A model generated the notes under the pieces. That model did no database searches and was not told where the DNA came from. It saw nothing but the letters and a program-made list of their open reading frames with translations. From assembly GCA_011109175.1 (NCBI GenBank), contig RDEW01000007.1, forward strand, positions 1,068,295 through 1,132,294: a stretch of DNA of 64,000 bases, read 5' to 3'. A program made the position numbers and the translations under genes. Below are positions 1 to 64,000 of the stretch, piece after piece. Position 1 is the first letter of the stretch. Every line of letters begins with the position of its first letter. This DNA is from Dicyema japonicum. Lineage: Eukaryota; Animalia; Dicyemida.

Positions 1-59
1 AAATGGGAGAAACAAATAAAACAAGCAGAAAAACTTAAACCAATTAGCCACGTATACCA

Positions 60-140
60 CATGGGCCACGCGGCGAATCACTGGATTCAAACCCACGACC
101 TTCAGATTCGATGCAATCAGACATTACATAAGGCCAACAT
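60..140 (-). repeat. degenerate tRNA-derived (SINE-like) head
   Basis: Minus strand reads TGGCCTTATG...TCTGA...GGTCGTGGGTTTGAATCC, an A-box/B-box-like arrangement, but no complete cloverleaf. Confidence 0.35.
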
Positions 141-289
141 TATCAAATAGAAAATAAAATTATTCGTAAGCGAATAAAATTAAATATTTAATTTTTAACA
201 AAAAAATATAATATATTGATTTTATTAGAGGAAAGTGGCGGATATCAACTAAGTACCTGTAAATCATTTACTTTTCAGATAATTTTCCT

Positions 290-770
290 TATTTTAGTGA
301 ATCTTTAACCTTCTCTCGAATGCACTGAAAAGTTTCATACCCCAACGACACATAAAAAGCCACAGTCCTTAACTCCACGCTTTGAGGCAAAAGAGCCCCG
401 AAGGATGTCGAACAACTTTCGAAAACATAGTCATAATGTTAATATTGTCGAGGTATCTTTAATACCACTACTTGAATATATTCTGGTTCTCATAAAATCT
501 CGTAGAAACGTTTTTATTTGCTGTTAACAAATATGTCCCAAATGTTCTTTTAGAATTCTTCACTCAGAGATTCCAAGTTATTCCTATTTTACCTCAAAAA
601 GAGCGTATAAATTGTCTTGTTTCTCGGATACTTCCAGTTTACGTTCAATCCTGTCAAAATTTTTTTTTTTCAAATATTCTTAGGTGTTTGAAACAAATGA
701 TGCTATGTTTATCTCATTCTTTAAATTTCCAACAAGTCCTTCGTTCCCCCTAATCGAAAACAGGACTTTT
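290..770 (-). pseudogene. GH18 chitinase-like pseudogene fragment
   Basis: Minus-strand pieces FD/GLNVNWKYP (cf. FDGLDLDWEYP), TFGTYLLTA and YLDNINIMT occur in GH18 order; stops and a frameshift are present. Confidence 0.5.
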
Positions 771-889
771 AGATCGTGACGTTGTTGTAGTTGTCGAATT
801 TTATTAAAAAAGTAATTTTATTCCAAAATTGGTTAACTAACGCAGAACCTGTAAGTCGATGAATAACGACGCATTTAATTATTTAGACG

Positions 890-985
890 GCCGATACGGC
901 TTGCATGGGCTCGATGAGCATTGGGCCAAGTTGAGGTCACTTTTGAAGCGCTTAGAATCATGTGATTAGTTAGTTGCTGAAACTT
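890..985 (+). mobile_element. 3' end of LINE family ending CVGSxExHxAxMxxL...GIT
   Basis: gcttgcatgggctcgatgagcattgggccaagttgaggtc...gtgattagttagtt matches 59135-59220. Confidence 0.6.
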
Positions 986-1334
986 GAAAACTTTAATATT
1001 CGTTAGCTGCAAAATGACAATTTATTTGTATGCAAAAAATCACTTCAATTTGATTTAATTCTACGCAAATTCTGAAAGCAGCACAATCGCTAATAAATTT
1101 TTTCGTTCGTTTTTTAATTTGATTTTCATTCAAGTAAAAAGTCCTAAAAGTGTCATATTTATTATCGAGACGTTAGTTTTTTACAATATGAAACGGTTTA
1201 TTATTGATTCTACGCACACTGATAAATTTATTAATCGGCATTTACCATTGGTTTTTCCTTTTACTACAAAAATATCATATTGTTGGTCACTAAGTTCAAA
1301 TTTTTTTTGACTGTTCTACTATTCCTTTTTACTA

Positions 1335-1545
1335 GAATGGCTCCTAGTGCCGGACTAGAAAAAAAGGAACTTTTGCTTTCCCCCATTCCACTGGAGTGGT
1401 TTCCACTACTGCAAGAAATAAACGTCTTTTACCTTATATGGTGGTTCTGATGAAGGACTCCTTTCCTCTAACAATGTAAACTGGATAAACTTAACTAGTT
1501 TTTTACTGTTGACTTTTTTCTCGGTGTATCTGGGGTTAATAAATT
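1335..1545 (+). repeat. short interspersed repeat (~210 bp), AT-rich tail
   Basis: ccactggag...ttccac...ctgcaag...ctggata-acttaa...gtatc-ggggttaataaa shared with 53010-53243 and, 3' part only, with 17765-17840. Confidence 0.65.
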
Positions 1546-1599
1546 AATTCAGTCAAGTTTTTGGATCTTCCAATGTTTTCAGCCTTAATATGACTAACG

Positions 1600-2050
1600 C
1601 TGTCATTCAACCTGTCTCTTATATATCGCAAAATGTAAAACCTTTAGACTCCGTAAAATCAATTCATAACACTATCCATAGCTGATTTCATATCTAAGAG
1701 AGCGAACCACGTGTCATGACAGAAAGTTCAAAAAGAAAATAGAATTGTCATTTTCGACAAAACTTAGTTGTCCAATTGATGTTTATCTAGATTCATCAAA
1801 CTGGAGACTGTATGGACTTTTCTAATACGTTTCACATCTGGGACAAAATATCACCAGCCATATCCTGAATTCTTCAAGATATTGTATCATTCGACAGAAG
1901 AACCTTTTTAAATTTAGATGCAAAATCATCAATGAGTAAATTCTTACGAAACCTTGACTTGGTTCTCTGATTTGAAGGAATTCTGGAAATAAGCCTCAAA
2001 ACTGTACAATAATTGTTTTTCAGGTGGAATATATTCGAGCAAAAAGATCG
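1600..2050 (-). mobile_element. hAT (Buster/ZBED-like) transposase remnant
   Basis: Minus strand KVLLSNDTIS*RIQDMAGDILSQ...YSLQFDES matches the Buster motif LSNxTxxRRIxDM...FSLQLDES; contains stops. Confidence 0.6.
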
Positions 2051-2109
2051 ATGAGCAAAATATATGAACGTTTACCACCACACATCACATCATTGGATTT
2101 GCGTGAGTA

Positions 2110-2262
2110 TTATTATATTAAAAAGCACTCCCGAGAAAACATACAATTAGTTAAGTTTCCTTGTGCCGTATTCCGAATCATCCTCTCCGTTAGCTTCGAC
2201 AATGATCTTAGTTGTCCACTAGTTCTCTTAGATAGTCCAGGTCGTCCGCCATTTCCATTATA
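2110..2262 (-). mobile_element. RTE-like LINE 3' end fragment
   Basis: Reverse complement of 35716-35880 (MEMADDLDYLRELV...), with a TAA-rich tail. Confidence 0.65.
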
Positions 2263-2510
2263 ATATCAGACGATGTTTACACTCTTGTAACGTAGTGAAT
2301 CAGGTCCTGATGGACTGCAAATCCGAGACCATAATGTAGGCAGGCCGACGGGAGTGTAAATAGGTAGAATTTTCCAAACAATTCTGTACACGGTCGTTTT
2401 TGTCTCTTGTAGACAGCAGACAGAGACGTCATAATTGGTTAGATCGCATACCAGTTGGTGTTTCATGTAAGATTGTATAAGTCCTCTGGAATTGAAAATC
2501 CCAGAGTGAA
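2263..2510 (-). mobile_element. LINE AP-endonuclease N-terminal remnant
   Basis: IFNSRGL...VCCLQETK...HYGLGFAV motifs, similar to the 5' part of the RTE at 40550-40930. Confidence 0.6.
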
Positions 2511-3399
2511 CGGAGAAGTCGGTAAGGAATACGAATCCTAATCGGAGATTTTTCTGCGTGAGTGTCCGGTCATTAAATACAACAAAAATAATTACTTTAA
2601 CTAAAAAATAAAATCTCGATCAAATAAGACTAATCAACCAAAAAAACCAAAAAACGACAAAGCACAGTAATAACCGAGGCAGCTAATAAAGCAGTGACAA
2701 TTTCGAAGGACAAAATAATATCGACATACACATATAGAGGATCATCGACAGGTAATCAATGATCACATAGCGTCTCTCGATACGTCAAAATTTAAAGGAA
2801 GCAGGTCATTGATTCTGCTAGACAGAATCAGATCGCTCGTCGCGAAGAAAAAATGATAAGAAATTTAAAAAAATATGATAAATTCAAGGTCATTATACCG
2901 CAAAATCGATTGTTACAATTCATATAGAAAGTTGCTCAATTTTAATATCAGTGTCTTAAGCGATCTTAAAAAGAGATCTTCTAAGGCCCTATGACTTAAC
3001 TTGTCTCGGCGACAACAGTCTGCTCATGAAATCTAATCAGAGGCTGTTGCAATTTGGTTATTTAAAGTTCTCGAATACTAGCGATGCCTCCTTTACATTC
3101 AATGGGGAATCCTATAATTTTGACTGCAAAAAGGTGTATGCAGATGTCACAGTGCGATTCAGATTTTTGCAGAGATAAAAAACTGTGATCATAATACGAA
3201 AACCTTGACTACTTAAAAGAGAAAGCAAGAAAAGAGCTACTTAAAAGAGGATAATTACGAAATTATTATGAAAGTGCTTGGGACTATTTAAAATGAAAAA
3301 AACAACGAGAAAATTAATAGCAGTTAAAGAACAGGAAGATATTCCATTGATCTTATATTTCGGCATTTAATAACAAATGTGATGAGTCCGATGATTGTA

Positions 3400-4400
3400 A
3401 GTTAGAAAAGAGAACATAATTCCTATAATCATAAAATTTTTTGAATCATTAGAATTTGTATTTTTTCCAGGAGTTACTTTTTCAAAACACTCCGACTCTA
3501 AAATTCAGGAAAAATCAAACCTTTTCCAGTATAATGGGAATTAAACTCACTTTGAAGAATTTGTGCCTTAAATGATGAAAACTCAGCATATATGTCATCA
3601 GAAAATTTAGTGAGAGACAATTTGAAGTTACAGAATTTCCAACATCAATCAATTTGCTCTTATTAGGACTCCAAGACCCATTATAGATTTCATCGATGAC
3701 TATCTGAAAATTGGAGATATAATATTTGTTTTGAGACAAAATAAAAGTAAAAAGTATTTCAAAATGTCGCCTCTTAAGAGATAACTCAACACTATTGTCA
3801 TCAAAATTAATCTTCGTCTCCAGATTCGCGAAAACTAACAAATTATCAATCTAATATTAAAATATACAATTTACAATTTTAACAGTGTGATTATAAAAAA
3901 AGGTGATTCTAAAATGCCCACTTAATATTCCTTTCAGTCGATTTTCCGCAATAAAATACCAATATTGAACATTTGGATCGTTAGATGGATCACAGTCATG
4001 TGCTGAATTAAATTATGTCAAACCTTTTCCAATAAAAAATGGATTGATTGTTTAATGTAGTATTCTATCACCAAAGAATATAATGTGAGATATAACCATT
4101 CTCAAAACTTACGGACATATATCCGCATCTGTAATAATCTCCATGTTTAATATTTGGTAGATTTGTTGTATTTGTGTAGGTTTTATTATCTTTGAGTGTT
4201 AACTATTAAATACTAGAATTTAATTCTATTTTTATTGAGATGTTGTAAAATTTGTCTGAAAATTCAATAAAAAATTGGTAGATCAAATTATTTGTTTGAT
4301 TGTAATTGGCATTTTCATAATACAAGAAATAGTTTTAATTGAATAATGTTTGTCTACCATTATTATTCATAAATACATTTGTAAGTGTACTTTTCAATAA
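3400..4400 (-). CDS. putative orphan gene with micro-introns (Asn-rich, possibly secreted); may be degenerate
   Basis: 108-aa ORF 3515-3841 is preceded by a GT..AG micro-intron (gtaaattgtatattttaatattag) and further open stretches rich in NxS/T; no family recognised. Confidence 0.3.
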
Positions 4401-5329
4401 CTTTTAAAATATACTGACTTTGGATGTTTAAAGTCGAAATTCGTAATTGAAAACAAATACAGTAACAACAACATAATATGTATAATGAACACGTCGATGT
4501 GTATAATTTAGGTCACTTGTTATATTATTGAATTTATTTTTAATAATTAAAAAAATGATTTTTATATTAATTTTATAATTATACTTATTTTCGTGAATTC
4601 ATTAATCAAGAAAGTCCTCCATATTGCAATGTTAACGTCTTTAAGAATTTCATGGTATTTTATCGTAATCTACCAAAAGTCCTTCAGTTTTGGCGGAATC
4701 TTTAATGATCGAAAAAAATTTAATCAGCGATATTCGTAAATGATCAAAACAAATATTTAATGCACAATCGAATAAATATTTATTACCAAATGATTTAATA
4801 TATCTTTAAATTGTAAACGTATTTCCTTTAATCGTCAGGGAAAATGGGTTCTCAATTATGAGACTGGCCACTAGTAGTTAACTGCTTGTTTTTGTATTAA
4901 ACCGTTTTTATTAAAAAAAAGATTAATACTAGGAGAATATTCTGAAGTGAATTGAATATAAAAATTAATGCCAGTATTAACAAATAATACAGATATTCAT
5001 TAATAGGTGGCATAAAAGGAATTCATACACAGATCGTTAATTCATACACAAATTAATTAATTAATTTTTGCTTCTTTTATTGCTTAAAGTGGATAGGATA
5101 AGATAGTAAATTAATTTATTGGTGGACCCCTATTCTTTAAATGTCTAATTAATTACATACTATGTCTCCCGGTGGTATGAATATTTGGATTTGTTTTTTC
5201 TCAAATCATTGCGAAATTAGCCTAAAGGTCACGAACAATGAAGCCAATGACAATTCCATCTAAAATTGAATGTTGTCATAAACTCATTTTATTAAAATTA
5301 TACAATTTTATTTATTTAACAGCCCTTAC

Positions 5330-5537
5330 GGAAGAAGTATGTATTGTTTCCATAACTTAAACCTCACCTTAGGCAGTCACACTATATTTTAAGAGTAATA
5401 GGAGAAATGTTTATTAATCCAAGTGTTATCTAAGACATTTAAAAATTTCTTAATTTTTTTTCTTGTTTGTGAGTCCCAGAAGACAATTCAGTTCGCAGAT
5501 GATACGCTCGCTGATAACGGCGTCACTCGTAACCCCA
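5330..5537 (-). mobile_element. SINE subfamily 2 fragment (shared core, different tail)
   Basis: ctgataacggcgtcactcgtaaccc and gacaattcagttcgcag match the core of the main SINE; the tail resembles 16960-17062. Confidence 0.5.
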
Positions 5538-5859
5538 ATTTTATTTTTGTTATAATTTTTGGGATTTTTTTGACTTTATAAATGCGAAATTTTGACTTAA
5601 AAAATTGCAATCTTCGTATCCTTATCTTATCGAGACTTTATTTAATGATGAAAATTCAGCGTTCTCAATCCTTTTGGGTGCTTAAACTCGAGAGATACCT
5701 CGTTTTGTTGTTTAGTGACGAACCTAGACGGCCTTGTTTTGAAGGACATGTCTGTGTCTTCTGGGTTTTCTGTGTGATGCCCTCGACCCTGAATCACTAT
5801 TCTCCAAGTAGCTGGGATTATTTGGAAATGGCGTTAATATCGGAATCTGTTCATGAATT

Positions 5860-6795
5860 TTTGGAACGACCGATTACACTTGATGATACTGGTAGTGATC
5901 ATTTACCAATCCTTTATAAACTCTAAAGTCTATTCGATTAACAAAAATTTCCTTTTGACAACAAAAATGTTATAATTTTTTTGAAAAGGAAACAATGTTT
6001 GAAAAACGAACTACGTCGATGTCTGATCCTCATGACCGTATGCTCATGGAGCTAGAGATTATGATGATCAGGCAAGAAATACGCAGATTAGAAATAGTTA
6101 AGAATAATAATTTTTGAAAAGCTCAGTGGAGCGAATTGTATCGAAAAAAACCCAAACTTTTGGAAAGTCTAAATAAAGTAACCGGACGTAAATCCAAAAT
6201 AGAAATTCCACTGTTGCCATGTCATGTGGGTCTCCTGTATTTTTAGAAAAGATTCCTATCCTGTTTAGGAGACGAACTCTCGAAAATACAGCAGATTAAC
6301 CCTGATGAGCGACTGTCTCGTTTGGCCATCAGTTTTCTAAAAGAAAAGCTGGAAAATTGATTAGTTCTTTACCTCCACAGCCCTATAAATACTGAGAAGT
6401 TGAAAATGCGGTAAATGCACCAAAACCAATGTTTGGAAAGGGCAAGATCGCTATTTGTTAATTCAAGAAGCACCCCAGGTACTCTATGAATATCTGGGAT
6501 GTCTCTATACGTGCAGTATCAGGTTGGGTTATATACATTCGCATTAAAATTTTGCAAAGGTTTTCTTGGAGACCTCTAAACCCTACACCTTTTGATGAAT
6601 TTGTGAGGAAATCCGGAGCCTTACTACCCTACAAAAAAGTTAGAAACCCCCGCCAAATCCAGAAATGCGTTGGATCCCGGGAAAAACACCGAGCAAGAAT
6701 GAGATGGCTATTCGAGGCGACCGGAATCACCTGGCGGCTATGTAGTTATTTAGTCGGTGATTTTTTGTATTTAATAATGATAATTGGAAATTGAC
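5860..6795 (+). mobile_element. decayed LINE (APE remnant to C-terminus)
   Basis: GSDHLPI endonuclease motif; C-terminal CVGSREKHRARMRWLFEATGIT nearly identical to 26870-27105. Confidence 0.7.
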
Positions 6796-7299
6796 AGAGG
6801 TCAGGAAATTCGTGAATCTGGAAAACCTGGGTATTTAACAATCAGTTATCGGCCAATTGATTTTCTAAAGCTCATTCATTGATTTTCCCTCATCAATTAG
6901 TTATGATAACTGTTTTTTTACGTAAAATAAAGTGTGGATCCTACCAGGAAAGAGCAATAGCTGATAAGGCTCTCCGTAAAATGCAGTATTATATAAACTA
7001 CTACTTCAGACAAAAATGAAAGAACATCAAACACTGTCGGCTCTTCAGAAAATCAGTTATCATTTCACGGGTTCTGTAATAGATCACCTGACGACGGTGT
7101 TACTCGTCAAGCCTTGAAGTATCTTAGATGCATGATCTTTGAACCAGAATTGACAGTAGCGAGATTCAAACCGGACATCTGAATTTTGTCTGGTACTTCT
7201 AACACTGCGCCATCCGACAAAAATTCTATTATTTGTTACAAGGTTTTCAGATTTGTTTATAACTTTTTAAAATGTTTAATATTATTAAAGGCAACTATC

Positions 7300-8145
7300 G
7301 TAGAATAATAATTTTTATATTTCCACACGTGCTGCACGTAAAGCGATTTTTCGGATCAATCTTGTCCATCCTCCCTGTTACTCGCCAAACTTCTCATAGC
7401 ATCCAGGTCCTCCCCAATATACAATTCGGATCGCGGAATTAGACAATGGTTACTGCTAAGGGAAAGAACGACACGAAAGCCACGCAGCAGCACTTCTCGT
7501 CCTCCGGAAGTGCTACGGCTGATTATTCACTTTGGATAACAAGACGCCGTACAAGGCAAAACCTGCTAAACCTGCAAATGATCTTACGAAACACACCCCA
7601 CGAAAGTGGCCAACCTACAGACGAACCAATGAAAGCAGATCCTATAGACACCGGACTCTATTGATCACAGTCGATTCTACTATGAGTGCGATAAAGATTG
7701 CAAACGTTCTACGATGCTATGACCAGTACGGATTATGAGGATGAACACGTTGACATTCTTCGGCTTCCCAAATGGTAGTCAGAAATCAGATGGCATGCTT
7801 CAATAGATCTGTCGTTTTTCTGTTAACACACTTTGTAAGCAATAGATGCCCGGTGGAGGCTATTTGGACATGTACTAAGAATGAACTCGGACGCACCCGC
7901 TAACAAATCGATGGAAAATTTCTTTGCGACAAACCTTCTCGCGGACGACTTAGATCGACAATTCCACCTGCCTTAAATAAAAATCTAAATCGTGTGAGAA
8001 AAAATCTAAAGACGGGGACGACCTGGACGAATTGAGATCACTAGCAGAGGAAGATGGAAGAGATTAACTATAAATATAGTTTCCATGAGTGTTGCACATG
8101 CAGAGCTATACAAATTATGGTTTTCGTGAAAGTGTCATAATAACA
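7300..8145 (+). mobile_element. RTE-like LINE 3' portion with 3'UTR
   Basis: RWRLFGHVLRMNSDAPAN...GDDLDELRSL, homologous to 61727-62002; the 3'UTR at 8098-8131 matches the SINE tail. Confidence 0.7.
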
Positions 8146-8326
8146 GTCATTTGATTATTAACAATTTATAAAACGAAAGTTCTAATAAGATTTAACAAAA
8201 ATCATGGTGGTAGATAACATATCGTTAAAATAAATCATCTGCAAATTGGTTAAAAATTTGATTTAACAAAATTAATTGAGTTATGAATAATAATAAGTTT
8301 ATTTTGACATCGCTGGCATTGTTTAG

Positions 8327-8557
8327 ATTGCTACGAGAAACCACCTTGCAAGGTTTGTGGTGACAGGTCATCGGGGGATCACTATGGAGTTGTAACTTGC
8401 GAAGGATGCAAAGTAACTTAATCATTATAAACTATAGGGGTTTTTCAGACGGTCTCAGATAGCCAATGCGACCTACAAGTGCTTTAAATATGAGACATGT
8501 GAGGTAGACAAAGAGAACAGAAATAAATGTCAACATTGTCGATACAAAAATGTTTGA
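8327..8557 (+). CDS. nuclear receptor NR1F (ROR/HR3-like) DNA-binding domain exons; partial gene
   Basis: Exon 8327-8412 [28 protein letters not shown], 25-nt intron 8413-8437, exon from 8438 [37 protein letters not shown]. Downstream long units supply LELGMSRS|AMKFGRMSK, the ROR/HR3 CTE signature (AVKFGRMSK). Confidence 0.9.
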
Positions 8558-11500
8558 GTAAGTATTACAATACTGGACACCTGCAGATGGCCTGTCGGGA
8601 GCTTCGATTATTTGATAAACGACGTTAGACTCTTCTGGGACCTAAGTAACTAAATCATTATAACTATAGAACTTTTACGGACGGTCTCAGATAGCCAATG
8701 CGACCTACAAGTGTTTCAAATATGGGACATGCATGGTCGACAAAGAGAACAGAAATTATTGTCAACATTGTCGATACAAAAATGTTTGGAATTGGGAATG
8801 TCCAGAAGTGGTATGTAAAATATATGATGATAATAACTTTTGACTTATCCATTATATTATCTGATAGCTATGAAATTTGGAGAATGTCTAAGAATACAAA
8901 AAACAGAGTTGGGGATTCAGGTTTACTATAACAAACGCATTATACATGATTTTAATGGATCTGCAAATCCATATTCCTCAGAGCGTCAAAAACGAAGTAA
9001 TTTGTAGTAATATTAATAGACGGTTTATCTCCCGAGTTATGACATAAAGTAAGAAAGCAGCCTGATAGTTACAATTACGGCAGTTTGTCAATGAGAAAGT
9101 CCATAGTAAGTATTACAATACTGGACACCTGCAGATGGCCTGTCGGGAGCTTCGATTATTTGATAAACGACGTTAGACTCTTTCTGGGACCTAAGTAACT
9201 AAATCATTATAACTATAGAACTTTTTACGGACGGTCTCAGATAGCCAATGCGACCTACAAGTGTTTAAAATATGAACATGCATGGTCGACAAAGAGAACA
9301 GAAATTATTGTTCAACATTGTCGATACAAAAATGTTTGAGTAAGTATTACAATACTGGACACCTGCAGATGGCCTGTCGGGAGCTTCGATTATTTGATAA
9401 ACGACGTTAGACTCTTCTGGGACCTAAGTAACTAAATCATTATAACTATAGAACTTTTACGGACGGTCTCAGATAGCCAATGCGACCTACAAGTGTTTCA
9501 AATATGGGAAATGCATGGTCGACAAAGATAACAGAAATTATTGTCAACATTGCCGATACAAAAATGTTTGAGTAAGTATTACAATACTGGACACCTGCAG
9601 ATGGCCTGTCGGGAGCTTCGATTATTTGATAAACGACGTTAGACTCTTCTGGGACCTAAGTAACTAAATCATTATAACTATAGAACTTTTACGGACGGTC
9701 TCAGATAGCCAATGCGACCTACAAGTGTTTCAAATATGAGACATGCATGGTCGACAAAGAGAACAGAAATTATTGTCAACATTGTCGATACAAAAATGTT
9801 TGAGTAAGTATTACAATACTGGACACCTGCAGATGGCCTGTCGGGAGCTTCGATTATTTGATAAACGACGTTAGACTCTTCTGGGACCTAAGTAACTAAA
9901 TCATTATAACTATAGAACTTTTACGGACGGTCTCAGATAGCCAATGCGACCTACAAGTGTTTCAAATATGGGAAATGCATGGTCGACAAAGATAACAGAA
10001 TTATTGTCAACATTGCCGATACAAAAATGTTTGAGTAAGTATTACAATACTGGACACCTGCAGATGGCCTGTCGGGAGCTTCGATTATTTGATAAACGAC
10101 GTTAGACTCTTCTGGGACCTAAGTAACTAAATCATTATAACTATAGAACTTTTACGGACGGTCTCAGATAGCCAATGCGACCTACAAGTGTTTCAAATAT
10201 GGGAAATGCATGGTCGACAAAGAGAACAGAAATTATTGTCAACATTGTCGATACAAAAATGTTTGAGTAAGATTACAATACCTGCAGATGGCCTGTCGGG
10301 AGCTTCGATTATTTGATAAACGACGTTAGACTCTTCTGGGACCTAAGTAACTAAATCATTATAACTATAGAACTTTTACGGACGGTCTCAGATAGCCAAT
10401 GCGACCTACAAGTGTTTCAAATATGGACATGCATGGTCGACAAAGAGAACAGAAATTATTGTCAACATTGTCGATACAAAAATGTTTGGAATTGGGAATG
10501 TCCAGAAGTGGTATGTAAAATATATTGATGATAATAACTTTTGACTTATCATTATTATTATCTGATAGCTATGAAATTTGGGAGAATGTCTAAGAATACA
10601 AAAACAGAGTTGGGGATCAGGTTTACTATAACAAACGCATTATACATGATTTTAATGATCTGCAAATCCATATTGCTCTGAACATCAAAAACGAAGTAAT
10701 TTGTACTAATATTAATAGACGGTTATCCCCGAGTTATGACATAAAGTAAGAAAGCAGCTGATAGTTACAATTACGACAGTTTGTCAATGAGAAAGTCCAT
10801 AGTAAGTATTACAATACTGGACACCTGCAGATGGCCTGTCGGGAGCTTCGATTATTTGATAAACGACGTTAGACTCTTCTGGGACCTAAGTAACTAAATC
10901 ATTATAACTATAGAACTTTTACGGACGGTCTCAGATAGCCAATGCGACCTACAAGTGTTTAAAATATGAGACATGCATGGTCGACAAAGAGAACAGAAAT
11001 TATTGTCAACATTGTCGATACAAAAATGTTTGGAATTGGGAATGTCCAGAAGTGGTATGTAAAATATATTGATGATAATAACTTTTGACTTATCATTATT
11101 ATTATCTGATAGCTATGAAATTTGGGAGAATGTCTAAGAATACAAAAACAGAGTTGGGGATCAGGTTTACTATAACAAACGCATTATACATGATTTTAAT
11201 GATCTGCAAATCCATATTGCTCTGAACATCAAAAACGAAGTAATTTGTACTAATATTAATAGACGGTTATCTCCCGAGTTATGACATAAAGTAAGAAAGC
11301 AGCTGATAGTTACAATTACGGCAGTTTGTCAATGAGAAAGTCCATAGTAAGTATTACAATACTGGACACCTGCAGATGGCCTGTCGGGAGCTTCGATTAT
11401 TTGATAAACGACGTTAGACTCTTCTGGGACCTAAGTAACTAAATCATTATAACTATAGAACTTTTACGGACGGTCTCAGATAGCCAATGCGACCTACAAG

Positions 11501-12441
11501 TGTTTCAAATATGGGACATGCATGGTCGACAAAGAGAACAGAAATTATTGTCAACATTGTCGATACAAAAATGTTTGAGTAAGTATTACAATACTGGACA
11601 CCTGCAGATGGCCTGTCGGGAGCTTCGATTATTTGATAAACGACGTTAGACTCTTCTGGGACCTAAGTAACTAAATCATTATAACTATAGAACTTTTACG
11701 GACGGTCTCAGATAGCCAATGCGACCTACAAGTGTTTCAAATATGAGACATGCATGGTCGACAAAGAGAACAGAAATTATTGTCAACATTGTCGATACAA
11801 AAATGTTTGAGTAAGTATTACAATACTGGACACCTGCAGATGGCCTGTCGGGAGCTTCGATTATTTGATAAACGACGTTAGACTCTTCTGGGACCTAAGT
11901 AACTAAATCATTATAACTATAGAACTTTTACGGACGGTCTCAGATAGCCAATGCGACCTACAAGTGTTTCAAATATGGGACATGCATGGTCGACAAAGAG
12001 AACAGAAATTATTGTCAACATTGTCGATACAAAAATGTTTGGAATTGGGAATGTCCAGAAGTGGTATGTAAAATATATTGATGATAATAACTTTTGACTT
12101 ATCATTATTATTATCTGATAGCTATGAAATTTGGGAGAATGTCTAAGAATACAAAAACAGAGTTGGGGATCAGGTTTACTATAACAAACGCATTATACAT
12201 GATTTTAATGATCTGCAAATCCATATTGCTCTGAACATCAAAAACGAAGTAATTTGTACTAATATTAATAGACGGTTATCTCCCGAGTTATGACATAAAG
12301 TAAGAAAGCAGCTGATAGTTACAATTACGGCAGTTTGTCAATGAGAAAGTCCATAGTAAGTATTACAATACTGGACACCTGCAGATGGCCTGTCGGGAGC
12401 TTCGATTATTTGATAAACGACGTTAGACTCTTCTGGGACCT
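8411..12441 (+). repeat. tandem array of nuclear-receptor ZF2 exon units (12 copies: 8 short of ~224-233 bp, 4 long of ~543-549 bp)
   Basis: Marker ctgggacct at about 8635, 9184, 9417, 9649, 9881, 10112, 10336, 10879, 11424, 11656, 11888 and 12433; long units also carry the CTE exon and part of the hinge. Confidence 0.95.
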
Positions 12442-12939
12442 CTACAGCTCAGACTTCAGACTTGCAGGAATGTGTTCTCAACACATGCAAAACAATGGAG
12501 GATGAACACATAGACTTGCAGGGAATGTGTTCTCAATTCTGGGAACCGACAGCTATGATGTTCTGCTGATTCATCATCCCCCATTGTTTTGCATGTGTTC
12601 TCAATTCAGTTATATGACGTTTCTGCTGTTCTTCTGATTCTTCATCCCGCATTTTTGTGCATATATCCTCGATTGCCTTTAACGATTTTTTACCCACGTA
12701 GGCTATTTCCCATTGTACACCATCTCCTAGATCCATGGGATCTTGTATTAGTGCCCAAAATGATTAAATGAAATTATCATTGAAATCACGCCATTTGACA
12801 GGATAATATTTTCAGAAACTCACTCACTTTTTCGGAAATGTTTTTATTTGTTCAAAAGTATTTTTTAAATTAAAATCCGTCCATTTATCCGCGAGTTATA
12901 GTGTCATTAACATACAACATTGAGTTTTAATAAATATAT

Positions 12940-13550
12940 AGATTAGTCTCCCCAAATAACCATTGACAAATCCTCCATATCATTCAAAATATACTCCACT
13001 TCTGTTTGACCTCATCAACGGACTTTATTACCCCCCCCAAACTGCTAATCAAAGAGAATAGAATTCCCACTAGCACGAATACACATATACTACAAATCAT
13101 CACAAATTTATTTAATTCCAATTTTATCGACGGAAATTGCTTGTATATTTCATTAATGGGAGTATTGTGATTGAGAGTATTCGACAATAACAAGTTGACA
13201 CGTGTATTTGGTTAGACAGTCTTGTAGTTTGTCATAATAATTTGTCAGCATTTCTGCGAGGTTTTCATTCATAGGTAGACAGACCGCCATTGATGGAATG
13301 TCAGTGGAGGGAGTATGCTCACATGATATGACATCAGAAAGGTAATGAGACTGCTGTTGGTAAACGAGGAAATAATAATTTTGACTTTACAAACACAGAC
13401 ATTAGTCTGTCAGCATAGTTGAATTCAACAAACACTCTCAGTGAGTCTTCCGCCTAAAATTCAATAAATGTCATGAATATTCCTTACCGAAACAGACTAA
13501 AACTTTTGATCTTCCACCAATAATCCTTAGTGAGCAAGTTTCCACACCCA
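12940..13550 (-). CDS. putative orphan gene with micro-introns and C-terminal hydrophobic segment
   Basis: GT..AG segments of ~34-37 nt separate open frames; ICVFVLVGILFSLISSL is TM-like; the frame is not fully resolved. Confidence 0.3.
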
Positions 13551-13689
13551 CAAACCGTTTTATTTTAAATTATTTTTTTAATTTAAGGTTATTATTTATT
13601 TTAAAAATATTTTTATTTGAATGGTGATGCGTGTCAAAAAAATGCGTATAAATGACAAATGTTTTCTAAAAGTTCACGACTATAAATAC

Positions 13690-13880
13690 AGTCAACCCTC
13701 TCTATAGTGACAAAATGTCCACGTAAAAACACGATGTTAACTAATTTTCAATAGTGAACAAAAAATAGAACAAAAATAAAACAAAAAATAAAAATAACAA
13801 TCAACAATAATAAAGTAATTACAAAGATCAATTAGATGCTTTTTTCAGATAATCGGATATTTTTTGTGAATGATTAGCAT
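13690..13880 (-). mobile_element. pogo/Tigger terminal remnant
   Basis: TA+CAGTCAACCCTCTCTATAGTGAC is TIR-like; minus strand QKISDYL resembles the Tigger C-terminal QxxITDFF. Confidence 0.45.
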
Positions 13881-13887
13881 GATTATT

Positions 13888-14385
13888 TTTTTGGTTAGGG
13901 TTACTGTTTAAGGTCTTCAATTAGGGTTATTGTTTAGTGCATTTGGTAATGGCTAAATTTTAGTGTCTGTGCTTAGGGTTTTTGTTTAGAGTTACTGTTA
14001 AAAGTCTTCAATTAAGGTTAGTGTTTAGTGTTTTGGCTAGGGTTATTGTTTAAGGTCTTTAAATATGGTTAGTGTTTAGTGTTTTTGTATAGGGTTACAG
14101 TTTAGTGTCTGTGCTCAGGGTTTTTGGTTAGGGTTACTGTTTAAAATTTTCAATAGTGTTTAGTGCTTTTAGATAGGGTTACAGTTTAGTGTCTGTGCTT
14201 AGGGTTTTTGGTTAGTGTTACTGTTTAAGATTTTCATTAGGGTTAGTGTTTAGTGCTTTTTGTTAGGGCTACAGTTTAGTGTCTGTGAAAGGGTTTTTGA
14301 TTAGGGTTACTGTTTAAGGTTTTTCATTAGGGTTAGTGTTTATTGAATTTGGATAAAGTTACTGCTTAGGCTCAGTGCTTATGGG
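13888..14385 (+). repeat. TTAGGG-rich minisatellite, ~85-90 bp unit
   Basis: Repeating ggttagggttactgtttaagg...ttagggttagtgtttagtg...tttagtgtctgtgcttagggttttt. Confidence 0.9.
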
Positions 14386-15049
14386 ATTGAACATATTACA
14401 AGGTTCCTTACATTCGAATTGGGATTTACACGGGACTTTGTTAACTACATCATCGGTCTCTGCAAGAAGGTTTGGGACCACCGTGGAATAACATATTGGG
14501 GAAAGAACAACTGGAGATGGGCGTACTGCCTTTGTACCTACAACGTTCTCGAGATTAAATAGGATGTATATCCGCCTTGACCAGAATATGGATGGCTAAC
14601 AAGGAAAGGGGTACCGGATGATCAGTCCAGGCCAACTGGCGGACTTGGTAGTACCTATTTCTTAACATGCTGTTTAATTAATTTTCACTTTCATTTCACT
14701 GTGGCATTGTTAAAGGCCCTTGTTTTTAAACTTTAACTTTTTCTTTATTAACAAAAAAAGTAAAGAGAATATTAATTTGAGGCTTCTTACTCAAGTCCTG
14801 ATCATAGCTTGGACTCTCCTCTGCGACTCAGACTCTCTTATGGTTCATTCCGTGCTACGACATACAAGTCAAGTTTAGCATCTCTGTTAGTTTGCAATCC
14901 TTTTCTCTGTTATTCCTCTGATCCACACTAATAGCATATCTTAGTCTCCATTTAACCTTTCGCCGACTCGTTTGTGAAGGCGATCTTGATCCTTGATTTT
15001 CGATTTTTCATAAAACAATATAAAACGCTTCTTGTATGCACTGTAATAC

Positions 15050-15700
15050 CACTATGAGTCTTGTGAAATTTGGCTGAGGTGTCCCTCAGGGCTCAGTTCT
15101 CAGTCCTCTATTATTCAACATTGTAATGAGTGAATTGCTTTGCTCAGAAAACCCACGTACATAAATTTGATGACGTCATAATTTGATGTCTCTTTAAATC
15201 CTTCAGTATCTGAGAAACGGTTGAAGACGTACATGGTTGACTTCTGATGAAAACTTAATTTCAGTTGCACATGAGAAGTCTGGTCTAGTGAGGATAACTG
15301 GATGCAGGAGGCTGGCTAACCTAAAGAACTCCGTCACAAGACATAATTCGGAAAAAGACTATAAAATACCCTGTCCTTATAATTGACGAGGGAGTAATTT
15401 TATAAAGAATGCTAAAATACGAATGATTAAGCTACGAACGCTCTGTCTGCGTTATAAAATTAAAGCTCGAGCCGGAGACCTTTGTTTATGTCTTCAACTC
15501 CGCAATACTTCCTGGAATGTTATATGGTTTATAAAAATGGTACGATTCAAAAAGGAATTGCAGACTGTGGAGGTGGAGAAAAAAAGGAAGTATGACTTTC
15601 TTGATTACGTGATAAGTTCTCGTATGCCAATTCCCTATAATTGGAAGTAAAAATGTGCAAGGTTTATGGAACTATCGAAAATCTTATTAGAGTTTCAAAA
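15050..15700 (+). mobile_element. decayed LINE RT fragment
   Basis: GVPQGSVLSPLLFNI at ~15078-15122. Confidence 0.65.
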
Positions 15701-16911
15701 ACCGCACTAAAGTATCTGGTAATTATAGAGATGATTTTGTTTCTAAAGATTTTTGTGAAGACTGTCGGGTTAGAAGTCGGTATTTCCCCAATCACTTAAT
15801 TTGCAGTGTTTACTTTAAAATAACTAGTTTACTTGAATGATGCCCACATGATTTTCTATAGAGACACCTTCCTCAAGTAGGATTGAGTCACCCAAAGACT
15901 CCGATATCGTACTTTACGGAAATAAATTTTTCCCAGTGGAATAACCATCTGACACATCACATTTGAAAGATCATCCACCACTCTATCCATTTCTTGATAG
16001 TCCTTGATACTTAACGTTCAACTAAAGGCGTCCCCATGTTGAGTGACTTGGGAGTTTGCTTCATCCAGTTTTCCATTGTACATTTACACTACATTGAATT
16101 GACCTTTCTATTGCATTTAACTTCAGAGGGATGACTTTGAGAGATTATCACATCCCCACAATTGATTCTGGATTTCCTACACGTGTTTTAAACATTTTAC
16201 TTGTGGTTTTAAGGTGGACAGACTTCGCATGCGTCCTGACATTTCAGATTCATCACTCATTCGCTTTTGTAAGGTTGAGGAAATCTCAATTGGTAGAGAC
16301 AAATGGGTTTTCAAACTATTCTCTGATTAGACGACTTTGACCGTATTTCTTAGAGGATATTAACCACTCTCTCTATTCTCAAGCCTCCCTTTCGCTATTT
16401 AGATTCGAAAACTACGTGATCTCCACTTTATGCATTAAATGATTTCAACTTATCAGAAATAACGGATTGATCTGCAAATGTGAATTCCAGCAACCATAAA
16501 TTGAGACAATGAAAATTTACATGTATTTTATTAGCGGTTCTTTATTCCTCACAGGAGTACAAGAATACGAACATTTCATATGTTTGTTCGGATTTATTTC
16601 CAGGAAGTCGAGTCGGATTTGATCATGCTTAGAGCTTTCTCGAACATCGTAGACTCCCTATTTATGATTTCGCGTTGAAACGGCAGTGTCGAGGTAAAAA
16701 ACGTTAAACTGTACAGTTCAACTGTTTGTCGATGGAATTGATACTTCATGTTAAATTACGACATAACCATTTAATGACTTTTTGGTAGTCCTTCATAGAA
16801 GATTCGATGATATCTAAGGCAGCCCTGATGTCAGTCGTGTATGATTGAATGAAATGCTTCAAGTTTGCTTGAAGGATTCGATTTTTGAATTTTCTTCACA
16901 GACCAAAAACT

Positions 16912-17062
16912 AACGCCGTCATCAGTGATTGTCTCAGGGACCCACACGCAAGCAAAAATAAAAGGAAAAGAAATTAAGAACACCATCAATGTCTCCACCT
17001 TGGATTAATCAGCATGACGTTTGTGTAAGTTCTGCCTTAGCTTAGATGAGTAATTATTATTA
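16912..17062 (+). mobile_element. SINE subfamily 2 fragment
   Basis: acgccgtcatcagtgattgtct core followed by an A-rich linker and a tail ending (tta)n; related to 5330-5537. Confidence 0.5.
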
Positions 17063-17064
17063 CC

Positions 17065-17640
17065 ACCAGGATTACTGGGTCAAAGAAAAAGAAATAAAAG
17101 GTTCTCAACTAACTAAGTGATCCCAGACAGACAAGGGAGAGGACGAGTCCGACGGGGTCGAGAATCCTGAACAGCTCTTCTCATTGGACATATGCTCAAA
17201 ATTTCTGTATAATTGTATTTATTTCCATAGTGTATGGAATAGAGGGCAGCTCGGTAAACTAGCCTCCTTTAAAAGTTTCCGTTGTAATTCGATTAAGAGA
17301 TTTTCAATGAGGTGGATTTTGTGCTCTGGTCCAATAATCCTTATTGCGGTCTCCTAGATTGCGGATAGTTTCAATGAGAAGGATCGTAAAATCTGCATTG
17401 CCCACGAAGGACTAACATGCGTCATCGTGGGTCGGATAAACTGTCGTAAATCGTGGCAAGGCTACCAGTTTGGTCTCTAAGTGTTTTTGAGAGCACTTTT
17501 AAAATTCTCATTTTCCTCAGAGCAGAAGTTACTATGTTCTCAACATGTCGGATAAAGTTGAGTCCCTGATCGAAGGTGACTCCCAGAATCTTCGGTGTTT
17601 TGTTAATAGGAATAGCCTCGTTCTTCATAAGGATTTGAAA
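17065..17640 (-). mobile_element. 5'-truncated LINE (RT C-terminal part)
   Basis: TPKILGVTFDQGLNFIRHV motif. Confidence 0.7.
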
Positions 17641-17764
17641 ACATTACTAGTGTTTGATGGAAATGCTGAATTATTATTATTTTAAATTTTAATTAATTTT
17701 TGTTAATTTTATAATTATTGAATTTTTATTTTAATTAATTAAGTCAATTAAAAACAAACTCGTG

Positions 17765-17840
17765 GCGCTGGATACATTTAATTAGTTGTTTACTTTAATG
17801 TCTTTTTCGGTGTATCAGGGGTTAATAAATAAATAAATAA
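17765..17840 (+). repeat. 3' part of the short interspersed repeat at 1335 and 53010
   Basis: ctggatacatttaattagttgtttacttt...gtatcaggggttaataaataaataaa. Confidence 0.6.
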
Positions 17841-20091
17841 ACCGTTGTTTGGCGATCGTCCCATAGACACTACCAAACAAACTACTTTGTAGTTACTTGG
17901 TAAGAGAGAGAGGTTTGGTCTGTTTGGTACAAATGTAGACAGTTTTTCTACGAGGAGATGATTCACATGAAACATAATTAACCTTGATTCCCATGATTGC
18001 GAAGAGACAAGTCCTTCCAAGCAGACAAGTTCATTAAGAACCACATTGTGAACCTTTTAAACGAATTGCTTGTCAAGATGGGAAAGAACGAATGATCATT
18101 TTTGATACCGTCTTGACATTGGGCGCTCCCTGTGACAGGTTGCTTGATGAATAATTGACTAAGAAAAGGAGAGTGACAACGAGAAGTCTTCCAAGTATGA
18201 ATGGTAGAAAATGCATTTCCCCAAATCGAACCTTATACGACGTATATTAGCATTATTATGAAAATAGCCAATGAAAATGATATAAACTAGTTAACAATGA
18301 GCCGGACAAATACGGATCAGTTTGAAAACTGGACCACGTGTGCTCTTAAGGGTTTCTTTTCCTACTTTGGATATGTCACGATCGTCCACATTGACAAAAC
18401 CGACAGGTTGGGAGTCAACTAACATTCAGGTTTATTTACATTCGCTTTAAAGGAAGATTGACGCTACAACGCCATGATCTGCGTAAAATCAATTTGCAAG
18501 GCGAATCAGGCCTTAAACACGAAACTGAACCTAAAAAGTGACCCCAACTCGCTTGTGTTTTCCATATTTTCAACATTAATTACTCGTCCGACACTGTAGT
18601 TATTGACATGCATAAAAATCTTGTTCAAACCTTCAAACATACATCCCCACAAAATGAAATTATTCGTTGCTAAGGTAATTTAGTGTTTATGTTATTTACT
18701 TTACTGATCCTTTGTTTGTAGATCAAGTCTTGGAAGACTATGTGGATTGAGAACATCCTTTCAAATTCAGCTTTGAATATCCAGTCGGTTACTTTTTCCT
18801 GAGCAAGGCTGAAAAGTAATAACGAGAGGTTGAAGACAAAGTTATCAATGACGTTTGTATGACTTTAACTTAACAACAGGAGTGGGAAATAACAGAAAAG
18901 AAGAGTTTGATTCTATAAAAGCGTAGATTTTGTACATTTGAGCTGCAACAAAGAAGAATTTGTTAGTCTTTCCCACGTGCTTATCAATAAATATATTACA
19001 AGTGGAATTCTTGGTTCTATCTATGTAAAGTTCTTTGGACTGTCCTTGACGAGACTTTGATCGAACTGTGACCAAACTCTAAAATCCAAATTTTATGCAA
19101 GAAAAACTCACATAAAATTATCTTGAGGATTGTGATGTTCAATGAAAGTGAAAAAACGTTTTTTGTGATCTTTGAAATTTAAGAGGATCGCCGAGAGTTC
19201 CAGATGGCTCAACAAGATGCTGACCGTTTTTCTAAGTAGAGGTTTCCTTGAAGATCTAAAGGAATTTGAATATAGATGTGGAGTATAGATAAATGGAGTT
19301 ATCCACCGGCTGGTCAAATTTGATATTTCCCTAAAAGTGCATATTTGGTCGAAAAGGAGACGAAAATTGTATTTTTGGTAGACGAATAAATTATACAGAC
19401 TGACCGATTGTGGACCAATAAATCTGAACATACTTGAAGCCCGCTGGCGCTTATTTGGACATATTCAACAGATGGGTGAACAAACACCATGCAATGCCGC
19501 CATGGAAGAATTTTTCGGCCATACTGTATCTCCTGCATTCAGAGGACGTCCATGAATTTGTTGTCCAAGGACACTTGAGGAGGATTACGCAGTGATCGTG
19601 GGCCGACTGATGAATACAGACGATCTGGACAAAATCTGGAAGCAAGTACGACAGCGATAAGGATGCGAAGACTAACGGACAGATTATCGAAAAACGAAAA
19701 ACATGGCACAAGCGAAACCATAAATAGTGTTCACTGGTAACATGAATGTGCTTCAACTAACTGGTGGATGAAGGAACTCTGGATGGCTGAGTCACTGTGG
19801 TCTCTTTCTGATATATTCTGGAATAATTACCCTCCGTCGATTCTAAGGTCATTAAGTTGTCACAAATGCTGCCATGTAGACCAGTTTCAAAACGTTGTTC
19901 GAAGAACTGAGGTAAATTCCAGAACTCGCGCCAGGGAACGAAATTGTCCCTTGGCTCTGTTCTTTCCTGAGCCTATACAAACCAGTCATGGAAGGGTAAC
20001 TGATTAGAAAGTAAAATATAAGCGACACAAGTGCGACTTTATGAAGTTTCCTAGAGAACCAAGTTTACTTTTTGATTTTTGAGGGGAAAGG

Positions 20092-20572
20092 ACCAAAAAC
20101 CCTAAGCACAGACACTAAACTGTTGCCATAACAAAAAGCACTAAACACTAACCCTAATGAAAATTTTAAACAGTAACACTAACCAAAAACCATAAGCACA
20201 TACACTAACTGTAACCCAACCAAAAGCACTAAACACTAACCTTAATTGAAGACCTTAAACAGTAAACCTAACCAAAAACCAAATGCATTGAGCCTAAACA
20301 GTAACCCTAAACAAAAACCATAAGCACAGACACTAACTGTAACCAACAACAAAAGCACTCAACACTAGCCCTAATGAACAGCCATGAACAGTAGCCCTAG
20401 CCAAACCCATAAAGAATTACCATAAGCAGTAACCCAAACAAAAAGCACTAAACACTAACCCTAATTAAAGACCTTAAACAGTAACCCTAACCAAAAACCC
20501 AAAGCACAGACACTAATGGTAACCAACACCAAATGCACTTAACACTAACCCTAATGAAATACCTTGAACAGT
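20092..20572 (-). repeat. TTAGGG-rich minisatellite, inverted copy of 13888-14385
   Basis: accaaaaaccctaagcacagacactaa...cactaaacactaaccctaat is the reverse complement of the left array unit. Confidence 0.9.
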
Positions 20573-21131
20573 GGCTTAGTAAAAAGAAGATGATGTCGGG
20601 GACATTTATTTCTAATGCAGGTTGCCTATCGATGAGAACCTTTATTGTTAAAGTTTATTGTGGATAAATTCCCATGCTATTTTTAGCGCTATTTGTTTAA
20701 TCGAACCTGCAAGTCACTAAAAGAATGATGGCTACAAACCAAAAGGCGCAGAAGAGGGAAGTGTATTTCCTGGGTTACACATAAGGACGTCTTCTCTAAC
20801 GTCAATCAATATAAAAATTCAATAAGTAAATGATTAATTGTTTTTTATGTTGTTTAACAAATTTTACATAAAAATTCAGATTAGCAAATTTTCCTAAAGA
20901 ATGAGATTATACTAAAGAATATCTATAAGATAATTATCATTCTTATTTTTGGTGGTATCAATTTTATAGTTTACAGCAATAAAGTAATTGAAGATCTCAT
21001 AAATTGTTGTTTTATCATTAAAAAATATTTTTTTTGTTTTATATTAAAATTATTTTATTAAACAAAAAATAAATTATTTATAGTGGTGACCCAAATAAAA
21101 ATAAAATTTATAGTTCAAATAGCGATAGAAA

Positions 21132-21565
21132 ATGATATCAATTTTCGGTTATAAGTTTTTAGTGAATCAATTTTAGGATTTTTATTACTCACTCAGATTC
21201 TTCAAGTTATTTTATTATTTAACAAATATAGATCGAAATTTCGCTCCTTCAAATCGTATATGATATTGTTAATTTCATAGGATGATGTCATACGTAATGA
21301 GCCTGATCATTACGCAGATATTGTATTTCATTTAATTCACTTGCAGACTCAAACTTGTATTATCTGTCAAAATATTCTTGGTAAAATTAATAGAGACTAT
21401 TTCGGAGTAACCTTTAACCATAAATTATAGAAACACGCCGATGAGTTTGCTACTTTGTTGTATGAAAATCGAACTGAATCTAAAATTGCCGAGAATGTAT
21501 TAGACACTCTCTTTAATTCTGATAAAACTGAATTGTGTAAGGTTTTAAAGTTTTGCCAATCCTAA
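21132..21565 (+). CDS. secreted saposin-like (SAPLIP) peptide with only 4 Cys, 6 exons
   Basis: Removing GT-AG introns 21148-21176, 21206-21231, 21256-21280, 21323-21346 and 21407-21430 gives an open ~101-aa ORF: hydrophobic N-terminus, CIICQ...LCKVLKFC. Confidence 0.75.
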
Positions 21566-22158
21566 CTTACTAACTCTCGTCTTCTCTAGGATTTAGAATT
21601 TTTTGAGTTTACTAATAAAGTTTTACCATTAAATTTCTTTAACGTGGTCATTCATCAGTTAGAATTTCTCAAAGTTCAAAAAGATAAACCTTGCGCTTAT
21701 ACTTGCTAGTCTTACAAGAGATAGGGTCTCTCTGCGATCTGACATCCATGTCTTTCGAAACGTTCACGAGTTTAACGGGTGGGGCCTCAAAACGTTCAAC
21801 AGAATAGTTATTTGTAAAGACAATCCTTTGATCCCTCCATTTCTATCCATACTGAAACATTCTTTAGAATAGCTGCTCCAGGTGTGAACTTCGATATTCG
21901 AAAAAGTGATCACTGACTCCAAATGGATTAATAGTCTCAAGTACTTCCTGAAAGTCCTTTTGCTTGTATCATTTTTCCTCTTCAGGATGAGCAAAGAGGA
22001 TTCTATTTAGCAGGGTCGGTGATTCCTGACGTTTCCACGGCGACTGGTTCATAAATGAACCGTTCATCGAGACATTCGTATTTCTTAAACTTTAAGGTCT
22101 AAACCTTCTCTGAAGCAGAGCCTGGGTTAGTTGCTATAATAACAAGGTTGGAAGGAGA

Positions 22159-22419
22159 GTTCACCTGGTGGAAGGTTCCACGCATCTACGATGCAGAAAG
22201 GGTTTGACGAGTGACGCCGTCATCAGTTGATACTCACTGCGGAACTGAATTGTCTAGAAAGGACACTCACACAAGAAAAAGAAAAAAAGTGAAAATCATT
22301 TTTTGGTTCTACGATTAGTTAAAATTAACTGTTCTTTACTTAAATAAAGTGTGTGTCTTGCCTATGCGGAGCTATAAATACTATGGCTCTCGTGAAAAGG
22401 CTTTATTAAAATTATTATT
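22159..22419 (+). mobile_element. tRNA-derived SINE, 5'-truncated copy
   Basis: Near-identical to 43360-43619 and 59540-59785. Confidence 0.9.
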
Positions 22420-22787
22420 CCACATGATGAATCGATATTTCTCCACATGATGGATAATACTACAAACAGATTTCTATTTAATTTTTTTCTGGCGTCGAGA
22501 CGTTGTATACTCTCGGGCAGATAGAGAGCTTCACTATTTTAAAGGGGAACCTAGAGAGCCTGTCACTGGAGTATAACAGACAGAGCCCGAAGATGCCATA
22601 TGGAGAGAGGGTTTAATTGGACAAGGTGCTCTAGGAGCTGTTTCAGCAAAATTAAACCTGCCTGCGAGGAAGGTTGTTTTTTTTTATTATTAGAATTAAC
22701 TTTCTAGTTGGTTAAATAAATTATTATTTATTTTAAATAATATACTCCTATCAAAATAATATTAATACACAATTTAGTCCCAACATA

Positions 22788-25563
22788 TTACTTTTTGATA
22801 TCCTTCAACTGTTTAAGCAAATTTTCCAACATTTTCCTTCTGTCTCGATCAGTCTTTTTAAACGTAAACATTGATTTCTTTTTATCAGCAGATAATAGCC
22901 TGGATTACAAAACACATACTTTTCAACAATCAAAATAACCATTTCAGACTGAGCACTCCGATAATTGTTCTCAGACTCATCCTGTGATCCTAAGTACTCG
23001 TTCCAGTCCCAGTTAACAAGGACATCAACACTCTGACAAATATTCAAATACAACTGCCTGTCTCAACGGAAGAGATAACTCCACTATAATCTCCGATTTG
23101 AGTCCAGGTACAGGATCACTCTGAGCGAATTCTAAGATGGGGTACCAGACAAACCCTCCACAGCATGGAGATTGGCACTAAACTGGAGGAGGCTGTTATA
23201 AGTGATCGTTTTGACGTCCTGGTTGGTCAACAAGGATTTGAAACAGTCAAATACAGTATCAAACAAAAATATCATAATTTCATGCGAAAAAGCCACCTTA
23301 ATTATAACAAAATAATAACTTGAAGCAATTTTGAGGAATTTATGACTTCCTTTAAAAAACAAATGACAGTTTTATCCAAATTTGTCGAAGTCTCCACTAC
23401 CTCATCTTCTTCCTTGATCCAATTGAAGTCATCTACAGTCAAAAACAACCATACATTCATTGAATATTTCCTTAACCCAATGAGAACAGTACGACTGAAT
23501 CTTCTCACGGGCGATAGTCAAGCGGGTACTCAGATCACATTCACTGCATATGACTGTGACGTAGTCACTCCTCCTGTCCGTTCTAAGAGTAAGGGATTGT
23601 CTCAACAGTGTCAAGGAAGAGATACAATCCTGTAAATATCCCCCATAGAAGATCAAATACTCCATATCCACGTAAATATGGGTCATTTCCCTCACGGAAT
23701 GACCATTCGAAGACAATTCCTCAATGTTTCTGAGAAATTGAGAGTGCATAAATCCATAAAGCAGTTTGTTTACTGCTCTTCTAATGTTAGAATCCACGTT
23801 GATTCCACTGGAGATTATACAAAAGTCACCTGTACAGAGAATGGAAGAAAAAGTCGTACAAATTCTCAACATATTGTTTCAATTGCTCACAAATTGTAAG
23901 AACAACCTCTGAGAGAGGAAGTTCGCAGGGAAACTAAAATAATCGCCATTTTAGACTGAATTTGGTGGTTTCGGGAGATTGGGGTACTTAGAGAAGTATT
24001 TGTGGTAATCGGTCTTGCTATGAACCATCAACCTGGAGTACCCACTCTTCGAGTAAACAGCCTGCACCCTTTTACCGATCTCTGATGTGAGAATGGTAAC
24101 GTATTGTTTGCTAAAGAGTATAAACACAAGTAGCTTACAACAAGGAATCCACAACAGAGGAAAGAGGGGAGAACATGAAATCCAGTTTCTGGGCTAAAGA
24201 ATCAATATACTTTCATGGCATTGGAAAAGTAAATCACGGATGTTTTGAGTACCAGAAGTAACTCAGAGTTGAAGCAGTTATTCTGACATGAAACCAACAA
24301 TCAAACCAGTAGAGCCTCAATGAATAGAACTAACTCCTTTTCAGCCAATTTCCATAAATCGTAGAGGTAAGACTTTTCACTAAACTCGACTGTGTTGGCC
24401 ACTCTATCTTCTATCATAAAGAATCTAAATTTTTTGACCATAAAACCCGGCAATATCATCAAAAAACGTTTCGTCCGACAAATCAAGTTTTGGATTCTAA
24501 AAATATTTATAAAATTCAAATAAAAGTTTACTTAATTAAATAACAAAAAATAGCAAATTACTACCGAGATTTTTTTGTTTAAAATATCAAAAGCAAGCAA
24601 AATTTGTTGTTGTCTCTGGTTTATGTAGTAATTTTCGAACTCGTCCATACTTTCCTGCAAAGTCATGGAAAACAAGGGTACCAGAAGTTGATACACGTTT
24701 ATACATTTGTGCAGAGGTATCAGATTCAGAACAGTTTTGGAGTCATTCTTCAATAATTTATAAAGATACGTTCATTTTTGCTTCAAATTCCGTGATTGCC
24801 GCATCCAGAGTAACCTTCCCGCCATCTCCCCTTGATAGACAATCCGCGTGTCTCTGGATCTATGAATAAACATACCCAGAGGACCGAACGGAGAAGATCA
24901 TATCCAAATCTGGAGGATTGGTAGCGAATCACCTCTAAGTATGTGTTAAGTTCCCGCTTAATCTCAATCTTTATCTGCCTTCGAATGTCGGTCACAAAAT
25001 TGGAAATATTTTCGTTAAATTTGAATTTTGAAATAATCAACGTATAGTGGGTCTCAAATTCTTTCAAAGACTTCATTGTTTCGCTATATTTTCCCTCAGA
25101 GAGGTAGTTTTTGATTTTATCAAACAACTCCAAGGCTAAAATGAGATGATAAGGAAACCAGACATAATGGAGACCAGGTCGTTTGTCACATGACATGAAA
25201 ACCTTTGCTTGAACTGTGACTCTGAGGAGTCGGATGACTCACTGATGATGTTGATCAGTTTATTCCCTATATTTTGAACCTGAAGGTTGATTTCAGCGAC
25301 CTCTTTCTGAAATGGGATGATAAGGGAACCATGAGGGAGGTAGATTGGTCTCTGAGTTTGAGGAGGGCAGAGCTCACGTGGATAAACTCTGTGTACTTTT
25401 GGGAGCAGATTTGTTTGATTTTGTAATTATTATTGTCAATGGCGGTCTCAACGGCTGACAAAAAGTCATTGAGGCAGTCATCCCGGGCAATTGTGTGAAT
25501 TATTTGTTGAAAGCAGTCATCCTCACTTTCAACCATATTTATTAGCTTTGAGACTGAGTTCAT
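22788..25563 (-). CDS. EXOC6: exocyst complex component 6 (Sec15), many micro-introns
   Basis: N-terminal IKQICSQKYTEFIH, central ENYYINQRQQQ, C-terminal WDWNEYL...KKTDRDRRKMLENLLKQL; most parsed introns are 20-27 nt. Confidence 0.88.
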
Positions 25564-25829
25564 GATCACAAAACCACAATATTTAATTATTTTAAATTTA
25601 TTTTATTTATTCTTTTTTAATAATCTTTATTCCAAATTGGCTTATCCTATTTTTGATGATTTACTGTCAGATACTCCTTCAACTGTATCAAGAATGTAAA
25701 TTTATATAATTGATTAAAGAATTAACGTCATGTGGTTCGCCGTTTCTGGTGACGAAAACTGTGGAATATACTTCACAGACAAAAGAACCATCCTCTACGT
25801 CCAATCCAAGAGGAATGTCCTTCTTGGAC

Positions 25830-27105
25830 GGTCTCCCCACTTCCATATGGAAGCTATCAAACATACGACCAATCCTGAAACCCGGGCTACCAAATGGATC
25901 ACCAGCCTCATACAGACCAATATCTCTCCTATGTGTTACATCAAAACTTTTGGAAAAGCTGATTCCTGAACTAATCAAACCATACCTTCCTGATGCACTT
26001 TTTCAACACGGATTCAGAAAAGGACACTCCACAGAAACGCATCTTAAATGCCTTACAAATTTCATCAAGGATGGACTTAAGCGCAAACCTCATCAGAAGT
26101 CTTTGTTATGCTCCATCGTTATAGAAAAGGCTTTTGATACTTTCCCAAGAAAGCTTTTGACAAGGAAGATCTTTACGTCAAAAATTCCAAACAACCTGAA
26201 AATCTGGATCGCTAATTTCCTAAATGGAAGAAGAGGAAGAGTAACTGCTGGAAAAACTAGATCAGTGACCAAATTCCTTCCAAATGGGGTCCCTCAATGA
26301 TCTCCACTTACACCACACCTATTCAACCTATTCTTGAATGATATGCCCTCCCTTACCAGTGACGATACTCTGGTTCTGACATATGCGGATGATATAATCG
26401 TCGCAGTCAAAGACCAGTGCGTTAATACTTCTGTTTACCGGATACAAGCTTCATTGGACGATCTGAACTGTTGGCTCGTTAAGAACATTCTACATACAAG
26501 TCTCGAAAAGTCTTATACAACAATTTTCACAACAAACAGAAGATTGACAAACTCCGCTCCATGTGTAACCATAAATGGAAACTCAATCCCCACGACCAAC
26601 TCGGTCAAGATATTGGGCGTAACTTACGACCCACTCTTGACCTTCAGCAAACACATCGACAACGTCATCTCTTCGGCACAACGAAAGCTAAATTTTGTTA
26701 AAACACTCCTTGGACAATATAAGGGGTGTTTCAACTCAAATTTGGACTCGCTCTACGTGCAGTATATTCAACCGTCTCTAACTTACGGGTGTGCTGCATG
26801 GGGAACCAACCTATCATACAGGATTATAGAAAAAAATCAATATCTTCCAAAAAATGGCCAGTAAGGCTTTGCAAAGGTTTTCTTGGACACCTCTAAACCC
26901 TACACCCTTTGAGGAATAGTGAGAAAAACCGGAGCCTTACTACCCTCCAAAAAAGTTAGAAACCCCCACCCAATCCGGAAATGCGTTGGAACCCGGGAAG
27001 AACACCGAGCAAGAATGAGATGGCTACTCGAAGCGACCGGAATCACCTGACGGCTATGTAGTTATTTAATTTGTGTGTGATTTTTGGTTTTTAATAATAA
27101 TGATA
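25830..27105 (+). mobile_element. LINE (Jockey/CR1-like) RT and 3' end, decayed
   Basis: SYRPISLL, QHGFR, GVPQ*, YADD, ILGVTYD; ends CVGTREEHRARMRWLLEATGIT. Confidence 0.9.
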
Positions 27106-27109
27106 AACT

Positions 27110-27920
27110 GCAACTTGTATGGTTTTGACCCTAACAACTTCGACTCTTTCGATAACGCTTTACACTACTTCAATGGTGTACTGCGTGAGGGTATGAGGAC
27201 ATTTATCAAAAGAAAGCCAATCCACTTCACGAAGAAGGCCTCCCGCGCATCCGATTCACTTACGAAGGAGAGAAATTGCATAAAAATTCTTTAGAATCAA
27301 TCTTGGAAAAACAGGGAGAGGTTCGAGCCTTGGAAGAGAACAGAAACAAGCCTAAGATGAATCAGGAAAGAGACTGGAAATAACCTTATGTACACCCTAA
27401 ACAAACAGATCTCAATCACGAGGATGTGGAATACTCTTCGGAGCTTCACCAACTTTGTGAGACCGCCTTCTTGCGAAGACCTAGAGAAAAAAAACTTTTT
27501 AAATAAGATCATGAAAGTTTACTCTCTGTGAGCTTCTTCCCTCACCAGAAAATTGAGGGACCTTCCACATCTTCAATAAAACCAAAACTCGACGCAACCA
27601 CGAAAAATCTTTCAATGGTCAGATGGAATCCCTTCTATAGTACTAAAAAAGATAGGCCCCCTAGACCATCTTGGCCTTGACCAGAGTTTACAACCTCTCC
27701 ATCAGTAGGAATTCCAGCCTGAAAATTTGGCATGCAAACTTCCTCAGCAAACGAAGAGGAAAAGTAATTTCACATTCCATATTTTCTATCGCCGGATTCC
27801 TGCCGAATGGGGACCCGCAAGGATTCTCTCTCATCCATTCTCTTTAACCTCTTTATGAGCGACTGACTTCCCACAGCAGCGACTATACTCTGCTCCTTGC
27901 TTATGCTGACGACATAATCC
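27110..27920 (+). mobile_element. decayed LINE fragment (linker/RT)
   Basis: GDPQGFSLSSILFN...YADD-like motifs at ~27808-27915. Confidence 0.55.
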
Positions 27921-28057
27921 TGGCAAAAGGAGGTCTCTGAGTTGTATAATTTATTAAAGATTATTAATTTAATGAAATTAAAAATGAGCCATAATGTACT
28001 ACCAATCAAATACATAAATTTAACTATTAAATAGAGAATTTATTTAACTACAATTCA

Positions 28058-29405
28058 TCAAATGCTCCCAAAAACTAATGACACATTAGACCCACCAAAT
28101 CCAAATGAATTTTTTATTCCAAACCTCCTCCCAGTTTCCGAATGCACATACTTCCAATCCTGTTCCCCATTTGCCACATAATTCAAAACAAACTCGGAAT
28201 CCAAATTCTTTATGTTTATTGAAGGGGGAATCACGCGGGTCTCTAAGGCCTTGACAGCAAATGCCATCTCAATGGCCCCGGCACCCCCCAGCGCATGCCC
28301 AATTGATCCCTTCAAGGCCCAACCTGTAGATTCTTTTCATGTTCTCCAAAGAGTCTTCTAAGAGCCGTGTTTTCAGCCTTGTCCCCCAACGGGGTGGAAG
28401 TTGCGTGAGGGTTCACATAGCCAATGTATTCTGGAGTGATTCCTGCGGTATCCAACGCCTGCTTCATACACCTGTATCCCCCGTCTCCATTAGGAAGAGG
28501 GGCTGTTATATGATGCGCATCTCCCGACATTCCATACCCGAGGATCTCCCCGTATATTTTTGCCCCACGTGACTGAGCCAAGTCCAACCTCTCCAACACG
28601 AGAATTCCAGCACCCTCTGACATGACAAAGCCACATCGAGAGATATCAAAGGGCCGGGATGCGGTCCCAGGAGTTTCGTTAGAGTCAGTGCACAACGCCT
28701 TGGCCCTTGCGAATCCACTCATAGTAAGGGGACATATTGATCCTTCAGTTCCCCCACATACCATTACATCAGCGTCTCCCATTTTAATGGCCAGAAATGC
28801 TTCCCCAATAGAGTGAGTCCCTGTAGAACAGGCAGTTGAGAATGCGTAGTTAGGACCCTAGCTATAGCCTTATGATGGTTACCTTAAGACCAAAGTCAAT
28901 GCTCACGTGCCCGGCTGGGATGTTGTTGAGAATCCGTGTTATGAAAAAGGGACTTATTTTAGACATTCCGTGGTCCCTTAGTAGTTGATCTCCGTGAAGG
29001 AGATCTTCAATTCCTGCGATTCCAGTCCCAATAGAAACCCCGGCTCTGTTTTTTTCTTCCTCTGTTTTAAGGTTTAGCTGGGAGTCCTCGATTGCCTCCA
29101 TGGCTGCTTGAAGGGCAAATACAATCCCACGTGTCTTGGCTGAGTTGGAGGTCTTAGACTTCTTCCAGCAAGCAAAGTCTTCATTGGCCTTATCAACAAG
29201 CCCGGCAATTCGTGATGGAATATTTTCATATGATTTCCCCAATTTTTGTATTCCACAATCTCCTTTCAACAAGCGAGACCAGCTTTTTTCCACTCCCACA
29301 TCTAAGCACGTGACGAGTCCCAGTCCTGTAATTGCCACACGTGGTCCTTGTAATTGTGGTGTGGTGAAGGTTTCTCTTGGTAATCCGAATTAAACGTGCT
29401 GGCAT
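28058..29405 (-). CDS. OXSM: mitochondrial 3-oxoacyl-ACP synthase (KAS)
   Basis: VAITGLG, TACSTGTH (catalytic Cys), NPHATST, KGSIGHALG, NSFGFGG; basic presequence; one 25-nt intron; 1-nt frameshifts. Confidence 0.93.
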
Positions 29406-29693
29406 TTTATAATAATATTAAATTTAAACAAAATAATTATCTTTATTAAAAATTTAAATTAATAATTATCAAATTTTAATTTTTTTCTTAATTTTTCTAA
29501 TTAAAAGATCTTTATTTTAGGTTATTTAATAATATTGTATGTGACAATTTACCTTAAATCAGTTATTAAAATTAACCACGTGGATTAGTATATATTTATG
29601 TTTACACCACATGGTACAATGTCACGCCATCATACTATTGATAATTATAAGATCAGTATTTATATCACTAAACAAAAGCTATCAGTATTATAG

Positions 29694-30420
29694 TGTGCCG
29701 CAGTCTGATAGATTCGCAGTCTGATAGATCCACAGTCTGATAGATCGTCACTGTTCACAGATTGATTTAAAAAATATTAAGAATATTTAAAAACCATTGG
29801 AATTTACAAATTGTATTAATTTAGAAATAAAATATTTTAAAAATTAATTAATTAAATTTACGTTTCGGAATGCGTCTAGTGCAAATTTCAAGAGAAAATC
29901 TTAGAAAACATTAAAAAAATAAAGGAAATGATGAAAGAGGCAAACATCTTAAGACGGGAAAGAGACCGTCTAGCGAAAACAGCCAGAAATTTTATTTTTG
30001 ACGAAGAAGGAACTCTCTATAGGTGCAAAGGCTACAAATTAAGATTCTATTGTGTTAAAGATATTAATTGAAACTCAAAACCATAGAAGTAATTAAATCG
30101 TTTAGATTAATTTTAAGCTGAGATCGTCTTTTCTCTAAAATAAAAACTAAACTACATGGTGTAACGAAGTCTTAAATCGCTGGGAATAATACGAAAGTGT
30201 GTTTTTGTCAATCAAGACGTATCTTGTCGACAAAACAACTGATTACTACCTTAATCGCGATGGGTCTATGAGATCGCTATATTGACGATCTAATATATCT
30301 CAGGAGATACTCGTCTATAAACAACTCCTTTTCTTGGGTATCAAATTTTGTTTCTTATTAAAGATACTGGTTGTGATCGATTCCTTATCAAAATATGCAA
30401 TGATCGAACTCGCAAAAGTA
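29694..30420 (+). mobile_element. integrase-type (Ginger/KRBA2-like) DNA transposon 5' remnant
   Basis: TGT terminus plus three 16-bp-period repeats (cagtctgatagat); CVFCQ zinc motif; RYIDDLIYL...SW|ILVVIDSLSKY rve motif; truncated by a LINE. Confidence 0.65.
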
Positions 30421-30424
30421 AGAC

Positions 30425-32470
30425 CTGGTGTCACCACTGCTCTACACTTGTGTAGAGAAGCCGATGATCATGTGGGACATCGGGAGTGACCATATACCCC
30501 AAGAGATGTTATTGAACCTAGCTCCAGACCCCATGGACTCTGTGTTTATAGGTTACGACCTAACAAGAGTAAACTGGGAGCACTACAGAAGGTACATATC
30601 AAGAAACCTCAAAGACTGGAAAGATAAAGATTATTCCCGAAGTGAAATCGACATCATAGACAATAAACTCTCCATCATGATGGAGACATACTTAATGCTT
30701 TACGCAAAGAGGAGATCCTCAAGTACCAATCATGGAAAGAGTATCAGTCTTTCCAGTTCCACATTATCTTTGATCAATGAAAGGAATCGCCTAAGGACCA
30801 AACTCAGAAGATGTGTGGACTGGATAGACCGGACAATTGAAGATAATCAAGACAGCCATTGAAGAACAATGTTTGAGGGTAGAGGCAAGCAAACTAAGCA
30901 CCAAAGACCCTCGTTCTGGAAGTTCTACAAAAGAATAACTGGCCAGAAAGGAATGACATAAAAATCTCTTGACTAAGCCAGAAGGTGGACTATGTTCTAT
31001 GGAAGAAGCCCAAGATATCTTTAAGAAGCAACTGACTGCATTCAGGGAGTCAACCCGATGGAGCTGATTCCGAGGGAGATGTTAGATTCTTCACGTGAAA
31101 TTTTAATTTACTATTTGGACGATCATGACTGCAATCATGACAAGCAAGGTTAACGCTCCAGGACATGTCCATCTAAGCATGAGATTGTTCAAGGAAGCCC
31201 AGAGGATCTATTTCCCATACTGAAGAATTTATTCAATGCAAGCATTCATGGACATGTCCCAAAACGCTGGAAATCTTCTATAGTAAGAATGATACTGAAA
31301 CCGGAAAATCGAGGAGGGACCCACTCAGCTATAGGCCGATAAGCCTCATCTTTTCGATCTCTAAGATTATCGAACGAATTATCTTCAGAAGGCTTAACGA
31401 CCACATAGAAGAAAGTGGTTTTCTCCTCGCAGAACAATGTGGCTTCAGACCTGGAAAATCATGCACGGATTGCATCTACAGATGCATTTAATGGTATTGA
31501 GAGGTCTGGAATTAAAAACTAGTCAACCTGGTATGTTTGGATCTGTCCAAGGCTTTTGATAGCATGTGGCACGAAGCCCTCCTATCAAGGCTAGCAGCTG
31601 CTGATATTCAAAAGAAACTTTTCATGTGGTTAAAGGACTTCCTAACAAGACGGACTTCCCAAGTACGTGTTGGAGCAAATATGTCAAAAGATTTCATACT
31701 GAAGAGGGGAGTTCCTCAGGGTTATGTCTTGAGCCCACTTCTGTTCTACATATTCTTGTCAGACTTCCCAACTCCACCGGATACGAACACCAGATTATTG
31801 ATATACGCTGATGATATTCTGATCACGGATACATCCGGGAAATCAACTCTCTCGGAAAAAAGAATCAAGTCATTCATTGAACAAGTACAGGACTGGTGCA
31901 CCAAGAGAGGGATGAATGTCTGAGAAGTCCACCTATTTGAGAGTCAGTCGCCTAAGGAGGCATCATACGCATCCCTACTCACTTGACATTCCAAAGTAAA
32001 TTCACTGCGCTACCTCGGGATAGTTATCTACGGGAAAGATTCCTTCATGGAAGACATTAGACGAAGAAGGAAGAAGCCGCTTCAAGCACTTTATGTGCAA
32101 GAAAGTTGTTTGTAAGCTGGAGACCTTCTTGTTCATCTTCATGAGAATCATTCTTCTGGAGCTGCTATATGGATGCGAAGCATGGTTTTTCTCTTGACAA
32201 AGAAAAGAATTATGTTACTTATGGAAAAAACCAGAAGGTTGGCAATAATGTTGGCTTTGGGGAAAAGGCTTTTTGATGTTCTCAGTACTGAAGAAGACAA
32301 GATTCTAACACCGGTCAAATATATTGTAGAGAAAAGGATCAATGGGATCCGACGATAGAAAGAGACTGAATGGAGATGGGGTGCATCGGAAGTGTCCAGG
32401 CCGCATAGGCGGACACGTTTAAATATCCCTTAACTAACTCCTTATTTGCTGTAGAATAAATTAGTTTCGG
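30425..32470 (+). mobile_element. decayed LINE (APE end, RT, 3' end)
   Basis: GSDHIP, SYRPISL, QCGFR, LDLSKAFD, GVPQG, YADD. Confidence 0.9.
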
Positions 32471-32897
32471 TTTAGGTTAAATTGTGATCTTGTGTTTTGC
32501 ATGGACAAGGTAGTGTAGTAGTTAGTGCTGTCGCTCTAATCGCTATTAACTGTGGATGAATTCACATACCGTTACCTACTTGGTTTATAATTTCTTATCC
32601 TCTCTTTGAATTATTCAATTCATGAGAGGCTGCTATTTGCCATGTATGCTTCTATCTTTGGATGTAATGGTAAAATCATCATCTATGATAGAATGAGAGT
32701 TATGGGCGTTTTTGAGATAGCAGTTTGAAAAGTGAGTGAGAAAGAACAGATCCTTGGGCAACTCTGTTGAAGAGGTAACGAGAACGAGCTATATGAGAGT
32801 ATAAACAGGATTGATCCAGTTTCTAGAAAAAGGAAGATCACCTTGAAAGAAAGTGTCAAAGCCAACTAATTAAGTGACCATAGCTACTCTCCATAGT

Positions 32898-33880
32898 CAG
32901 AATGATACTGAAACTGGGAAAATCGAGGAGGGACTTACTCAGCTATAGGCCGATAAGCCTCATCTGTTCGATCTCTAAGATTATCGAACGAATTATCTTC
33001 AGAAGGCTTAACGACCACATAGAAGAAAGTGGTTTTCTCCTCGCAGAACAATGTGGCTTCAGACCTGGAAAATCATGCACGGATTGCATCTACAAGATTC
33101 ATTTAATGGTATTGAGAGGTCTGGAATTAAAAAAAGACTAGTCAACTATGTCTTGAGCCCACTTCTGTTCTACATATTCTTGTCAGACTTCCCAACTCCA
33201 CCGGATCCGAACACCAGATTATTGATATTCGCTGATGATTTTCTGATCACGATACATCCGGGAAATCAACTCTCTCGGAAAAAAGAATCAAGTCATTCAT
33301 TGAACAAGTACAGGACTGGTGCACCAAGAGAGGGATGAAACTGTCCACTGAGAAGTCCAGCTATTTAGAGTCAGTCGCCTAAGGAGGCATCATACGCAGC
33401 CCTACTCACTTGACATTCCAAAAGTAAATTCACTGCGCTACCTCGGGATAGTAATCGACGGGAAAAGTTCCTTCATGGAGGACATTAGACAAAGAAGGAA
33501 AAAGCGCTTCAAGCACTTTTATGTACAAGAAAGTTGCTCGTAAGCTTGGAGACCTTCTTGTTCATCTTCATGAGAATCATTTTTCCAGAGCTGCTGTATG
33601 GATGCGAAGCATGGTTTTTTCTCTTGCCAAAAAAAAGAATTATGTTACTTATGGAAAAATTAGAAGGTCGTCAATAAAGTTGGCTTTGGGAAAAGGCTTT
33701 TTGATGTCTCAGTGAAGAAGACAAGATTCTAACACCGGTCAAATATATTGTAGAGAAAAGGATCGATAGGATCCGACGATAGAAGAGACTAAATGGAGAC
33801 GGGGTGCATCGGAAGTGTCTAGGCCGCATAGGCGGACACGTTTAAATATCCCTTAACTAACTCCTTATTTACTGTTGAAT
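32898..33880 (+). mobile_element. second, internally deleted copy of the 31288-32460 LINE segment
   Basis: Near-identical sequence lacking ~31528-31722. Confidence 0.9.
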
Positions 33881-34183
33881 ACATTTTTCATCTCACCACC
33901 TTTCGGAAGTGTTTTCTCTAATTTCCGCAGAGTAATTCGATCCGGGTATTTTTTATGACTTGTCAGGATTTCATCGTATAGATAACACCTTCTCAAATGG
34001 GCTTTGTGTCTCTTAGTCGAAACGCAAGAAATCTCTGCCATTGATCCTGATCAACCCCACTAAAAAAGAACGAGTGCCAAGCTACAATTCCCAGGTAGTT
34101 GTTATAGATGATTATTTTTATGTTGGCTAATAATAAAATTATTTTTATTTAATTAATAATTTTGAATTGATTACTTTATACTA

Positions 34184-35302
34184 ATGCTGGTTTCTGCGGT
34201 TGTAGTTAATGTTATATTTCTCCTTCATACAACACTAAACTATAACTATGTATTATTTCAACCTCTAAATGGTGACAAATACGTCAACTCATTCGAAAAT
34301 GCATGTTCTTCCTCAGCCAACATTGTCGTCGATTTGGGCACAGTAAGCTTAAATAAAACTATAGCTTTCATCCTCTGATCTCCTTGTAAGTAGACAGGAC
34401 ACATTTCTCTACAAAATTAAACAGTTAATGAAAAATTCGATCCTTCATTGAGGAGACCAGTCCAATTCAGTGTACTCGGTCTATCAATGTTGACAAAGAG
34501 ACTGCGCTTCAGCGTTACTTGAGTGACCCCAACAGCACTTTGACTGTTATTTACGAAAATGACGTAATAATTCTATTTATTTCAGGACATCGTGGCTCTA
34601 TCCCTTAGGGATGTTGTCAGTCAGCCTATCTCCACAAAATGCATACTTCTCTATTTCAAGAACCCAAGTGTATGGTCTTCAGGGTTCACCGAGACTCCGC
34701 TCGTACTGCAAAGCACCTCCGAAGAATCTAAGAGTGACTGTGCTACGGTCAAAGTAATCTTAAAAATTCACTTTAGTTTAAACATGAACTTTGTCCCTTC
34801 GTCTTCCACCCCTTTTTCACCAATTTCCAATGTTAAGTTTGTGTATGATCTCACAAATTAGCTTTACTTTGAGAGAAATCACAGCGTTCACGTGGCAAAG
34901 TTAGCATAGTGACTCTAATTATCGTGGACGCAAACGGGAAGAAGACCGCCAGTGCCTCCCCCATAGATGTTTCTACCCGGAACGGAATGGCCTATTTTGT
35001 CCTAACATGGAATTCACGGTTTATGCCAGTGATACTTCATACACTGTGTCCTTCGACCACTTTGAGGTCAGAGGTGATTTGATTTGCTGTAGATTCAGAC
35101 TCCTGGAAATAATGCCGTGTTTTACGAGGCCAGGGACTGCAGAGGGTTCATTTCTATCCCCATTTTAATGGGATACACAGTTTTCCTGATCCTCGGGTTT
35201 TTCACAGTGGTAGCTGTTTGGATGTTGTCTTCTATGCAGACGATTGAACGATTTGATGATGCAAAGAAACCAACTCTATATATCCCCACCCAGGAGATTT
35301 AA
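34184..35302 (+). CDS. ATP6AP1: V-ATPase accessory subunit S1 (Ac45)
   Basis: N-terminal hydrophobic signal; C-terminal DCRGFISIPILMG-TM-MQTIERFDDAK matches the Ac45/VOA1 TM motif; micro-introns; internal frame not fully resolved. Confidence 0.8.
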
Positions 35303-35651
35303 TTAGAGTTATAATTTAACTAATATTTATTAACGATTCTTAAATTGTTATCTTCACTGATGTCAATAATAATTATGATTCAGTTTTAACAATTTGGATC
35401 AGATGGCATTTTAACCCATTGTGCATCCGGTGGTTCTTTATTTCAAAATTTAAGGTTACCAGAAGAGAGGTTATGTGCTAGGGATATGTCAAAGTAAACC
35501 TAACTTATGATTACGTTAAGATAATTGAATTTTATGGGCATTTTTATATAAATGGAGTATTTGGCTTTTTAATTGGAAACAGGAAATTCCAAAGAAATAT
35601 TTTCTTTAGAAGGATAATTATCATCTCAGCTAATTTTATTGGTGATGGATG

Positions 35652-36151
35652 ACTAATAATAATAACAGCCTTTTCATGAGAGCCATAATATTTATAGCTC
35701 CGCATAGGCAGGACATAATACGAATGGAAATGGCGGACGACCTGGACTACCTAAGAGAACTAGTGCGGCAACAGAAGATCATGGTCGAAGCTAACGGAAA
35801 GGATGGTTCGGAATACGGCACAAGGGAAACTTAACTAATTTTATGTTTTCTCGGGAGTGCTTTTTAATAATAATAATAATAGGCAGGACACTTTATTTAA
35901 GTAAAGAACAGTTTAATTTTAACTAATCGTAGAACCAAAAATGATATTCACTTCTTTCTTTCTTTTTCTTTTGTGTTGGTCCTTTCTAGACAATCTAGTT
36001 CCGCAGTGAGTATCCACTGATGACGAAATCAACTCGTCAAGCCCTATTGCATCGTAGATGCGTGGAACCTTCCACCAGGTGAACAGCAGCGAGAATCGAA
36101 TCCGTAACCTAAGTCACTTTAGCCCGACACCTAACCACCATGTTACCCGGC
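35652..36151 (-). mobile_element. full-length tRNA-derived SINE interrupted by a LINE 3' end
   Basis: Head at 36151, body to 35881, tail 35652-35715. Confidence 0.88.
35716..35878 (+). mobile_element. 5'-truncated RTE-like LINE with 12-bp TSD
   Basis: (TAA)n tail; ataggcaggaca duplicated at 35704-35715 and 35879-35890. Confidence 0.8.
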
Positions 36152-36509
36152 TTAGGGATCAGTTGTCAATAAGCTAGGTACTCAGCTCTTAGTTCAAATT
36201 CAAAGGCTTCGAATCAAAAGTTATAGTGTCAAAAAAAGTCAAAATTTAATTTTTTAGGTCAATAAAGTCAATTTTTTTAGTGATTTTTATTTATTAATTT
36301 TTTGAGTTTTTAAATAAAATACTAATGTGTCATCAACTGTTATGCCGCATTCAAATCAGGAAGGTCGTTGAAAAAGACTAAGACTGTTATTAGAAAATAT
36401 CCTGGTGAATTTTTTTTATCAACTCACGAATTTTTCTAAAAACAGCTTTTTATTGAGTCTTTTGTCTAAGAAACATTTCAAACAAACAAGTTTATCATTT
36501 TTATTAGTA

Positions 36510-37590
36510 CAGTGCGACCCCGAATTGGGGAAAAATTTCCCTAATTTTGAGGTTTTCCCAAAAAAAATGGCTTTCCTTAAATTTCGGTATCCCCTGTTCG
36601 ATGTCCTACCATAATAATATAACCAAGACGGATAATTACAATTTTTATTTTTAATAAAAAATCTGTTAGTTTTAATCGTGTGTTTTGTTTTTTGCATCGA
36701 ACCCATAATTATTTGCTTTGAATCTGTATAGATCAAAGACATATTCCAGATTCTCTTGCTTCATAGCATTTAGCTGCATTGTGAATGCGCATTCCGCATT
36801 GTTTATAACGTGTTGATCATCCAAATGTTCCAGAAATTGTTCGCTGCAGAAGCTCTCCAAATTCGCATTTTCCACAATATACGAATCAATCAGACTGTCT
36901 CGGGTGTCCTTTTTTTCCCGACAGTCATATTCCAAAGCCTTTTCAAAGCAATGTTGTATTGAAGTTTCTGTAATCTCACCCCATGCATATTTCAAACATG
37001 AAATATCATCCAATATTGTGATTCCCTTTATTGCTTCATCTATTTGAGCTACAGGATTTTTTTCATAGATAATCGTTTTCATCATCCAATTATTGAAAAA
37101 AATTCTTAAATATTTGTATTATCCTTGGTCACATGGCTGAATTAAGGAAGTTGTGTTTTTTGGAAAAAAATATTACGTCGACGTTTGAATATTGGGCAGA
37201 AACAGCATGACAAGTTGCATTATCAATTAATAATGCTATTTTTTCTTTTCTCCCTCATTTCCTCGCTAAATCGAGATAACGAATTTTCAAAAATATTTTT
37301 TGTCATCCAGGCTTTGCATAAAACATTCAATGCCGATTTCTTTCAGATTCACACCTTTTAATACTCTTGGTGACTTTGCACGCCCAATTATAAGTGGTTT
37401 ATATTTTTCTCTTGGCAAAACAGGTTAAAATAAATAATAATAAATTAAAAATTACAGAAATATATATTGAATCGTTTATGATAAAATTTTTACCAATAGG
37501 GGTTTATTTCTTTAAAAATCATCGTTCTTTATAGGGATTGCGAAAATATTTTTCCAAAAGAGAAAGTTTCCCCAACTCGGGTTCGCATTG
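36510..37590 (-). mobile_element. pogo/Tigger (DDE_1) internally deleted transposon
   Basis: TIRs CAGTGCGACCCCGAATTGGGGAAA and CAATGCGAACCCGAGTTGGGGAAA, each flanked by TA; KPLIIG, LLIDNATCH, PKNTTSLIQPCDQG, AWGEITETSIQHCF motifs. Confidence 0.92.
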
Positions 37591-37927
37591 TATCTGGAAT
37601 CTAAATTTTCTGTTAATAAGTTTTTTTCTATTTAAAAAAAATGGAAAAACAACATATTTCTTAATGCATTTGAAAAATATCCTTCCACATTATTTATTCA
37701 GAAAAGATTTGTATTATTGATAAAATTATTATCTAAAGACCGAAATTTCTAACCTGAAAAAGTTTATAATTACATTATTCTTTATTTTAATAAAGTTTAG
37801 ATTAGTTTTTTTATATTAAAAAATTTTTTTTCAATATCAAAAAAGTTTAGATATGCTTAATCAAGTACAGGTAAGTAATAAAGGCATTATTCCACTATTT
37901 TTTTAAGCGATTATAAATTTTCGAAAT

Positions 37928-38134
37928 TTAGTTTTTTTCAATAGTGGAGGACACGGCCGACATTATTGACGTTGCGTTGCCTCTCACGATTGCAACAAAG
38001 ATTAACTGGAGAAGCCACTGGGTCACACGTGCGTCGTGGCTTTTTAGTGTAGTTAGGCGTTCAAGTTTCTTTAGGAAGCGAAGCGATTTTCCTTCTCCAG
38101 TTGATCTCTGTTGCAATCGTGAGACGCAACGCAA
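37928..38134 (-). mobile_element. CRE/NeSL-like non-LTR 3' end
   Basis: FLKKL...WLLQLIFVAIVRGNA, homologous to the end of 47311-47625. Confidence 0.65.
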
Positions 38135-38479
38135 CTTTGATAATGTCGGCGGGCTCCACTTTGGATGGTTGACTGTGTTAATTAAATTACATTATGGATT
38201 TAATAAATTTTTGAATACTGGAGGTAAGATTATGCAAATATAATAAAAGTCACCTTCAAAGAGTGATATTTGGACACTACGAAGAATAATTGATGGATTA
38301 TAATGAGGGAATAATATATTAACAATTTGTTGATTCTGTTGACAACTTTATTTTATGGGCAACTATACCACGTGGCGCCAAAGTTAGTGTGGTGCTATGT
38401 TATTATTTGTTTGATTCTTCTGTTCTTCCTCTTCCCTTTTGGCTCTAGAGAGCTTCAATTGTTAGCGTGCGTCATGTGG

Positions 38480-40990
38480 TTCATCATCTCTGGTTGCCAG
38501 ATATAATCCTAAAATATTTCCAAAAAAGAACCATTAGTCAACAATCATCCAGAGGAGTTTCCCTGAACGGCACTTTCTTCAAGTCCAGCACGAAGACTGC
38601 TAAGGGAGGAACCGAGCTTATTAGTACATCTCCATCTTTCGTAATTAATATCGTCTTCTCTTTTGATTTCCGTAATTTCAGTTTTGTTACATTTACGCTG
38701 AGAAACCATTTCTCAAGCTCCGCAGGTGCATTTTCTAGCAGGTGTTGGAGTGCGGTCACATCCCGTGATACAAAATCCACATCATCCGCATAAGATGTCT
38801 CTTCTATGTCTCCTATATAGCATTTACGGAGGTCGCGGAGTGCAGATTCAAGGTATATGGTGAATAGTAAAGGGGAGAGGGAATCACCCTGGGGTGTTGC
38901 TCCTTCTGTCCTCACAGATAGTCTTGTGTTCGCAAGTAGTAGTCTGATTATCCTAACCGACGATTCATCCAATATTTGCTCAAGCACATTCATCAGTTTC
39001 TGTCTGTTTATTGAGTCGAAAGCCCTATAAAGATCTATTCCCAACACGGTTGTTGCGCTCTTGAATCTTTGGTGCGTTGCGCAGCGCCATCTGTGGCTCC
39101 ATACAATGTCTGCCGTAGACCTCCCTTCTCGGAACCCACTTTGACTTGCTGGTAGGTATAGATCCGCCACACCCTTTATCCGGCTTAGTGCAATGTTTGC
39201 CAGCACCTTGCGTATCGAATTCAGAAGTATTATCGGGCGGAGATTTTCTACTGGTCCTTTTGATTTGTTCGGTTTTTGTATGGGTATTAATAATCCATTT
39301 CCAAGTCCTAGATCGGTATTAGTTTCAAAGACGTCATTTAGGGTTTTTGCAATTGTGTCGCTAAGTTTTTTTGGCCCATATTTTAGGAGCTCAGGGCTTA
39401 TGTTGTCCGGCCCAGCACTCTTGTTGTTCTTCAGTTTATTTATCGCTAATTCCACCTCTTCCACTGTGATTGGGATTTTTAGCGCCTTTGCTTCTCCCTG
39501 GAAAGGGGGAAAGTCCTTATTTTCTTTATTCAACAGTGTTTCGAAGTGTCGTGCAATCAATTCTGCTTTTTCTTCCGGGTTACCCACGAATTTTCCATCT
39601 TTGTCTTTGATGTGAAGGGTGTTTTGTCCTTTCTTTGTCCGCAGCAGCCGCAAAGCCGCAAACATCCTTGAATTGTCCTTTAGGCATTCCACATCTTTTA
39701 ATAGGGATGTAATAATTTCCCGTGAGTGTTTTCTATTCATCTGTTTGATTTTCCATTGTAGTTTCCTTTGTTGGATTTTGAGCTCCTTTTTTTACTCTCG
39801 TCTGACGTGTTTGCCGCTTTTAGCCGTAGCTCTCTGCAATACTTTGCCATATCTGGCACGTTCGGGTGGTGATCCAATTTTAGGGCGTGATGATTTCGGA
39901 CTCCAAGGCATATATTGGGCCGACTTGGAGATTACCTGCTTTGTTTGATCCCACAGAGTTCGTACTGATGATTCCGGTGCGGTTTTCTCCATAAGAGTCT
40001 CGATTTGTTCGTGATATTTAGCTCTACAGGTGGCTCTAACCACAATTTTTCTGTCTGAAAGTATATATTGGGCTTTTGTCTCGCCTTCTTCGCGTTTTCA
40101 ATGTATTTTTTTCCAGTCCGGTGCTTTTTTACACAAAGTTCTGCAATGACGATACTGTTGTCGTAGTCGTTGTTGTCCCCTGGTAGGAACGTGCATCATT
40201 TAGAACGTGTTTATCAGACTTTCGGCAGATAATGTAGTCGATTTGATTATATATTCACGGTCTCACCGACAGAGTTTTTTCTTTGTCCGTACCACGTCGT
40301 CTTGTGGCAAATTGAGTGCGTGAAGGCCGTGTTTCACAGGAAAAGGCTATTTTCCTCGCAGAAGTTCACCAGAGAGGCTCCAGATGCATTTCTCCTTCCG
40401 CGCCCGTGTCTTCCGATAGAGAATTCTTCGGCTCCATTTGCATTCCGGCCTTTGCATTCATATCTCCCGCAACAAAGACAAGGACGAGAAAGCAATATTA
40501 GAGTATGTGCTTGATAGTTCTGAGTAGAATTCTTCGAGTCGCCGGGGTTCTTGATTACTCGTTCACAGTGTGTGCATAGACATTTATGACGTTAAGACTC
40601 TTGGACGTGCATAGTTCATTTAGTTTGACTTGTAGGACACATATTTGGTCGTTGACTCTACAATAGCGATGTATTTTTTTGAGGTAATCCACGTGTAGGG
40701 CAAATTCCAAGCCGTAGTGCTTGCATTCAGTTGGGAAGAGAATCAGTCGGTAGTTGTTCCATGTCTCATTGCGTTAATTTTCGATTTTCGTCTCTTGTAG
40801 GCAGCCAATAGATATTTTGTACTTCTCGAGATCGTCACAAAGTACTTTCCTTGTCTAATCTTTCGATATTACACGTACGTTGAACGTCATTAGCCTGAGT
40901 TCTCGATTGTATAATGAGTGTTTTTCAGACATTTTTCTTAACCGATGTTGTACAGAAAAGAAACGAGGCACGTCACCACCTCGCCAAAAA
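38480..40990 (-). mobile_element. RTE-like LINE, single APE-RT ORF, decayed and 3'-truncated
   Basis: ATG at 40932 (MSEKH...MTFNVR), CLQETK, QIDYII; 400-aa RT ORF with LRPIILL, QSGFR, PQGDSLSP, YADD. Confidence 0.92.
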
Positions 40991-41679
40991 ACAACAACTA
41001 TATCTGCTAGAATTTCGCATTTAGTTATCAATGCGAATCAGTTAGCTGTGAATGAAGCAAACTGCACAGTTGATAAATAATTTTCATTTTAGTTGACATA
41101 AAAATGTTATTTTAGTTGATATAAATCATAAGATCACCAAGATGTTATGTGATCCCAGCTTCAATAATCCAGGACTTTCCTTGCGTGGTTTTCCAGTGTT
41201 AGAACGGTAGATCTTCAGCAAATGCTTACAAAGAAAGTCGATGGGATGACATTCTTTATAGCATATCGATTTCTGCGTGAACAATCGCATCTTCCAACGG
41301 ATTACTTGGTTCTTTGCATAACGCAGAAAATTGCGGTCATGGTTCCTCGTGGATTTTTCTGCGAGGAGGGTGACAAGGGAGTAATGTACCGATGTGGAAT
41401 GCAAACGTAATGTTCTTCGCCTGATTGAATTTAATTTGTTTAATTTGAGATGAGGGACATTGGTATGCTAAATACATCAGTGATAAACTGTGAGAAGGAT
41501 CCAAGATGAGTTGAACGACCTGGTCTGAAGACGTGCTGGAAGGTAATGTTTTTAATAAATGAACAGAAGGTTAATCATAATTGCTATAAAATTATTTAAA
41601 AATATTTTTAATTTTTATTTTTAAGTTGGTTAATATATATTTTTTTAAATAATAGACATTGAGGCGTGTTCGATCATTT

Positions 41680-42372
41680 ATGAGTCTACTATTCCGTCCT
41701 AATATAATATTCTTCTTGGGACCTCCTGGATCTGGAAAGGGCACCCAGTGTTCATTAATATCTAAAGTAATTCATATTTTAATAATTGACTTTTAACTGC
41801 GAACATATTTCTGCTGGTAATCTTTTGCGTGAAGAACAAGCACGTCCCGAGTCTGAATTTTACGAAATCATCAAATACAACATTGATAACGGTTATATTG
41901 TTCCTGTGGAGATAACCTGTAACCTCATAAAAAATGTCCTCTATGTGAGTTATTTTTAGGCTATAGTAAAATCTGGGAAGAGGAATTTTGTAATTGACGG
42001 ATTCCCCAGGAATATGGACAACTATGATGGGTGGAACAGAGTAATGGGGGACTATGTTGACCTGAAAAGTGTCATCTCTCTAGAATGCCCTTTTACGGTC
42101 CCCACGTGCTCAAACGTCTAGGTTTGTGAGGAAAGATGTCTTGGGAGGAACAGAAGTGACGACGACAAATCAACATTCCTGAAGAGGTCAGTCCATACAT
42201 TCAGTGTAGACTAAACACATTTAGAGACTCCACTTTGGGAATTCTCGACATCTTCGACAACGCCGGCATCCTCTATAAAGTGGATGGGTGTGGTACTCCT
42301 GAGGAGGTAATCTTTTTCAATTCCTAGATCTTTTCCCGTATGAAGTCTCATTGTGAAAATGTCTTTTCTTAA
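41680..42372 (+). CDS. CMPK1: UMP-CMP kinase, 6 exons
   Basis: GPPGSGKGTQC, HISAGNLLR, IDGFPRN, RSDDD; introns 41767-41788, 41936-41959, 42098-42121, 42187-42209, 42307-42327. Confidence 0.95.
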
Positions 42373-42429
42373 GATTTTGTGGACTTTTCATTTTAATAAT
42401 AATTTGTTTATTTTTTCTTAATATTTCTT

Positions 42430-44020
42430 GGTTTAACATGAGAATGTTGTGCTCATTACTAGAGTCTCTCACTAGACAACTGTCCTCATTTTTGGAGATA
42501 GATCTATTTTCTGAATTCCTCTATTGATCTTACATCCTCCGTAAGAACACATCCAATTCTACGCCGTATACAATTTAACACTGAAGTATCGCAATTGCTT
42601 TGATCATTAGTAATTGAGGACATTATTGCATTACCTTGAGAGCTAATCCTCTAAGTATTAGTACTCAAGAAAAGATAGATCAACTAGATGGCCGTTAAAA
42701 TTATTCTATACTTCGAAAGTCCACTCCAATGAAGTGATCATTGTGGGAAATACCATGGGAATTTAAATTATCTGAAATTTTATTCGTCTAATTATAATTT
42801 TAATGGATTTACACGTTCAAATTAATTTTTATTTCGAATTACTACTAATATGGGATTTGGGAGAAATTTTTTATCAAATTACCCTTTTCGAGTTTCTCTG
42901 TGTATCAGTCCGCTATAATTATAGAAAACAAATATAATTAATAACTATTCAACATAATCAATACCACCATACTTCTCTTAATGGAGTTAATTATTATCCC
43001 CCTTCTCCTCTCTCGCATGTGACTTCTTAATTACCACATGCCAGTTACACAATTTGGCTGGAATCAGATATAACTATTATCAGAAACTTTCATTTCGAGT
43101 TAAATTATTATAATCTCCAGAGTTTTTTTTAATAAAACTGATATCCTCGTCGTTTATATATAACTTATCTATAATTTGTGAAAATTTTGTTTGTTCCCCC
43201 AGTATTAATCTTTTAGGATTAAGCAATTTTGTGTAGATGTATTCGGTTTTGTTGACAAACTCGAATGGATTAAGTTGAACAAGACTCGAAATGCCGAGTG
43301 GCATAGTGGTTAGGTGTCGGGCTTAAGTGGCTTAGGCTACGGGTTCGAATCTCGCTGCTGTTCACCTAGTGGAAGCTTCCACGCATCTACGATGCAGAAA
43401 GGGTTTGACGAGTGACGCCGTCATCAGTGGATACTCACTGCGGAACTGGATTGTCTAGAAAGGACACTCACACAAGAAAAAGAAAAAAAACAAGTGAAGA
43501 TCATTCCTTGGTTCTACGATTAGTTAAAATTAACTGTTCTTTACTTAATTAAAGTGTGTGTGTCCTGCCTATGCGGAGCTATAAATACTATGGCTCTCGT
43601 GAAAAGGCTTTATTATTATATATCCTCGTCGTATATATAACTTATCTATAATTTGTGAAAATTTTTGTGTGTTCCCCAGTATTAATCTTTTAGGATTAAG
43701 CAATTTTGGGTAGATGTATTCGGTTTTGTTGACAAACTCGAATGGATTAAGTTGAATAAGACTCGAAATAGATCCTATTTTTGGGTAATGAGTTGAGTAG
43801 TATTTCTAATTCAAGATGTCATCAAATAAAGTGAGTAGTCACATCTTAATCCAAGCAGGATCTCTAATATTCTTGTTCTGTACCTGTATTGCTTCTACGG
43901 TCGGTTTATGTAATCCTGGAGAATCTTGTACATTTGTTTTACTAAACATTTCAATATGACTATATGGTCGATTATTTCTCTGGCCAATTTCATCCACTTT
44001 AGGTTTTCGTAAAACTAATA
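42430..44020 (-). pseudogene. putative orphan intron-containing gene interrupted by a SINE
   Basis: An open frame runs KYYSTHYPKIGSISSLIQLNPFEF... across the duplicated target; a weak SH2-like CLVRDSSNEH lies near 42460. Confidence 0.25.
43293..43619 (+). mobile_element. full-length tRNA-derived SINE with ~150-bp TSD
   Basis: A box TGGCATAGTGG, B box GGTTCGAATC, (TTA)n tail; flanks 43141-43292 and 43620-43769 are direct repeats. Confidence 0.93.
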
Positions 44021-44241
44021 TTCACAAATGATTCAATCACCAGTTTATTTGAATAAATAAATGCTTAATAGTCTTATCGTCAAGAATATGCAATTATTTC
44101 TCTAAAACTGTTGATAAATTGTTAGTGAACGGCCTACCATTTCTTTATTTAAAATCATAAGCTGAAAGAATCCTATCGTAATTATCTAAAATTGAGATCT
44201 TTGTTAACAAGTCAACAAAATTGATAAGAAAAATATGTTAA

Positions 44242-45523
44242 TCACTTCTTATTTCTCTTCTTTTTAGACTTAAAAATAATTTCAGGCGTATTATTAGATG
44301 CAGTCCAAGGGGCACCCTTCCACAAAGTCTTCGGTCGTGGAATCGACTCTTCTACGATATTGGTGGTCTCATCAGCCACAACCTCTTCCTTAACCTTCAT
44401 AGGGACCTCATGGTTACGGTTCTTCGCCCAAGCCCCAATCACTTTCCGTTGAAACGAGGGAGGATTCGCAACAGAGACCTGACTATCAATCGTTCCATTT
44501 TTTCTTGCTGCCCAACATCCACGTGGTTGGTCCCTTTTCCCAGCCTCACTCGTTAAGGAAGAAAAAAAAATCCTGTCAGTCACGAATGAATCATTATTTC
44601 CAGATACACCAATTCTAAATGTTAACCACACTCAACCCTTCCTCCACGTGGTTCGAGGGCCCTGAGTACGTGCTTATGAAGTTAACAGAATTTCTCGGTC
44701 CTTGACTCATTTTATGTTGAGATGCCATATGTAAATTAAGTTCAATTTCAGTATTGAAAGCGTTTGATGGTTTCTGGAACCTGCAGTCCCCCACTGAGCA
44801 CACAAAATGGAGTTTTTTGAGGTGAGTTTCCAGTTCCTCTAGTTTTCTGTAATAAGAACCACAAGTACCCGTAGAAGATGAAGGTGTTGGGACATAGGGC
44901 ACAAAAGAAGTGATTCAACTTCTGATGAAGGTATAGGGCGTCCACATCGTAGAAGCGCTGGTGACAGATCTGGCAGAGAGGATGGATTGGCACGTTGTTC
45001 TCCGCGCAGTCAAACCCCTCTGTCTTGTGACGAGCCAGGGAAGACCGACTGTAAACCTTCCTCTCGAATGTGAACAACTGGGATCAACACATGTGGTACT
45101 TTGCAGTTTTCCGTGCAAAGGTTGCAATGGAACTTTCCGTGAGAAGACTCCAAATGTCTCAAGAAGTTATCGTAGTGACGATATCGCATTGGACGGGGAC
45201 AGAACTCGCATACGTGGTCCACCAAATCACAGAAAAAGTCGAAACTATCCTGATCCTCGAAATAGAGATTGGTTTCTTCGTCCAAGATGAATTCCTTGGT
45301 TTCTACTTCATTGAAAATCCGGAAATCCCAGGTCATGAGAGCCTAAAATATTTTGAGGGAATACTTTAGGAGATGATAATCGACAGAGGGGACAGGCGAT
45401 ATCCTTACTAAGTATTCTCAAACGAGTAAAGCAGACATAACAGAGAGGGTGATTGCATTCTCCATAGGCATACAATTCAATTTTTTCAAAACATATTGGG
45501 CAGCTTGTGTTATCACTATACAT
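44242..45523 (-). CDS. ZNF598: E3 ligase ZNF598/Hel2 (RING + C2H2 fingers)
   Basis: CPIC...GECNHPLCYVCFTRLRIL...CPLCR, FHCNLC, FTFERKVYSR, HPLCQICHQRFYD...LYLH; the 3' end is approximate. Confidence 0.9.
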
Positions 45524-45649
45524 CGGACAACAAAACCGTTCTGATGTTTGGGTTTTAAATATTTCTAAAATTAATTATTATAATTATTCTTTAATTATTT
45601 TATTAATTAATAAAAAAGCAGATCACAACCCGTATTATTATTATTAACA

Positions 45650-46680
45650 ACTGACAATCATCAATGACCCATCAAAAAACACAAGAACACTTCAAAGGAA
45701 CTCTGACAATCCAACCTCCCCAGATATCACACTCTGTTCACTACAGCTTTCAACAACGATTAATTGGTCCTTCATTTACGACACCCGAAGCGACCATAAC
45801 CCTATTCAGCTAAAAATCAAAAGAAAAATTACCAGTGGAAAGAAGTAACCTGCATATACAATCTTGAAAATTGGCAATTATTCCGATCACTTACGGACCA
45901 ACATTTGGCTAATATACAGCTGGAAAACATTGCCTACCTTGATATAGTGGTTGCCTACGTCAACAAAATCAGTAATAAGAGCCACAAGAATCCTGGAAGC
46001 AAGAACAATGGCTGTCCCTAAAAGATATGTCGTTTAACGAAAGAGTACGGAAGAAAAGTACGGAAGGAAAGCTCTGATCAAGGAACGAAACCGTCTCAAA
46101 AAAGCAGGGATCCGTTCCTCCGAAGCAAGGATCCGTTCCTCCGAAGCAAGGCCGTCTAAAAGTGCTGAACGAGGAAATAAAAGCCAATGAATTCAAAATA
46201 CAGAGAGCTAAATGGAAGATGGTCATTACGTCACTAAATCATAACCGGTTAACATCCGAAGTCTGGAAGATTATTCGAAATATCTCGGTGGATGAGAGGA
46301 CACCTGGAAATGACGAATTCAGCCAAAAGGACCTAAACGCCCTAAATAAATCGCAAATCTCTCACAAAAACTACATGAGGACTGACCCACCCAAACCGCC
46401 GCTAAGAAAACCTAAAATGGATCAATTAACTTATTTCACGGAAAAGGAGGTAATGGCATCCCTAAGCCAAACAAAAGTAACACATTCTCATGGTCCAGAC
46501 GGAATTCCCATAATTCTCCTGAAAAACCTAGGCAATGAGGAATTCGGTACCCTGACCAAAATTTACAACTGGTCGATTAATTATAACACAATCCCAACGA
46601 TATGGAAACTTGCAAACATTCGCCCAATATTGAAGCCAGGAAAACCGAAAGAAGACCCTGCCTTCTTCAGGCATACACCA
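45650..46680 (+). mobile_element. decayed LINE (APE end to RT start)
   Basis: SDHNPI, SHGPDGI, IPTIWKLANIRPILKPGK. Confidence 0.8.
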
Positions 46681-46739
46681 CATGGATCGACTACTCGAAG
46701 TAACTAAACAATAAACCTCATCTATTTTTTTCAATTAAA

Positions 46740-47630
46740 CATGTGGAAGAGGAAGCATTTTGGTCCAAGATATCCTACGTTTTCTAACCGGACTTCCTTG
46801 GGAAAGAGTTTTCGACGAAGCTCGTCGCGAATGGTGTGAAATTGGCTTGGATATACCGAACGATCCTTCGAGGCAACGTGACTGGGATGATATCTACTCC
46901 AAGAATATCTTCGACGTGCTAAAGTCTGAGGCCAACCAGCATCGTCTTGCATGCCTCGTGTCCGCCGCCAACCATGGGAGCGGAACGTGGCTGGATGCAC
47001 TCCCGTGTTCCTCCCTGGGGACCCTTTTGGACGATGACTGTATTCGGATTGGGATCGCACAACGCCTGGGAGTTTATATTTGCGTCGAACACCAATGTCG
47101 TTGTGGAGGGATCGTCGATGCCAAAGGGCTGCATCCGCTCTCGTGCAAAAAGAGTGAGGGCAGAGCATCCCGCCATGCTGCTATGAACAACATTGTCATG
47201 CGAGCTCTTGAAGCGGCAGGCTTCCCGGCAGTACTGGAGCCTGTGGGATTGGACCGCGGAGATGGGAAAAGACCGGATGGGTTAACTATCTTTCCGTTCA
47301 CTGCACTGTTGTGGATTTTTTCTCGAACTCGATGATACTCAGCTCGGCGCAGTCTGATGGATCGGCAGCCGATCTGGCCGAGAAAATCAGGATTAAAAAA
47401 TATGGCGAAATTGGAGACCGCTACCGTTTTGTACCGGTAGCAATCGAGACGTCTGGTGCGGCCAGAAGTATTACAGCCTCTTTCCTAAAGGAAATCGGAG
47501 GGAAATTGTCCCACCGCAAGAAAGACATGCGGGAAGAAGTCTGGCTGAGGCAACGAATTGGTATCGCAGTTGTCCACGGAAACGCTTACTTCCGTGATGT
47601 CAGCAGCCGCTCTCCCCATAGTTAATAAAT
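46740..47630 (+). mobile_element. CRE/NeSL-like non-LTR element 3' part (zinc knuckle + restriction-like endonuclease)
   Basis: WLDALP, CRCG...GLHPLSC, RHAAMN, KRPDGLT, FVPVAIETSG; (taaa) tail. Confidence 0.88.
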
Positions 47631-49068
47631 AATATTTTATTGTTAATAAATTTTTCACATTAAGCATGTTGATTTCTGAGGTGACTTTAGCTTTGATCAT
47701 CATGACTGGCTAGCTTCCAATAAGGAATTAAGATTATACACAATATTAACGATTTGGCTATTTTTCTCTTTTTTGAAAATTACAAGTATTTAGCCACACT
47801 TATCCTTTGTCCAATCTCAACACGAAATTAACACTAATATGGCATTAATTAGAAATTTCATTAAGGCCTCCTCTGTAAGAGACCACATACTCGAAAGTAA
47901 GCGGACTTTTTCAATATCCCACAATCCCAAATTACGCAACTTGTTGCTCTCTATATCCAATGCAAAAATTCCAAACGGTCTTGTCATCAACCACCTGAAA
48001 AAAATATTTGTCTGAACGGGTACCATCGGATAAAATTCAGTTATTCCTATTTTAAAGCAATTCCCGAATCTCAATATGTGTTTAGTACATTTCACTCAAC
48101 TAAAAAATTGGATGGACTAAAATCTCCTCATCTCTTCTAGTGAAAAGTCGTCAATGACACTTTTCAATACAGACTGTCATCAATTTAACTTGAAACCAAC
48201 GTTATTTCTAAACAAATCTCTCCTTCCTGTGATTAAAACCCTAAAATAGTTTATGTGATGATTGTTTATTTTTCTCAAAGCATGTCATATATGCGAAAAT
48301 CCTTGAAGCTCAACTTACTCCGAGTCGTGGTGGACGTGCTATTCGGGCAGAGTAAGAAGAACATGACAATTATCTACAGACAATTTATCAGAACAACAAT
48401 GAACTGTGGAGTTTCATTCTGGAATTACTGTTCATGAACTTAGAAGACTCACAACTATGCTCTAAGAACAATTACTGGCTGTCTATAAACCTCTTTAACT
48501 GACCACTTACATTGAAAATTAAAAATTCTTTCAATCAGAAACTACTTCGTGATATTCGGTCTGCAATTCATTGAAAAAATTTTAAAACTTCGGAGTATTC
48601 AACCAGCGGTCTTTGACTTTCCACAGATAAGAGGTGAATAATGACTATCCTCAATGACAAAGTCGGCATTCTTATGGCCATTGAGGTCATTCAGTCGTGT
48701 CTTAAAAACGATATATGACTGGATTTCTTCATTTTCATTAAAAGCCTTGGTAGTACCAAGCTTCTAGGATTCTCGCTATAGATGTTAATAAAATGAGTCA
48801 TTTATTTTTTTGGTCAGTTTATGATTTCAGTTCCACTCATCTGATTAATATCAATAATTACAAAAATAATGTAGTCAATTAAAGGTTAATGATTTAATAT
48901 AAGCAACTATTTTAATGTAGGAAAGGGAGAGAATTTATTCATCCCAAGGATATCATTAATTTAGATGCCCATCAAATTCAAGAGACTTGAGTAAGACATG
49001 GTTTTGGGAAATTTAGTATTTTATAAATATATTAAGACAAAAATTAACAAAAATATACAATGAAAAAA

Positions 49069-52000
49069 TTAATACTCCTCTTCTAAAGTCAAACAAAAAA
49101 ATAATACCTTCATCTTCCACAACCATAGTCATGCTTTCCTCCTCAGAAGAATCAGAGGTATATTCATCTCCATAATTCTACAAATAAAAAAGCACATACC
49201 TTCCTGTGAGAACTACCAATAGAACTATCAGTAGCAGTCCACCCTAAAGCCTTCTCCAAGTCAAGGACACTGTCTTCAGTAGCATTGTCGAAAATCTCGT
49301 CCTTCTTGACGGTCAATTTGTCAGTCCACATTTTATGTAGGCGTCCATTCCTCATATCACTAACAGAGTATGACTTTAGTGAATCATTATTTTCATAATT
49401 TACCAAATCCATTGCCTATAATTAATAATAATAATAACAAAATATCTCTTAATAACTTTGTCCCCACAGTCAGAAACAGCCGCAAATATATGACTGAATC
49501 GATCATCATAAATAAATTGATAAATGGCTATTAGATGATTACATATGGACATTTCATGAAGAGCCGTCATTCTGTAACACTAACAAACACCACTAACCTT
49601 ATGTTCTCAATAAGTTCACTCTTATTCACATATTCTGACATTTTGGATGCGAGATCTGACTCATGAAATAGCTTATGGGTTATTATCCTCAGAATCCCTA
49701 TTCTAAGACGAGGGTCCTCATCACTGATCACATGTCTCATTAGGAAATTAAACTCATCAGTAGCGACCATAGTGTCCCCTAAACTAACTAACTGGGATAC
49801 CTCCGAGAAAATCAGCCAAAATGGTGGAGGCAGTCAGTCTCGTCTTAAAATAGTAATCTTGGTGCATAAATTTATGGAAAAAGCTAGTCCCCATTGGTAT
49901 CCTATTACTTTTTTGTAATGTATATATTCCAATAAGACATTCACTAGTAACCAGCAGTCTAAACGAAGGCACAATGGCATCACAGTTTATTTTGAATATT
50001 AATTCCTCCAAAATCTCAGCAGTCATTGTATCCATTCTGTCTCTGGGATAAATCTGGTCAGGTATTCCTCGCAAGTGGGAACTAGTAAGTGACTAACACT
50101 ACTTGGTGTCTCCTATCGGTGTTATGCAGTGGGAAAGAGCCCGTATTAAAAAGGCAATATATTCTCCGTCGTCATACTAACTATGAACACCATCCCTACC
50201 TTGTTTGAAGTGTTATCATTCAGTTTGATAAGATCCATCAGAAAAGTAAGGATTTCGTCAGGACAGTGTCCCTTAAAGCGAATGCCAGCCATTGCAATTG
50301 GTAATTCCTACAAATGGAAACCATAAGACCTTCTGAATAAAATAACTAACACAATTTTCAAAATCGTTTTTCCTAACAAGAGATGGGATCGAGGAACTCC
50401 CGAAGGATTCCTTAAAGTGTCCAATTAGGACCAAAACAGAGTTCCACTGATCATATGACTTATTAGACAACTACTCATTAATACACTCAACACCTTTACA
50501 TGGGCAAAATATGACTGAATTCTCACTCGATAATACACTCGTGAGTCTCCACCAATCATCACCAACACCTGTCTGGTAACTTCATTCCCAACATGCTGCA
50601 AAATATTCACAGCCTAAGAGTCAACAAAACAACCACATGGCTCTGAGCAACCACATCTCTTTCATAGAGCAACATATATCGCCACATAAACTCAGGCTGC
50701 TCCAGCCGAACCTGTCTCAAAAGATGATGGTCCTTGTCCACAATAACCCACAGAACTGGAGAATCATTACTTAGTTAAATCCAAAACTACTCCATATGGG
50801 ATAAATCAATGTCAACCTCTTCACGAGTTATCAAAGGAATCTTTTTCTTCTTATTCCTGAGGTTACATGACCACTAACCTTCTACTCTTGGAGTGACATG
50901 TAATGTCAAAGTGGGTTTGGTTTTCCTCAATGTTGAAAGTGTGCTGAAATGACCCATCCAACTCTTGGACAGTGATGGTTATCGGTCCCTTACTTATTTA
51001 ACCAAAAATACAGCGTATTTGAGGGTACAGTCACTTTCTGGCTCCTGAACTAACTCAAACTCCAAAACGTTTCGTTTACGATTATAAACAAAAGACCCGA
51101 CAAAACGAGCACACCCACTTGTGTAACTAATAAATCAATTGCATGTACATACACCCACTGGTCCATGAAGGGGGAGAAGTCCTTTCCAGATATGTCACTG
51201 ATAATGTCCACAAACTGAAATAAGTAATATTGAACCATTTTTGTGGAAATAAGGGCATTATCCCATGAAAATGTGATATTCATGGCAGATCTGGTTTGGG
51301 ATATAAGTTTGTTGATGGCTCCAGTCAGAATGGACCTGCCCAGTCTCAATTCGATCATTCTGACCACCAATTTGGCCTTCTTACAGAACATGTCGTAATA
51401 ATCCGACGGAATCAGATGCTGATTGTTCACAAAAACAGGCCTCTGAACCCTCCCAGAGGTCACTCTCGAGGCATCAAGGTAGATCCCACCACAACGAATC
51501 TCATGACTGCAGACATCCTCCATGTCTTTGCAAATTCCATAAAAAGTCGAATTAAATCCCAAATATGTCCGATTTACCTGATCAGCCATATAACCAGCTA
51601 TTCCCACACACAACCAAACGTCGTTCCAGGATCGAGGACAAACGAATCCCCCAAACATTTGCTGACTCAAAGCCAGAGCAACAATAGGGCGAGTTATATA
51701 CCGCTGGTCAATATGTCGTTTCGTGTGCAGTAAGTCAGTTCTGTCGTAAAACCGAGAATTACCCGAATATGGTCAGTCCAGAGTAGGTAATAAAGGGAAC
51801 TGGGAGATTTTCAACGAATACTTGCTTGTATGAGGGCACTGGGAATCCTGAGGACAGAAATTCTGTGTAAAACTCGACAAACTCAAAATAATACAGCTAA
51901 CCACCTTGTGTTCAAACATGAGAGTGTCCGATAGTAGAACCTCACCTTCTGGGAGACAAAAGAAGAGAAAGTCGTTCAAATTATTACCGACTTGCACTTC

Positions 52001-52860
52001 AAAGTGTCTAAAGGTTCATAAATCACCAGACCCAATGGCAAAACCGATATTTATCGCGGGACAGGCATTTTTGATAGAATAATAATAGGTTTTGGAGTTT
52101 TGCTGGGTATCCTTGATGATATTCGTAAGCACACCGGGGGCAACAGCAACCATGTTAATAGGAATAGAAAACGTCAGTTCCCAGCAGCAAATTTGGTCGT
52201 ACACGTCGAAACAGGGAAACCAGGCACTACGTCTCACAACAACTCACACGTGGATGTCCCGTTGCAGTGACAGGTAAACAAGTGTTCCTGAAAGTCGTCC
52301 ACGTGTTGATAGAAATAAACACCAGAAGTGGGTTTTTTGATCACAAATTCGACACAAAGGGTGAAGTGTTCCAATTCTGACTGTTATGTTAAATATTACC
52401 GTTTATGGTGGTCTGCATTTCGTCGGGTAATATCACTGCCAAGGATCCTCTGTTGTTCTCACCGGAGACTGCTTGAAAAGCCATATCATATGATGATTTT
52501 ATCTGTGCCGATGTCAGGTCACTGGAAATGCACAATAAGGCTCACGTGGTGTCGGTCTTTTTGAAAATGTCGTACAAAGTTGAAGCAAACCTAAATTTGC
52601 ACTCAAAAGTGTCGTTTGCTAGAATTTTACCGATTCCTCGACTTTGACAGAAAGACTACCCTGTTGTCTGTAATTGAGATAGATAACCCTCGCAGATCTA
52701 GTCAGTGGCTGAAGATGGAGAGTTGTCAGGCCCTTATATTAGGTTAGTGAATGTACATGAATTTGCCTGTCCTCTATGTTGATGTTGAATAGATTTATTT
52801 TTTGATGGGCTGTGTTGTTAATATAAAGTTACTGAGTTTAAATTCTCTAATTTTCGACAT
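49069..52860 (-). CDS. TAF2: TFIID subunit 2, many micro-introns
   Basis: FKLTHQ, WFPCFD...CCWEL, QQMFGGFV...WNDVWL, GSFQHT, WVIVD, ERDVVAQ (aminopeptidase-like TAF2 motifs). Confidence 0.92.
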
Positions 52861-53009
52861 CACAATAGTCGTAATTCTCTAAATTTGCAATTATTTATTA
52901 TTTAACTGTTAATAATTAATTGATATTTATGTAAAATTAAAAAATTTATTTTATGAAATTGTTGAATTGTGCCATAATTTCTATTCAAAAGGATTTTCTT
53001 TTTATATCG

Positions 53010-53243
53010 GCGTCATGTGATCCACCTGTCCAGGTGGCGACCAGTGCCTGGCCGGCACGAAAAAGGATTATTTATTATTCCCCACTCCACTGGAGGAGTT
53101 TCCACAACTGCAAGTATGGACGTCTTTTTCATTTTATGTTGATTCCGGGTGGACTCTGTTTCTGTAGAAGTGGGAACTGGATACACTTAATTAGTTGTTT
53201 ACTTTGACTTCTTTCTTGCTGTATCAGGGGTTAATAAATAAAC
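53010..53243 (+). repeat. short interspersed repeat, (TAAA)n tail
   Basis: Homologous to 1335-1545 and 17765-17840. Confidence 0.65.
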
Positions 53244-53289
53244 AAATATCGAAAATATAAATTATAATTTTTTTGTCTATTTTTAGATA

Positions 53290-54200
53290 TTGCCCCAGAT
53301 GTTAGAATTACAAGAGAGTCGTTAAGCGACAAAAAGACGTTTCTTGGAAAGTATACCGAAAGATTGATCTTTCTCGACAGACATTTTGTACTTTCTATGC
53401 TCAAAAACTGTCTCCTACTTCCCAAAATGCTTTTCAATTTCCGAAGTTCTTTTTGTTATCATGAAAAGGATCTCCTAACTCTCCTTGATGATGAAATTAA
53501 GTCAACCCTTGAAGCGATTTTTAAAATACATTTTGATGACTATGGATGGCTTCAGACAACTTTGCTTGTTTGTTTTGGAGGTTTGGGAATTGTCATACCT
53601 TCGGATGTCGCATTAAGTGCATATTTGTTCTCTTATAGCTCATCAAAGAATTTTATGACACAGTCCTCTAATTCTTATTCCGGACTGAATGTATCCATGA
53701 CACCACCGGAAGCTGTAGGCTTGTGGGGACCTATACCTTAATGTTCTGGAGGGCGGCGCTAATCAGAAAACGTATTCGAGACGTGTCTTTGAAAAAAGGG
53801 GGAGCATTTTGAGATCACAAGGAATGCGAAAGACTTACATGCCTCAAAACGGCTAGCTCACATTCATCAGGTTCTTGGTTAACACCTGTCCTTGTGGCAA
53901 CCTGCTGAATGAGGTAGTGAGAATAGCCGCTTCGCTACGTCTTGGTCTTAAAATATGTGCACCGAAAATGTCGTTGAGAAAGTTTGATCGATACATTTGG
54001 GTACCATCCACTGTTGTGAGGTTAAGCACGGACTGTTTCCGAAGGCATGCCTGTCTCAGCGTGACGTTGAAAAACGCACTAAGTCTCACCCGAGACGATG
54101 GAAAACGCCCTGACGGGATGACAATATTCCCTTTTGCTAACGTTCGAAAGCTGGTTTGGGACGCTAAGTGTGTTGATGCATACTCTCAGAAAAATTAGAC
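53290..54200 (+). mobile_element. decayed CRE/NeSL-like non-LTR element
   Basis: GGLGI, LRLGL, DGKRPDGMTIFPF...LVWD. Confidence 0.8.
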
Positions 54201-54839
54201 AAGTTTTGTTTAATGCACTGTTGATTATTATCTTTTGTGGAATCTGTGTTGACAAGATGAAGTGTTAAGAAAGGACGGATCTTGAGAAGGACCAGTTTTT
54301 CCAACGTCCGTTGCAACGCACAGATGATTGATACCGGTCGGTAGGAAAACGGGCAGGTATCTTGTTCTCGATTATTGATAGATTGAAAATTTTTGTTATT
54401 GCCAACGCTGCGAAAGGAACCAGGTGTTTCACTTGAGAACGGAGATATCGTCTGAACCTTTAGAGGACGAGTTATTTATCTTCCTGAGTAATGAATGATC
54501 CATAGACGGGTCGAAAAAAGTTATGTTGGGAGCATTTATTATTTTTTAAATAGCCTGAACGAAGATCCATGTCTTTTAGTTTATGACTGATGTTCACGAA
54601 GTACTTCATGAGTTCATTGAGATTTGGACCTGGCTCTCTGTGTAATTAAATGTGGATATCACTTCCTGAGTCCCCTGTCGATTTCCATAATACAACGTAA
54701 GAGGTATTATTCATAAACTTTTTCATCACGGCTTCCCAACGTTCTTTGTTGAGTATCACATGTCCCTTCCTTTGAAAATGGCATCTTATGGCAAAAATTA
54801 TGATGTTCCACATTAAATTAAAATTAATTCCAAAGACCA

Positions 54840-55870
54840 CTGTTAAACCGAAAAAACTAAACTAAGTGATTCCGACGAATTGGATCAAGGCTCTCATCTT
54901 TGCTCGGTGTTGATCCCTTGAGCCTACACAAGTTCGTTGCGGGCGAGCACTTCCTTTTTGGCATTGGTGTCCTTTTTTGTTTTTTTTCGATTAGTGTCTC
55001 CATGGGCGTTGGGTGATTTGATGTTTTCCCCTGTATACCATCTCTCAGTTAGTTTGAAGGCTCTTTTCTGGGTTTCGGAGATTTTCTGGATGTTGGTATA
55101 ATAGGCCAGTGGTCCCCATGAAGTACACGCATATGAAATACATAGTTAGATGTACTGCGAGTAGAACGTTTTAAGTATAGGGTGATGTCCAATTTTCCAT
55201 AGACCTGTTAGGCATTTCAGAAGGTTGATTTTCTTCCCACATTTGTTCAGCACGTCAGTTACATGTCTCGAAAAGTTCATGTGCGTATCGAAAGTCAGAC
55301 CCAATATTTTTTGCCATTTGTTGAACGGCAATTCTCTTTCCTCCGCAGTAACTTCTATTGTCCTGTTCGACAATCTTTTGTCCGAGGTATAGAGAGTTGT
55401 AACAGATTTTTCGGTATTGATTGACATCTGATTTTCATTAAACCACCCGAGTAGTCGATTCATGTGGTGTTGTATTCTTTCCATCGCTGTTTAGTTGTTC
55501 TGATCCCGTGAGGCTAAGACGATATTCTGCATAAGCCAGAAGCAGGTCGTATTCTCCATTCGGCGTCGGAATGTCATTCGTAAATAGGTTGAATAGTAAT
55601 GGTGATAGCTGCGAACCCTGGAGTACTCCATTTGGGAATAAACTGGAGACAGAATGAATGTTTCCAATGCACACTTTACCTCTCCGTCCGCTAAGGAAGT
55701 TTGTCAGTCAGCGTTTGAGGTTTTCAGGGATATCTGATTGGTGGATTTTCTATGTAAGATTCTTCCTCGGCACAGAGTCGAAAGCTTTGTGGACATCTAG
55801 TGAGCATAACACAGTTTTCTGGTGTCCTGGCTTGCAAAGAAATCCAGAGCGAATAAAGTTAGTCAGGGAT
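54840..55870 (-). mobile_element. decayed LINE RT and 3' end
   Basis: DVHKAFD, GVLQGSQLSPLLFN, ILGLTFD; ends HRAKMRALIQFVGIT. Confidence 0.88.
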
Positions 55871-56011
55871 GTGATTTCTTTATTTAATTTTGATAGCCTA
55901 GAATTTTAAAATTTGGTAAAATTATGATTTAATTAAAATTTTAACTTCAAAATTAAAAATAAATTTAATTTTCTAATATAATAAAGCAAATAATTTAAAA
56001 TTGAATAAAGC

Positions 56012-56380
56012 ATGCTGGTTGGCCTAAATTTTGATTACTAATAGATATTTTATACTCTTTTCAAATCCCTAGTAGGAAAAAAAGTGGCAGTAGAACTAAA
56101 GAATGAACTCTGGTAATTATTATATTATCCACCAAACTAGCATATGCGGGACTTTGGAGGGAGTCGACCAGTACTTGAACGTCAGACTCAGTGGAATACA
56201 AATATTGGAACCAATGAAATATCCCCACTTGGTGAGATCAGTTTATATTTGTAGTCTATCATCAAAGATTGCTTTATTAGGGGATCAGTCATAAGATATG
56301 TCCAACTTCCATCAGAAGATGTTAACCTCGTTGCTTTAAGGGATAATATGAAGAAAAAACTAACTGTTGATAAGACTTAA
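56012..56380 (+). CDS. LSM2: U6 snRNA-associated Sm-like protein LSm2, 4 exons
   Basis: ML|IFYTLFKSLVGKKVAVELKNELC...VDQYLNV...KYPHL|...CFIRGSVIRYVQLP; introns 23-28 nt. Confidence 0.96.
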
Positions 56381-56719
56381 TTTGTAATGTTTATAATTTT
56401 TGTGTTTTTGAGTCTACAATAATACTATAACATGACATTCGACCACATGGACTACCAAGTTCCGTTATTGTTTGATATACCTATTGGGATTGACTACTGC
56501 TATGAATGGAATCTTGGTAATTGTTCATCATTTAGCCTACAAACTGTAAGAATATTAGTTTATTACCTCATCAACCAGTCAAATCTGAAATTCCTTTGCA
56601 TAAACAGTATTACAAAAGTTTGTTCAAGTTATTAATCATTCCCCTTTTCCTACTCAGAAAAGTGTTGAGAATGTATGCAAGCTTAACAGAATTATGTTAT
56701 CACTGAATTTACGTGAATT

Positions 56720-57770
56720 CAAGTGAATGCTTATGGAGGCACTGGAGGCACTATTCTACCCTGTGATCATAAAGCGGTCATCCCTCACTTTAAACTAGGA
56801 AGAAGTCAACGAGTGATCAAGAGAAAACACAACTCTGGAAGATTGGCGGTGGAAAGTCTGAACACAAATAGGGTCACCCGTAAGAGATTCGCTGATAAAG
56901 TGGACGAATACTAGACAAAAACAAAGTTGCAGAGAATATTGCTGATCACTTTGAATCGCTATTCAGGAGTTACAACGAACGCATAACTCAATTTTTCGGA
57001 CACCCCTGATCTTTGACTACGGCAATTACTGTGGCGGAGATACAAACGGCTCTGCAAAGGCTGAACAACAACAGGAGTCCTGGCATTGACAGTATCAACG
57101 GAGAACTTCTGAAACATTCGCCACTCTCACTGCCCTGTCAACTATGGAGCATGCTAAATGATATTTTAATGAAACACATGGCTGTCCCACTAGGGCAAGG
57201 AATTCTGATACCTATAAAGAAACCTGGGAAGCCCGTTGGACTTGAAAAAAATCTCAGGCCTATAATCCTTGTAACAACTCTACGGAAACTACCATCTCTG
57301 ATTGTTCTGGATATGATTTCTTTTACTGTTGACGAATATCTCAGGAGAAATCCTAATGGATCTGCCTTTGATGGCCAAAATGGATTCAGAAGAGGAATGT
57401 CCACGGCGGATATCGTATGGACACATGGATATGTGTCATGACGCAGAAATTCCAGAAGGCTGTTCACATACTGGATTGATCTCTCCTGAGCTTTCTATAC
57501 TGTACGCAGAGGGAAAGTAATGTTGTCACTTGGTACGTTGCTGGACGAGGACAGTCAAAGGATGATCAGGGTCCTATTTACAAACACTGAAATACAAGTC
57601 TGAGTCGGTTCAGAACGATCCCGTAAATTTGAGACACATATTGACACTCATCAATGATATTCTTTATTACCACTACGATTTGTTATCTATCTGGAAGCTA
57701 CCCTTCTGGACTATGAGTCAAATCTGGGCCGACTTCGATCACATAACTAATTTACGCGGATGATCGATCT
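56720..57770 (+). mobile_element. decayed RTE-like LINE
   Basis: SPGIDSINGELLK, NLRPIIL, QNGFRRGMSTADIV; homologous to 38538-39740. Confidence 0.85.
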
Positions 57771-57989
57771 CCATTTAGACGTATGGCGTGCTTGGCCATA
57801 TGCATGTCTGAGGAGTGGAAAGCCTAGAATGACACGATGGTTCTTCCAGAACATTGGCTCGCGATCATGAGGAGTAGCTACAACTGCGTGTTCAATGCGT
57901 GCAAGCCATAATATGGACATTGAAATAAATTAAAATTTTGATGATATATTTTAATTTGGCTTTTTTTAATTTTCTTTTTTTAATGGAAT

Positions 57990-59230
57990 CGCTGCCATTA
58001 ACGAGGATTTTCAACCACTCTATTAACAATAATTATATTCCAGCATTATGGAAGTTTGCCCACCTACGTCCAATTTTGAAAGTGAAGAAGGACTCAGCTT
58101 CATACAGACCGGTCGCGTTATTGTATTCAGTGTCGAAATTCTGGAAAGGCTGGTTCTTGCGAAAAATCAAAATTTCCTCAGGGACTTGTCATTTCAACAT
58201 GGTCTTAAAAAGGAGAGGTCTACTTCGACCCACTTATCTGCATTGACTTACTTTATACGATATGGTTTCTCGCACAGGTCGGGACACGTGAAGACTGTAC
58301 TTTGCTCCATAGACGTCCACAAAGCTTTTGACTCTGTGTCAAGGAGGATTCTTACTTGGAAAATTTACCAATCAAAGATTTCTGGAAAAACTCAAACTCT
58401 GGCTAGCTAATTTCCTTAGTGGTCGGAGGGGACGCGTTGGCCAGTCAAAGTATATTTCAAGGCTTCTCCCTAATGGGGTTCCCCAAGGATCTTTCGTCTC
58501 CAGTTTTATTCAACCTATTCATGGCGGACCTTCCCATTCCAGAATCCGAAAATGATATTATTCTAACTTATGCCGACGACATCGTCATTGCGTCACGCGA
58601 TCAGGACATCCAAATTGCCACTTCGAAATTGCAAAAAAACCTGGACCGTCTTGTCGAAAGGCTATCGAAGAATCGCCTAACTACCAGCAATGAAAGTCCG
58701 TCGCACCCTATTTATTTCAGACAAGAGACTGGGAAGACGGACGGTCGAACTGAAAGCAAACAATAAAGTTATTCCTTTCAGAAAAATCCCAAAGGATCCT
58801 TGGGGTGACTTTTGACATGCATATGTCATTCTTTCCCTATGTTGAAAACGTAATTACTAATGTTCTGAAATGCCTCACAGGCTTATGGAAGATCGAAAAG
58901 CATTCTGTTTTGAGCACTGTATATAAACAATTCATTGAACATGCATCTCTTATGCATGTGGTATATGGGGCTCATTCATCTCTTGGACGAATGTCTTGGC
59001 TAGCCAGAAAAGAGCCTCCATAATCACGGAACGCTGGATTTCTGGAGAGTTCCAGCTACCAATGCCTCTTGAAGATTTGATACGAGTGAACCATGGAACT
59101 CGCCGTCGTGACTGCGAAGGTCTAGTCACTCGACCTGCTTGTGTGGGGTCGAAGGAAAAGCATTGGGCCAAGATGAAGTCCCTGCTAGAGCGTGCTGGGA
59201 TTACGTGATTAGTTAGTTTGTCTGACCGTG
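57990..59230 (+). mobile_element. decayed LINE RT and 3' end
   Basis: SYRPVALL, DVHKAFD, GVPQG, YADD; ends CVGSKEKHWAKMKSLLERAGIT. Confidence 0.88.
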
Positions 59231-59472
59231 GTCTCTGGTGTTACTATTATTAAACTTTTTTTTAACTTTTACAACTTTATTAGCACGGAAAATTAAAGAG
59301 GGAGTTAGTTGGCCTCATGCCGCAAGTCCTGCAATCGCTTGGACTCTTCTCTGCGCTCTCAGACCCCTCTTATCGTTTATTCTGTGCTGCAACATAAAAG
59401 TCAACGATGGCATCTCTTTTTAGGAAGTTTGCCATCCTTTTTTCTGCTGCATCTCTGATCGTCGAGTGACTA

Positions 59473-59785
59473 GCCGGGTGGCATAGTGGTTAGGTGTCGG
59501 GCTTAAGTGGCTTAGGCTACGGATTCGAATCTCGCTGCTGTTCAACTGGTGGAAGGTTCCACGCATCTACGATGCTGAAAGGGTTTGACGAGTGACGCTG
59601 TCATCAGTGAATACGCACTGCGGAACTGGATTGTCTAGAAAGGACACTCACACAAGAAAAAGAAAAAAAAGAAGTGAAGATCATTCTTGGTTCTACGATT
59701 AGTTAAAATTAACTGTTCTTTACTTAAATAAAGTGTGTGTCCTGCCTATGCGGAGCTATAAATACTATGGCTCTCGTGAAAAGGC
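59473..59785 (+). mobile_element. full-length tRNA-derived SINE
   Basis: Near-identical to 43293-43619. Confidence 0.92.
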
Positions 59786-60119
59786 ATCTAGCTTCTCGTC
59801 GAGCCTTTTGTGTGGGGCAATCTTGATCCCTGCTCTCCTCGATTTTTCAAGAAGCATATTTTAAATTGGGGTTTCTCCACTATGATGTTTATATTGAACA
59901 TGTTCTATTAATATGTAGTCTAAGTGAATCCTTCTATTCTGCCAGTAGAGAGTCTAATCGTCAAGAAAATTGTTCAAACAACTCTCACATAACGACAACC
60001 AGTTGTAAAGCGAATAAAAAAAAGGTTTAAATATTCTAGTATTATAAATAGGACTAACAACCTCACATTCATCATACTTATTGTTTATTGCAAAGGACAT
60101 TAACAGACCTCTGTTCATC

Positions 60120-62010
60120 ATACTTATTGTTTATTGCCGGGGACTGGAATGCGAAAGTGGGAACCCATAGAGGAAATGAAAGCTTCATTGGCCAGCACGG
60201 AGAAGGATTCAGAAACTTCCCCGGAACTATTTTGGCAGAGTTTTGCAAGGCATTTGATCTGTTCCTATGTAATACTGGTTTTCAACATCCCGCACGTCAT
60301 AAAACGACATGACTGGGCAACGATTCTTACCTACCGAAGGCTCTATTAACATTTTCAACTAAATTGACAACATCATCTGCCGAGTCAAAGAAAAATCTCT
60401 CCTACGTGACTCGAGGTCTTACGGAGGTGCAGCTATCGACAGTGATCACAAGATAGTCTCTGCCAAGTTCACTACGAGGAATTTGACTGACTTAATAGGA
60501 AGAGAGCCAACGTAGATGTAAGAAGAAGCTATAAAATGGAACAACTGTGTTACTCTACATCGATCAGAGACAACTACCAAATATCAATTACGAAATTCCT
60601 CTGAAACCTGGATCCCGGACTTCCTCCAGGAGGCACCTGGGCGGAGACAATAAAAAGGATCCTTTCGGCAGCACATGGGAGTATCGGAACCTGGTCCCCA
60701 GCACTGTTTAAAAATATATACATCCAGATGTCCCCGCCCTCATTAAAGAACCAAAGGAACTAAGATTACAACTGGAAAATACGTATGATCCTGACAGGAA
60801 ACAAATCTTGAAGTCTACAGGAAGAAGATCCACCAAAAAAACTATAAAGATTTTGAATAAGAAGCACGTCATTAACCTACTTGATCTAAGAGCTGCAGAA
60901 GTTGAACAGTTTAAAGACTCATCAAAAATGTTCACTGCAATCCGTCTACTCAACAGAAGAAAACAAACGAACAAATTCAAACTCCATGACGGAAATGGAA
61001 GATTTTTAACAAATCCCAAAGATCAGACTAAATATATTGCGTCGTATTTCGAGGATATATTAACTGTCCGCGGAGAAATATCTAATTATACTAAAATCCA
61101 CTGCGGATGTGGTATGGAGCCACAAGTGGAGCTGCGCTGTCAACCAGAGATTTGAAAGTGCAACAACAGTCCTGGGAATAGACCTCTCTAGGGCCTTTGA
61201 CACGGTACGCCGTGGTCCACTTCTCAGAATACTGGAAACAATTCTTGGACCCTGATTCTGTCAGTATGATCAGAGTGTTGCTATCTAACACGAAGCTCAG
61301 ACTGCGGGTCGGTAAGACGTTTCCCCGTGAATTTACGTGCAATTGTGGAAATCAGGAAAATGGAAAGCAGATCAAGTAAAACATGGCGAAAAACAAACAA
61401 ACTTGGTTTTTTACTTGGAGACAGTCAAGATATTGCCAGAAGGAAGGCCCTCGCTTGGGTAACGATAAACAAGTTGAAAAAAGAGTGGATTGGTAAACGA
61501 CGATCCTGCACATCACTTCGTTGAGACTGTATGAAGCCTTTGTCAAGCCGATCCTAATGTACAATTCATCGACCTGGGGAACGTCCAAAACCGAACAACT
61601 GGACTAGACTCTTTCCATCGAAGACAACTTAGATCCCTACTAGGACTAAACTGGCCAGCAAGAATAAACAAGGAATCGCTGTACAAGAGATGCAGCACGG
61701 GTCCACTGAGTCTCGAAATTGCTGATATGTGCTGGAGGCTATTTGGACATGTCTTGCGAATGGACTTGGGCGCTCCAGCAAACATAGCAATGGAGGACTA
61801 CTTCATGGAACAGGGACCATGTTTTCGTGGACGCCGGCGTATTGCACTACCTGAAACACTTGAAGGAGATTTAAAGCTCGTGAACAAACGTCTTAGAAGT
61901 GGAGACGACATGGACAAGTTGAGGAAACTCTCTTACGATCGAGGAGGTTGGAAGAAGTTGGTTCGGAGGAATGTTTTGAAGCCTACACGAGTGAAATTAT
62001 AACTATTATG
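60120..62010 (+). mobile_element. decayed RTE-like LINE with internal deletions
   Basis: AGDWNAKVG, DSDH, RLFGHVLRM C-terminal motif. Confidence 0.85.
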
Positions 62011-62064
62011 ATGTTACAAATGTTGCTTATAAAAAATAAAAATAGGACTAGATAATGTACTAAG

Positions 62065-62441
62065 TTAATCAGAATTATTAAAGTAAGTATTGGCTCCACG
62101 TTTTTCTAGATATATTGCTGCAGCAACACAGCCGTTCTGTATTGCCATGTGTAGTGGGATAATAGTTCGTTGTTGAGAATGTCAATATTAGCATTGTGTT
62201 GTAAAAGTATTCGAATTATTTCCACATTATCTAATTTAGTAAAATTAAAACCACAAAGACAGGCCCAATGGAGAGGAGCAAGTCCTCCACATTCATTATC
62301 TCTAAAATTGGGGTCACAATGTGTTGTCTTCAAAAGGTACTCCACCAATTGTTTGTTCTGACTATAAACAGCATAGTGAAGGTCAAATGAATAATTTTTG
62401 TTTATTTCAACTAATCTTAAATCTATGTTTATTATATACAT
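62065..62441 (-). CDS. small ankyrin-repeat protein (~3 repeats)
   Basis: LHYAV...DPNFRD, APLHWAC...IIRILLQHNANID and, after a 1-nt shift, SPLHMAIQNG...RGAN; the start is uncertain. Confidence 0.75.
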
Positions 62442-63719
62442 TTACTAGATTTTGATGTTCTCATTTGATTATGTTTGTTCGACAATACACAATAAAACTT
62501 TAAAACCTCAACAATTTTATCGTCATTTCTGGATTATGTGGTTTCGACAACATTTAACACAAATGGGTGCTCTTCGGCGGACAACGAATGCTATACTTTC
62601 TGTTTTTTGTCTTTATGTGCTTTATGTTACTGTTTCACGACTGAGATCTTACGTAACTACTCGAGATCTCCTTTCGACAAGGACATACTAAACCCTGACT
62701 CTTTTTTGTGTTAGAAATCGTGGGATAATTTTTTTGCAAGTTTTTCTTCACGAAGCTAAAGAATGACCTTAATAAGGACCACTTTACGAGCTCCCAAGAG
62801 ACGTACATTGAAGACAGCAAATATTAACTCCCCTTAACCCACTCATGAACGTTGGAACTTTGTAGGTATGATGTTTGAAAACCTCACATGTATTGCTGCA
62901 AGGCCATGGTTGACTGAAATAGATTAATATTCTTTCTTGCAGATCGAGCGCTAGGAAGTTTTCCAAACCTTCTCTTACGAGATCATCAAACTTGGTTTGG
63001 ATCAGCCCCCAGGAATGGGAAGAGACCTTAAAAGATGACAATTTTTCACTTTCACGTGAAAGATCTCTCACGTAATGTGACGTGCGTCTCATTTACTGGT
63101 CAAGGTCACTGTTTTCCCCGATGAAGGCTCTTCCAAACGGAGGAAACAGTCAACTATCGGAGATCGTTGCCGCTTCGTCTACTAGAAACTTCCGAAGCTG
63201 TTGGAAGACTTAGTAAAAACAGTCATTAATAAAACTAGGATTCGATTATGACGCAATTCAAGGACCACCGCAAACGGAGATGATTTTTAAGTTGCATAGG
63301 AAATTCCATATCCTCGACATTGCCCACTGTTTTCTAGCAGCTAAAGCTTGATTTGTTGCTAATATTTTATACATTCTACTTAAGTTCCTCACATTTCCCA
63401 CGGGGTTCATGCAGTTGAGCCAGTCTTCCAACTTCGGATACTGTATTTTCATTAATTGCTTCAGTAGGAGGGACACCAGAGTTTGTTTTTGCTTTGCGAA
63501 AACAAAGGTGTCATGTGAAAGTCAAAATATATGTATTTTAACATCAACGACCCTCTAATTGGATAAACTTGTGTATTATTATTTATTGTCGTATAGTATG
63601 AGAACCCGCGGCCATCTTCGTGTCCGGGCTAATGAGTCAAACTTATCAGTCCAAAACATATGGTTACAGGAGTCTTAATGAAACCAAAGGAATCACAATA
63701 TATCCATAATAACCACAAG

Positions 63720-64000
63720 TATTGAACCGAAACCGAAACCAATTTATTCAACAGTAAATAAGGATTTAGTTTAAGGGATATTTAAACGTGTCCGCCTATG
63801 CGGCCTAGACACTTCCGATGCACCCCGTCTCCATTTAGTCTCTTTCTATCGTCGGATCCTATCGATCCTTTTCTCTACAATATATTTGACCGGTGTTAGA
63901 ATCTTGTCTTCTTCAGTACTGAGAACATCAAAAAGCTTCTTTTCCCAAAGCCAACTTTATTGCCGACCTTCTAATTTTTCCCATAAGTAACATAATTCTT
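63720..64000 (-). mobile_element. 3' end of the LINE family at 30425-33880
   Basis: Reverse complement of ~33640-33860. Confidence 0.88.

Follow-up and report, generated by a model that had tools for sequence, protein, structure and literature searches.

Layout of the receptor-derived array

The window, i.e. the whole stretch of 64,000 nucleotides of Dicyema japonicum DNA that was analyzed, contains a single exon for the first zinc finger (ZF1) of a nuclear receptor, followed at 8411-12441 by 12 head-to-tail units, each with an exon for the second finger (ZF2). Coordinates are window positions and are listed in Table 1. Exactly 12 ZF2 cores, spanning 8438-12040, were found by anchor searches and Tandem Repeats Finder (period of 232 bp, matches of 97-99%, scores of 2594 and 1385), which bore out the count of one ZF1 exon and 12 ZF2 copies, 4 long and 8 short, given in the initial annotation of this DNA. 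The long units (copies 2, 8, 9, and 12) measure 543-549 bp, the short ones 224-233 bp. By genome search the array was found at one locus only.

Table 1. Features of the nuclear receptor (NR)-derived locus and its flanks (window coordinates).
Feature	Position	Strand	Evidence
Very high-copy dispersed repeat, directly upstream, outside the NR-derived segment	7945..8079	+	contig depth
First-intron remnant of the parent gene; paralogue homology starts downstream of ATG and donor	8286..8326	+	alignment with C334, C257, C168
ZF1 exon, first zinc finger, CEGCK P-box	8327..8412	+	translation; Pfam zf-C4
Unit 1, short, 233 bp; intron 8413-8437, ZF2 exon from 8438	8411..8643	+	
Unit 2, long, 549 bp; ZF2 from 8670, donor 8812, exon of the C-terminal extension (CTE) from 8868	8644..9192	+	
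Units 3-7, short, 224-233 bp	9193..10344	+	
Units 8 and 9, long, 543 and 545 bp	10345..11432	+	
Units 10 and 11, short, 232 bp each	11433..11896	+	
Unit 12, long, 545 bp	11897..12441	+	
Short interspersed repeat	12361..12481	.	>30 dispersed genome matches; alignments to 12
Downstream flank common to the paralogous loci, 86-94% identity	12442..13630	.	

Introns 1 and 2 are retained within the units. The acceptor ACTATAG is kept in 12/12 units, with one other ACTATAG in the entire 64 kb, and the sequence offers a candidate GT donor 3' of every ZF2 copy. The long units read ...AGTG/GTATGT, followed by the CTE exon, while in the eight short units the deletion junction gives TTGA/GTAAGT; copy 7, near 10266, has GTAAGA instead and a 7-nt deletion, which sits in its tail. 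These splice signals had all been described before and were recovered in the sequence. The CTE exon is internal to the repeat unit and not a common downstream exon. In unit 2 it is followed by the deletion junction, at which the ligand-binding domain (LBD) was lost, and then by the tail. The tail of each unit consists of the first ~80 bp of the short interspersed repeat, inside which the tandem-duplication breakpoint at 12441 is located. This position is the 3' end of the array, and the sequence beyond it is collinear with a single-unit paralogue on contig C257.

The upstream repeat reached a summed contig depth of 590,041 in run X1, compared to 449 in the unique flank. From an ORF2-tail-like reading at 7840-7975 it may resemble the 3' end of a LINE; a Pfam search of the neighboring ORFs yielded no family. 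BLAST homology to the paralogues was found from 8281, with the alignment placing its start at ~8286. The junction upstream of ZF1 is real, since an X1 contig spans 8048-8327 at single-copy depth. An origin of the copies through 3' transduction, or through the flanking repeat capturing them, was considered; no poly-A/T or target-site signature was seen at 8286. On the downstream side, the identity of the flank to the paralogues exceeds that of the NR part (80-88%). This flank contains internal 68-nt direct repeats and 26-nt inverted repeats; its reverse-strand ORFs gave no Pfam family, and Rfam gave no match over 7500-14000.

Reading frame and contig support

All 12 ZF2 units carry a run of five adenines (A5) in the CRYKKC codons, in agreement with the initial annotation, and in all 12 copies the outcome is a stop (CRYKNV, then stop) or a shifted frame. 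The previous statement that the copies stop at CRYKNV holds for most of them, but in copies 3, 6, and 8 further 1-nt indels break the frame before this point is reached. In the A5 frame the TGA stop lies within the exon, immediately 5' of the putative short-unit donor, and therefore splicing at this donor would not remove it. The CTE exon of the window is followed by stops, and the extension motif is split by the A5 frameshift. All eight zinc-binding cysteines are retained in 9/12 ZF2 copies and in ZF1. Pfam zf-C4 was matched by ZF2 pieces with E-values of 6e-11 and 4e-9, and at ZF1 (C345:1076638-1076712) over positions 2-26. ZF1 has no in-frame ATG and a stop 9 codons upstream of its first cysteine; the only ATG close by, at 8283, does not connect in frame across a candidate 30-nt intron. 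The reading CEGCKGFFRRS, from which, together with AVKFGRMSK, the family had initially been recognized, stood for copy 1 only, as copies 2-12 have NFYGR in place of GFFRR. Even in copy 1 the glycine codon GGG found no contig support: contigs of the assembly's own sample run from ZF1 into ...CTATAG AAC TTT TTC AGA C, i.e. they read asparagine as in the presumptive parent gene on contig C334 described below.

Contig cover was examined over 7900-9230 using read-derived contigs, not raw reads. All three runs from the assembly's sample yielded contigs with A5, error-free ones in X2 and X3, and X5, from a second sample, showed A5 across the short-unit junction. X5 additionally contained two contigs with six adenines (A6), as deep as its A5 contig. 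The longer one shows one further difference, as expected from a linked T>A change of C257, and the other covers a region where C257 and the array differ at the A run only; by sequence, both A6 contigs appear to match the single-unit pseudogene on C257, which is the only A6 locus in the assembly. The repeat-to-array depth ratio of X5 is unlike that of the other runs. Summed contig depth relative to the unique flank, which is not a copy number, was ~8-13x for the core and 2-5x for the long-unit part and agrees roughly with 12 core and 4 long copies. Both junction types and the unit-to-unit junction were present in Illumina-derived contigs of three runs. The bins at 8440-8484 showed zero contig cover at >=95% likeness and those at 8485-8529 cover far below single-copy depth. 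Contig holes extend over 8440-8529 in all three runs; a further hole was seen at 8890-8979 in X1 and X2. The contig sequences differ from the window at 8431-8440 and at five positions in the flank, and an X1 contig over 8718-8788 has three differences fitting the variant that units 4 and 6 represent.

Paralogues, receptor family and divergence

The paralogue on C334 is the fuller one. A presumptive ATG is present, the two fingers are in frame (CRLKKC, A7), and zf-C4 is matched over positions 2-70 with 91 bits; the gene reads GMSRR-A-MKFGRMSK across a GT-AG intron, staying in frame through the DNA-binding domain (DBD) and the CTE. Its tail and downstream flank are the same as those of the window. 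Its exon QKVLAFVHQIPGFEGINREDQNILIEE matched nuclear-receptor LBDs only (PDB), with weak matches. Since an LBD search with Pfam on the separate exons of C334 yielded none and PF00104, run over the genome, gave no match at C334, the LBD of this gene is represented by one signature exon. The evidence for C334 comes from separate exons, and protein-level searches of the parent and of ZF1/ZF2 were run exon by exon. The gene looks intact and is probably the parent of the window copy or shares an ancestor with it. Compared to this parent, the window copy is short of ~1 kb of hinge and LBD: parent positions 3663-4688 have no counterpart in the window, and PF00104 had no match there. The window also lacks the ATG(T/C)/GTCAAT and the upstream blocks that C334, C257, and C168 have in common.

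The ZF2 exon of C334 had its best PDB match in the ROR-gamma DBD (54.4 bits, E-value of 3e-14), with NR2C2 close behind at 52 bits. The most identical library matches to the ZF2 query carry AVKFGRMSKKQR. The C-terminal extension GMSRxA(V)KFGRMSK is what we take to be the defining motif of NR1F. FGRMSK occurs in an HR3 context in one paper. With the ROR-gamma-like ZF2 of the parent, AMKFGRMSK, and the AVKFGRMSKKQR relatives, the original assignment to NR1F (ROR/HR3) is reasonably supported as far as the family is concerned, but the copy in the window is without an LBD. Decayed copies were also found on C257, C319, and C168, each of which lost the LBD or more through different deletions. The top library match, P0001, has 8 matched stretches and the look of a translated relative of the array, but it is a metagenomic ORF of no relation in which a CxHCRY motif recurs. 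As it had no match in the D. japonicum genome and occurs on a single ENA contig, it was rejected as a chance match. For the 45-aa open frame of unit 12, no homologous protein was found among candidates of 25-79 aa.

The units are 97-100% alike. Among copies 2-12 there are 6 substitution sites in total, with 0-5 substitutions per pair in 232 bp, and unit-specific differences are mainly 1-nt homopolymer indels. Units 2, 8, 10, and 12 are identical in their substitutions, as are units 5 and 11 and units 4 and 6. Units 9 and 12 have identical long-specific parts; the one of unit 2 differs by ~5% from those of units 8, 9, and 12 and kept parent-like states. The mosaic unit 1 departs from the array consensus at 16 places within its first 118 columns and, after a sharp switch, at none past ~8529. 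Such older units at the edge (mosaic copy 1, parent-like copy 2) fit unequal crossing-over. Compared to the parent, dN/dS was 0.89-0.98 for ZF2 and 0.24 for ZF1; given the latter value, the window copy may have passed through a functional phase. In units 2-12, the substitution sites are exonic in 6/6 cases (binomial p ~0.02), and 4 of them fall into the D-box, resulting in four variants (FKYGT, FKYGK, FKYET, and LKYET), all frameshifted. This exon clustering departs from uniform neutral decay; two of the states are ancestral and common to the paralogues.

Origin of the array and comparison with known systems

According to one of the two readings in the initial annotation, ZF1 would be joined to one of 12 mutually exclusive ZF2 exons and then to a CTE exon, as in a Dscam-like cassette diversifying the DBD; the receptor isoforms would then have different D-boxes. 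The acceptors conserved in 12/12 copies, the GT donor behind each copy, and the D-box clustering of substitutions speak for such a cassette. Nevertheless, the alternative-exon reading fails because A5, which puts a stop within every exon, was confirmed in contigs and an intact-looking paralogue exists on C334, a combination that the initial annotation had named as refuting it. Moreover, start codon, first donor, and LBD are all missing, the CTE exon belongs to the repeat unit with stops behind it, the near-identical variants are not diversified, and three copies carry extra frameshifts. No inverted repeat of >=12 nt was found between the ZF1 intron and the units, hence no docking/selector pairing is formed, although such pairing is not used by all mutually exclusive exon clusters. 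The introns of D. japonicum have a mean length of 38 bp and a median of <30 bp (PMC6736024; PMC13644364), and given such ultra-short introns the skipping of 0.2-3.5 kb would be exceptional. We consider this reading extremely improbable. A newborn alternative-exon cluster, with A6 and a start from an upstream exon in some haplotypes or individuals, is very improbable as well; the exonic clustering of the substitutions and the unexplained depth of A6 in X5 are the only two hints of it. If it existed, it would provide LBD-less isoforms with the four D-boxes named above and thus different dimerisation surfaces.

Some function without a full receptor could also be imagined for a transcribed array, either via two-finger peptides ending in CRYKNV, which would interfere with the parent, or as a non-coding or small-RNA source. 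The cysteine ligands kept in most copies, the ZF1 dN/dS of 0.24, and an X5 depth profile unlike plain genomic DNA, in a run whose contigs cover both the tail and the short junction, are in line with this. However, ZF1 is not preceded by an in-frame ATG, the one at 8283 being out of frame, the DNA-contacting FFRR is replaced by NFYGR, the truncation leaves little of the third DBD helix, ZF2 evolved with a dN/dS of ~1, and the X5 contig, which may or may not derive from RNA, runs unspliced through the putative donor. Partial function is regarded as very unlikely. An assembly artefact, with unit number and order inflated or scrambled and the single-copy frameshifts being PacBio indel errors, is very unlikely as well. 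In its favor, the assembly was merged from Falcon (PacBio RS II) and Platanus (Illumina) contigs (PMC6736024), the units differ mainly by 1-nt homopolymer indels, and there are the contig-window disagreements and holes mentioned above. Against it stand the Illumina-derived contigs, in which three runs show both junctions and the unit-unit junction, the presence of the short junction in the second sample, a summed depth near the assembled 12 and 4 copies, and the X1 contig of the type of units 4 and 6. An artefact of this kind would alter details only, not the nature of the locus.

We conclude with a probability of about 0.85 that the locus is a non-functional, unprocessed pseudogene fragment of an NR1F-like (ROR/HR3-like) receptor, which was duplicated and then tandemly amplified. 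Structure, paralogues, missing parts, frameshifts, and the near-identity of the units were directly observed; the order of events and the lack of function are what we infer from them. Introns are retained, frameshifts and truncations are present, and the C334 paralogue is in frame through DBD and CTE, as is typical for an unprocessed pseudogene. The fallback explanation of the initial annotation, a satellite born from a gene, matches the evidence. A segment with the receptor gene and its 3' flank would have been copied from the C334 gene or from a common ancestor with it. The 5' end with its ATG and its first donor would then have been lost from the copy, together with ~1 kb that comprised hinge and LBD, and the A5 frameshift in the CRYKKC codons gained. 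A tandem duplication with breakpoints at the last ZF1 bases (8411) and inside the short interspersed repeat (12441) would have created a unit of ~545 bp consisting of intron 1, ZF2, intron 2, CTE exon, and tail, and the deletion of 313 bp from one unit the short form of 232 bp. Unequal crossing-over and gene conversion probably multiplied and homogenised both forms, leaving the older, parent-like units at the edge.

Of little importance in itself, the result disposes of a tempting but mistaken candidate for a transcription factor diversified through an exon array. In addition, it indicates that in a very compact, repeat-rich parasite genome one ROR/HR3-like gene gave rise to at least four partial and decayed copies, of which one was amplified 12-fold. 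Domain scans would inflate the nuclear-receptor count here, as the units listed match Pfam zf-C4 above the cut-off. Finally, with its deletion variant, its edge units, and a conversion breakpoint, the locus can serve as a small, datable case of how tandem arrays change over time.

Drosophila Dscam1-type clusters share with the array the tandem homologous exons with their own acceptors and the single upstream exon. In contrast to Dscam1, all copies of the window are frameshifted and nearly identical, a constitutive downstream exon, a start codon, and docking/selector complementarity are absent, and the host genome has ultra-short introns. Compared to NR1F receptors (vertebrate ROR alpha/beta/gamma, insect HR3), the parent is alike in the CEGCK P-box, the ROR-gamma-like ZF2, the ...GMSR-x-A-(V/M)-KFGRMSK extension, and the LBD signature exon, but it is very divergent and has N for the usual G after CEGCK, whereas the window copy lacks LBD and start, has NFYGR for FFRR, and is frameshifted. 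The 2DBD receptors of flatworms and molluscs also duplicated a nuclear-receptor DNA-binding module within one locus, and three matches of the ZF2 library query were proteins with two DBDs. However, 2DBD receptors have two complete two-finger DBDs and an LBD in one open frame, while the window repeats the second finger only and has no through frame. Amplified unprocessed pseudogene fragments and gene-derived satellites resemble the array in their head-to-tail units keeping the introns and exons of the source, the disabling mutation common to all units, the near-identical interior with older, diverged edge units, and the deletion variant co-amplified with the full unit. Unlike a large satellite, however, the array comprises a mere 12 units in 4.1 kb and is confined to a single locus, and it derives from the DNA-binding exon of a transcription factor.

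Structure of the tandem array

Using a tandem-repeat scan and an anchor-motif scan of the window, 12 head-to-tail units were found behind the single first zinc-finger exon (ZF1), and the initial annotation of a 12-copy array of second zinc-finger exons (ZF2) was accurate in this respect. By sequence reading, a 25-nt GT-AG intron directly follows ZF1. Intron 1 is copied in every long unit, along with the ZF2 exon and its native donor (...AGTG^GTATGT), a 60-nt intron, the exon of the C-terminal extension (CTE; A-MKFGRMSK...) and a tail, while short units lack 313-317 bp of this sequence between ...TGTTTG and AGTAAGT.... The ZF2 pieces matched Pfam zf-C4. As initially described, ACTATAG precedes the ZF2 exon in 12/12 units, and a run of five A at the CRYKKC codons (A5), within CGATACAAAAATG, was likewise found in 12/12. 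Under A5 a TGA stop falls within the exon, immediately 5' of the putative short-unit donor. A stop after CRYKNV, originally assigned to all copies, holds for most of them, but additional 1-nt indels break the frame further upstream in copies 3, 6 and 8. The proposed CEGCK-GFFRRS motif is also restricted, with GFFRR in copy 1 only and NFYGR in copies 2-12.

Features of the array, its paralogues and the adjoining repeat (C334, C257, C319 and C168 are other contigs of the assembly)
Feature	Location	Strand	Description
ZF1 exon	8327-8412		one copy; translation gives a 28-residue first finger
Array	8411-12441		12 units
Long units (2, 8, 9, 12)			543-549 bp each
Short units (remaining 8)			224-233 bp each
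Short interspersed repeat	12361-12945; further copies at loci L037-L046		>30 genomic copies
C334 nuclear receptor gene	C334:1,720,000-1,729,000	minus	apparently intact, ROR/HR3-like
C257 copy	C257:486,914-487,641		single unit, decayed; six A (A6) kept, donor destroyed, second finger shortened
C319 copy	C319:294,187-294,337		single unit, decayed
C168 copy	C168:287,391-287,519		single unit, decayed; ZF1 and start of ZF2 only

The left breakpoint of the tandem duplication (8411) falls on the final bases of the ZF1 exon and the right one (12441) inside the short interspersed repeat, to which the last ~80 bp of every unit belong; beyond 12441 the window is collinear with C257. This repeat contains a 68-nt direct repeat (12525-12660) and a 26-nt inverted repeat (12480-12505 / 12574-12599) and borders the 3' side of the receptor copies on C334, C257, C319 and in the window. 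No Pfam family and no Rfam match was found for the downstream flank. Just past the shared flank, 13889-14342 is occupied by another block of tandem repeats (GGTTAGTGTTTAGTG-like), in which periods of 26, 39, 84 and 142 nt are nested. Directly 5' of the receptor fragment lies an extreme-copy repeat (7945-8079), with a summed contig depth of up to ~1,300x the unique flank in X1, a run from the assembly's sample. Translated, 7840-7975 looks like the C-terminal end of a LINE ORF2; Pfam searches of the ORFs adjoining the extreme-copy repeat gave no match.

Paralogues and missing gene parts

The assembly (67,542,437 bases, 377 contigs), in which the window occupies C345:1,068,295-1,132,294, was searched with one long unit as DNA query and with the zf-C4 profile. 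The array was confined to the window locus, and related single loci were found on C334, C257, C319 and C168. The C334 gene has a presumptive start (ATG T^GTCAAT...) forming a one-codon first coding exon, a ~61-nt intron, the ZF1 exon followed by a 24-nt intron, an in-frame ZF2 exon of 47 residues with seven A (A7), a GT-AG intron, the CTE exon AMKFGRMSKETKDR... and, further downstream, the exon QKVLAFVHQIPGFEGINREDQNILIEE; its micro-introns measure 24-85 nt. N is found where G is usual after CEGCK. The best solved relative of its ZF2 exon was the DNA-binding domain of ROR-gamma (E 3.3e-14), with NR2C2 a close second, and exon QKVLAFVHQIPGFEGINREDQNILIEE matched nuclear-receptor ligand-binding domains (LBDs) only, namely those of VDR, LXR and Rev-erb (E about 0.04). 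Based on its in-frame exons, the LBD-type exon, and a tail and downstream flank common to it and the window, the C334 locus, its exons being compared singly, is apparently a fuller and functional relative of the window copy and is termed the parent below.

Alignment 5' of ZF1 revealed a start and donor, ATG(T/C)^GTCAAT, and conserved blocks further upstream common to C334, C257 and C168. Homology of the window to these paralogues starts only at ~8286, inside the first intron; a single-copy contig crosses this junction, which is therefore real. The sole ATG in the vicinity, at 8283, lies out of frame once the candidate 30-nt intron is removed. For parent positions 3663-4688, comprising the hinge end and the LBD, no matching sequence was found in any part of the 64-kb window, where the PF00104 profile also gave no score. 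The LBD is also gone from C257 and C319, via different deletions. The window, C257, C319 and C168 loci are a family of decaying partial copies. Further partial paralogues were observed at C276:1800-3096 (another contig of the assembly) and C334:43,100-44,400, with 81-87% identity to the C334 gene in the LBD region and 94% in tail and flank, and no zf-C4 match nearby.

Assembly soundness and the A5 run

The published assembly (67.5 Mb, 377 scaffolds, 49% repeats, heterozygosity 1.24%, mean intron 38 bp) was merged from Platanus Illumina and Falcon PacBio RS II data (PMC6736024). The unit-to-unit, long and short junctions were all present in contigs of sequencing runs. Summed contig depth relative to the unique flank, a figure which is not a copy number, was about 8-13x for the core and about 2-5x for the long-specific part, near the assembled 12 and 4. 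Five flank sites differ between contigs and window, which fits the reported heterozygosity. At a likeness of >=95%, 8440-8484 had zero contig cover in runs X1-X3, all from the assembly's sample; cover was far below single-copy depth at 8485-8529, and 8890-8979 was nearly or wholly uncovered in X1 and X2, with one contig in X3. Contigs and window also disagree at 8431-8440. Contigs running out of ZF1 read CTATAG AAC TTT TTC AGA C, a word not found in the assembly, where the window has ACTATAG GGG TTT TTC. The Gly of GFFRR is thus without contig support, and Asn is found instead, as in the parent. A minor haplotype, or PacBio errors in the two oldest units, may account for these mismatches and gaps (8431-8530 and 8890-8980).

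For the A run, contigs, not raw reads, of X1-X3 and of X5, a run from a second sample, were aligned to window positions 7900-9230. Error-free contigs of X2 and X3 carried the ZF2 end with A5, and an X5 contig with A5 crosses the short-unit junction. Three contigs carry an extra A, two from X5 and one from X2, the latter with a depth of 78 of 421. Within the assembly, A6 occurs at C257 alone. The longer X5 A6 contig (8748-8795) has a single additional difference, as many as the linked T>A of C257 at 8757 predicts, and the shorter one (8767-8802) covers a span where only the A run separates C257 from the array. As A5 was found in contigs of X2, X3 and X5 and the A6 contigs match C257, A5 is real for the array. 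In X5 the C257-type A6 contigs equalled the A5 array contig in depth, and the depth ratio of high-copy repeat to array was ~4:1 versus 80-100:1 in X1-X3, a profile unlike genomic DNA. The X5 library may be RNA; in that case its contig would represent a transcript that runs through the putative short-unit donor without splicing.

Origin of the array

Units 2-12 differ by 0-5 substitutions in a 232-bp core, with units 2/8/10/12, 5/11 and 4/6 forming substitution-identical sets. In the long-specific part, units 9 and 12 agree in 316/316 bases, and unit 2, with about 5% divergence, retains states like those of the parent. A mosaic is seen in unit 1, with 16 differences to the consensus in columns 9-118 and 0 in columns 119-235, which places a breakpoint, from crossover or conversion, near 8529. 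A homogenised interior with older edge units is the classical signature of unequal crossing-over. Compared to the parent, dN/dS was 0.89-0.98 for ZF2, 0.24 for ZF1 and 0.41-0.47 for both together, as would be expected if the parent branch was under constraint and the other branch neutral, perhaps following a period of function. Identity between loci was 80-88% in the receptor part versus 86-94% in the shared flank.

All six substitution sites among units 2-12 fall into the exon (binomial p about 0.02), and four of the six fall in a 12-bp stretch of the D-box, between Cys 1 and Cys 2 of ZF2, a concentration which might be read as selection. However, GAG and TTTAAA, two of the states, are ancestral and recur in unit 1, the parent or C319; the other events are few, and the frameshift accompanies every variant. 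The clustering, the one feature incompletely accounted for, is taken as retained older variation plus short conversion tracts. The initial annotation had put forward a candidate Dscam-like arrangement, in which ZF1 is spliced to alternative ZF2 exons to diversify the receptor. The A5 frameshift runs against it, no inverted repeats of at least 12 nt usable as a docking/selector pair were found, and the supposedly downstream CTE exon is part of the repeat unit itself, with stop codons after it. The required skipping of 0.2-3.5 kb would be extraordinary where introns are mostly <40 bp; introns <30 bp are typical of D. japonicum (PMC13644364). Protein searches found no product of the array. With A5 confirmed and an apparently intact ROR-like gene on C334, the alternative-exon reading is not supported. 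The annotation's second option, a gene-born satellite, is supported. We consider the locus very probably (roughly 85%) a 5'- and 3'-truncated, frameshifted, unprocessed ROR/HR3-like pseudogene fragment, which unequal crossing-over would have amplified into tandem units.
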